Origin: Eledone cirrhosa
Lineage: Eukaryota
Length of the DNA: 64,000 nucleotides
Assembly (NCBI GenBank): GCA_964016885.1
Contig: OZ024753.1
Coordinates: 22,630,001 to 22,694,000, forward strand
Direction of reading: 5' to 3'
Positions within the stretch are counted from its first letter, which is position 1. Each line of letters starts with the position of its first letter. The notes below the pieces were generated by a model. It searched no databases. It was given only the letters and a program-made list of their open reading frames with translations, and was not told the DNA's origin. The translations under genes were made by a program, and so were the position numbers. This document shows positions 1-64,000 of this stretch, one piece after another.

Positions 1-971
1 TTAGATATTATTCTAATTTCTATGTTGTCTATGTTACCGTCATGTTGTTGTCTGGCATGTTCGTATAGTACTGACCCGTTTTTTCGTCCTTTTAGTTCCT
101 CCCAGTGTTGGTCTCTCCTTTCACCTATGCTACGAGCTGTCTCACCTATGTATGTTCTTGTCATGTTTCTGCAAGTACCCTTTGTAAATCTTATGCTATA
201 GACTACGTTTCTAGTTTTACAGTTTATCTGGGTGTTTACCTTACATACCCACTTAAAAATTAAGGTGGTAGAAAAGCCAGGAACCACCATAAAATCCCTG
301 ATCAGCAAAACCTACCCTTTTAAGAAAACCCACTGTACCAATAGGAAATGTATCATATGTAAGGTAAACCCCCAGATAAACTGTAAAACTAGAAACGTAG
401 TCTATAGCTTAAGATGTACAGAGGGTACTTGCAGAAACATGACAACAACATACATAGGTGAGACATCTCGTAGCATAGGTGAAAGGATAGACCAACACTG
501 GGGGGAACTAAAAGGACGAAAAAACGGGTCAGTACTATACGAACATGCCAGACAACAACATGACGGTAACATAGACAACATAGAAATTAGAATAATATCT
601 AAACATAGAAATGACCCAGCAGATAGGCAAATTAGAGAGGCCAGTGAAATAGAGAGAGGCTAGTGAAATAGAACTTAGAAGACCAAGACTAAACAGAAAG
701 AATGAATGGAATAACAACAACACCCAAACAAACAACACTGATCTAAGAGAAGTATAAATAAGTAAATAAAATAAAATAAATAAATAAATAAATAAATACA
801 TACACAAGCACATAAACACACACTAGTTACCCAATCATGAACACACATCACACATCAAACAAAACACTATACACACACGCAAACGCATGCGCAAAGAAGA
901 CAAAATAAAATGAACAAACAAGCAAATAAATAAATAAATATATAAACAGACTGAATAAAAATGGCGTAGAC

Positions 972-975
<4 letters not shown>
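1..975 (+). mobile_element. Penelope-like element fragment: GIY-YIG endonuclease region plus 3' UTR (246-975) preceded by an inverted copy of the same coding region (1-245)
   Basis: ORF 232-663 has C..C..C linker, NVVYSLRC, YIGETSRS, ERIDQH, LYEH motifs; 1-245 is the reverse complement of part of it; near-identical to the copy at 34650-35630. Confidence 0.85.
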
Positions 976-1066
<91 letters not shown>

Positions 1067-1069
<3 letters not shown>

Positions 1070-1198
1070 CGAAGGAAATGTGGTAAGGAACCAGGTGGAC
1101 CATAACGCACCAAAGTTTCGACGGCTAATTCTGGACTAAATTAGTCCAGAATTAGCCGTCGAAACGGCTTGAGCTCAGCCGTCGGGGTCCTACTCGTT
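1067..1198. repeat. Rearranged 3' tail of the PLE family seen at 41412-43827 (further copies 15011-15198, 61701-61846)
   Basis: Shared ttagtccagaattagccgtcgaaacggcttgagctcagccgtcgggg and accacatttccttcgtt; internal inversion; flanked by (TA)n. Confidence 0.75.
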
Positions 1199-1225
1199 CA
1201 TATATATATATATATATATATACAC

Positions 1226-1306
<81 letters not shown>

Positions 1307-2123
1307 AGGAAAATTCGAAGTTGAAGCTGTGAGGGTCCTTTATAAATTGAGCCGTTATACATATTACAATGACGATAGATATCGTGATTTCTTCAGACAG
1401 TAAAAATTGATTAAAAGGTTTAACATTTCCGAGGCTATTTTGAGTGGAAGGGAGCGGACTAAAAAAATGTATGTTTTTGCTTTGAGTGTTCACTCCCTTC
1501 TGACTTTCAGAACATCCCGACAGCCCTGCTTAGTCACAGGGATGTGGGTGGCTGACCACTCGACTACAACCAAGAATACCACCAACCTTATTTATTCTCT
1601 CTATTTACTGTTAGCTTTGGTAGCCAGCAGAATTTTAGTACATTCGTACCCATTACCCGTTTATGGCGGGATAATATACAGACCATCCACCCGAAATTAA
1701 GAAACTTACCTACTGCTATGGTTAATATAATTTATCATAGAAAATATTAAAGGTTTCGCATCCTGAAAATACAAAAATTCTAAAATTCAGACGTTAAAAG
1801 TTAAAAGTTAGACGTCCAGAAAACTAGACAACAGTCAATATGCTAAGAATAATATCTAACTGGCAAAGTGTATATTGGTATTAGGGATTGTGTTCAGGGT
1901 TGGATATTAACTTGTAATGACCCCTACTGGAAAAAAAAACTGGCCTCTTGTCGAGGATATTGAAAGTATCTAATGTAACGAATGTAAAAATTAAATAATC
2001 AAGTAGTTGGTATCTGGTCAATCAGTGGAGACAAATAATGCATTGATGATTTAAGGAAAGATGTAAGAAGAGGTAGAAATGAGTAAGGATAAACTGGAAA
2101 AATGGGATTATAAAGAGAATAAA

Positions 2124-2190
<67 letters not shown>

Positions 2191-3483
2191 AATAAAGTAA
2201 GGAGAGCTGGACTGCGTACGGTTTATAATTTTTTATCCCCTTAGTAAAATAAGTTGGATTACTTTGAATAAATAATGAATGATAATTTCATAATTTATCT
2301 ACTTAATTTCGTGGCTGTTCATTAAATATATTTTATTGTTTATTTAAAGATTCACTTCTTTAAAATTTTCAAATGTCAACACTTCCCGTTAGCGATCGCT
2401 TAAATAAACATTCATATATATTTCCGTCACTAATTTTCTCATAATGCAGTTTAACATATCATGGATTACGTTACTGATTACATAAGACAGTGTAACACAG
2501 TCTTCGTTCAATTTCTGTGTATATTGTCAATTACGATTTTATTTGATGTATCATATCTACATGTATAATATCAATATACACACTACACATGCTAGCAGAA
2601 AAACCACCAGTGTAATTAAGTAATAGAGATGTGTGTATGTGTTGAATTTTGACATAATGTTTTAAATAAAATGTCTATAAAGATGGAAAACAGCGTGAAG
2701 GTCACGTCTGGAATGTCTGTAATCATATGTCAGCTGGATAAACGATGTCAAGAGACACAAGAAGTGGTTTGTAGCAATAACAGTCAGAAATAGTGGTGGT
2801 GAGGATGTATAATAGAAGAGGGAGAGAGAGAAAGGGAGAATGAGGGAGAGGGGAAGAGAAATAGGAAAACAGAGAGAGAAAAAGTGAAAGACTGAAAGAG
2901 AGACGAAGAAAGATGAGAGTGAGAAATAGCGAAAGAAGGAGGGAGAAGTAAAAGAGTAAAAGAGAAAGGGAGAAAGGGACGAAAGATAAAGCAAAAGACG
3001 GAGGGGGAAGTGAAATAGTAAAAGAGAGAGGGAGAAAGAAGAGAAATAAATAAAAGGATAGAGGAGGAAGAAAAGTAAAAGGGAGAGGGAGAATGAGGCT
3101 AAAAATAAATTAAAAGAGGGAGGGGAAAGAGTAAAAGAAAGATATTAGTTGTAGTGTGAGACTAGTATGACACAACTTCCTGTTAGTAATGCATGCTGGA
3201 AGAGAGCGAAATTCAAAATAACATCCGTTTATGGCTTATTTCTGTTTAACAATATTTTAACATAACTTTACCGGATAAACTTTATCGCGCCATTAGTTAC
3301 AGGTATTTAATTATTTATACTGTTTATACACCTTTGAAACTAATATAATAATTAAGTATTTAATGTGTCACTAACTTCACCTGCTGTTTTGTTAATTATA
3401 TGTCTTTAGCTTTAAATTTGTGTAGTTGGTTGTTTAGTATTTAAACTTGATAACTTTAATATTCCGCTTTAATTATATCAGTT

Positions 3484-3563
<80 letters not shown>

Positions 3564-3619
3564 ATATACAAAGTTTTAAAACGATCAAATTTTAGTTTAG
3601 AACATTTATTAGCTGACAA

Positions 3620-5120
3620 TTGTTTCTTCCTGGAAATTGTTTCATCCTTGAGTTCAACAATGAATATTGGACCAGAGCTGATACCTCTAACAACTTCGAC
3701 ATCACAATGGGAGCATCTGATTTATCCCAATTGACAGATTTAATTGGTATCTTTATTTTGAACTCTTTGAGTCGGAAAATTCCTCAACTTCGCGGTGGAA
3801 TTTATCGTGACGATGGACTCTTTACTATCTTAAATTGCAACACAGTTAACCTTAATATTATTAAGAACAATATACGTAATCTCTTTAACCAACATAACCT
3901 AAAAATTGAATTTGATAACAGCATCAAACTAGCTAATTTCTTGGATGTATCTCTTAATCTTGACACTGGCCTATATTACCCTACCCATAAAAACAATGAG
4001 AACCTAAATTATGTTAATTTTAAATCTAACCACCCTACCAATATTAAGAATGCCATAGTTAGTAATATAGGAAAAAGAATATCTAACCTATCTTCTAATA
4101 AAAACATCTTCGATGCTAACGCCAATTACTATAATAACGCTCTTTCTAAAGCCGGCTATCCTGATAAAATCAAATATAATAAAGAAACAAATTCTAGAAG
4201 ATCTTACAGTAGAATAATTAATCATAATCATGATCATTCCAATAACTTTAATAAAAGACCTAGATACAAAAACATAATCTGGTATAATGCTCCTTTCTCC
4301 ATCTCTATTAATAATAATATTCCTAAATTATTCTTTAGTGCCTTAAATAAATGCTTCCCTCCCTCACATATCTATAGTAAACTATTTAACAAACACACTA
4401 TAAAATTTTCCTATTCGACATCCTCCAACATTTCCAACATTATCTCTAAACACAACAATAAAATACTAAATACTAAATCTCTTCCTTCCAACACTGAATA
4501 TCATAATAATAGTAATAGTACTCCCGACGTCATTGTAAACTCTAGGCTAATTTCTGCAAACCCAAATACAACGTCAAACACAACTTCGCTAAATGTTCTT
4601 AATCCCATTCTAAATCAAGAAACTATTATTCCTATCGCAAACAACTTCTCCAATCCAATTCCTTCTATAGATAACACTAGGTCACTCGTTAATAATCTCT
4701 CTAATCCCAATTGCAATTGCCCTGCTAAAAATAAATATCCTCTCAACAACCATTGTCTTGATAAAAACTTAATTTACGAATGTAAAGTTATAACTGACAC
4801 CAATTCCTTCACCTGTTTTGGCTCCATTTCCACCCCTTTAAAGCTCGTCTTTATAATCATCATTCGTCTTTTAAATATAAACTTAAAAGAACCAACACCG
4901 CTCTCTCAGAACTCATATGGTCCTTGAAAGACAAAAATATTAAATATAACATCTCTTGGAAAAAGGTTTCCTCTGCTTGAACAGTTCTCTATCCAAGACT
5001 TTCAATCTCTGTCTAAATGAAAAATTTACCATTATTTCTAATTTAGATTCTATAATAAATAGACGCACTGACTTGTTTTCTATCTGCTTGCATAAATTCC
5101 ACAGAACTTTCCATAAAGTA
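3620..5120 (+). pseudogene. PLE reverse transcriptase/GIY-YIG polyprotein, truncated and frameshifted
   Basis: RT motifs YRDD and FLD; similarity to the intact C-terminus at 26516-28219 is lost after a frameshift near 4830. Confidence 0.85.
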
Positions 5121-5494
5121 TAGAGCTAATATGATAAACTTTATCAATTCAGAATCCTTTTCTCAAAGGCACATATATATATATACTTCTTTAAAAATAT
5201 ACCCATCTTTCAACCTTATTTCAAAGTTATTTATTATATTTATTATATTCTACATCACTCCTAATTTCTAACCCCTAATCTGTACCTTTTCTCACTGTGC
5301 CTAACATAGAAACAATTATTACACAATACACCATATTCTTACTTCATATCACCTTGAAAAAATCCTTCGTAAACATAAACATTTTTTGACGTTAGATTAT
5401 TCATCCTCTATTCATTATTTTTTTCTTCCTTTCATCTAACTTATTCATGCTCATCTCACAATATATCCTTACTTACATTACTTCTGTTTTTTTT

Positions 5495-5670
5495 AATAAT
5501 ACATATCAACATTTTCTTTCCATCGCACATATTATTAAACCCTTAAATATTATTCTTAATACATATTAACATTTTCTTTCCATCGCACATATTATTAAAC
5601 CCTTAAATATTATTCTTAATACATATTAACAATTTCTTTTCATCGCACATATTATTAAACCCTTCAATAT
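5495..5670. repeat. ~60-bp minisatellite, about 3 copies, inside PLE 3' UTR
   Basis: Repeated aatacatattaacattttctttccatcgcacatattattaaaccctt; inverted counterpart at ~33775-33950. Confidence 0.8.
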
Positions 5671-6023
5671 ACAAACCTTAACTTTACATTATTTTTCTCT
5701 TCGTTAATTTTCAAATTCTTTTAATTTATACATTATCTTCCAACGGTTTTTTCAACCTCTCTATGTAAAACAATATATTTTTCTCAGTTATAAAAGCTAT
5801 CTCTCTCTCTCTATCACCCATCTCTCCTCCTATCTCATCCTTCCTCACTATAATCCTCCCCCTCCACTTTTTACTCTCATCTCCTCCTCTTTTTCATCCT
5901 TTCCACCCCCCCCCCCTCAAATTTTTTTCCCGATATCACACATCAATCTAAAACTACTTTTCATATGTTGATTTAAAACTGCACTATCCACAAGTGTTTT
6001 TTAACCTTCATATCATCTCCTCC

Positions 6024-6093
6024 TATTTTATCTGATGAAAACACAAATGTTATTGCATGATGCTATTTGTTTTTGAAATGCGCATAATAAAAT
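6024..6093 (+). ncRNA. Type I hammerhead ribozyme
   Basis: Stem I tattttat/ataaaata, CTGATGA at 6032, stem II aaacacaaat/atttgttttt, GAAA at 6075, palindromic stem III atgcgcat, AUA site. Confidence 0.8.
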
Positions 6094-6218
6094 ACATGGA
6101 ACTCATTTAACCATCTTTTGATCTTATATATTATGTATACTCCAGTCCTACAAACTGTAGAGTGCTTCTTATCCGATATCTGCATTGCTTTTTTGTACTA
6201 CAATAAAACTCACCTCCT

Positions 6219-6251
<33 letters not shown>

Positions 6252-6294
6252 AATATTACTATATAATATATATATATATATAAATATAAACAGA

Positions 6295-6690
6295 TAAAAT
6301 GAAACGATATTTCATTTCTCACTCTTAGTACGGCTGTTACTTAAATATAAGTATGTACACGTACATACATATATGTATACAGACGTACAGTAGTATCTAT
6401 ATATATATACATACATGCACACATATATATATATGTACGTATGGATTCACCGAATATTTATTATAATGCTCGGTGTGTTTGTAGACAGTGTCTAGCAACC
6501 ATCGTTGCTCATTTGTTCAACACTGACAAAGGAACGATGTACTAGTTTCAAGCTTATTAGCTATCGTCAGCAACGTATACCTTCCTGCCAGATGATTGAA
6601 CGTCTGAAAGTATATACTTATGCATATCAACGGCTGAGCAGCCTAATTTGCATATCGAGTGAGTTAATCGGCCGGGATACCAGTAGTCTA
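6295..6690 (-). mobile_element. Non-coding HHR-bearing dispersed repeat (family D)
   Basis: Matches 39494-40125, 41075-41255, 46290-47030, 25050-25150; HHR at 6534-6576. Confidence 0.7.
6534..6576 (-). ncRNA. Minimal type I hammerhead (family D)
   Basis: Minus strand acgttg CTGACGA t agct aata agct t GAAA ctag TA catcgt; palindromic stem III actagt. Confidence 0.75.
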
Positions 6691-6794
6691 TAGTATATAT
6701 ATATATATATATTTATTAAAATAACAGATTAAAGTTTAAGCAAAGAATCGCTGCTTTCACCCTTAACGAGATCTTCTGAAACTATATATATATA

Positions 6795-7603
6795 CTATAG
6801 AGTAAAGCATGTCCAGAGAATTATTTGATAATATATATACATCATCTCTACTCCCAATCAGCATAATTAACCACACAAAAAATCAATTAGACCAGGCTAT
6901 AAGAATAAAAGGCACCTATGAAGAAACAGTAAATAAATACGCCACAGCAGCGTCTTCGCGTCCAACCGCTATAGGATATTTACCCAACATTTCAACAGCA
7001 CGTGGAAATTAATTAAATATACGGTAAACCATACATAATTAGGTAAAATTAAAGTTAGAAATGCTTATATACATACCAGGATTAAATCACTAAATCCCGA
7101 CACATGGGTTTCGCTCACTTTTGAGATACCTTATTAAAGATGAATCTCGACTTTAGAGCTCTTCACGGGACAAACTCGCTAGGACAGATTATTTTCCGAA
7201 GTGGCCCCCGCCAACCACGAATTCATAATGGTTGAGAACTGTGACGTGGCAGTGGTCAAGTCAGGAAGGATGTGATTGGTTGCTTACGGCGAGTGGGTTG
7301 GTTGCTAGAAAGCTCAGGCCAATATCGCCCAAATTGTATCTCAACCTTATGGGAGATTATTAAATATAAATATTTACACATACACCAATTAAACAAAGTC
7401 ACAGATATATATCTGTTTTGGCAACTATTCACGATGTGGCTCAATGAAGAATTAATAAATTAAACAATCAGAGCAAAATACTATAGAGAAAGACATGTCC
7501 AGAGAATTATTTGATAATATATATACATCATCTCTACTCCCAATCAGCATAATTAACCACACAAAAAATCAATTAGACCAGGCTATAAGAATAAAAGGCA
7601 CCT
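6795..7603 (-). repeat. 686-bp unit with ~120-bp direct terminal repeat and a degenerate hammerhead
   Basis: atgtccagagaattatttg...ggcaccta at 6809 and 7495; minus-strand tccc GTGAAGA gctc...gagc GAAA cccatgtg TC ggga at 7095-7170. Confidence 0.6.
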
Positions 7604-7636
7604 ATATATATATATATATAGTAATATTTCTATATA

Positions 7637-7712
<76 letters not shown>

Positions 7713-7739
7713 ATATTTATATATATAGTAATATTTCTA

Positions 7740-7816
<77 letters not shown>

Positions 7817-7847
7817 ATCTTTATAAATATATATATATATATATATA

Positions 7848-9580
<1,733 letters not shown>

Positions 9581-9648
9581 TAATACATATTACTGTATAT
9601 ATATATATATATGTATAGAAGTGGTTACACAACAGTTAGTTCACCATA

Positions 9649-9688
9649 CCGAGAACAATTGTTTCACCTTAGCGGATCTTCAGCTCGG
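9649..9688 (-). ncRNA. Minimal type I hammerhead, inverted partner of 9913-9952
   Basis: Exact reverse complement of 9913-9952. Confidence 0.8.
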
Positions 9689-9912
9689 AATGGGCATGGT
9701 TATAGGAACAGGAAGGACAACCGTACGAACGCGCATACGCAGAAATCCGGTCACCTCAGACAGGCAATACTAGACTGCGTGCGAGAGGTGTAAGGGAGAT
9801 AATTGCGAAAGTCCGAAAAGTTTTTAGGTTGTAAATAAAATCACAAAGAATCAGTCCGGAGCCTTGTAGTTATGCTATAGGTGTCCTGCTTGTTCCTATA
9901 ACCATGCTCATT

Positions 9913-9952
9913 CCGAGCTGAAGATCCGCTAAGGTGAAACAATTGTTCTCGG
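9913..9952 (+). ncRNA. Minimal type I hammerhead
   Basis: ccgag CTGAAGA t cc gctaa gg t GAAA caattg TT ctcgg; palindrome aacaattgtt; GUU site. Confidence 0.8.
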
Positions 9953-10119
9953 TATGGTGAACTAACTGTTGCGTAACCACTTCTACCTAACTCGTCCATT
10001 GGACTGAGTGCTCTACCACTACGGATATTACCTTCCAGTGTTCCACCACTATATATATATATATATATATATAAATATTACTATATATATATATATATAA
10101 ATGTTACTATATATATATA

Positions 10120-11322
10120 TAGAAAAGATGAATATAAAATGAAAGTGCTTCTATAAAGGAATTTATTAGGTATTGACATATGTTTCTGTAACAGACGGAA
10201 TACCTATGTATCGCTGCTTGCGTAATCATATAATGTTAGCAATTATTCGATAGCAAATGTATAATCAGTTGTCACTTCTTCAGAGATATTGGATAAATTG
10301 GAAAAAATCAGAAAAATTGAAGTATTTATATTAGTTGTAAGAAAGGAAGAAGAGAGGGGATAGTATATGACAGATGGCAATTCAATTTACTGGTAAAGAA
10401 GTATATAAAAGTTTTCTAATGAGAATACAATGAGTATGTGGTTTATTTTATCTAAATAAGAATTTTTGGGAGTGCCTATTTTAATCTATACTTGACCAAT
10501 TGAACAATGGACAGTCTCTATTAGTCTTAATTCTATCAAATCTTCTATTCTTTACCATTTAATATAAACTGCTATAGATAAAATGAGATTTCTTAATTCA
10601 ATTCCCTAATGCATATATCAGCAGGCTACCAGCATTGTTGTTATTCAGTAGCAGTGAAAACCTCCCTCTTCCTTAATTGACACTTTATATCTATTAATAC
10701 TACTACACCAAACGACCATTGTTCAATTGTTCAATTGGTCAAGTATAGATTAAAATAGGCACTCCCAAAAATTCTTATTTAGATAAAATAAACAATATAC
10801 TCATTGTATTCTTATTAGACCCCTTTATATACTTGTTTACCAGTAAATTGAATTGCCATCTGTCATATACTATCCCCTCTCTCCTTCCTTTCTTACAACT
10901 AATATAAATACTTCAATTTTTCTGATTTTTACCAATTTATCCAATATCTCTGAAGAAGTGACAACTGATTATACATTTGCTATCGAATACTTGCTAACTC
11001 AAATCCCGTCGAGGTTAACTTTGCCTTTCATCCTTACGGGGTCGATAAAATAAAGTACCAGTAATGCACTGGTGAATTGCTGGCCTTGTGCCAAACGTAG
11101 AAACAATTATATGATTACGCAAGCAGCGATACATAGGTATTCCGTCTTTTACAGAAACATATGTCAATACCTAATAAATTCCTTTATAAAAGCACTTTCA
11201 TTTTATATTCATCTTTTCTACATTTTCTCCGGAATATAATTTATACTCGTTGAGCAAACCTACACGTACGCTGTTCATCTCTAACGTGACGATATATTAT
11301 CACTACATTATTGATAACCTGA

Positions 11323-11330
<8 letters not shown>
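10120..11330. mobile_element. Fold-back solo pLTR-like element: ~390-bp inverted arms (10120-10510 and 10716-11220), each with a long-stem-II hammerhead
   Basis: Arms are reverse complements; CTGAAGA a gtgaca...tgttac a GAAA catatg TC at 10160-10299 (-) and 10934-11180 (+, interrupted by a SINE). Confidence 0.75.
10999..11105 (+). mobile_element. 5'-truncated tRNA-derived SINE inserted in one arm of the fold-back
   Basis: Absent from the opposite arm; nearly identical to 25393-25505. Confidence 0.8.
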
Positions 11331-12046
<716 letters not shown>

Positions 12047-12072
12047 TTCTGCGTTTACAGATTGACTTTGTT

Positions 12073-12123
12073 AGTTTCAGAAGATCCCGTTAAGTGTGAA
12101 AGCAGCGATTCTTTGTTTAAACT
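12073..12123 (+). ncRNA. Hammerhead-like motif with CAGAnGA core (family F; copies 6733-6783, 15639-15688, 40778-40828 on minus)
   Basis: agttt CAGAAGA t ccc gttaa gtg t GAAA gca...tgt TT aaact; stems retained across copies. Confidence 0.55.
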
Positions 12124-12268
12124 TTAATCTGTTATTTTAATAAATATTTGTTCTACGGTTCTTATATATTTGATATATATTTATCCTTATCGAGCCTGTT
12201 TTATTTTAGTCTTCAAATTTATTATTATTACTATATATATATATATATATATATATTACTATATATAT

Positions 12269-12311
12269 ATCACTGAAGAGGTCACAGAATATGTGACGAA
12301 AGAACTTTGAC
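12269..12311 (+). ncRNA. Minimal hammerhead at the start of a solo pLTR (12270-12462; same family as 44614-44812)
   Basis: tca CTGAAGA g gtcaca gaata tgtgac GAAA gaac TT tga. Confidence 0.7.
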
Positions 12312-12457
12312 AATATATAAACAATCATCTGGTTGTGGAACCAACCAACCAAGCGGAAATTTATAAATTCCTAAATTTATAAATGTATTATAATAAATTG
12401 AAGTGAAAACAATTGGTGCGTGTGTTTCTTATTGGCAACATGACCCTCCCAAAGTAT

Positions 12458-12520
<63 letters not shown>

Positions 12521-12622
12521 ATATATATTACTATATATACGTTATTCCGGGTTGGATCGGAGGTAACCACAGTAAGTAAGGTACTCAATACATAGCAGAG
12601 TATAACAGTTTTAATATAGATG

Positions 12623-12673
12623 AGATTCTACAGGACTAGAACTGTTTCATTCATTAGAAATCATCAGGAATCT
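12623..12673 (-). ncRNA. Type I hammerhead with 4-bp stem III
   Basis: Minus strand agattc CTGATGA t ttc taat gaa t GAAA cag ttctagtc ctg TA gaatct; GUA site. Confidence 0.8.
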
Positions 12674-13394
12674 GGGTATCAAAAAATAAATATGGTATTT
12701 ATAGGTCTCTACAAGTGGTAGGAGAGGGTGGGGAGTGGGATGGGTGCAGGTCATTGGTTGATAGAAAAGGGAATTCATTAAAAGCTAATTCTACAAAGCT
12801 ATAGTTAATTTTTATTTTTATTTATATTTATTTATGTTTTTAGAGTAACAAAGGCAGACAGAATTCTATAAACAGGTTTCGGATGGCATACCATTCCTTG
12901 TCAATAAGTTTCTCTTAAGCTAACAGATGTCTATAAAATCAGTGGGGGGTCAGTCATGCTCGATAGAATTAAAGAAAAGGGAGATTCTTTAAAAGCTAAA
13001 GTCATTAAGGTTCTACTAAGTGACAAAGGTCTAGAGAATTCTGCAGACAGATTCAAAATACTGAGTGCATATCTTACTATTATCTTCGAATTTCTCTTAA
13101 ACTAATCAACAATATGCCAAAAATCAACAGACACATTCACAAAAAAACAAAAAAACAAAAAAACAAAAAAACAGAAAAACAAAAAAACACACATAAAAAA
13201 CAAAAAAACACACATACTCACTCACACACTTACGCGCAACCATAAACACACAGACAAACACATATACACACATAAAAACACACACACATATATAAAAAAA
13301 TATATAAATATATATAAATATATATTCATGTACACACACATACATACACACATACATACATACTTACATATATAATACATATACACATACACAT

Positions 13395-13490
<96 letters not shown>

Positions 13491-13492
<2 letters not shown>

Positions 13493-14098
13493 TGGCTGCC
13501 AACTCGTTTTCGAGTACGGCCACTACTTTATATCCATGTAGGAGAACCCCTACTGATGCGCTGAACGAGTGTGACTTTTTAGTCCAGCCAGCGACTTGAA
13601 AGCTCTGGTACAAACACTACACTTGTGACAATTATTGACACATAGTGCTGGGCCCATGGTACCATGTGACGACAAATGCAGAGAGATCTCCAGATATAAA
13701 GCAATGCCTGTGCCGTGAAGCTTTTATAGTGAGCAAAGGCACTGCACAAAGCCAGTCCCACTCTCTTAACCAAGATGATATTTACCAAAAAGAAGAACAA
13801 GTCAACATCATTGGATACCATCAGGGTTGCAGGTGTTATATCAGAGTTTTCCTTCTCCTAGAATTCTGCCTTGACAAAGGCTAAGGGGTCATCTCTCCCG
13901 GTGATTTTGGATGGCCATTGACTCTTAAGAGCTCCTTTGCCTTTTGACAGGTTTTATTTTTAGTCCTGCAGGATGTCCAAAGTCACCCTCCTCACCAAGA
14001 AACCTTGGTGGGGTTGCCAGTTTAGTCGCCAACGACCCGACCATGGGACAGGTTGTACTGGAATACATGTTACCAGTAGCACCAACTGGTGACCTGAC
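13491..14098 (-). mobile_element. Unclassified GC-richer interspersed repeat, possibly an RTE-type 5' region or derived SINE
   Basis: Sharp compositional island between (TA)n tracts; no protein motif; family assignment is a guess. Confidence 0.3.
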
Positions 14099-15014
<916 letters not shown>

Positions 15015-15279
15015 AACGAGTAGGACCCCGACGGGTAATTCTGGACTAGTCTGAACTTTTAGTCCAGAATTAGCAGTCGAAACGGCTTGAGCTCAGCCGT
15101 CGGGTCCTACTCGTTCCTATTACCCACTCTACTACCCAAAGTATTGAGTACTTTGGTGCGTTATGGTCCATCTGCTTCCTTACCACATTTCCTTCGTTAT
15201 ATATATATACATATATATATATATATTACTATATATATATATATTACAATATATATATGTATATATATATATATATATA

Positions 15280-16066
15280 CTAACAGAATGGCCCGGCGTT
15301 GCTCGGGATTTGCTATAGGGTTCTTATATATTTGATATATATTTATCCTTATCGAACCTCGTGAAATAAATACGTTTGTTTATATTTTGTTATTGTGTAT
15401 GCAGAAATATCTGTCCATAAATATATAATTATATATATATATATATTAAAATAAGAGACTAAAGTTTAAGCAAAGAATCACTGCTTTCACCCTTAACGGG
15501 ATATTCTACCTAAAAGCAGTATGAAGTACATACACTAAGACTAATTGATGTAATCGTTGGCCTTGTTTGTTTATATTTTGTTTTTGTGTATCCAAAAATA
15601 TCTGTACACGAATATCTATATTAAAATAACATATTAATGTTTAAGCAAAGAATCGCTGCTTTCAACCTTAACGGGATCTTCTGAAACTAAAAAAATCAAT
15701 CTGGAAAACAGGAAGACGATTCTTTGGTTCGTAAAGACGTTCCCTGGCATAAACATATATATACACACACACAGTGAACGCGTCATAATGAGGTAATGCA
15801 GACAGGCAGGCATACAGACAGATATTATGAATGCGCGACGTCATATCTATGTATCTATCTAAAAAGAGAAAGACTAAGAGAAAGAGAAAGAGATTGCTAA
15901 ATCGCCTAATGCGGTCCCTAGGGCATTGAAAATTTGAAACTTTTTTGCTCAAATCCCTTCCGGGGTCATACTAGTTACATGTATAAAGTTTGAAAAAAAC
16001 CGGTTAGGTACTTCTCGAGTTTTAGGGAAACAGGCACACAGACATCCTCTGTTTTATATATATAGA
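15280..16066 (-). mobile_element. Non-autonomous Helitron containing family F hammerhead-like sequence
   Basis: Minus strand starts A|TCTATATATATAAAA followed by ctgt-like repeats; ends with hairpin cccgagcaacgccggg then TTAG|T. Confidence 0.65.
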
Positions 16067-16069
16067 TAT

Positions 16070-16124
<55 letters not shown>

Positions 16125-16174
16125 CGGTATTCTCTCTCACTTAAACATACTCAGGTTTTTTCCTTTTTCTTAGA

Positions 16175-17247
16175 AAAACGGGCCGAACAGCACCATCGGA
16201 ACGCCGAATTTCAGAGCGAAGACGTGCCGCCATGAGTGAAGTGGAGCTGGCTGAATAACGCCAACGAAACACTGGAGCCAAGCAGCGACGGCGTGTTGCG
16301 TTGGTTGAAGACGAACTGGCTGAGCATCATCTTTTATATTAATTATCTATATCTATCTATCTATCTATCTTTTACACGACTGTATGTAAAATCCCCGGCA
16401 TGTCTTTGTATTGTCCCCTTTCTTGTTGCGCCCTTGTGGCTAATAAAGAAATCTATCTATCTAAGGCGGTGCTGCACCCCAGCCGTTTCTATGAAAGATG
16501 GGTGAAAGTGGCGAGAATGGCCCGTGTGAATGGGCTTTCACTCTACATCAGACTATAGGTGAGGAAGATGAAAGACCAAGGGAGCACCCCTTCTCTGTGC
16601 TCCTGAGGAGAAGGGTTGCACACTTTTTTCGGGGGTGTGTGCGACCCCCCAAGGCGCCTCCTCTCTATTGAGGATTTTGTTATAAATTTTATTTTTTGTT
16701 ATATCTTATTTTATTTTTATATTTTGTTATTGCCTCCTCCTTATTGAGGACGCCTTTTTGTGTAAACTCCCCCCTTTGTACTTGTCCCACTTTTGATGCC
16801 CTAGTGGCAAATAAAAGAAACATATCTATCTATCTAAGGCGGGTAAAATTCCTGAGTGCAATGTCAACTCTGGACATGCTCATCTATATCTATATCTATA
16901 TCTACATATAATATAAAAGATTGGAACTTTCATCATCCTTTTGAGAAACGTGGAACAACCACGTCTTTGCAATGATACACGTTTTACAGTCAGGCAGAAG
17001 ATGAACCATCTCTTAGAGGTCACTATTCTAGGCGAGAGCACCTAGAATTGTTCATATACTATGCACAAAGAGTACAACGAAGAATCTGGTAAATTTGGAA
17101 GATTTTTTTTACTGTTTTCTGTATCACACAGACACCACAGACTCGCCTCATACTGTAACCAGACAAACATCCAATACAGTCATTTTCTCTTTTACCTGTC
17201 TTCTCTTATCATCTGTTTACCCGGGCGAAACTGGGTACGTCAGCTAG
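16175..17247 (+). mobile_element. Internally deleted Helitron derivative, 5'-truncated and interrupted by LINE tails
   Basis: 16175-16355 matches 23548-23733; 16882-17247 matches 22861-23219; ends in hairpin tacccgg-gcgaaa-ctgggta and CTAG. Confidence 0.75.
16470..16820 (+). mobile_element. 3' end of the Tx1/L1-type LINE found at 56249-59384
   Basis: Almost exact reverse complement of 56249-56600; tatctatctaaggcgg on both sides (candidate TSD). Confidence 0.85.
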
Positions 17248-20200
17248 TATTTATTAATTTCAAGAACGTCAGTATTCCGTGTGTCATAAATCTCGATTAT
17301 CATTGGTTCATAGGTTTCAAACGAATCCGCCCACCTCAACGACACCAAACTGAAATTAATATGCATAATACCAATGAAGGAGTGAGAGGGGGAGTGTGAA
17401 CGCTGTGTTCAATAACTATTAACATGTGTGCGTGTGTATGTACGTGCGCGTATGTTTATGTGTGTGTGCGTGCGTGCAGCGTTCCACAGAAAGTAAAAAC
17501 TATCAACATGTGTGAGTGTGTGCGTGTGCGCGTTTCCATGCGTGTATGTGTGTGGCGTTCCACAATCGCCACGCAGTTTATCTGTCTGTGTGCATGTCTG
17601 TCAGTCTAACATACACAGAGTTGTGAAGGGAGTAAATAGGGACCTTTCTTTACATTGCCGGACATCTTTTATATTTATTATTGTGTAATTTTTTGACAAT
17701 TGCTCGAAATGAATACTGATAAAAGCAATTCGACTTTATCAAACGGTGAACTACAGCAGCGACGGCGTGTTGCGATGGTTGAAGATGAACTGGCTGAGCA
17801 TCATCAGCAGATGGCCAGAATTCAGCAGCAACGGCGTGCTGCGATGGGTGAAGAGGAGCTGGCTGAACAGCGCCAGCGCAATACAGAAGTTCAAAGAATG
17901 TGTCGCCAAAGTGCTCCTCATTCCAGTAAAGAGGCTAGAAGGCGAACGAATGATATTAAAATTGGATCATGGTAACCGTGTCATTTTCAGATTGGTGGAC
18001 GAGCAGAGTGTCCACATTGTGGGGCATTGCTTTGGAGGCAGGAAAAGATGTGCTGTCACAAAGGAGCAGTTCAACTAGCACCCTTGCGAATGCCGGATGA
18101 TGAGGAGTCACCGGAGTTTAAAATACTAAGTATGTGGGGTGATCAAGGAGACCGAGGTAGATTACTGCGCAAATATTCGCGGCAAATTAACAATTCATTA
18201 GCTTTAGCATCGCAGAGAGTTGGTGAGATGTTTGAGAGTGAAGCATGGCAACCGAATGTAGTCATTCAAGGCCGTTTGTATCATTTTATCGGTAATTTAA
18301 AAGTTACCCCAGGACAGAGGCCTCGATTCGCTCAAATTTACGTTAACGATCCAGATTATAGTGAATTGGAGGAGGATATCAGGATCGGTTGGATGAAGTT
18401 GCCGGGAAATATAACTGAACTTGAACGGCAAAGGTTAAGTGATTTGATCCGTGATTTGCAAACATGGCTTTGACAGTGTAATCCTTATGTTATGGATTTC
18501 ATGTTGGTGGCTGAACTGCAAAATGTTCAGCAGCAAACATTGGTGATTAAGGCTGACGCAGTGCCAAGGAATCAACACGAACGGCGATATAATGTCCCTG
18601 AAGGATTTCGTGAAGTTGCTGTGTTGATGGACGATAAGCCTGGATCGAGAGATATCGTCCTCAATCGCAGAGACGGTGGTCTCAAGACTATCAATGAGTC
18701 AAATAGGGCATACGATCCATTGCATTATGTTCTTTTATTTCCAAAAGGTGAAAATGGATGGAACATGTCTGTTCATTTAGATGATCATGAGAATCAGCAT
18801 CAACAGAAAGGCGGTAATAGACACAATAATTAGATTCGCGACTTTTACGCGTTCCATTTGAACGAGAGCATTCAACAGAGAAATGCACTATTTCAAGCCA
18901 GCAGATTGTTCTAGGAATACTGTTGTATGGCATTCGCAAAGATCGAATATCAAAGGCTAAATTATATAGCTACACATCAGCAATATATCAGAGCTGAATT
19001 GTATAACAATATACAGGATGCGATAACAGCCGATGATGCCAATTACAAGCAAATTGGTCGACGCATCATTTTGCCATCGTCGTTCATCGGCGGACCGATA
19101 TATATGAACATTCGCTATCAGGATGCAATGGCTATTGTCAGAAAGTTTGGAAAGCCAGATTTGTTTATAACAGTTACATGCAATCCTAAATGGACTGATA
19201 TTAAGGATGCACTTTTGCTAGGACAACAGCCAAAGGACCGTCCTGATATTGTGGCAAGAGTATTCAAAGAATATCTGAAAAAGATAATGGATGATGTGGA
19301 AAAAGAGGGAATCTTTGGAGGTATAGTGGCTTTTACATACGTAATTGAATTCCAAAAAAAGAGGATTCCTACATGCACATTTGCTGATCATTTTACATAG
19401 AGATTGAAAATTGAGATGTGCTGAGGATGTCGACAGCATTGTGTGTGCTGAAAGGCCGGAGAATGAGGCACTACGCAACTGGGTGGCAAAGTCAATGGTG
19501 CATAACCAATGCGGAGTGGCAAATCGGAAAGTACCTTGCATGAAAAATGGTCAATGCAGTAAGCACTTTCCGAAATCTTTTGTCACGAACACATCCTGGA
19601 GCGATGGGGATGCTCATCCCTCATACAGAAGACGGTGGCTTGCCGATGGCGGTTTGGTCTAAAATGTGAATGGTTGACAGATTACAAATCAATGGGTTGT
19701 GCCATACAATCCAGATTTGATTATGAAATATCGTTGTCATATTAATGTGGAAATTTGTAGCTCAGTGAAAGGTTGCAAATATCTATTCAAATATGTTTTC
19801 GAAGGTCATGATCTGGCAATGATCAATGTCAGAAATGAGGAAGCGAACCAAGGAGATGAAGGTGGCAGGTTCCAGGATGTTCGCTCGATTGGATCTAGCG
19901 AAGCTTGCTGGAGATTGTTCGATTTTGATCTCAATGAACGCAAACCCAGCGTTCAGAAGCTAACGGTTCACTGAGAGAACAGGCAAATGGTCTGTTTTCG
20001 GGACACTAGAAGAGGTGTCGAAAGAATTGCTAACGCACCACCTCCTAAGACGGAATTGACTGAGTGGTTCAAGCATAATAGGGAACATGCTTTGAACCCG
20101 GATCAAAGGCGACTCTACTGCGATTTCCCTTCGCACTATACATGGGATAAGAAGGGAAAAAATGGAATGATAGAAAACAAAAGTTGAGATTCATGACTAT

Positions 20201-23200
20201 TGTCCATCCAGCATCTGGTGATGTGTTTTATCTCCGAATTCTGTTGCGTAGTGATTTTTCGAGAGGTAAACAGAGCTTCGCTGATTTGAAAACAATCAAT
20301 GGCGTGGAATATGAAACATACCAGGCTGTGTGTCAGCATCTGGGATTCCTTCAGGATTACGCTGAATGGAATAACGCCATGGAAGCTGCAGGAACAACAC
20401 AGATGCCAGCTCAAATAAGGCAGTTGTTTGTCACGATTCTAGGATTCTGCAACCTGCCGATCCAAGAGAGTTATTTGAACGCCATTGGGGAATTATGGCT
20501 GATAATTTTAGGCATCATCTTTAGGTCGATGATGAAAATTTGATGAAAGCTATTGTTTTGCTCAATATTGAGCAAGTGCTTGAAGTTCATTTCAAATGTT
20601 TAACAGATTTCAATTTGCCAATTCCTGATGAAGAAATGCGGCAACGTGTCTTAGCATTGAACATGAGATTGCAGCTTAGACAGTTGCCACTCGATCGAAG
20701 GGAACTATTTCAGTTTGATCCACTGGAACAGCAACGTATTGTGGATGAATATATGCCAATGTTGACCCAATCTCAGAGAGAATTGGTCGATGGCGTTCTC
20801 CACTCGATTTCCACTAATGAGCAACTTTGTGCTTTCATAGATGCTCCAGGAGGCACCGGAAAGACATTCTGTTTCAACACTATGTTTTCGGCAGTCAGAG
20901 CTCAGAGGAAGATTGCTCTCCCTGTGGCTACTAGTGGGATCGCTGCCACTTTGCTGAGTCGTGGAAGGACCTTCCACTCATGCTTCAAGGCTCCATTGGC
21001 TCCGGATGAGTTGAGTGTCTGTAACATTACAGGACAAAGTGAACTCGCGGGCCTTATACGCAATACGTCTCTGGTTATTTGGGACGAGGCTCCAATGGCA
21101 CACAGATATTTGCTGGAGGCATTGGACAGAACTTTGAGAGATATCTGCGGTAGTGACCTGCCACTCGGTGGTAAGACTATCGTTCTTGGTGGCGATTTCA
21201 GACAGGTGCTACCAATTGTTAGGAATGCTCAAAGATCGCAAATTGTCGATGCATTTCTGAAAAAGTCCCCGTTGTGGCGCCATTTCAGAGTTTTGCGATT
21301 ACGCGACTTCGTATGTTCCGGCAAAACGAAGAGGCTGAGACATAAGGCCGATGGTTGATGTAGTTGGGAAACGATGAATTACCACACGTTGGTGATAATC
21401 AGACTGTAAGAATCCCAGACCATTTGGTCATGCCACTGGACCACCAAGCATTGATTGACTGGGTGTTCCCTAATGTGAATGCTTTTGGGCAGAATATCTC
21501 CTGGAAATCGGAACGCATTATTCTAACTCATACGAATGCAACGGTCGATGAAATAAAATCACAAGTAGCCGGAATGTTTCCTGAGAAGGAATGGTTGACC
21601 GTCAGTGCGGATGCAATGGAGCCTAATCAGCAGAACAATATGGATGTTCCGACTGAGTATCTGAATTCACTTCAAATACCCGGATTTCCCCCACATATTT
21701 TGAGGTTGAAAAATGGTATGCCGATTATATTGCTTAGAAATAGCAATCATAATATGGGTCTTTGCAATGGTACCAGATTGATTGTTGAGAGATTGATTAA
21801 CGGAAGAGTTTTAGAAGCTAAACTCCCAGGCAGAGAGGAATCGGTTCTCATTCCGAGGATCATGATGAGACCAAGTGAAGATCTGCTGCCATTCATTTGG
21901 CAAAGGAGACAGTTTCCAGTCAATTTGGCCTTCTCCATGACTGTCAACAAGGCACAGGGACAGACTTTCAAGCGAGTCGGTGTCTACTTGAATGATCCAG
22001 CATTCAGCCATGGGCAACTGTATGTTGCTGCATCTCGAGTGTGCGATCCTGATGGTATAAAATTTGCAATTGATACCACTAACAGAGGAACAACCCTGAA
22101 TATTGTCTATAATGAAGCTTTAATGCTATCAATAAGCGACGTAAATGATTCGGACATTGGTGTCCTTTGATCAGTATTGTGAGCTTTGACAGAGTTATCA
22201 TTTATGTTCAATGTCATTTAATGTCGTTATGAGCAATAAAAACAAACAAGTATTGGTAAAAATTGCTTTCACTGCTACGTTGCGCAATAAATACCAACAA
22301 GTATTGGTAGAAATTGCCTTCACTGATATGAATATTCGACGTAAATGATTCAGACATTGGTGTCCTTTGATCAGTATTGTGAGCTTTGACAGAGTTATCA
22401 TTTCTGATAACTTAATGAGCAATAAACTTAATGAGCAATAAAAACCAACAAGTATTGGTAGAAATTGCCTTCAAATTTATCGCTTCTGATAGCGGTGGTA
22501 ATAAAACCTCATTATATGCTGAGTCTGGCAAAAAGTTTGGTGACTATGGCCGGCCTGGGCTAGAGTAATATTGAAAAACGATTCTATTTTCGAAGTAGAG
22601 GGATCCGCCATTTGGAGTTCAAACCAGGCCACCTCCCCGAGTTGAACTCTGGGCAATATTGAATGTCTATTACTCAGTGGCTAAGAGCCTGGACATTACT
22701 GAATACATTTTTGTGTCATATAATTTGTTGTTTTATTATTATAGCTGACCACTTCTAGATAAGCATGTTATCCATATCCATATTAATTTAGCATTTGTAT
22801 AAACCATTTCAAGTAAATAGGGACCTTTTTTACATTGACGGACATCTTTTATATTAATTATCTATATCTATATCTATATATAATATAAAAGATTGGAACT
22901 TCCATCATCCTTTTGAGAAACGTGGAACAACCACGTCTATGCGATGATTCACATTTTACAGTCAGGCAGAAGATGAACCATCTCCTAGAGGTCATTATTC
23001 TAGGTGGGAGCACCTAGAATTGTTCATATACTATGCACAAACGGTACAACGAAGAATCTGGTATATCTGGAAGATTTTTTTTACTGTTTTTGGTATCACA
23101 CAGACACCACGGACTCGGCTCATACTGTAACCAGACAAACATCCAATACAGTCATTTTCTCTTTTACCTGTCTTCTCTTATCATCTGTTTACCCGGGCGA

Positions 23201-23219
23201 AGCTGGGTACGTCAGCTAG
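17248..23219 (+). mobile_element. Full-length but decayed autonomous Helitron
   Basis: RepHel coding region; 3' hairpin tacccgggcgaagctgggta and CTAG at 23216-23219; 5' region duplicated at 23220 where it begins with TC. Confidence 0.88.
17700..22170 (+). pseudogene. Helitron RepHel (HUH Rep plus PIF1-like SF1 helicase) broken by stops and frameshifts
   Basis: YDPLHYVLLFPKG, ILPSSFIGGP, PDLFITVTCNPKW, VIEFQK, KYLFKY; DAPGGTGKTF, WDEAPM, GDFRQVLP, GLCNGTRL, TVNKAQGQT, FSHGQLYVAASRV across about 10 ORF pieces. Confidence 0.95.
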
Positions 23220-24077
23220 TCTATCTATATATTAATTTCAACAATGTCAGTATTCCGTGTGTCATAATTCTAGATTATCATTGGTTCATAGGTTTCAAAC
23301 GTCTCCGCCCACCTCAACGACGCCAAACTGGAATTAATATGCATAATACCAATGAAGGAGTGAGAGGGGAGAGTAAAAAACAGAGAGGCAAAGTGAACGC
23401 TGTAACTATTACCATGTGTGCGTGTGTATGTACGTGCGCGTATGTTTATGTGTGTGTGCGTGCGTGCAGCCTTCCACAGAAAGTAAAAGCAATTCGACTT
23501 TATCAAACAGTGAACTACAGCGGCGTCGGCGTGCAGCCAGGAATGAAGAAAAACGGGCCGAACAGCGCCATCGGAACGCCGAACTTAAGAGGCGAAGACG
23601 TGCCGCCATGAATAAAGAGGAGCTGGGGCTGAACAACGCCAACGAAACACTGGTGCCAAGCAGCGACGGCGTGCTGCGATGGTTGAAGACGAACTGGCTG
23701 AGCATCATCTTTTATATTAATTATCTATATCTACATATAATATAAAAGATTGGAACTTCCATCATCCTTTTGAGAAAAGTGGAACAACCACGTCTATGCA
23801 ATGATACACAATTTACAGTCAGGCAGAAGACGAATCTTCTCCTAGAGGTCACTCTTCTAGGTGACAGCACCTAGAATTGTTCATATACTATGCGCAAACG
23901 GTACAACGAAGAATCTGGTATATCTGGAAAATTTTTTTACTGTTTTTTTTGTATCACACAGACATCACGAACTCGCCTCACACTGTAACCAGACAAACAT
24001 GCAATACAGTCATTTTCTCTTTTACCTGTCTTCTCTTATCATCTGTTTACCCAGGCGAAGCTGGGTACGTCAGCTAG
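23220..24077 (+). mobile_element. Internally deleted non-autonomous Helitron in tandem with the full-length copy
   Basis: Starts TC directly after the CTAG at 23219; 5' part matches 17250-17803, 3' part matches 22843-23219; ends hairpin plus CTAG|T. Confidence 0.85.
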
Positions 24078-24109
<32 letters not shown>

Positions 24110-24206
24110 GCGTCCGAAACGTTAAGACACTTTTCCTATTATATCAAGCGTAAAACTAATAGAACATTCTTCATTGTACTTTGCTTTAGTATTCATGTCT
24201 GCCATT

Positions 24207-24245
<39 letters not shown>

Positions 24246-24763
24246 TCTGTGTGTGGGTGTTTGTGTGAATGTATTTGTGAGGAAGTGATATTGGATTAAG
24301 TTAGTCATTTCAGTATTCCAACATTCGGTATACCCAGACAATTCTCTAAGAATATGAATAATTACATCTCTTGTAATATCACGAAGTATGCGTGGGCAGT
24401 TTGTAGATACTGTTGCTTTGAAATATATATATATGAGGCCGTCCAGAAAATTAAGGGCATGAATTGAAAGCAAATGCATTCATGCAAGCTAAACATGTGA
24501 TTTAAGGGGATTGAATTTGCGTCATAAATGAGCGATGAGATTATCAGCACGGGAAGGAATATTTAATAAATATCCGTGTGTTCGTTTATAAGAGTATACT
24601 CACGCACGCGCAGATCAATACACATAGTATAGGAAACTGTTCAAAAGTGAGAACAGGCATGGGTAGAAACAACCACACACTGATGTCACAATATGTATGT
24701 ATATATGTATATATATATGTGTGTGTGTTTGTGTGTATCCATGTGTGTATACACATACATTTT

Positions 24764-24841
<78 letters not shown>

Positions 24842-24933
24842 ATATATATATTTCCTGAAATATATCAAGCAAATATATACCTTCCACATACTGTTCCGAT
24901 TGTGTTGCTATTTCTGTTTACATTTTACATACA

Positions 24934-25057
<124 letters not shown>

Positions 25058-25317
25058 CGTATGTACGTATACATACAAACATACTTACATTTAAGTAAGT
25101 GCCGTACTAAGAGTGAGAAATTAAATTTTGTTTCATTCTATTCCATTTATATATATATATATATATACATGCATATATATATACACGTATGTATGTAAAA
25201 ATATAAATTATATATATAATTTATTTATACATTTATATATAATTTATACATCTATATATATAAATATATAATATATATATAATTTATATATTTATATATA
25301 TAAAAATGTATGAGTAT

Positions 25318-25510
25318 ACAGTTTGGCAGTATCGGTAGAGGGTCGGGCGCCATGCTTTGACGCATAGAGTTACGGCCCTTGCCATTCTGAGTTCAAATCC
25401 CAAATCCCGCCGAGGTTAACTTTGCCTTTCATCCTTACGGGGTCGATAAAATAGAGTACCAGTAATGCACTGGTATTTGCTAGCCTTGTGCCCAAAGTAG
25501 AAACAATTAT
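25318..25510 (+). mobile_element. tRNA-derived SINE
   Basis: A-box-like tggcagtatcgg, B-box-like gagttcaaatc; second copy at 10999-11105. Confidence 0.7.
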
Positions 25511-25896
25511 ATATGTATATGTAATTTATATTTTATATACATACATGTATATATATATACATATATATACATATATATACATATATATATATATATTTAT
25601 ATATATATATATGTATATGTTTATAATATATATATGTATATATATACATGTTTATATATATATATGTTTATATATATATATATGTATATATATGTTTATA
25701 TATATATGTTTATATATATATATATGTTTATATATATATATATATATCTTTATATATATATGTTTATATATATATATGTTTATATATATATGTTTATATA
25801 TATATATGTTTATGTATATATATATATGTTTATATATATATATGTGTGTTTATATATATATGTTTATATATACGTATGTATATATATATGTTTATA

Positions 25897-25986
<90 letters not shown>

Positions 25987-26360
25987 TATATATAAACATA
26001 TATATATATTTAAACATATATATACATATACGATATATTAACAAATGGAAACTATATTTATAAAACCATATTAATTTCATTATACATATATATATATGTT
26101 TATATATATATATATATGTTTATATAAATATATGTTTATATATTTATATATATGTTTATATATATATATGTTTATATATATATATATATATGTTTATATA
26201 TATATATGTTTATATATAAGGGTTAAAATACTGGAGCGTGTTGGAGTTAAACACCTTCTTCGTATTATAGAAATGACAGTAAAAGGTGTAGCTCAATGTA
26301 ATTAAACAGAGCCGAAGAATTATGAAAGTAAAACAAAGAAGCCTTCAATACATCAAAAGT

Positions 26361-26412
26361 CTTTATTAGCCAACAATGTTTCGTCCTATTAATGACTCAT
26401 CAGGGCAATTAA
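26361..26412 (-). ncRNA. Type I hammerhead in inverted pLTR
   Basis: Reverse complement of 29960-30011 with one stem II mismatch. Confidence 0.8.
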
Positions 26413-26515
26413 AACAACAAGAAGTATTATCGGCCAATACAAGCCGGAAACTATTATTAAATTTGAGGACACATTTTGGACCCGTAAAAACACGCCCAAT
26501 AATTTCGACGTTACA

Positions 26516-28219
26516 ATGGGTTCGAGTGATTCGGCCCAGGTTACTGACCTTGTTGGGTTGTTCCTCCTTAATGAACTATATGCTACCTTCCCGCACCTTA
26601 TAGGCGGACTATATCGTGATGATGCATTGTTTGTAATTAACTCTAGCACCAACAATGTCGAGCATAATAAGAAGCTTTATAAGTTTTTAAAAAGCTATAA
26701 CCTTTCAATCACGATAGATAGAAATGATAGAGCGGTTAACTTTTTAGATGTGACTTTGGACTTGGTCACTAATAGTTTTAAGCCCTTCCATAAGCCTAAT
26801 GAAATACTTTCTTATGTTAGTCCCAATTCTAACCACCCCAAATCCATGATAAGCTCTATAATTAAGGGTGTATCTAATAGGATTTGCACACTCTCTAAGG
26901 ACGTAGGAACATTTAATGAACATGCGGAGTACTATAATAATGCCCTAGCAAATTCCGGTTACTCTAGTAAAATACATTATAATAATAGTAACCTTAGAAA
27001 GTCTCCGCTTACTTTTAATAATAATAACATAATATCACATAACATGGCCATGAATGGGAGTAAGAAGCATAATAACCGTAAAAATTACATAGGTGGATCT
27101 GAATCCATCCATAAGTTAACCCACGGGACTCGTAATAGTGAATATAATACCTCTAGGAAACAAGTCGAACCCTCTGAGCGCTCACTCATTGCTGATAATT
27201 TTGCTAAATCTTATTCTAATAATGTTGCTTCTACTGATCCTATTATTGGCCCTAATCCTTTTGATGGGATTCCAGACAGCAGCAGATCTACTGGAGGTAG
27301 AAACAGTAATAGACCTAATGGAATTTTGGCTGATTCTAATAAAGCGGTTTTAACTAATCCTTGTAGTAACCCTAGTCTTGATGGTGGGATATTAGATAAT
27401 GGTAGAGTCGGTAAGAATAAAAATAGAAGGAGATTAAATACTTATTTTAACCCGCCATATAATCAGGAAGTATTAACTAATATCCCTAGGTCTTTCTTTT
27501 CTATCTTAGAGAAAAATTTCCCCCCTTCTCATAAATACCATAGTATTTTTAATAAAAATGTTATTAAACTTTCATTCTCTACCACCCCTAATATTAGTTC
27601 TCATTTAGCTAGCACTAACAATAGGAAAATTAGGGACGGATTCTCCTCTCTACATACTACTAGTCTGAACAGATCTGGAAATGCATTACCACCAGAACAG
27701 ACCTTATCTAATAGCAATCCTACGTGTAATGCATCACCACTTGAGCCAACCAATAACACCCGGAAGTGTAACTGTAGAGTGAGTGCTAACTGCCCTTTAA
27801 ACGGTAACTGCCTCTCTAAGAACATTGTCTATGCTTGCGTAGTTATAACTAATTCCTCTAATAGAACTTATATAGGCTCTACATCTAACACTTTTAAGAC
27901 TAGGTTTAATTCTCATATCTCTAATTTCAAACATGTTAAGTTTAAGAATTCTACTTCTTTAGCACATTATATCTGGGATCTTAAGGGGGCTAATATACAA
28001 TATAGCCTTAACTGGCGTTTAGTAGCACGCTCTAATAACCTTTCTACACATACTAAATTTTGTAATCTCTGTATCCTCGAGACACACTCTATAATTTTCT
28101 CTAGCGAATCCTTACTTAATAGAAAGTCTGAGATATTCTCTTCTTGCCCCCACGCTATTTCTAATTCTTGCTTTTATTATAAACCTAAAGGTTCTAGTAG
28201 TACAAATTGTATCCATTAG
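26516..28219 (+). CDS. PLE RT C-half, low-complexity linker and GIY-YIG endonuclease (uninterrupted but 5'-truncated; frame open from ~26450)
   Basis: GLYRDDA, NFLDVTLDL, SNHP, YFNPPY, CNCRVSANCPLNGNC, NIVYAC...YIGST, FKTRFNSH, CNLCILE, LNRKSE..SCPH. Confidence 0.9.
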   Translation: MGSSDSAQVTDLVGLFLLNELYATFPHLIGGLYRDDALFVINSSTNNVEHNKKLYKFLKSYNLSITIDRNDRAVNFLDVTLDLVTNSFKPFHKPNEILSYVSPNSNHPKSMISSIIKGVSNRICTLSKDVGTFNEHAEYYNNALANSGYSSKIHYNNSNLRKSPLTFNNNNIISHNMAMNGSKKHNNRKNYIGGSESIHKLTHGTRNSEYNTSRKQVEPSERSLIADNFAKSYSNNVASTDPIIGPNPFDGIPDSSRSTGGRNSNRPNGILADSNKAVLTNPCSNPSLDGGILDNGRVGKNKNRRRLNTYFNPPYNQEVLTNIPRSFFSILEKNFPPSHKYHSIFNKNVIKLSFSTTPNISSHLASTNNRKIRDGFSSLHTTSLNRSGNALPPEQTLSNSNPTCNASPLEPTNNTRKCNCRVSANCPLNGNCLSKNIVYACVVITNSSNRTYIGSTSNTFKTRFNSHISNFKHVKFKNSTSLAHYIWDLKGANIQYSLNWRLVARSNNLSTHTKFCNLCILETHSIIFSSESLLNRKSEIFSSCPHAISNSCFYYKPKGSSSTNCIH

Positions 28220-29959
28220 CTGATATATTCCATTACTTATTTTTTAGTTTAGGTTCTTTTTGTTTACCACCATTATTATCATCATTATTATCATTGGTTT
28301 TTGACAACTCTTTATTCTAGCTCTCATAATCTTTTGGCTACTATACCATATCTATCTTCTTACGCATTAAATTTTCACTATTAACACCTTATGAGTATAT
28401 ATCTGATTATATATTTTACATTATTTTATTTTATTTCATTTTATTTTATTTTATTTTATTTTATTTTTATTTTTATTTGGATTCTTCTTCGGGTAACCCC
28501 CCTACCCCCATGCGCACATAAACTTATTGTCAACCCCTCCAAATAGATTATGATTATATTTAATCCCCCCTCTCTTTTACGCTCCTTTCTATTATTTAAT
28601 ATAGTATATTGACTATGATTGTATGCCCCTTTGTATCCTCCATATATTTCTTTATTTCTGTCCCTATTAGCCTACCTTAATTCTGCTTAAGTCAGTTTTT
28701 TAGATATCGTTATGTATATGATAGTAGAAAATTTCATTCCTTTTTGTAAATATTTGTAACGAAATATTAACGTTTATAAACTTTGATTACTTAAACCATA
28801 GCTAATATTATATTGCCTTATTGGATATTTTAAATATTTTAAATATTAATTTATCAAATAGGGTTTTCGAGTCATTTACCGGGGTTATTTCCTAAGTTTT
28901 TACTTAACTGCATGTGAGACCTAAATGTATACTTTTGTTTTTGTTTTTTAATTTCCGGTTGATTCTATTTATTTATTTTATTTTATATTTTATTTGTAAT
29001 ACTACTGTGCATTATATTTACTGTCTGGCCCTTACTCACTCATCCACATATATGTCTGTTTACCAACCTTGTAATTATAAGTAATTATATATTATATTAT
29101 GTTAATTAGTTTATATTATATTGTATTTGTTATTGTAATATCGATCCTTATCACTTACCGTTGATTATATGTAACATTGTGATATGTTAAACTTTATATA
29201 TCATGTAAGATGTTTATATTTTTGTACCATCATAATTTTGGGTATTGTACAATTTATCTTTCCTCACCTACTCTGTAACTCTATATGAATTGATTTGTTA
29301 ACTTGAATGCCATTATATATTGTATATTATATATGTTATTATATTATTATTATAGTATTATTGTGACACCTATATTGTTTGTGTAAATTAACCGGAGATT
29401 ATCTATTCTATTATATTATATTATATAGTATATAATTGTATAGTTTATTATATATTATATGTGCTACTTATAATAATATCATATTATTACCTCATGTATA
29501 TTGGGTATATGTATTATTATTATTATTATTATTTTTATTCCTATCATGCTTATTTATATTTAAACTCTTAATAAGGTTTAATTTGTGCTGTTGAAGATGA
29601 TATGTGTATTGATGTATGTGTATGTGTGCGTACGTGTGCGTACATATATACATATGTATATTGTACCTTTTGATTTTTATTGTAATTTTAATATTGGTGA
29701 AGGTATATTATATTATATTATATTGTATTATATATAATTCTGGCTCTATATAACCACCTTTGTTTAGCTCTAGGGGTTTTTTTTTTGGCTTTAGACTATA
29801 TTTGTAATATGGTTCTAAATGTTATACACCTCCTTAGTGATTTTTATGATATATTTTTATTATATATTTTTACCCATAATCTTGCAATACTTTAGTGTAT
29901 GTACACTCCATATTCTTCGGAGTTTCCGGCTTGTATTGGCCGATAATACTTCTTGTTGT

Positions 29960-30011
29960 TTTAATTGCCCTGATGAGTCCTTAATAGGACGAAACATTGT
30001 TGGCTAATAAA
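29960..30011 (+). ncRNA. Type I hammerhead with canonical core
   Basis: gcc CTGATGA gtcc ttaata ggac GAAA cattg TT ggc; G10.1-C11.1 pair; GUU site. Confidence 0.88.
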
Positions 30012-30134
30012 GACTTTTGATGTATTGAAGGCTTCTTTGTTTTACTTTCATAATATGTTTATATATATATATATGTTTATATATATATATTTATATATAT
30101 ATATGTTTATATATATATATATATGTTTATATAC

Positions 30135-30430
30135 CATATTAAATAAATGGAAACTATATTTATAAAACCATATTTATTTCATTATACATATTTCAGGGAT
30201 ACCAAATTAAAATATGGTATGCCTTCATCAGACAAAATACAATGAAGGCATACCATATTTTAATTTGGTATCCCTGAAATATGTATAATGAAATAAATAT
30301 GGTTTTATAAATATAGTTTCCATTTATTTAATATCGTATATCTACTCCAAAAACTTGTCGAGTGCTTTATATCAGTTATAAAATATTTACTTGTTGTATC
30401 CCAACAATTTTAAATAGAACTTTTGCATAT
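30135..30430. mobile_element. Fold-back family E mini-element; complete HHR on the minus arm (30174-30239), core-truncated HHR on the plus arm
   Basis: Inverted arms about a centre near 30229-30242; plus arm starts at atgaaggc, lacking CTG. Confidence 0.7.
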
Positions 30431-30459
30431 ATGTTTATATATATATGTTTATATATATT

Positions 30460-33250
30460 CATTAGTTAAGCAAAACAAGACCACAAATCTCACAAGGAAG
30501 ACATTATTAAAAGATTGTCAACATATTTTAGTTTGATGTAAGGAATGTAGAGAATAATAATAATAATATTGGCTTCTAACTAATTCACCAATCTCTCTTC
30601 TCTCCTATCTCCTCTCGTATCTCCATCTCTCTCTTTAAGATTGATTACTCTTGAACTGTGTATACTTGAGCTCCCGTAGTTGAGCTATTTACTGTGAGAA
30701 GTCACCATGTTGAGCAAGCAGGAACTCAGGATCTCACTTAAGTCCATACCTATCCCAGACAGGAAGACATACCTCAAACTCCTAATACAGAGTGTCAACT
30801 CTTTCATCCGAAGAATAAGATGGAAAGCCTTCCATTTCGACCGTACGGGTGCTGCTGACGCCGGAATTACAGCAAACATATATGGATTTACCACCTGCAA
30901 GAACCCCCCCCACACACACACACACACACGCACAATATCCTGCTGGACCCTTTTGAGAAAGATCTATTCAACTTCGTCAGGAGCATTAAATTCAAAAAGC
31001 ATTATAGATACAAGAATAATTTCCTCACAAAATTAGCAACAACTATAAAAAAATTTAAATATAGCCACCTCTTACATGTTATGTCTGACAAAACTAAAAA
31101 TCTATACACCATGACTCCTGAAACTTACAACTCTTTCCTTCTTAAGGAACTTAATAAAAACTATAAAAAAAACTATACCCTCCAGTGTAAACGTACTTAA
31201 TCGAAAAACCCAGGCTTTGGTTAAGGACTTGCATCTGGATAGATTTACCTACCCTTATGTACCAACAACCCCAAGGTTCTCTCTCGGCATCGTCCCTGTA
31301 TATTCCGGCTTGCAAGGGTTGGATTTTGGCTCTGATGTTATGTAATAGGTAAATTTCAACTAAATCGGTGATTTGCGCAAAGTCACTTGAGCCCATCGTG
31401 ATGTCAAAGTTGTCTGTTCTGTCTTTACTAGTCCAGAGTGCTCCGTTGAATTCAATGATGGTCTGCCTAGCCATAAGTATGATGTCAATCTCATTATTCG
31501 TTATGTCCGAGTTGGTGCTGATTAGGGTTAATGCTTTGTTGAGCAGTTACGGAGTTATTGAAGCGTAATAGCTGTCAATGTCAAATTGGATGAACCTCAT
31601 AGATTGCTTGGACCTTAGATCGGAGAACCATCTAATGACTTGGCCGGTGTTGGACCACAACTTGTAGGTGATATCATCCCGTAGCCCAGGGATGATCCTA
31701 TCAAGGATGTTCTTACTGATACGACCCAGGTCGGATGTGGTTGGGCTTATAAGTCTAATAGATGGGTTCTCTATAAAGTTAAACTCATTCTCCACAACAC
31801 CTAAGCTATCTAGCCACATCGCATTCAGTAACCATCATAAACTAAGACAGTATAACTCCCACACCGCGGTACCACCACCCCTATCAAATACACCACGCCA
31901 CTACACCAATACTTACTCTAGTAGCACACCTGCCCCATGTAATCCTTCTAACACTAACCAACAGCTTAGGTTAAACTACCCTACTCTCACTAACCGCAGA
32001 AGTAACTGCAACTGCCGCTACCCTAATGCATGCCCACTAAATGGACACTGCATGACACCCAACATAGTCTATAGGTGCACGGTTAAAACTGCTTCGAATA
32101 CCAGCTCCTATATCGGGTCTACCTCTAACCCTTTTAAGGTACGTTATAACGCGCACTCTTTTTCCTTCCGAGATCCTAACAACAGATGTTCGACATCTCT
32201 AGCTAGGCTCATTAAAAACCTTAAATTTACCAACATTGAACACTCACTAACATGGGATATCTTAGCTAGGGCCCAACCGTTCAATGGACGAAGAAAATCT
32301 TGTGATCTCTGTATTACCGAAGCATATTACATAACTCTATCACGACCTCTACCGATTAACGATAGAACGGAGGTAACTATTAGCTGTCAACATCGAAGGG
32401 CTAATTCCTTCGTCAACAGAATATTTGACCCAACATAGTCATCTAGCCCCATTTTTACTTGTATCTAATAAGTTAAATAGCTATAACTAACTTAGATAAT
32501 TATAAGTTACCTCCCTTACATTGTCTCTCAATTAAAAAAATTAAAAAATTAGCACTTAACTATAAACTACCTACAATTTCTAATCTCTCGAGGAGTTACT
32601 TCCGCTGAAACCACCCTCTAATTATTAAGGTAAATATGTCCATTGGCGGCCATCTTGTTACCCATAGACAGATCTCACACAATGCAGCATCGTCAGAAGA
32701 ATACTGCTTGATTATGGCAGACAATTGATACACCCAGGACACCGTAGTGAAATACCAACACATGGAACATTACATTTATGTAACATTCTCTCCTTATTTT
32801 AATTTATATTACTTTGAAGTTCCGATGAGCCGCTCTATCTTTAACTATGTTAATTATTTTCAGCTGAACCAGATCAATAATGATATATAGTCATTTGTTC
32901 CAGAAATATTATATGGAGTAGCGAAACAATTGTAAACGGACATTATTATTATTAATATTATTATTATTATTCTCTACATTCCTTACATCAAACTAAAATA
33001 TGTTGACAATCTTTTAAAAATGTCTTCCTAGTGAAATTTGTGGTCTCGTTTTGCTTAACTAATGAATATTTCCAGCTCTGTGCGCCTAACTTCAGCATGA
33101 ACCCAGCAACGTAGCTGCTTTCCACTGCATATTGCACATTGAGCACATGCCTTTACGCTTTGGCTTCTAACTAATTCACCAATCTCTCGGTCCTATCTCC
33201 TCTCCTATCTCTCTCTCTCTCTTTAAGATTGGTTACTCTTGAACTGTGTA
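30460..33250 (+). mobile_element. Rearranged Penelope-like element: pLTR pieces, N-terminus (+), inverted RT segment (-), EN (+), pLTR
   Basis: 30707 SLKSIPIP...FIRRIRWKA (+); 31285-31760 QFDIDSYYASI, FDITMGS, GIYRDDA (-); 31770-32438 CNC..CPLNGHC, YIGST (+); 30570-30662 repeats 33161-33250. Confidence 0.85.
32819..32937 (+). ncRNA. Hammerhead-like motif with CCGATGA core and long stem II insert
   Basis: gtt CCGATGA gccgctctat...atggagtagc GAAA caattg TA aac. Confidence 0.55.
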
Positions 33251-33251
33251 T

Positions 33252-33315
<64 letters not shown>

Positions 33316-33321
<6 letters not shown>

Positions 33322-34264
33322 AGAACAAAAGATGGTTAAAAGAGTTCCATGTATTTTATTATGCGCATTTCAAAAACAAATATCATCATGCAATAATATT
33401 TGTGTTTTCATCAGATAAAAGAGGAAGACATGATATGAAGGTTAAAAAACACTTGTAGATAGTGCAGTTTTAAATCACCATATGAGAAGTAGTTTTAGAT
33501 TGATGTGTGATATTGGGAAAAATATTTTATTTTGAGGGGGGTGGAAAGGATGAAAAAGAGGAAGAGATGAGAGTAAAAAGTGGAGAGGGAGGAGTATAAT
33601 GAGGAAGGATGAGATAGGAGGAGCGATGGGTGATAGAGAGAGAGAGATAACTTTTATAACTGAGAAAGATATATTGTTTTACATAGAGAGGTTGAAAACC
33701 GTTGGAAGATAATGTATAAATTAAAAGAATTTGAAAATTAACGAAGAGAAAAATAATGTAAAGTTAAGGTTTGTATATTGAGGGGTTTAATAATATGTGC
33801 GATGAAAAGAAAATGTTTATATGTATTAAGAATAATATTTAAGTGTTTAATAACATGTGCGATTGAAAGAAAAAGTTAATATGTATTAAGAATGATATTT
33901 AAGGGTTTAATAATATGTGCGATGGAAAGAAAATGTTGATATGTATTATTAAAAAGAACAACAGGTAATTTAAGTAAGGATATATTGTGAGATGAGCATG
34001 AATGAGTTAGATGAAAGGGAGAAAAGAATAATGAATTGAGGATGAATAATCTAACGTCAAAAAATGTTTATGTTTACGAAGGATTTTTACAAGGTGATAT
34101 AGAGTGAGAATGTATTGTATTATGTAATAATTGACTCTATGTTAGGCAACAGTGAGAAAAGGTACAGATTAGGGGTTAGACATTAAAAGTCCTACAAACT
34201 GTAGAGTGCTTCTTATCCGATAACTGCATTGCTTTATTGTACTACAATAAAACTCACCTCCTAC
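33316..34264 (-). mobile_element. Inverted 3' UTR/pLTR of the 3584-6220 family with direct-orientation tail (34188-34264); HHR at 33352-33420
   Basis: Reverse complement of ~5265-6130; tail matches 6144-6220 directly. Confidence 0.8.
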
Positions 34265-34315
34265 ATATATGTATATATATATATATGTTTATATATATAT
34301 ATATATGTTTATATA

Positions 34316-35630
34316 TAGCGGCGATGAATTAGTTTTGCGAGGTTTTTTATATGAAATCGTGTGTCGAAACAAATATTGTTATACTTGGGGAGGGTCATAT
34401 TTGTGTAATATTGCCAGAATTAATAACAGAACACATTCACTGTTTAGTTGGTTTTCGCTTCTCGCTTCTGTGTCTTTTATATCGGTAATCTAATACACTC
34501 GGTCCTCAATGTTGCCATTGACTGACCGGCGGTCAAAAATAATACAGATACAATATAGACACAAACACATATATATAGTTTATCATAAATCTTTTGTTGC
34601 ACATCTGCAACATCGTCAGTGGTGCTATATTTTCCTCCTGTTGTATTGTATGTCTACGCCATTTTTATTCAGTCTGTCTATATATTTATTTATTTATTTG
34701 CTTGCTTGTTTATTTTATTTTGTCTTCTTTGCGCATGTGTTTGCGTGTGTGTATAGTGTTTTGTTTGCTGTGTGATGGGTGACTAGTGTGTGTTTATGTG
34801 CTTGTTGTTATTGTGCTTGTGTATGTATTTATTTATTTATTTATTAATTTATTTTATGTTATTTACTTATTTATACTTCTCTTAGGTCAGTGTTGTTTGT
34901 TTGGGTGTTGTTGTTATTCCATTCATTCTTTCTGTTTAACCTTGGTCTTCTAATTTCTATTTCACTGGCCTCTCTGATTTGCCTATCTGCTGGGCCATTT
35001 CTATGTTTAGATATTATTCTAATTTCTATGTTGTCTATGTTACCGTCATGTTGTTGTCTAGCATGTTCGTATAGTACTGACCCGTTTTTTCGTCCTTTTA
35101 GTTCCCCCCAGTGTTGGTCTCTCCTTTCACCTATGCTACGAGCTGTCTCACCTATGTATGTTGTTGTCATGTTTCTGCAAGTACCCTCTGTACATCTTAT
35201 GCTATAGACTACGTTTCTAGTTTTACAGTTTATCCGGGGGTTCACCTTACATATGATACATTTCCTATTGGTACAGTGGGTTTTCTTAAAAGGGTAGGTT
35301 TTGCTGATCAGGGATTTTATGGTGGTTCCTGGCTTTTCTACCACCTTTATTTTTAAGTGGGTCTTTCTCAGAGCCTTTCTACACTGGTTAGCTAATTTCC
35401 CTCCAGGGGTAGCGTCCACAAACATGACACTCTGGTATCTCTGGTTGTCGTTCCATGAGGTGGCTTTCCCTACCTTATGTCTAGCCCTATCTAAGCTATT
35501 CCATGATTTTCTCCTGTATAATGGGCAAATTCCTTTCATGTCCAGTTCTATGAGGGTCTTATACTTCTCCATGGCTCCTTCGTATACTCTGATTCTGTCT
35601 CTTTGGTTGTAGCCAGAGAACTGCATGCGG
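34316..35630 (-). mobile_element. 5'-truncated Penelope-like element (GIY-YIG ORF 34871-35626, 3' UTR, pLTR with degenerate HHR at 34584-34621)
   Basis: SGY, FVDATPGG, VVEKPG, NVVY...YIGETARS, P.LNRK.E; CTGACGA tgttgca gatg tgcaac AAAA. Confidence 0.85.
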
Positions 35631-35639
35631 TTGATGAAG

Positions 35640-36015
35640 TGTTGGCATCACCTTCAAGATACACCCAAGGCTTGGGCCCCGTGCTATCCGTCCCATTCAA
35701 AAATCTAAATCGCAACTCATAACAACAATACGGCACAATTATTTCACCTCAATCGGCCCTGCTCTCTTCAACATCACACCAGGACACGTCAAAACAGAAA
35801 CTGACCACACAAAATTCAAGAAGTCTTTGGACAAATTCCTCCAAGTAATCCCGGACAAACCACCCACACCCGGATATGTCTCCGCAAACAGTAATTCTCT
35901 TCTCGAATGGGCCATGGTGCCCAAATCCTGAATTGAAAGACTTCGCCAGGTGGTGCTATTAAGTTAGACGTGGCCTGGGCCAATACTGGCCAAAACATTT
36001 CAAAGTTATTCAAAG
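35640..36015 (+). mobile_element. 3' end of a CR1/Jockey-group LINE
   Basis: Translates to IGPALFNITP...FKKSLDKFLQVIPDKPPTPGY...SNSLLEW. Confidence 0.65.
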
Positions 36016-36122
36016 TTATATATATGTTTATATATATATATATGTTTATATATATGTATATACATATATATATATGTTTATATATATATATGTTTATATA
36101 TATATATATGTTTATATATGTT

Positions 36123-36157
<35 letters not shown>

Positions 36158-36669
36158 TTATAAATGTTTATATATATATAAACATATATATATATATACA
36201 TATAAACATATATATATATATATAAACATAGATAATGTAGGAAGTGAGTAATATTGTAGAACAAACCTTCTCAACGGGGGTCATATGTACTCCAGGTGGC
36301 GTTTTGGAACTCCAGGGGGGCGTCAGAGAGGCACTAGAAGGCTCTTTACTTTTGTAGGTTTTATAAACCATATCTATATGTCTCTGAGACAGCCAGTTTG
36401 AATGCATTTGAATGAGCATGCAGACAGCATAACTATGGTCTGACCGCAGCTGTACGCAGGTGTGCAGGTGTGTCTAGACATTAATCGGCAATTGAGATCC
36501 TAAAAATGGAAAATCCCACAGTCAACTGGGTCAAGGAGACTTTGAGCGCAGCCAGTTAGAATCTTGTCTTTCCTTCACCGATAACAATGTATTTCATGTC
36601 TGAAATTATTGACTCAACCGTAATGAGTTAACACTATGTAGATATATTTAATTCCCTATTGTATAAATA

Positions 36670-37000
36670 AACACGTAAGCAGGTACTACACACACCTAGG
36701 ACCACATAGAGCTCATAATCGGGTAGCACACACATCTAGGACCACATACAACACATAATCAGATAATACACACATCTAGGACCACATACAACACATAAGC
36801 AGGTAATACACACACCTAGGACCACATACCACACATAAGCAGGTAATACATACATCTAGGACGACATACAACACATAAGGAGGTAATACACACATCTAGC
36901 GCTACATACAACACACAAGCAGGTAATACATACAGCTGGGACCACATCCAATACATAAGCAAGTAATACATACATCTAGGAGCACATACAACACACATTG
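36670..37000. repeat. ~40-bp minisatellite, about 8 copies, within the hAT element
   Basis: Repeated taagcaggtaatacacacatctaggaccacatacaacaca. Confidence 0.85.
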
Positions 37001-37002
37001 TA

Positions 37003-38036
37003 TCATGTGCTACGGACGACACAAGAGCAATGGTCGGCCAACATAAGGGTTTCGTCACTCTTCTGAAGAGAGAAAATCCATCTGTATTTGCTGTTCATTG
37101 TGTCATTCACCGACAACACTTGGCTGCGAAGAAACTCAATGAGCCGCTGAGCAAGTCCTTGCAGGTGGTCATTGATGTCATCAATTTTATCAAACGCCAT
37201 TCCCTCAATGAACGAATTTTTCGGCAACTGTGCCAAGATAATGACGAAGAATTCGTCAAGCTGCTCCTTCATACTGAAGTGAGGTTGCTTTCTTTGAACT
37301 GTTTGACTATCATTGAGTTTCTTCGAGGACGCAACACAGAACTGTACAAGAAAACCCTCGATGTGAGGCAAGACTGCACCTACCTCGCTAACATCTTCGA
37401 CAAATGCAATAGCGTCATTATGGCTTTGCAGGGGAAGAAGATCACATTGCTTAAAGAGTAAGGAGTGCTGTAAAAACATTCCTGGCCAAATAGAATGTCA
37501 TTGAAAGGAATCTTTGTTGACGGGAATTCTATAATTTTCCTAGTGTCGCCAATGTTCAAAACATTGTAAGCGATGACCAACTCTAAATTTATACCGCTCA
37601 CCTCCGTGCACTACAAGACAACATGAAAGAACGGTTTGTTGACCTTTTGCCGATGAACATCCCAATGTGGATAGCAGATCCCTTCATAGCTACCGTCGAC
37701 GATTTAGACGATACATTTCAGGAAGAATTCATTGAACTTCCAGCAGATGACATGATCAAAATTAGATTTCCCAAAATAGGTGAACCCCTTTTTTGGATGC
37801 AAGAGGAAGTTCAGCGTCGATTTCCACTCGTACATGCAGAGGCTAAGAGATTTTCTCTGCCTTTTCCAAGCTCATACTTAGTTGAGAGGAGGTTTGGTGC
37901 TGCTTCCAGACTGCTAAGTATGTCTCGCAACCGCTACAATGTATTTACACGAGGAGATCTCTGGCTACATCTTACGAAAATTCAGCCTCACGTCAAAGAG
38001 TTAGCTAGACTCCATGAAGCTCAAGGGTTCCATTGA
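37003..38036 (+). pseudogene. hAT transposase C-terminal half (SCAND3/ZBED8/GTF2IRD2-like)
   Basis: TDDTRAMVG, HCVIHRQHLAAK (CxxH), LLLHTEVRLLS, PFPSSYLVERRF; stops between 37461 and 37623. Confidence 0.88.
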
Positions 38037-38709
38037 AATGAGGTCAAAGTTAAAGTAAGTTGATTTATCCGAAAACTTGGATATGCTAATGTTACAAAGG
38101 AAACTGACAGTTTTTTCATTTGTAGTTGCAGTCTGACTGGACTGGAAACCATCTACTACATTTTATATACCATCTACTATATTTTACCACTTACTAATAA
38201 ATATACCCTCTTCTATGGTCTCTAAGCTCATAAAGCGGAGGGGACATCAAGTTAGATATCAACATTTATTCTGTCCGTTTCATTAAAGGGAAAATTGGAA
38301 AGCTTTGAAATGATATAATTGCCACTTTCTTCCAGATAAGAGCACTCTTTGGATAAACAGAGTTGCTCTTGTATAAATGTTCAAAATAGCTGGTATCGTC
38401 TGATGGGAATATAACAAATCCAACTGGTCCTTCATCAGCACCGTTTTACGTCCGTTCTTCCACGTTAGCATGAGTTAGACGGGTTGTCCTGTTGTAGGCA
38501 GTGTCCGGTCGGCTGACATTGTCTTGCTCATACGGGAACTGATTCTGGCTTGATTTCTACAGCTGGATACCCTTCCTAACACCACCCTCATTTACAGTGA
38601 GTGCTGGGTGCTTTTTTCCGTGGCGCCTACACGTCCACTTTTACAGTGTGGGTTGGGTGCTTTTTTTGACGTGGCACCTCCACGACCACTATGCAGTGGA
38701 ATGATAGGG

Positions 38710-38868
38710 ACCCGAGTCCTATCATCTCATTTCTACAGCTGAGTAAACTGGAGCAATGTGAAATAAAGTGTCTTGCTCAAGGAAACAACACATCACCCGG
38801 CCCGAGAATTGAACTCAGAACCTTTCGATTGCAAGCCCAATGCTCTAACCACTAAGCCATGCGCCTTC
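38710..38868 (-). mobile_element. tRNA-derived SINE nested in the hAT element
   Basis: Minus strand ggcgcatggcttagtggttagagc (A box), gagttcaattc (B box), core-like tccttgagcaagacactt. Confidence 0.75.
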
Positions 38869-39189
38869 CTTATTCATAAAACAGAACATTTATGTTCCTT
38901 TTTTTGAAATTTAAATATTTCCTTTCAAGGAATGTAATTATACTCTCAGCTGCCTGCAATGGTATCTATGGAATATTGTTAATCAATTTTTTAGTAATCG
39001 ACTGATATCAAAATCAGTAATATATTGAAAAATGGAAAAATAGCGTGGGGGCGTTTCATGATTTCGAGGGACAAAAGGCCTAAATGGGTTGAGAACCTGT
39101 GTTGTAAAACAATAAAACTATGCATATATCACTTAAGTAGCACTCAACAGTTGGTAGCACTCAACAGTTGGTAGAACTGGAGTATATAT

Positions 39190-39480
39190 AAAGAAATTAA
39201 AAGATGGTTAAAAAAGTTCCATATATTTTATTATGCGCATTTCGAAAACAACATCCTCAGGGACAAAAATTGTGTTCTCATCAGATAAAATGAGGTAACA
39301 TGATATGAGGCCACTTGTGAACAGACTGTACACTTTCTTGTTCACAAGTGTTTTTAGGACTCATATCATGTTACCTGAATTTATCTGATGAGAACACAAT
39401 TTTTGTCCCTGATGATGTTGTTTTCGAAATGCGCATAATAAAATATATGGAACTTTTTTTAACCATCTTTTAATTTCTTC
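39190..39480. ncRNA. Fold-back pair of type I hammerheads (39225-39291 minus; 39379-39444 plus), related to the 6024 family
   Basis: CTGATGA gaacacaat...gttgttttc GAAA tgcgca TA ataaaat on both strands of a ~290-bp imperfect hairpin. Confidence 0.8.
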
Positions 39481-39493
39481 TTTATAAACATAT

Positions 39494-40125
39494 ATGGAAA
39501 AGAATGAAACGAAAGTTCATTTCTCACTCTTAGTACGGCAGTTACTTAAATGTAAGTATGTATGTATACGTACATACATACAATGTATACATACGTACAG
39601 AAGTATGTATATATATACATACATGCACACACACATATATATATATATGTACGTATGGGTTTACCGAACATTTATTATAATGCTCGGTTTGTTTGTAAAC
39701 AAACAGCCCGAATTACGCCGTACAGTGTTTAGGCAACCATCGTCGCCCCTTTGTTCAACACTGACACAGGGACGATGTACTACTTTCAAACTTATTAGGT
39801 ATCGTCAGCATCGTATACCTTTCTGTCAGATCATTGAACGTCTGAAAGTATATACTTTCCTTGTGCATATTAACGGCCGAGTAGCCTAATTTGCATATCG
39901 AGTGAGTTACTCGGCCGGGCGCACCGAAAACGGTAAATGGAAAAGAATGAAACGAAATTTCATTTCTCGCTCTTAGTACTGCTGGTACAAACTGTGTATT
40001 ATAATAAATGTTCGGTAAACCCATACGTACATATATATATATATATATGTGCATGTATGTATATATATACATACTACTGTACGTCTGTATACATATATGT
40101 ATGTACGTATACATACATACATACA
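39494..40125 (-). mobile_element. Family D repeat: one full 443-bp period plus an inverted piece; HHR at 39772-39814
   Basis: atggaaaagaatgaaacgaaa...cttagtac at 39494 and 39937; 39998-40125 is the reverse complement of ~39545-39680. Confidence 0.75.
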
Positions 40126-40179
40126 TTTAAAAACACATATATATATATATATATATATAACCATATATATATATATATA

Positions 40180-40277
<98 letters not shown>

Positions 40278-40378
40278 AACATATATATATATATGTTTAT
40301 ATATGAATATGTATATATGTTTATTTATATATATATATGTTTATATATAAATATATATATGTTTTTATATATGTGTGT

Positions 40379-40416
<38 letters not shown>

Positions 40417-40651
40417 ATTAGAGTTAAAACTCAATTGGAACCCTGCAACTATTAAGCTCAAAGTATAAATACTGAGCTCAAAGTATAAATACTGAGGGCG
40501 AAACAGATTAGGGATAATCTGTCCGAGAGATATAATGGTTATTGAGGCGGTTTGTATATTTTATCATTCTGTCTGCTTCTTGGTTAAATATTTCAAACAA
40601 ATGTGGTTTTTCAACCCTTGTAATTTTAGACACACGGTTTACTCCGTTTCT

Positions 40652-40738
<87 letters not shown>

Positions 40739-41174
40739 AATATATGTTTATATATATGTTTAGTAAAATAACATTAAAGTTTAAGCAAAAAATCTCTTCT
40801 TTCACCCATAACGAGATCATCTGAAACTAACAAAATAAATCTGTGAACGCAGAAGTAAATATTTCGAAAAACATTTCAACCGAAGGAAGACAGGAAGACG
40901 ATACTTTGGTTTGTGGAAACGTTCCCTTGCAAAGAACGGAAAAAACGAAGATAATATGTCATTATTTGAAGTGGTGAAAATAATTACACGCAAAGACATT
41001 ACCACGTTTATATATATATATGTTTATATATAATGCTATATATAATGCTATATATATATGTATATATATATGTTTATTATAATGCTCGGTTTGTATGTAA
41101 ACAAACAGCCCGAATTATTAGCCGTACAGTATTCGGCAACCATCGTTGCCATTTTGTTCAACACTGACAAAGGA

Positions 41175-41217
41175 ACGATGAACTAGTTTCTAGCTTATTA
41201 GCAGTCATCAGCACCGT
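41175..41217 (-). ncRNA. Minimal hammerhead (family D)
   Basis: Minus strand acggtg CTGATGA ctgctaataagcta GAAA ctag TT catcgt. Confidence 0.65.
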
Positions 41218-41284
41218 ATACCTTCCTGACAGATGATTGAACGTTTGAAAGTATATATAAATATATATATATATATATATAAAT

Positions 41285-43827
<2,543 letters not shown>

Positions 43828-44812
43828 AAGGCTAATAGAATAAACTTATGGTATGATAGCAATAAATACCAGAGTGTAATGTTCATCGATACAACCCCTA
43901 GAGGTGAATTAGCTTACAAATTTAGAAGGGCCGTAGATAAACATAAACTCAATATTAAGATAGTAGAAAGACCAGGTACCTCCGTAAAAACACTTATTAG
44001 CAAGACATACCCATTTCAAAGACCGTCATGTATAGATAAGAAATGTATAACCTGTAAAATAAGCCCCCATATTAACTGTAAAACTAGAAATGTAGTGTAT
44101 AGCATAAGATGTACTGAAGGACAATGTAGAGACAAAAATATAGTATACATAGGTGAGACAGCTCGTAGTGTAGGGGAACGGATAAATGAACACTGGCGAG
44201 ACCTTCAAGATAGTAAAGAATCATCTGTACTCTACCAACATGCTAAAATAGAACACAAGGGTAAATTAGAGAACATAGAAATAAAAATAGAATCTACACA
44301 CAGAAAAGACGCAATGTTTAGACAAATCACAGAGGCAATACACATAAAAGAATTACAACCAAAATTAAATAGAAAATATGAGTGGAACAGCAACATCACA
44401 ACTTACAATTAAGGACAAAATGAAAACACACACACACATAGAACAAACAACCAACCAGTAACATGTAAATAAACAAATAAATAAATGAACATAAACACAC
44501 ACAGACACCCGGATGTGGCGCATGCGCAGACTGAGCACACAACACACACACAGAAACAAAATGGCGTAGGACAGAACAAAGGAGAGGCACAAAAACAAAG
44601 AAAAGAATCCCCAGTCACTGAAGAGGTCACAGAGTGTGTGACGAAAGAACTATGACAATATATAAACAACTATCTGGTTGTAGAACCAGCCAACCAGAAA
44701 TTTATGGATTTATAAATTTATAAATTTATAAATCTATTATAATAAATTGAAGTGAAAGCAACTGGTGCGTGTGTTTCTTATTGGCAACATGACCCACCCA
44801 AAGTATAACAAT
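43828..44812 (+). mobile_element. 5'-truncated Penelope-like element (GIY-YIG ORF 43879-44412, 3' UTR, pLTR)
   Basis: Paralogous to 34871-35626; NVVYSIRC, YIGETARS, ERINEH; HHR at 44614-44656. Confidence 0.85.
44614..44656 (+). ncRNA. Minimal type I hammerhead
   Basis: gtca CTGAAGA g gtcaca gagtg tgtgac GAAA gaac TA tgac. Confidence 0.78.
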
Positions 44813-44825
44813 ATATATATATATT

Positions 44826-44887
<62 letters not shown>

Positions 44888-44925
44888 TATTTATATATAT
44901 TTAAATATATATATATATATAAATA

Positions 44926-44963
<38 letters not shown>

Positions 44964-44990
44964 AATATATTTATATATATATATATATAA

Positions 44991-45035
<45 letters not shown>

Positions 45036-45059
45036 TAATTACATATATATATATAAATA

Positions 45060-45122
<63 letters not shown>

Positions 45123-45124
45123 GA

Positions 45125-45181
<57 letters not shown>

Positions 45182-45190
45182 TATAAATAT

Positions 45191-45325
<135 letters not shown>

Positions 45326-45549
45326 TATGCAGAGGTTTTATTTAATTTGTTGGGATTCAACAAGCTTAAACAAATTTTTATAACTGATATAAAGCACTCA
45401 ACAATTAGTGAAGTAAATATACAATATATTAACAAATGGAAACTATATTCATAAAACCATATCATAAGACTATCCAGGAAGCTCCAACCGTTAAGGTTGT
45501 CTTTTTTTCCGGGTATGTCAATATTTATTTATAAAACTAATCTGTATTA

Positions 45550-45615
45550 TATTTTATCTGATGAAAGCGCACCATAATTTGCCTTGGTGGCCCTTGAAAT
45601 ATGTATAATAAAATA
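45550..45615 (+). ncRNA. Type I hammerhead (family E) in a partly inverted mini-element (45325-45675)
   Basis: tattttat CTGATGA aag...ctt GAAA tatgta TA ataaaata. Confidence 0.7.
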
Positions 45616-45689
45616 AATATGGTTTTATAAATATAGTTTCCATTTGTTAATATATTGTATATAAATATATACTCTTTTACTCTTTTACC

Positions 45690-47030
<1,341 letters not shown>

Positions 47031-47133
47031 AATGCAACCATTGTTTTTGGAAGTCATCCGGATGACTTCCAAAAACAATGGTTGCATTTTAATAGGGTAC
47101 GTCAAAGCTTATTTGTAAAACTGTTATATATTG

Positions 47134-47198
47134 TATTTTGTCTGATGAAGGCATACCATAATTTAATTTGTTATCCCTGAAATATGTATAATGAAATA
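47134..47198 (+). ncRNA. Type I hammerhead (family E)
   Basis: tattttgt CTGATGA agg...cct GAAA tatgta TA atgaaata; element 47030-47335 begins with a 60-bp perfect palindrome. Confidence 0.7.
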
Positions 47199-47439
47199 AA
47201 TATGGTTTTATAAATATAGTTTCCATTTATTAATATCGTATATCTACTCCAAATACTTGTCGAGTGCTTTATATCAGTTATAAAAATATTTACTTGTTGT
47301 ATCCCAACAATTTTAAATAGAACTTTTGGATATATATATATATATATACAGTATTTACGTATCGAGAGAGAAAAAAAAAGGGGAGGATAGGTGATACATA
47401 TAGTTATTTGCCAAGTAGCGTATGCCAAAGGTGCTCGAT

Positions 47440-48489
47440 ACTAGTGCCGGCAGTATTAAATACCCTAAGCAGACTCTCAACTCCATAGTCTATAATATCT
47501 CACATAGAATCTCCGCCAATGAGGATATCTTCAACCAAGCGGCAGATTACTACAATAGGGTCTTGATAAGCGCCGGCTTTAACCGCATACCTATAACCGA
47601 TCACGCGGCGACCCCGTTGAAGTCGGAGATAATAGAATAGATAATCGCACTAAATATCATGACCCCAGCGACGGTGACCACTGTAGATTACTCGAACTAT
47701 TCCCCTACTACAAAACCAACAAAGGCGACGGCCTACTACCAACGCCTTCCAACCAACATCTTCCTGTACATAAACATGAAGAGGGAAGAAGAGTGCACCC
47801 GAGCATAAAGTGAAAGGGGCACCTAACGGGCTACAGCGCATTAACATACATAAGAGCGGTCACCTAGATGGAACCACCCGTAGCAAACGTACAAGGACAC
47901 GTAATCGCCACCGTAACGTCCTATGGTTCCACCCCCCTACTCTCGGAGTGTGGCCTCCAACATACCCCGGATATTTTTCGAAGCCTTAGAGAAGAACTTC
48001 CCTCCCAACCATAGGTATAGAAAAATTCTTAATAGGAACAATATAAAACTATCCTTCTCTACTACTCCTAACCTAGCAGACATCATAGGAACAACGAACC
48101 ACAGTAAGATCACCAAGACAGAGCACCTCGACACAGACGCACCTACACCTGACAATAACTATATCGGCCTTAACAACTCCCTAGCAGCATCCAATAGTGC
48201 TGGCAACGGCATCCGCAGACGCAACCAGCATAACCGCGAAATGACTGGGGAACATGCAGAACATGACGTGCGGAATAACAATCGCACCACCCCGCATGCT
48301 GTGGGTTGTAATGGTGCTAACGACAGCTGCGGGAGCGTAGGTAACAACGTAGGCAGCAACAATGATAGCCTTACCGTGGGAAATAGATGGAACCGCGACA
48401 AAAATTGCAACTGCCACGTCAGAGGACGCTGTCCCCTTAGAGGATACTGCTTGACTGATAGGGTTATATATAGATGCACTGTATTATGA
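47440..48489 (+). pseudogene. Decayed PLE thumb/linker fragment ending at the start of the endonuclease
   Basis: RIS...FNQAADYYN..L..AG, PPPYS..V.SNIPR.FF...KNFPPNH.Y, IKLSFSTTPN, CNCHVRGRCPLRGYC. Confidence 0.8.
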
Positions 48490-48611
48490 TTTGCTTAAAT
48501 AATGTATATATATATATATATTTATATATATGCATATATATATATATGCATATATATATATATGCATATATATGTTTTGAAAATTGTAAACTTGACTGTC
48601 ACCACAGAATG

Positions 48612-48650
48612 TGAACCTGAAGATTGCGAAAGCATGAAAGTACTTGTCCA
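48612..48650 (+). ncRNA. Minimal hammerhead in a solo pLTR (48568-48805; same family as 63686-63915)
   Basis: tgaac CTGAAGA t tgc gaaa gca t GAAA gtac TT gtcca (one stem I mismatch). Confidence 0.68.
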
Positions 48651-48971
48651 ATTAACACTTAACATTTAATATTCTACCATACTATTTCATTATAATATCA
48701 TTATAATTTTAAAGGATTGTAAATATAACGAGTAAATCAGACAAAGTTGGTATTCCTTTTATTAATATAATCTTCTATACACAATCAAATACACCCGTGT
48801 ATATTTATGTTTATATATATCTATATCTATGTTTATATATATATATATATGCATATATATATATATATATATATGCATATATATATATATATGCATATAA
48901 ATATATATATGCACACATATATATGTATATGCATATATATATATATATATAAATATATATATATATATGCA

Positions 48972-49005
<34 letters not shown>

Positions 49006-49121
49006 TATATATATATATATATGCATATATATATATGCATATATATATGTATATATATATATATATATGCATATACATATATATATGTGCATATATATAT
49101 TTATATGCATATATATATATA

Positions 49122-49888
49122 CAGCAACACACCCCGTACTACAAGAAAAAAGATTATGTGACCTGAAAAAATTCCTTAAAAAACAAAAATACCCGATGAA
49201 ACTCATCAACGCAGCCATCTCCAAAGCTAAGAACATCCCAATAACAACACTGAGAAAACCAAACCCACAACATAAAAAAGAAAACCCTGCTATCTCTTTT
49301 GTCATCACTCACAACCCAGGGAACATCAACATTGTGAAAACTGCTAAGCAGTATCTCCCGATTCTACAGCAATCTACCAAAATGAATGCACTCTTAAAAA
49401 ACACACAGATAATTTATAGCAAACGCCAAGCACCCAACCGTAAAAAACTAATTACCAAGGCAAAATTTACGACCAACATGGAATCAATGCAAGTGACGGA
49501 ATGCGGGGACCCTAGATGTGGAACCTGTGAACTCATCGAAGAGGGCAAACAGCTGTCCTTAAAAAACCATGATAATTTCAAGGTCAATGCAAACATGAAC
49601 TGCAAAACGAAAAACCTAATATATTGCGCAACATGTCCACAGTGTAAAGAGTATTACATTGGGGAAACCGGAACGGGATTACATGATAGAGTCCGGGTAC
49701 ATAAACAACAAATTAAAGACCCCACAGTCAGAAATACCACATGTAGCGCACACTTTGCATCATGTGGGAAGGGAAAATTCACAATCTTCCCTTTCTTCAA
49801 GATATGGTCGGATAACGAACATTTCCGCAGATATAAAGAAGAATTCTTCATTGAAAAATTTAAACCACTACTGAACACGAAAAAATGA
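49122..49888 (+). pseudogene. 5'-truncated PLE linker plus GIY-YIG endonuclease (Neptune-like, CCHH type)
   Basis: [52 protein letters not shown]; the ORF track's N-terminus is microsatellite. Confidence 0.85.
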
Positions 49889-50179
49889 ATTAACACTCGG
49901 AGGTAAAATTCCATTTTACTACCCCCCCCCCCCTCTTCTTATGTGTACACATGAATATCTGAGTGAACGGTGAGACACACACATATATGTGTGTAGGTAT
50001 GTATGGATGTATGTACGTGTGGGTATATATGTATGTGTGTGTGTGTATGTGTGTGTGTATATATATGTATGGATGTGTGTATATTTGTGTGTGTGTATAT
50101 ATATATATATATATGTGTGTGTATGTGTGTATATATATGTATATGTATATGTATGTATGTGTATGTTTGTATATATATA

Positions 50180-50211
<32 letters not shown>

Positions 50212-50387
50212 GATAATTTAATATATCAACTAACATAAGCGCACAGATGCACGCCCATGCCAGCAAATACACAGGTTATGTCATAGTACCTAGGTGGTTC
50301 AATGCAGGAGAATGCAGAACAATAATATAAAGGACGTAAAATAAGAAAATATTTTTTTTTTAAAAATTTAAAAAAAATTTTTTTCTT

Positions 50388-50497
50388 ACTTAAATTTTCA
50401 CTCCAACTAATTAGTTTCTGCAATGGGATAAAGACAGTTACGTAATCCAACTGTCGAGAATTCATTGCGTCATCAGGAAGTCTATTCTCAGTTAAGT
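50388..50497 (-). ncRNA. Type I hammerhead, array copy
   Basis: Reverse complement of 52950-53059. Confidence 0.8.
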
Positions 50498-50945
50498 CTC
50501 CAGGCAATGCGCGGACACTGGCGGCTCATATAAAAATAATAATAATTCGGTAGATCGAACAGCTTGCGAGGACTGGATTCTATGTACCGAAATTCTCACT
50601 GCTTCAAGTCAAATGGCCGATTCTAAAGAATCAATCACGTGACACAGAGGCTAGTTAGAAGGAATGGGATGGTAAGATGACTGACGCCTACTAACACCCC
50701 AAAAAAAATTTTTTTAGAAGTGGTTTTGACAAGTTTGCTCGACAAATCAGTGATTTGGAGATAAATATAGATAATTTAATATATCAACTAACATAAGCGC
50801 ACAGATGCACGCCCATGCCAGCAAATACACAGGTTATGTCATAGTACCTAGGTGGTTCAATGCAGGAGAATGCAGAACAATAATATAAAGGACGTAAAAT
50901 AAGAAAATATTTTTTTTTTAAAAATTTAAAAAAAATTTTTTTCTT

Positions 50946-51055
50946 ACTTAAATTTTCACTCCAACTAATTAGTTTCTGCAATGGGATAAAGACAGTTACG
51001 TAATCCAACTGTCGAGAATTCATTGCGTCATCAGGAAGTCTATTCTCAGTTAAGT
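50946..51055 (-). ncRNA. Type I hammerhead, array copy
   Basis: Reverse complement of 52950-53059. Confidence 0.8.
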
Positions 51056-51506
51056 CTCCAGGCAATGCGCGGACACTGGCGGCTCATATAAAAATAATAA
51101 TAATTCGGTAGATCGAACAGCTTGCGAGGACTGGATTCTATGTACCGAAATTCTCACTGCTTCAAGTCAAATGGCCGATTCTAAAGAATCAATCACGTGA
51201 CACAGAGGCTAGTTAGAAGGAATGGGATGGTAAGATGACTGACGCCTACTAACACCCCAAAAAAAATTTTTTTAGAAGTGGTTTTGACAAGTTTGCTCGA
51301 CAAATCAGTGATTTGGAGATAAATATAGATAATTTAATATATCAACTAACATAAGCGCACAGATGCACGCCCATGCCAGCAAATACACAGGTTATGTCAT
51401 AGTACCTAGGTGGTTCAATGCAGGAGAATGCAGAACAATAATATAAAGGACGTAAAATAAGAAAATATTTTTTTTTTTTTTTAAATTTAAAAAAAAATTT
51501 TTTCTT

Positions 51507-51616
51507 ACTTAAATTTTCACTCCAACTAATTAGTTTCTGCAATGGGATAAAGACAGTTACGTAATCCAACTGTCGAGAATTCATTGCGTCATCAGGAAGT
51601 CTATTCTCAGTTAAGT
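51507..51616 (-). ncRNA. Type I hammerhead, array copy
   Basis: Reverse complement of 52950-53059. Confidence 0.8.
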
Positions 51617-52063
51617 CTCCAGGCAATGCGCGGACACTGGCGGCTCATATAAAAATAATAATAATTCGGTAGATCGAACAGCTTGCGAGGACTGGATTCT
51701 ATGTACCGAAATTCTCACTGCTTCAAGTCAAATGGCCGATTCTAAAGAATCAATCACGTGACACAGAGGCTAGTTAGAAGGAATGGGATGGTAAGATGAC
51801 TGACGCCTACTAACACCCCAAAAAAAATTTTTTTAGAAGTGGTTTTGACAAGTTTGCTCGACAAATCAGTGATTTGGAGATAAATATAGATAATTTAATA
51901 TATCAACTAACATAAGCGCACAGATGCACGCCCATGCCAGCAAATACACAGGTTATGTCATAGTACCTAGGTGGTTCAATGCAGGAGAATGCAGAACAAT
52001 AATATAAAGGACGTAAAATAAGAAAATATTTTTTTTTTTAAATTTAAAAAAAATTTTTTTCTT

Positions 52064-52173
52064 ACTTAAATTTTCACTCCAACTAATTAGTTTCTGCAAT
52101 GGGATAAAGACAGTTACGTAATCCAACTGTCGAGAATTCATTGCGTCATCAGGAAGTCTATTCTCAGTTAAGT
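52064..52173 (-). ncRNA. Type I hammerhead, array copy
   Basis: Reverse complement of 52950-53059. Confidence 0.8.
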
Positions 52174-52623
52174 CTCCAGGCAATGCGCGGACACTGGCGG
52201 CTCATATAAAAATAATAATAATTCGGTAGATCGAACAGCTTGCGAGGACTGGATTCTATGTACCGAAATTCTCACTGCTTCAAGTCAAATGGCCGATTCT
52301 AAAGAATCAATCACGTGACACAGAGGCTAGTTAGAAGGAATGGGATGGTAAGATGACTGACGCCTACTAACACCCCAAAAAAAATTTTTTTAGAAGTGGT
52401 TTTGACAAGTTTGCTCGACAAATCAGTGATTTGGAGATAAATATAGATAATTTAATATATCAACTAACATAAGCGCACAGATGCACGCCCATGCCAGCAA
52501 ATACACAGGTTATGTCATAGTACCTAGGTGGTTCAATGCAGGAGAATGCAGAACAATAATATAAAGGACGTAAAATAAGAAAATATTTTTTTTTTTTTTT
52601 AAATTTTTAAAAAAAATTTTTTT

Positions 52624-52733
52624 ACTTAAATTTTCACTCCAACTAATTAGTTTCTGCAATGGGATAAAGACAGTTACGTAATCCAACTGTCGAGAATTCA
52701 TTGCGTCATCAGGAAGTCTATTCTCAGTTAAGT
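52624..52733 (-). ncRNA. Type I hammerhead, array copy
   Basis: Reverse complement of 52950-53059. Confidence 0.8.
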
Positions 52734-52949
52734 CTCCAGGCAATGCGCGGACACTGGCGGCTCATATAAAAATAATAATAATTCGGTAGATCGAACAGCT
52801 TGCGAGGACTGGATTCTATGTACCGAAATTCTCACTGCTTCAAGTCAAATGGCCGATTCTAAAGAATCAATCACGTGACACAGAGGCTAGTTAGAAGGAA
52901 TGGGATGGTAAGATAACTGACGCCTACTAACACCGCGCATTGCCTGGAG

Positions 52950-53059
52950 ACTTAACTGAGAATAGACTTCCTGATGACGCAATGAATTCTCGACAGTTGG
53001 ATTACGTAACTGTCTTTATCCCATTGCAGAAACTAATTAGTTGGAGTGAAAATTTAAGT
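52950..53059 (+). ncRNA. Type I hammerhead, array copy (reference)
   Basis: Stem I acttaa/ttaagt plus acttc/ggagt; CTGATGA 52971; stem II gcaatg/cattgc enclosing gacagtt/aactgtc; GAAA 53029; palindrome aactaattagtt; predicted GUU cleavage after 53042. Confidence 0.82.
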
Positions 53060-53510
53060 AAGAAAAAATTTTTTTTTAAATTTAAAAAAAAAAAAAAATA
53101 TTTTCTTATTTTACGTCCTTTATATTATTGTTCTGCATTCTCCTGCATTGAACCACCTAGGTACTATGACATAACCTGTGTATTTGCTGGCATGGGCGTG
53201 CATCTGTGCGCTTATGTTAGTTGATATATTAAATTATCTATATTTATCTCCAAATCACTGATTTGTCGAGCAAACTTGTCAAAACCACTTCTAAAAAAAT
53301 TTTTTTTGGGGTGTTAGTAGGCGTCAGTCATCTTACCATCCCATTCCTTCTAACTAGCCTCTGTGTCACGTGATTGATTCTTTAGAATCGGCCATTTGAC
53401 TTGAAGCAGTGAGAATTTCGGTACATAGAATCCAGTCCTCGCAAGCTGTTCGATCTACCGAATTATTATTATTTTTATATGAGCCGCCAGTGTCCGCGCA
53501 TTGCCTGGAG

Positions 53511-53620
53511 ACTTAACTGAGAATAGACTTCCTGATGACGCAATGAATTCTCGACAGTTGGATTACGTAACTGTCTTTATCCCATTGCAGAAACTAATTA
53601 GTTGGAGTGAAAATTTAAGT
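53511..53620 (+). ncRNA. Type I hammerhead, array copy
   Basis: Same sequence as 52950-53059. Confidence 0.8.
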
Positions 53621-54067
53621 AAGAAAAAAATTTTTTTTAAATTTTAAAAAAAAAATATTTTCTTATTTTACGTCCTTTATATTATTGTTCTGCATTCTCC
53701 TGCATTGAACCACCTAGGTACTATGACATAACCTGTGTATTTGCTGGCATGGGCGTGCATCTGTGCGCTTATGTTAGTTGATATATTAAATTATCTATAT
53801 TTATCTCCAAATCACTGATTTGTCGAGCAAACTTGTCAAAACCACTTCTAAAAAAATTTTTTTTGGGGTGTTAGTAGGCGTCAGTCATCTTACCATCCCA
53901 TTCCTTCTAACTAGCCTCTGTGTCACGTGATTGATTCTTTAGAATCGGCCATTTGACTTGAAGCAGTGAGAATTTCGGTACATAGAATCCAGTCCTCGCA
54001 AGCTGTTCGATCTACCGAATTATTATTATTTTTATATGAGCCGCCAGTGTCCGCGCATTGCCTGGAG

Positions 54068-54177
54068 ACTTAACTGAGAATAGACTTCCTGATGACGCAA
54101 TGAATTCTCGACAGTTGGATTACGTAACTGTCTTTATCCCATTGCAGAAACTAATTAGTTGGAGTGAAAATTTAAGT
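54068..54177 (+). ncRNA. Type I hammerhead, array copy
   Basis: Same sequence as 52950-53059. Confidence 0.8.
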
Positions 54178-54627
54178 AAGAAAAAAATTTTTTTTAAATT
54201 TAAAAAAAAAAAAAATATTTTCTTATTTTACGTCCTTTATATTATTGTTCTGCATTCTCCTGCATTGAACCACCTAGGTACTATGACATAACCTGTGTAT
54301 TTGCTGGCATGGGCGTGCATCTGTGCGCTTATGTTAGTTGATATATTAAATTATCTATATTTATCTCCAAATCACTGATTTGTCGAGCAAACTTGTCAAA
54401 ACCACTTCTAAAAAAATTTTTTTTGGGGTGTTAGTAGGCGTCAGTCATCTTACCATCCCATTCCTTCTAACTAGCCTCTGTGTCACGTGATTGATTCTTT
54501 AGAATCGGCCATTTGACTTGAAGCAGTGAGAATTTCGGTACATAGAATCCAGTCCTCGCAAGCTGTTCGATCTACCGAATTATTATTATTTTTATATGAG
54601 CCGCCAGTGTCCGCGCATTGCCTGGAG

Positions 54628-54737
54628 ACTTAACTGAGAATAGACTTCCTGATGACGCAATGAATTCTCGACAGTTGGATTACGTAACTGTCTTTATCCC
54701 ATTGCAGAAACTAATTAGTTGGAGTGAAAATTTAAGT
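54628..54737 (+). ncRNA. Type I hammerhead, array copy
   Basis: Same sequence as 52950-53059. Confidence 0.8.
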
Positions 54738-55187
54738 AAAAAAATTTTTTTTAAAAATTTAAAAAAAAAAAAAAATATTTTCTTATTTTACGTCCTTTAT
54801 ATTATTGTTCTGCATTCTCCTGCATTGAACCACCTAGGTACTATGACATAACCTGTGTATTTGCTGGCATGGGCGTGCATCTGTGCGCTTATGTTAGTTG
54901 ATATATTAAATTATCTATATTTATCTCCAAATCACTGATTTGTCGAGCAAACTTGTCAAAACCACTTCTAAAAAAATTTTTTTTGGGGTGTTAGTAGGCG
55001 TCAGTCATCTTACCATCCCATTCCTTCTAACTAGCCTCTGTGTCACGTGATTGATTCTTTAGAATCGGCCATTTGACTTGAAGCAGTGAGAATTTCGGTA
55101 CATAGAATCCAGTCCTCGCAAGCTGTTCGATCTACCGAATTATTATTATTTTTATATGAGCCGCCAGTGTCCGCGCATTGCCTGGAG

Positions 55188-55297
55188 ACTTAACTGAGAA
55201 TAGACTTCCTGATGACGCAATGAATTCTCGACAGTTGGATTACGTAACTGTCTTTATCCCATTGCAGAAACTAATTAGTTGGAGTGAAAATTTAAGT
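55188..55297 (+). ncRNA. Type I hammerhead, array copy
   Basis: Same sequence as 52950-53059. Confidence 0.8.
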
Positions 55298-55608
55298 AAG
55301 AAAAAAATTTTTTTTAAATTTTAAAAAAAAAAATATTTTCTTATTTTACGTCCTTTATATATATATATATAGAGAGATATATGTTATATGTGTGAGTATG
55401 TATATGTATGTATCTATATATATGTGTGTGTGTGTATGTATGTGCATATATGTATATATGTGTGTACATATGTGTATGTTTCTGTATGAGTATATGTATG
55501 TATGTATGTAGATGTATGTATATATATGTATATGTATGTATATATGTGTCTTTGTGTGCTTGTGTGTACACATATATATATATATGTATGTGTGTATGTA
55601 TGTGTGTG

Positions 55609-56021
<413 letters not shown>

Positions 56022-56194
56022 ATGTATGTGTATATATGTATGTGTGTATGTATGTACTTGTATGTGTATGTGTATGTGTATGTATGTATATATATGTATA
56101 TATATATGTGTATATATATATAGGTATATATATATATGTGTATATGTATGTATATGTGTGTATGTGTCTGTATGTGTTTATGTGTACATATATG

Positions 56195-56248
<54 letters not shown>

Positions 56249-56251
<3 letters not shown>

Positions 56252-59200
56252 CTTTTATTTGCCACTAGGGCATCAAAAGTGGGACAAGTACAAAGGGGGG
56301 AGTTTACACAAAAAGGCGTCCTCAATAAGGAGGAGGCAATAACAAAATATAAAAATAAAATAAGATATAACAAAAAATAAAATTTTTAACAAAATCCTCA
56401 ATAGAGAGGAGGCGCCTTGGGGGGTCGCACACACCCCCGAAAAAAGTGTGCAACCCTTCTCCTCAGGAGCACAGAGAAGGGGTGCTCCCTTGGTCTTTCA
56501 TCTTCCTCACCTATAGTCTGATGTAGAGTGAAGGCCCATTCACACGGGCCATTCTCGCCACTTTCACCCATCTTTCATAGAAACGGCTGGGGTGCAGCAC
56601 CTCTCTCTCCATCCTGCTCCTTCTTCCGAAATGATATCGGAAGAAACGGACCAGTTGTTGGCCAGAGAGAAAGGTGCCCGACCTCAGTCCTTTCAGACGC
56701 GTCCACCATACAACCTCTTTCGCCATGGCTATTACGCACAGAAACACCGCCTCTGCTTCATCTTTGAAGGGGGGAGGCGGCTTGATCATTACAATAGACT
56801 CGGTGGTCAACCGGATCGGTCCCACCCTTGACAGCAGTTGTTCGACATAGCCCCACAGATCGGCTACGCCCGAGCAGTGTACTAATGCGTGTGCAACGGT
56901 TTCCTCGTCGCACACGCATCTGGGACAGATCTTTTTGGCGGGGTCCCTACCCGGGCGCCCGTGTCTGTAGAGCCTTTCTCGAACGGGTAAAGCCCCTCGG
57001 TAGCACTGCCAGGCCAGGGACTTCTGGAAGTTGTCCATAGGTCCCGGGCTGAATGTCCTACCGAACAGGCTGGCCAGTTCGTCCTCCTCCATGTCTAGGG
57101 CTTCTCCGAGGGCGTCGTTGCACCTGCTGCGTACCAGCCCTCTATAGAATGTTGCGGTGGAGTCTCCACTGATAACCGGATCCGCCTGCCAGAGGGCGGT
57201 GAGCGCCTGGGCACACTCAGTGTGCCAGGCGCCCAGTTTTCTCGGTCTTTGCTTGACCCAGGATTGCAGCTCGGTGAGTGAGACGAGTCTGGGAAAGGTT
57301 CGTCTCACAAACGAGGCCCACACCGGTTGTCCGGTGAGGAATACGTAGAGGTGCCGTAGCCTTAATGCGTGTTTACGCATCATTAGCCACGGCATCCCCA
57401 GCCCTCCTTTCGAAGGGTGTTGACAGCAGATGGATCTCCTCACCATAGGAGCCCGCCTCTTCCAAAGGAATTGGAAGAGCGCGCGCTCCATCTTGGTGAG
57501 GGTTTCCCTTGGGCAGGGCACTACGGTCAGGCGGTAGTAGATGACGGACGCTATGTAGGTGTTCGCCACCTCCGCCCGACCTTTCAGGGATAGTTTGCAA
57601 CTGGCCCACTTCTGGGTCAGTGCAAACACCCTGTTCGTAACCTCCGCCCAGTTTTTCTCCACCTGGAGGTCCGGTCCGAACCAGACCCCGAGCAACTTCA
57701 CCGGGCCCTCCGTCCAGCGTCCGACGACGCCATCGGAGGGCATCGGTCTGCCCCTCCACGTGCCGAGTTGCAAACCGATCGACTTGTCCCGGTTCAGCTT
57801 AGCCCCTGTGAACTTTTCGTACTCCTCCAGTAAGGTGCCGACCGCCTCGATTTCGGAGGCCGTCGACACCATTACTGTCACGTCATCGGCGTAGGCCGAC
57901 ACCGCTTTCCGCAATCCCGGTTCCAAAGGGATGCCCTGCAACAACTCCAACTTCCGCAGTAGTGGCTCGAGAGTCAACACATACAGAAGGGAGGAGAGAG
58001 GGCACCCTTGTCGGATGGACCGCGCGATTTTGAACGGCTCCGAGAGGTAGCCGTTCACCTTGACCCTAGAGCAGATGCGGCTGCTGTGCATAGCAGTGAT
58101 CCAGCCCCTGAAAACGGGTCCGAAGCCTGCCGCCGCTAGCACCGCATCCAGGTAACCATGGTCGACCCTATCGAACGCCTTAGATTGATCCAAGTTGATC
58201 AGAGCCCCACCAAAGCCGGGTTCGTTCCCAACCCTCTCTATGATGTATCGCATGAGGTGGAGGTTGTCATGGATGGACCTGGACGGGATAGCGCATGTCT
58301 GCGCATCTCCCACCAGGTTGCCCACGACAAGCGCCAACCTCTTTGCTAGCACCTTGGCCAAAATCTGTAACTCTGTATTTAGCAGAGTTATGGGCCTGAA
58401 GTTACTTATTTCGTCCCCCTTGTTCTCGTCCTTCCTCACTAGCGTGACTACGCCCTTGGTCACAGTACAGGGAATTCTCCCGTTCTGTTGCCAGTTGCAG
58501 TAGACCGCCTCGAGGAGATCGGGGAACAAGTCCGGCATAGCTAGATATAATTCGTAAGGAAGACCATCGAGACCCGGGGATTTGCGTTTGCCGCATTGGC
58601 TCAGCACGTCCTCTATCTCAGCGGCCGAAATCGGCTCCTCGCAGGACTTCGCCTCCCTGTCCGAGAGGCGCGGCAGGCCGTCGAGGTATGGACCGAAGTC
58701 CACGTTCCCAACCGGCTCCCCGCCCCTCCCGAACAGTCGGGCAAAGTGCCTTTGAAAGGCCTCACACATCTGCTTAGGCTCAAGAATCGCCCGTCCATCC
58801 AGGTCTCGCAAAGACCGGATGGTGGATTTAGTTCCACTGTTGGCCTCTGTCACGCGGGCCCAGCTAACAGCTTTGGTCCCCTCGTTCCCTAGAGCACGTA
58901 TTTTACTTCGGACAACGCAGCCTTCGTGCTTCGCGTCGAAAAACTGGCTCAAAGCCGTTCTCGACGCTAGCACTCTGGCCACGTCGCCGCTTCTAATTGC
59001 CTCTTCTACTCTATCTATTAGCTCCCTTTCCTTCCTATTCCTATCCGCAGCTAGAACCTTACTAAATTCTATCGAGACTACTCTAATCTCTCTCTTTAGA
59101 GATACCCACCACCTGCTGTTGACGATCGCTCCAGTCAACCGTTCCTTAACTAACGTACTAATCCGATTCCTGTAGGCTCTACTTGCCGGCAAGGACAAGT

Positions 59201-59381
59201 TGAGCTTCCAGTAACCGGGGCCCTGTCTATGAGTTCTGTCAAGGTTGACCATGCAGGTCACTAATTTGTGGTCTGAATAGCCAACCATGCGCATTTTTGG
59301 ACAACTTAAAAAGTCCTTATCCTTAATTCTAACTAAGAACCTATCTAGGTACGACCTAGATGATCCGCTACGATTTGCCCA

Positions 59382-59384
<3 letters not shown>
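56249..59384 (-). mobile_element. 5'-truncated Tx1/L1-clade non-LTR retrotransposon in (TA)n
   Basis: GC-rich island; ORF2; 3' UTR ending gcaaataaaagaaa-(TA)n; second 3' copy at 16470. Confidence 0.92.
56511..59294 (-). CDS. Tx1-like ORF2: end of APE endonuclease, reverse transcriptase, CCHC zinc knuckle (frame open upstream to ~59384)
   Basis: SRSYLDR and SDH (APE), GPGYWKLN, KSPGLDG, FRPITLLN, LDQSKAFDRVDH, RQGCPLS, YADD, CPRC...ETVAHALVHC; no stops in 927 aa. Confidence 0.93.
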   Translation of the reverse strand: MRMVGYSDHKLVTCMVNLDRTHRQGPGYWKLNLSLPASRAYRNRISTLVKERLTGAIVNSRWWVSLKREIRVVSIEFSKVLAADRNRKERELIDRVEEAIRSGDVARVLASRTALSQFFDAKHEGCVVRSKIRALGNEGTKAVSWARVTEANSGTKSTIRSLRDLDGRAILEPKQMCEAFQRHFARLFGRGGEPVGNVDFGPYLDGLPRLSDREAKSCEEPISAAEIEDVLSQCGKRKSPGLDGLPYELYLAMPDLFPDLLEAVYCNWQQNGRIPCTVTKGVVTLVRKDENKGDEISNFRPITLLNTELQILAKVLAKRLALVVGNLVGDAQTCAIPSRSIHDNLHLMRYIIERVGNEPGFGGALINLDQSKAFDRVDHGYLDAVLAAAGFGPVFRGWITAMHSSRICSRVKVNGYLSEPFKIARSIRQGCPLSSLLYVLTLEPLLRKLELLQGIPLEPGLRKAVSAYADDVTVMVSTASEIEAVGTLLEEYEKFTGAKLNRDKSIGLQLGTWRGRPMPSDGVVGRWTEGPVKLLGVWFGPDLQVEKNWAEVTNRVFALTQKWASCKLSLKGRAEVANTYIASVIYYRLTVVPCPRETLTKMERALFQFLWKRRAPMVRRSICCQHPSKGGLGMPWLMMRKHALRLRHLYVFLTGQPVWASFVRRTFPRLVSLTELQSWVKQRPRKLGAWHTECAQALTALWQADPVISGDSTATFYRGLVRSRCNDALGEALDMEEDELASLFGRTFSPGPMDNFQKSLAWQCYRGALPVRERLYRHGRPGRDPAKKICPRCVCDEETVAHALVHCSGVADLWGYVEQLLSRVGPIRLTTESIVMIKPPPPFKDEAEAVFLCVIAMAKEVVWWTRLKGLRSGTFLSGQQLVRFFRYHFGRRSRMEREVLHPSRFYERWVKVARMARVNGPSLYIRL

Positions 59385-59435
<51 letters not shown>

Positions 59436-60457
59436 GCCTCTCTCTCTCTATATATATATATGTATATGTATGTGTGTATGTGTGTGTGTGCGTATGCATG
59501 TATGTGTGAACGGAGGTATATATACGGACATATGTATATGTGTACACGTGTGTGTGTGTATGTGTACATGTGTGTGTGTGTGTGTGTATGTGTGCGTGTA
59601 TGTGTATATATGTATATTTAGTTATGAATCTTTATGTGTGTATATGTATGTATATGTATGTATGTATATATATATATATACCCAAGTGGAGGTATGAGTA
59701 CATATTCGTGTGTGTACGTATGTGTATATGTGTTTTTATATGTGTCTTTATATGTTTTTGTGTATATATGTGGATGTATATGTACATGGGTGTGTGATTG
59801 ATGGTGTGTGCCTATATATTCCTACATATACCCGTGTGTGTATGTACGTATATACGCACATATGTGTGTGTTGAACAAAGGACTAATTATGGGATGGACG
59901 TAGAAAAATTCTTCAGAAAAAAATAATTGTTTACAAACTTGGCAGGTGCGATTTGCCTGTGACCGTTCTCAACACAAAGGAATACTAAAAGCTTTTTCCC
60001 CTGAATAAAGGAATTTTTCGAGAATGACCGGGGCAGGCCGCACTTGCTACATTTCTCCCCACCCAACCCTACTCACCGTCTCAACTCATTACTGCTATTA
60101 ACACTTTTTCAACACACCTACACCCATACACTTATTAAAGGGGGAGAAAAAAAAAACCCTACCACACCACAGACATGTTAAATCATTATATATAGAACAA
60201 CACACCACATACACATCAGTTTGACAAGCGCACCTCAGCGTGAAAGGTCGTTCTAAAAACGAAACAATACCTCCTACGTTAACCAAGAACTCCTAAGACC
60301 TAACCAACAACCAACAACTTAATTTATAAAATAATTTTTTTAAGGAAAAAAAAAAAAATATTTTTCTAATCCGCAAAAAAATTATTTTTGGATATTGTGA
60401 AGAAAATAAATTTGTTGAAAACACAAGTGAAGCCATTTTTTCTTCCCCCCTGTCTTA

Positions 60458-60490
<33 letters not shown>

Positions 60491-60639
60491 TATGCATATA
60501 TATATATATATATATATATGCATATATACATATATGCATATAGATTTTGAGTTTATGTTGGTTGTATACCAACACCTCAGTATGCACATTGGAGCACCCG
60601 ACGAAGTGCGCAGGTTGGTTTGGTTACTCCGGAGTAGTG

Positions 60640-60995
60640 TAAAATAAGGTTAAATAAAAGTCAAATGATTAAAATCTAGCTTCGTTTATTACTGCTATAT
60701 ATATTTCAGTGACAGCCATCTTTGGCTGTGACCTCTTCAGGCAGTTTGAATTAGTATGGTATAGACAAGTACATATGTTGTTTAGGTGTATAATATTGTC
60801 AATACTCTGATATGCCCTGGCATATCAGAGTATTGACAATATTATACACCTAAACAACATATGTACTTGTCTATACCATACTAATTCAAACTGCCTGAAG
60901 AGGTCACAGCCAAAGATGGCTGTCACTGAAATATATATAGCAGTAATAAACGAAGCTAAATTTTAATCATTTGACTTTTATTCAACTTTATTTTA
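60640..60995. repeat. Near-perfect ~355-bp palindrome (2-nt loop at 60817-60818) carrying a hammerhead on each strand (60691-60745 minus; 60890-60944 plus)
   Basis: actgc CTGAAGA ggtcacagcca aaga tggctgtcact GAAA tatata TA gcagt and its mirror. Confidence 0.85.
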
Positions 60996-61057
60996 TATAT
61001 GCATATATATATATATGCATATATATGCATATATATATACATATATTTATATATATA

Positions 61058-61136
<79 letters not shown>

Positions 61137-61349
61137 TTGAGGTTTTTTTTTAGAAAATTAAAAATAACCGAGGTGTCCTACACGAGTGAAAGTATAAAGA
61201 AAAAGAGATGAAATCGAAAATGCAACTGGAGTCTTATTTTTTTAAAAAAATATATATATATTTATTTGGTTCCTTTACCGGTTTCGCAGTTCTTCTGCTT
61301 TTCAAAAGGTGAGTTGAGATGGAGGGTCTGTGGTTTTTCTCACATATAT

Positions 61350-61404
<55 letters not shown>

Positions 61405-61408
<4 letters not shown>

Positions 61409-61680
61409 AAAGTTCTATTTAAATTGTTGCGATACAACAAACAAATATTTTTATAACTGATATAAAGCACTCAACAAGTTTTTGGAGTAAACATACGATA
61501 TTAACAAATGGAAACTATATTTATAAAACCATATTTATTTCATTATACATATTTCAAGGACACCAAGTTAAATTATGGTGGGCTTTCAATAGACAAAATA
61601 TAATATAGATCAGTTTTATAAATAAATATTGACATACCCTTAAAAATGCAACCATTACTGTTGGAAGCTCCCGGATATTC
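61405..61680 (-). mobile_element. Family E mini-element with decayed HHR core (CTATTGA)
   Basis: Reverse complement of 47060-47335 and 45470-45660. Confidence 0.65.
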
Positions 61681-61849
61681 ATATATATATATATGCATAT
61701 ATAGGAACGAGTAGGACTAGCCGTCGAAACGGCTTGAGCTCAACCGTCGGGGTCCTACTCGTTCCTATTCCCCACTCTACTACCCTAAGTATTGAGTAAT
61801 TTGGTGCGTTATGGTCCACCTGGTTCCTTACCACATTTCCTTCGTCATA

Positions 61850-61900
<51 letters not shown>

Positions 61901-61905
<5 letters not shown>

Positions 61906-63298
61906 TAAAACCACGGAAACGAATTCACTTCTACTTAGTTTTGATGTGGTAAACCTTTACACCAACATTACACATGTTTTAGGAATAAAGGCGGTTAAAT
62001 ACTGGGTGGAAAAACATAGAGAAGTAATTCCCATCAGATTCACAGGACCATTTATATTAGACGCAGTTAAACTTATTCTGGAAAACAACACTTTCTTCTT
62101 CAATGGAAAGAATTACATCCAAATTAGAGGCACAGCGATGGGAACGAAGTTTTCTCCCGTTTACGCGAACTCTGTAATGGGATACTTAGAACAACAACTC
62201 TACCAAGAAATAGAGGAAAATATAGTACTGACTTTAGAAAGCACATTGAAAAATCTTGGAAGAGATACCTTGACGACTGTTTCATCATCTGGCCAGAATC
62301 TCTAGATACTCTGGATGAGTTCAATATCCTCCTGAATAACCTACACCCATCTCTTCAATTCACAAAAGAGATGAGTAGGACCAAATTACGATTCCTAGAT
62401 ATAATGATAATCAAAAACGACACCATCATCACCACGGTTATATATTATAAACACACAGACACCCATCAATATCTGAATTTTAAGTCGTGCCATCCACCTC
62501 ATACAAAACGCAACATCCCATAATACCTAGCCAGAAGAATTTGTACCATTGTAGAAGATACGAATACCAGGTACAAACGCCTAACAGAACTAAGAGAATT
62601 TTTGCTCAAACAAAAATACCCATCTCTACTTATAGAAAATGGCATACAGCGGGCTATAAAATACCTATACAACAACTTAGGACAACCCAAGGAAGAAGAA
62701 ACCAAGAACTGGTCATACCATTTATAATGACACACAACCCATGTCACCAGAATATCTTCAACACTGCCAAAGCAAACCTACCGATCATTGCTCAAAGTAA
62801 TGAATTAAAAGGCTTAATCACAGATCGATCTTTGACTCTTAGTAAAAGACAGCCAAAAATTTGAAGCAATTACTAACAAAAGCAAAGTTTGACCTTAACA
62901 ACAAAGACGAATCATTCACAGTATCTAAATGCAATGATAGTCGATGCGGCACATGTCAATCCATACACGCCGGTCAATATATGAAAACAAAAACTGTAAA
63001 AATATTCCCAAATGCAAATATGAACTGCAAAAGCAGAAATCTAATTTACTGCATTAAATGAAGAACTATATGTCGGTCAAACTGGAAATGCACTATCGGA
63101 ACGTGCACGGGTACACCGTCAGCAAATCAGAGACCCAAATGTCCGTCAGATACCCCTAAGTAACCATCTAGCAACATGTGGTCAGGGAATATTTATAATA
63201 TTCCCATTCTACAAATTACACAGCCCAAGTGAAATCAAGAGAGAAATCAAAGAAAATAATTTTATTGATAAATTCAAACCCAAGCTAAATGAACAATA
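61901..63298 (+). pseudogene. PLE RT, thumb and GIY-YIG endonuclease (Neptune-like), 5'-truncated, several frameshifts and stops
   Basis: SFDVVNLYTNI, GTAMGTKFSPVYAN, WKRYLDD, FLDI, CNDSRCGTC, NMNCKSRNLIYCIK, YVGQTG. Confidence 0.9.
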
Positions 63299-63361
63299 AT
63301 AACGCTTAGGGGTATTACTTCTACTATGACTATGACTACGACCATGGCGACTACGACCACT

Positions 63362-63431
<70 letters not shown>

Positions 63432-63509
63432 GTGATGTTGATTGTGATGATTACTAGAAAATGCTATTTTCATCATTTCTAAAAATAGCAAAACAATTGA
63501 TGCTTTGGA

Positions 63510-63690
63510 TAGGAACAATTATTGGTCGTTAGACATGCTCAACCAATCGTGACGCTTAAACCAATCAGCTTTAGTAATTCAGTGAAACTACACACCGATT
63601 GGTCGAAATACAGTTTGCAAGATTTAGCATTCTAGAGCCACTTTTCACTGTATATAAGGTACAACATTTACCCATCTCATTACAGTTGAA
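63510..63690 (+). promoter_or_regulatory. Candidate Pol II promoter of the pLTR
   Basis: Four CCAAT/ATTGG boxes between ~63520 and 63602, TATATAA at 63651, Inr-like TCATT about 28 nt downstream. Confidence 0.55.
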
Positions 63691-63720
63691 AATTGCAAAC
63701 TTGACTGTCACCACAGAATA

Positions 63721-63759
63721 TGAACCTGAAGATTGCGAAAGCATGAAAGTACTTGTTCA
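63721..63759 (+). ncRNA. Minimal type I hammerhead in pLTR
   Basis: tgaac CTGAAGA t tgc gaaa gca t GAAA gtac TT gttca; palindrome aagtactt; GNRA-capped stem II. Confidence 0.82.
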
Positions 63760-64000
63760 ATTAACACTTAACATTTAATATTCTACCATACTATTTCATT
63801 ATACCATTATAATTTTAAAGGATTGTAAATAAAACAAGTAAATCAGACAAAGTTGGAATACCTCTTATTAATATAATTTTCTATACACAATCATACACAC
63901 CCGTGTATATTTATCTATTTCGGTTGAGGGTAGGCGGTCCGCATGTTACCACTGCGCAAGCAGAGGTCACCTAAGGGCTGCCTGTCCACAATTGACGAAA

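Follow-up and report, generated by a model that had tools for sequence, protein, structure and literature searches.

The window analysed here, a 64,000-nt stretch of the Eledone cirrhosa genome, contains an array of a hammerhead-bearing repeat whose two arms lie head-to-head, raising the question of what kind of element this is and how such an array is laid down. The features of the array and its surroundings are as follows, with q1–q557 denoting positions on the reference monomer.

49120..50190, + strand: host element part 1, a 5′-truncated coding PLE ('PLE-1') with GIY-YIG (PF01541)
49986..50207: left microsatellite target, (TA)n/(TG)n, forming part of a coding PLE's 3′ UTR
50208..52934, − strand: left arm, 4.9 tandem units running from unit nt 264 (inner end) to the 'long' site, about nt 197–201 past the predicted cut (outer, 3′ end)
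52933..52934: head-to-head junction, 2-nt overlap between the arms, phases 264 and 448
52933..55360, + strand: right arm, 4.3 tandem units running from unit nt 448 (inner end) to the 'short' site, about nt 77–79 (outer, 3′ end)
53604..54160, + strand: reference monomer, 557 nt from predicted cut to predicted cut
53682..53804, + strand: 'tail' segment, q79–q201, between the two end sites of the reference unit
55356..55677: right flank, (TA)n-rich microsatellite
55674..55934: older two-armed short remnant of the same family, 76–82% identical
59411..60462, + strand: host element part 2, where the PLE-1 3′ UTR and terminal repeat resume

The arms together hold ∼9.2 units and join in an imperfect fold-back (phase 264 against 448). 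The eight full core-to-core units measure 557–561 bp and differ only in their A/T tracts; one substitution is present, in the innermost partial copy of the left arm. The longest ATG ORF on the circularised unit encodes 34 aa, in agreement with the original prediction of near-identical units lacking a credible reading frame. Folded as a circle, the reference monomer is branched and 64% paired (z = −3.3). The PLE-1 host copy, which has no homology to the 557-nt unit, is interrupted within its 3′ UTR, and 9.2 kb of nested insertions separate its two parts. The older remnant also has one short and one long end and has lost the hammerhead. The array represents a single insertion of a non-coding 557-nt repeat that is young and dispersed, and the interpretation first placed on it is supported.

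The hammerhead motifs are located as follows.

52950..53059, + strand: first + strand type I motif, core at 52971, predicted cut after 53042
52971, 53532, 54089, 54649, 55209, + strand: CTGATGA cores
52624..52733, − strand: first − strand motif, core at 52712
52712, 52152, 51595, 51034, 50476, − strand: CTGATGA cores

A complete type I hammerhead had been claimed for each copy. Ten motifs are indeed present, five per strand and identical in sequence (10/10), with GUU at 53040–53042. However, the core is non-canonical, with an extra C after CUGAUGA and an extra A before GAAA, both conserved in 10/10 aligned sequences, and the Rfam search gave no hammerhead match, whether at gathering score over the whole window or with E ≤ 10 over a 701-base stretch. 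The unit thus falls outside the 2020 definition of a canonical type I hammerhead, whereas a type I motif as defined, canonical or minimal, in the 2026 preprint is found in every unit (10/10 in the window). Stem II has 6 bp with an inner hairpin, and stem III has three pairs around a palindrome that includes loop 3. Across 10 related sequences 98.5% of 130 stem cells are paired (25–53% in slid controls) and 3 of 13 stem pairs show double changes; the stems covary, on a basis of three to four subfamilies only. Core and stems are kept across subfamilies that are only 66% alike. The active monomer fold is calculated at −15.4 kcal/mol and the best fold at −21.9, so that the ribozyme is predicted to be weak as a monomer. 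The isolated hammerhead stretch folds no better than shuffles (z = −0.54), and a literature search for a precedent of the extra A before GAAA gave nothing specific. The modelled weakness of the monomer fold and the extra A would both count against an active ribozyme. In other systems, 8/9 predicted Xenopus retrozymes failed to cleave in vitro (10.64898/2026.07.22.740005), and the hammerhead of an anole PLE is dispensable for insertion (PMC11167929). We regard the motif as a predicted, non-canonical hammerhead of the PLE type.

The genome contains 812 exact core copies of the family. We examined 40 loci and then 20 more (60 in total; 19 of the latter were chosen by position on one contig). The first 40 lie on 17 contigs, their inner start phases vary, and (TA)n was found at all outer ends inspected (64 of 66), which matches the dispersal, differing start phases and flanks that had been foreseen. 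The ends of PLE-1 and of a second coding element, PLE-2, likewise lie in (TA)n, so this target is shared as proposed; target-site duplications are not definable in such a target. Arms contain up to 15 whole units each. In none of the 60 loci does an array continue into a PLE ORF (RT plus GIY-YIG) or a copy act as pLTR for a coding PLE; PLE fragments in the vicinity are insertions of their own. On these loci the repeat is not an autonomous PLE, nor does it exist only as a pLTR. A sister family B is 66% identical to the family of the window, family A. Four sequencing runs guessed to be RNA gave matches to A/T tracts only. Four runs of unrecorded kind contain the family or its relatives as contigs, an observation with no bearing on expression.

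The outer ends of the family occur only ∼79 or ∼201 nt past the predicted cut. One q79 and one q201 end were present in 26/26 two-armed arrays among the first 40 loci and in 9/9 among the 20 further loci, giving 35/35 for family A; were the ends independent, the chance of this would be 0.5^35 = 3e-11. Family B, with ends at q80 and q198, follows the same one-of-each rule in 13/13 two-armed loci, as do coding PLE-1 (7/7, offset 35 nt) and PLE-2 (11/11, offset about 55–60 nt). A head-to-head inverted copy with a one-sided tail, as expected of a non-autonomous PLE, is thus present in every two-armed locus of both families, and the AT-rich or microsatellite target is common to the coding PLEs. The two-end layout is the known Penelope 'tail', here ∼120 nt rather than 30–40. 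It contains two hairpins, one short and near-invariant, the other longer and covarying, and we infer that it would be the binding and priming region for a PLE protein. A purified PLE protein cuts and extends both strands and begins at two sites inside the RNA, which define its tail (PMC11167929); the tail is often confined to one end (PMC8557442). Arm length neither differed between end types nor correlated (p = 0.41, rho = 0.09, n = 26). The array ends in the window had been described as fading into (TA)n; both do enter (TA)n, but they stop at two fixed and different unit positions. The PLE-style inversion is as foreseen, and through these fixed ends PLE involvement is better supported than the original prediction claimed.

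The inner ends behave differently. They are scattered over the unit, with none at the predicted cut among 42 ends (21 of 26 junctions; that of the window is among the five left out). Run-off on a cut linear monomer, with inner ends at the cut, was rejected (3/42 in q1–20, p = 0.19, none at q1), as was a cluster at q418–424 seen in one-armed arrays, which is not significant in two-armed ones (5/42 in q405–440, p = 0.13); q418–424 lies in an AT-rich stretch able to pair with (TA)n. Most junctions join unrelated phases with 0–5 nt of overlap. This overlap slightly exceeds chance: 7/18 junctions share at least 2 nt, where 18% would be expected (p = 0.03), not counting three junctions that contain inserted bases.

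Variants private to single arrays bear on the template. T316G occurs 15 times genome-wide, all within one array, and one private variant is carried by 15 copies in one arm. A381T occurs eight times, seven of them in both arms of one array and the eighth in an older subfamily with a different haplotype. The four occurrences of C229T fall in alternate copies in both arms of one array (L022), in the same phase in both; this array has two further alternating markers and both its outer ends lie in the same unit type. The array-private variants in all copies and the A/B alternation in both arms make it likely that one short RNA, probably circular, was copied many times. The rolling-circle copying originally proposed is consistent with these patterns, but two arrays do not fit its simplest form: in L032 and in the window, rare unit types are common to both arms in differing order, so one monomer circle is insufficient and a mixed multimer template or later conversion is needed. 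The source array of private variants could be absent from the single assembly examined. Phase analysis with homopolymer lengths gave mostly noise. Inside A-tract hairpins, 6/48 arrays have A>G in every unit or in alternate ones; T>C in those tracts is seen in one whole array and part of another, and 0/13 array-wide substitutions outside them are A>G. This is a weak hint of RNA editing.

We think it likely that the family is a non-coding hammerhead repeat mobilised by a PLE protein, with a cut in (TA)n, both DNA ends priming reverse transcription at two RNA sites ∼120 nt apart, and copying around an RNA circle that is monomeric or sometimes dimeric. The repeat would be transcribed, and the RNA would self-cleave slowly, probably as a dimer, and be ligated into circles. 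A PLE protein would cut (TA)n DNA, and one protein complex may set both DNA ends on the same RNA, each priming at one of the two fixed sites. Copying would run around the circle until the two growing cDNAs are joined mid-array, often over 0–5 nt; in one-armed arrays a single cDNA would be joined back to the target. A fuller version can be held only tentatively: one PLE complex would bring both (TA)n target ends to two sites of one hammerhead-made circle (monomer or dimer) for two reverse transcriptions, the arrays would be the record of dual-primed rolling-circle retrotransposition, the 120-nt structured tail would be the recognition element, and the predicted hammerhead would work with stem II flanked on each side by an unpaired base.

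Double priming by PLE protein could instead have used an uncut linear multimer, with template jumps; the hammerhead would then be a passenger, no circle would exist, and the element would be a terminal-repeat-only non-autonomous PLE. PLE insertion in vitro did use unprocessed RNA (PMC11167929), multicopy head-to-tail non-autonomous PLEs are known (PMC8557442), and the non-canonical core, the disfavoured monomer fold and the out-of-order sharing in L032 and the window all suit such a template. We nevertheless consider it rather unlikely, given array-wide variants without a source elsewhere in the assembly, the private variant in 15 copies of one arm and the conservation of hammerhead core and stems across divergent subfamilies; internal priming would moreover be expected to shorten a linear template at every round. 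No parent or helper was recognised among four young PLE families (16, 18, 10 and 10 stretches, 54 in all), where similarity to the terminal repeats or ends of an autonomous partner did not extend beyond A/T tracts; this counts against the preferred reading. The PLE-2 terminal repeat was rejected as a relative, its 13/14 match being no better than shuffles (67/200 as good).

That the second arm arose by self-priming or fold-back instead of from a second target primer, as modelled for head-to-head Penelope copies with palindromic junctions (PMC3846280), is very unlikely. In its favour, 2/35 junctions are near-mirror (L154, q480/482; L050, q208/200), but ∼1.3/35 are expected by chance (estimated from 21/557 each), and at most junctions the phases that meet are unrelated. 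In L040 both arms carry a marker at a distance of three units from their outer end; the shorter arm goes on to q201, past the point (q79) where the longer one stops, and so, on this one marker, cannot have been copied from it. Short insertions might also have grown and become uniform at the locus itself, through unequal crossing-over and conversion between the arms, which would make shared variants uninformative on the template. Local amplification is the model of 10.64898/2026.07.22.740005, and both the out-of-order sharing and C361G, which two neighbouring copies in a single arm of L027 carry, fit it. This is hardly probable, however, for arrays that are very young, keep exact ends and retain 40 single-copy substitutions un-homogenised, and with the L022 alternation in the same phase in both arms. 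Finally, arms that are 99% identical could reflect a long-read fold-back or assembly artefact, and the A/T-tract differences could be read errors. The probability of this is practically negligible: the two flanks are not mirror images, the host PLE continues colinearly on the far side of the array, the ends differ by a fixed rule in all 35 loci, and the older diverged remnant has the same layout.

The preferred reading, dual priming on a circle, matters since animal retrozyme insertion and its enzyme are, in the Discussion of PMC7229834, proposed and not demonstrated, and 10.64898/2026.07.22.740005 describes the insertion mechanism as yet to be elucidated. The family gives nucleotide-level predictions: each of the two target strands should have its own start site, and the circular template may be a dimer. 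It also offers a small protein-free substrate for studying the inverted copies and tails of PLEs.

How does the family compare with known systems? Viroid-like RNA replicons often fold into a rod and carry a ribozyme in each polarity, whereas our unit carries a hammerhead in one polarity only and has a branched fold; the term 'replicon', implying RNA-to-RNA replication, finds no support. Non-autonomous Chlamys elements such as MRC1, in the sections available of PMC8557442, usually have a 3′ end similar to that of their autonomous partner and fall in clades without canonical hammerheads; here no similarity to the four PLE families examined was found. The minimal hammerheads of PLEs, as far as the accessible text of PMC4209133 describes them, share with ours an extra base between positions 9 and 10.1, the G10.1–C11.1 pair, a long stem II, a short stem I and a palindromic loop 3. 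Our motif differs in that another unpaired base separates C11.1 from G12 (or, on another reading, a C–A mismatch closes stem II) and in a further hairpin in loop II. The same text reports opposite-strand PLE hammerhead pairs 100–700 bp apart. Endonuclease-bearing PLEs (PMC11167929; PMC8557442; PMC3846280) likewise show an inverted copy placed head-to-head, a target that is AT-rich or (TA)n, a pair of internal end sites located downstream of the hammerhead, and a one-sided tail, although that tail is 30–40 nt long in those reports; the present family lacks RT and GIY-YIG and has many units per arm. With metazoan non-LTR retrozymes (PMC7229834; 10.64898/2026.07.22.740005) it shares dispersed tandem non-coding units with one type I motif each, low GC (36% in the reference monomer, under the 45% limit), co-occurrence with PLEs, a palindromic stem III like that of the amphibian motifs that require a dimer, and the copying of circles into multimeric cDNA proposed there. 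The original prediction considered the unit larger than those of known animal retrozymes, but its size is not unusual: 557 nt is above the 170–400 nt of PMC7229834 but inside the 51–972 bp of 10.64898/2026.07.22.740005. Two-armed insertions with two fixed ends do not appear in the available text of either report, and our motif, of the PLE type, has two bases added to its core. Expression and circles were demonstrated for those retrozymes; for our family a circle is deduced from DNA variant patterns. The element kind and the PLE footprint are each already known; the family is a retrozyme variant with a clear PLE footprint.

The original prediction was of a head-to-head array at this position, and unit comparison confirms both its existence and its placement, with about 9.2 units in two arms whose 5' ends face each other mid-array:

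50208-52934, minus strand, left arm (unit comparison)
52933-55360, plus strand, right arm (unit comparison)

Unit coordinates run from q1, the first base 3' of the predicted cut, to q557 (reference, window 53604-54160). As had been described, the units are near-identical (557-561 bp; differences among the eight full units measured are confined to A/T tracts), each copy carries one hammerhead-like motif (10 in the array, all identical) and there is no credible ORF (longest, 34 aa). The array occupies the microsatellite section of the 3' UTR of a 5'-truncated coding Penelope-like element (PLE; GIY-YIG), and this UTR picks up again at window 59411. The array is an insertion into the coding PLE rather than its terminal repeat. 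Compared with four young PLE families that have long open frames, the unit shows no similarity beyond A/T tracts. Each unit also contains a 16-nt block with CACGTG then TGATTG (window 53922-53937), resembling an E-box/CCAAT promoter element, and an AT-rich box lies a short way 5' of the hammerhead.

PLE-1 (window 49120-50190 and 59411-60462) is a young coding family whose intact copies have a 796-aa frame and an overlapping upstream frame of ~434 aa; its 3' UTR holds a long microsatellite that collects nested insertions, and a pattern search found no hammerhead motif in it. PLE-2 (window 61907-63918; fetched loci L131-L148) is very young, with a 775-aa frame, many near-identical copies and a small hammerhead with an unpaired U on each side of stem II. 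At least four further hammerhead-like families flank the fetched loci, several as opposite-strand pairs. The non-LTR retrotransposon listed here is nested within the same microsatellite as the array.

Other features of the window and of fetched stretches outside it
17713-22170, plus strand, fragmented frames resembling a Helitron Rep/helicase (frame survey)
36967-38036, plus strand, broken frames that we take to resemble a hAT-type transposase (frame survey)
38802-38859, minus strand, partial tRNA-like match, possibly a SINE head (Rfam RF00005, 36.3 bits)
56511-59447, minus strand, GC-rich non-LTR retrotransposon frame of 978 aa with RVT_1 and zf-RVT (domain matches)
L115:1005-1153, hammerhead-like motif (motif search)
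L127:733-908, hammerhead-like motif (motif search)
L124:617 and 2819, hammerhead-like motifs (motif search)
L139:991-1043, hammerhead-like motif (motif search)

Dispersed arrays, for which a genome-wide search had been proposed, were found: an exact 29-nt core pattern of this family (family A) has 812 matches across the 3.0-Gb genome. From a DNA search with 465 candidate places, the 40 that were scored made up a first sample, namely the window and 39 fetched loci, on 17 contigs including the window's own; a second sample added 20 loci, 19 of which were selected on a single contig by their position, solitary matches among them. None of these 60 loci has an array continuing into a PLE ORF. A sister family, B (542-nt unit, 66% identical to A, 2167 first-look candidates, seen at L060-L089), shares the 16-nt block exactly, in otherwise divergent surroundings; intermediate subfamilies show 82-93% identity, and a third family, whose loop II has a different inner-hairpin sequence, is seen as a trace at L103:3341-3465. 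Since the unit or diverged relatives occur in contigs of the public runs X10, X13, X14 and X15 (run kind unrecorded), the family exists outside this assembly or its species, in runs not necessarily independent of the window's sample.

The (TA)n boundaries that had been predicted hold for all 64 inspected outer ends (of 66 in the first sample), and the ends stop at two sites, ~q79 and ~q201, the exact base being blurred by TA overlap. Every two-armed array of the first 40 (26/26) is head-to-head with one end of each type; the 14 one-armed arrays end at q79 (10) or q201 (4). The same rule holds in the second sample (9/9, with 10 one-armed; the count omits one older two-armed copy, likewise with one end of each type), in family B (13/13, each pairing a q80 end with a q198 end; the remainder of 25 distinct loci being 9 one-armed and 3 unclassed), in PLE-1 (7/7 among the loci, from 16 stretches, at which both ends were read; offset 35 nt) and in PLE-2 (11/11; offset ~55-60 nt). 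These shared features bear out the proposed PLE-style inversion. The segment between the two end sites is the PLE tail; it contains a near-invariant hairpin and a longer one with compensatory changes (8 sequences). In passages of Craig et al. (PMC8557442), PLEs have a 5'-truncated copy in inverted orientation and a tail of 30-40 bp that is frequently confined to one end. According to parts of Frangieh et al. (PMC11167929), purified PLE protein cleaves both strands of AT-rich DNA and extends them, synthesis beginning at two positions inside the RNA that delimit the tail; in vitro the start site did not differ between strands. The strict one-of-each use seen here is, in contrast, a genomic observation. 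We infer that a single complex might grip both DNA ends, which would give this pattern.

The inner ends are scattered across the unit, none at the predicted cut, and meet with little overlap; a self-priming origin of the head-to-head arms, as modelled for Penelope copies in passages of PMC3846280, fits these junctions poorly. Some arrays have variants present in all copies and both arms, and three were tracked genome-wide. All 15 matches to T316G fall within a single array. A381T has eight matches: seven are spread over the two arms of a single array, and the other lies in an older subfamily with a different haplotype. C229T is confined to L022 (4/4), in every other copy of both arms, where two more markers alternate and both outer ends belong to the same unit type. 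The simplest reading of these private variants is that one short RNA would have been copied repeatedly, as a monomer circle or, for L022, a dimer circle, although they could have come from a source array absent in this assembly. The predicted rolling-circle laying-down gains from the private variants and the alternation in L022. Against it, L032 and the window have rare unit types in both arms in differing order. The window's order is compatible with a five-unit cycle; later conversion is equally likely, the rare-unit variants being mutable A/T-tract changes. A>G changes in hairpin A-tracts, array-wide in 6/48 arrays, give a weak hint of RNA editing.

The hammerhead is a non-canonical predicted ribozyme. 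CUGAUGA, GAAA, stems I-III and GUU are present as claimed, but the core departs from the canonical type I: an additional C follows CUGAUGA, stem II (6 bp, first pair G-C) leads into an inner hairpin, and an additional A precedes GAAA, after which comes a 12-nt palindrome whose last bases are GUU. The suggested covariance-model search (Rfam) found no hammerhead. The stems are 98.5% paired across subfamilies, with changes on both sides in 3/13 pairs (slid controls 25-53%; the sequences are related, which precludes a true p-value), and the extra A is kept in 10/10 aligned sequences. Unrelated motifs elsewhere in the genome, PLE-2's included, likewise have stem II flanked on each side by an unpaired base. 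The PLE-type hammerheads in passages of PMC4209133, which cleave weakly and as dimers, share several of these features: an additional 5' base, a stem II that is long and a stem I that is short, and a palindromic loop; the A before GAAA does not appear in those passages. The monomer's active fold is predicted to lie 6.5 kcal/mol above the best fold, so cleavage would be slow and dimer-dependent and multimers would remain. In parts of the 2026 preprint (10.64898/2026.07.22.740005), 8/9 predicted frog retrozymes had no in vitro activity.

The word 'inverted' does not occur in PMC7229834, nor do 'tail' and 'head-to' in the preprint, and a literature search for retrozyme insertions mostly outside subscription journals found none with two arms. 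The relevant parts of these two texts and of a review (PMC7761336) propose that PLEs act as helpers and that circles give rise to multimeric cDNA, but demonstrate neither. We are highly confident that the array is real and represents a young variant of the retrozymes that clearly bears the footprint of PLE insertion; that it was copied from RNA circles is probable, by a modest margin of belief. Family A lacks the canonical hammerhead of the 2020 retrozyme definition, as worded in parts of PMC7229834. The element would work like non-LTR retrozymes and fits the sequence definition in the consulted part of the 2026 preprint (10.64898/2026.07.22.740005).
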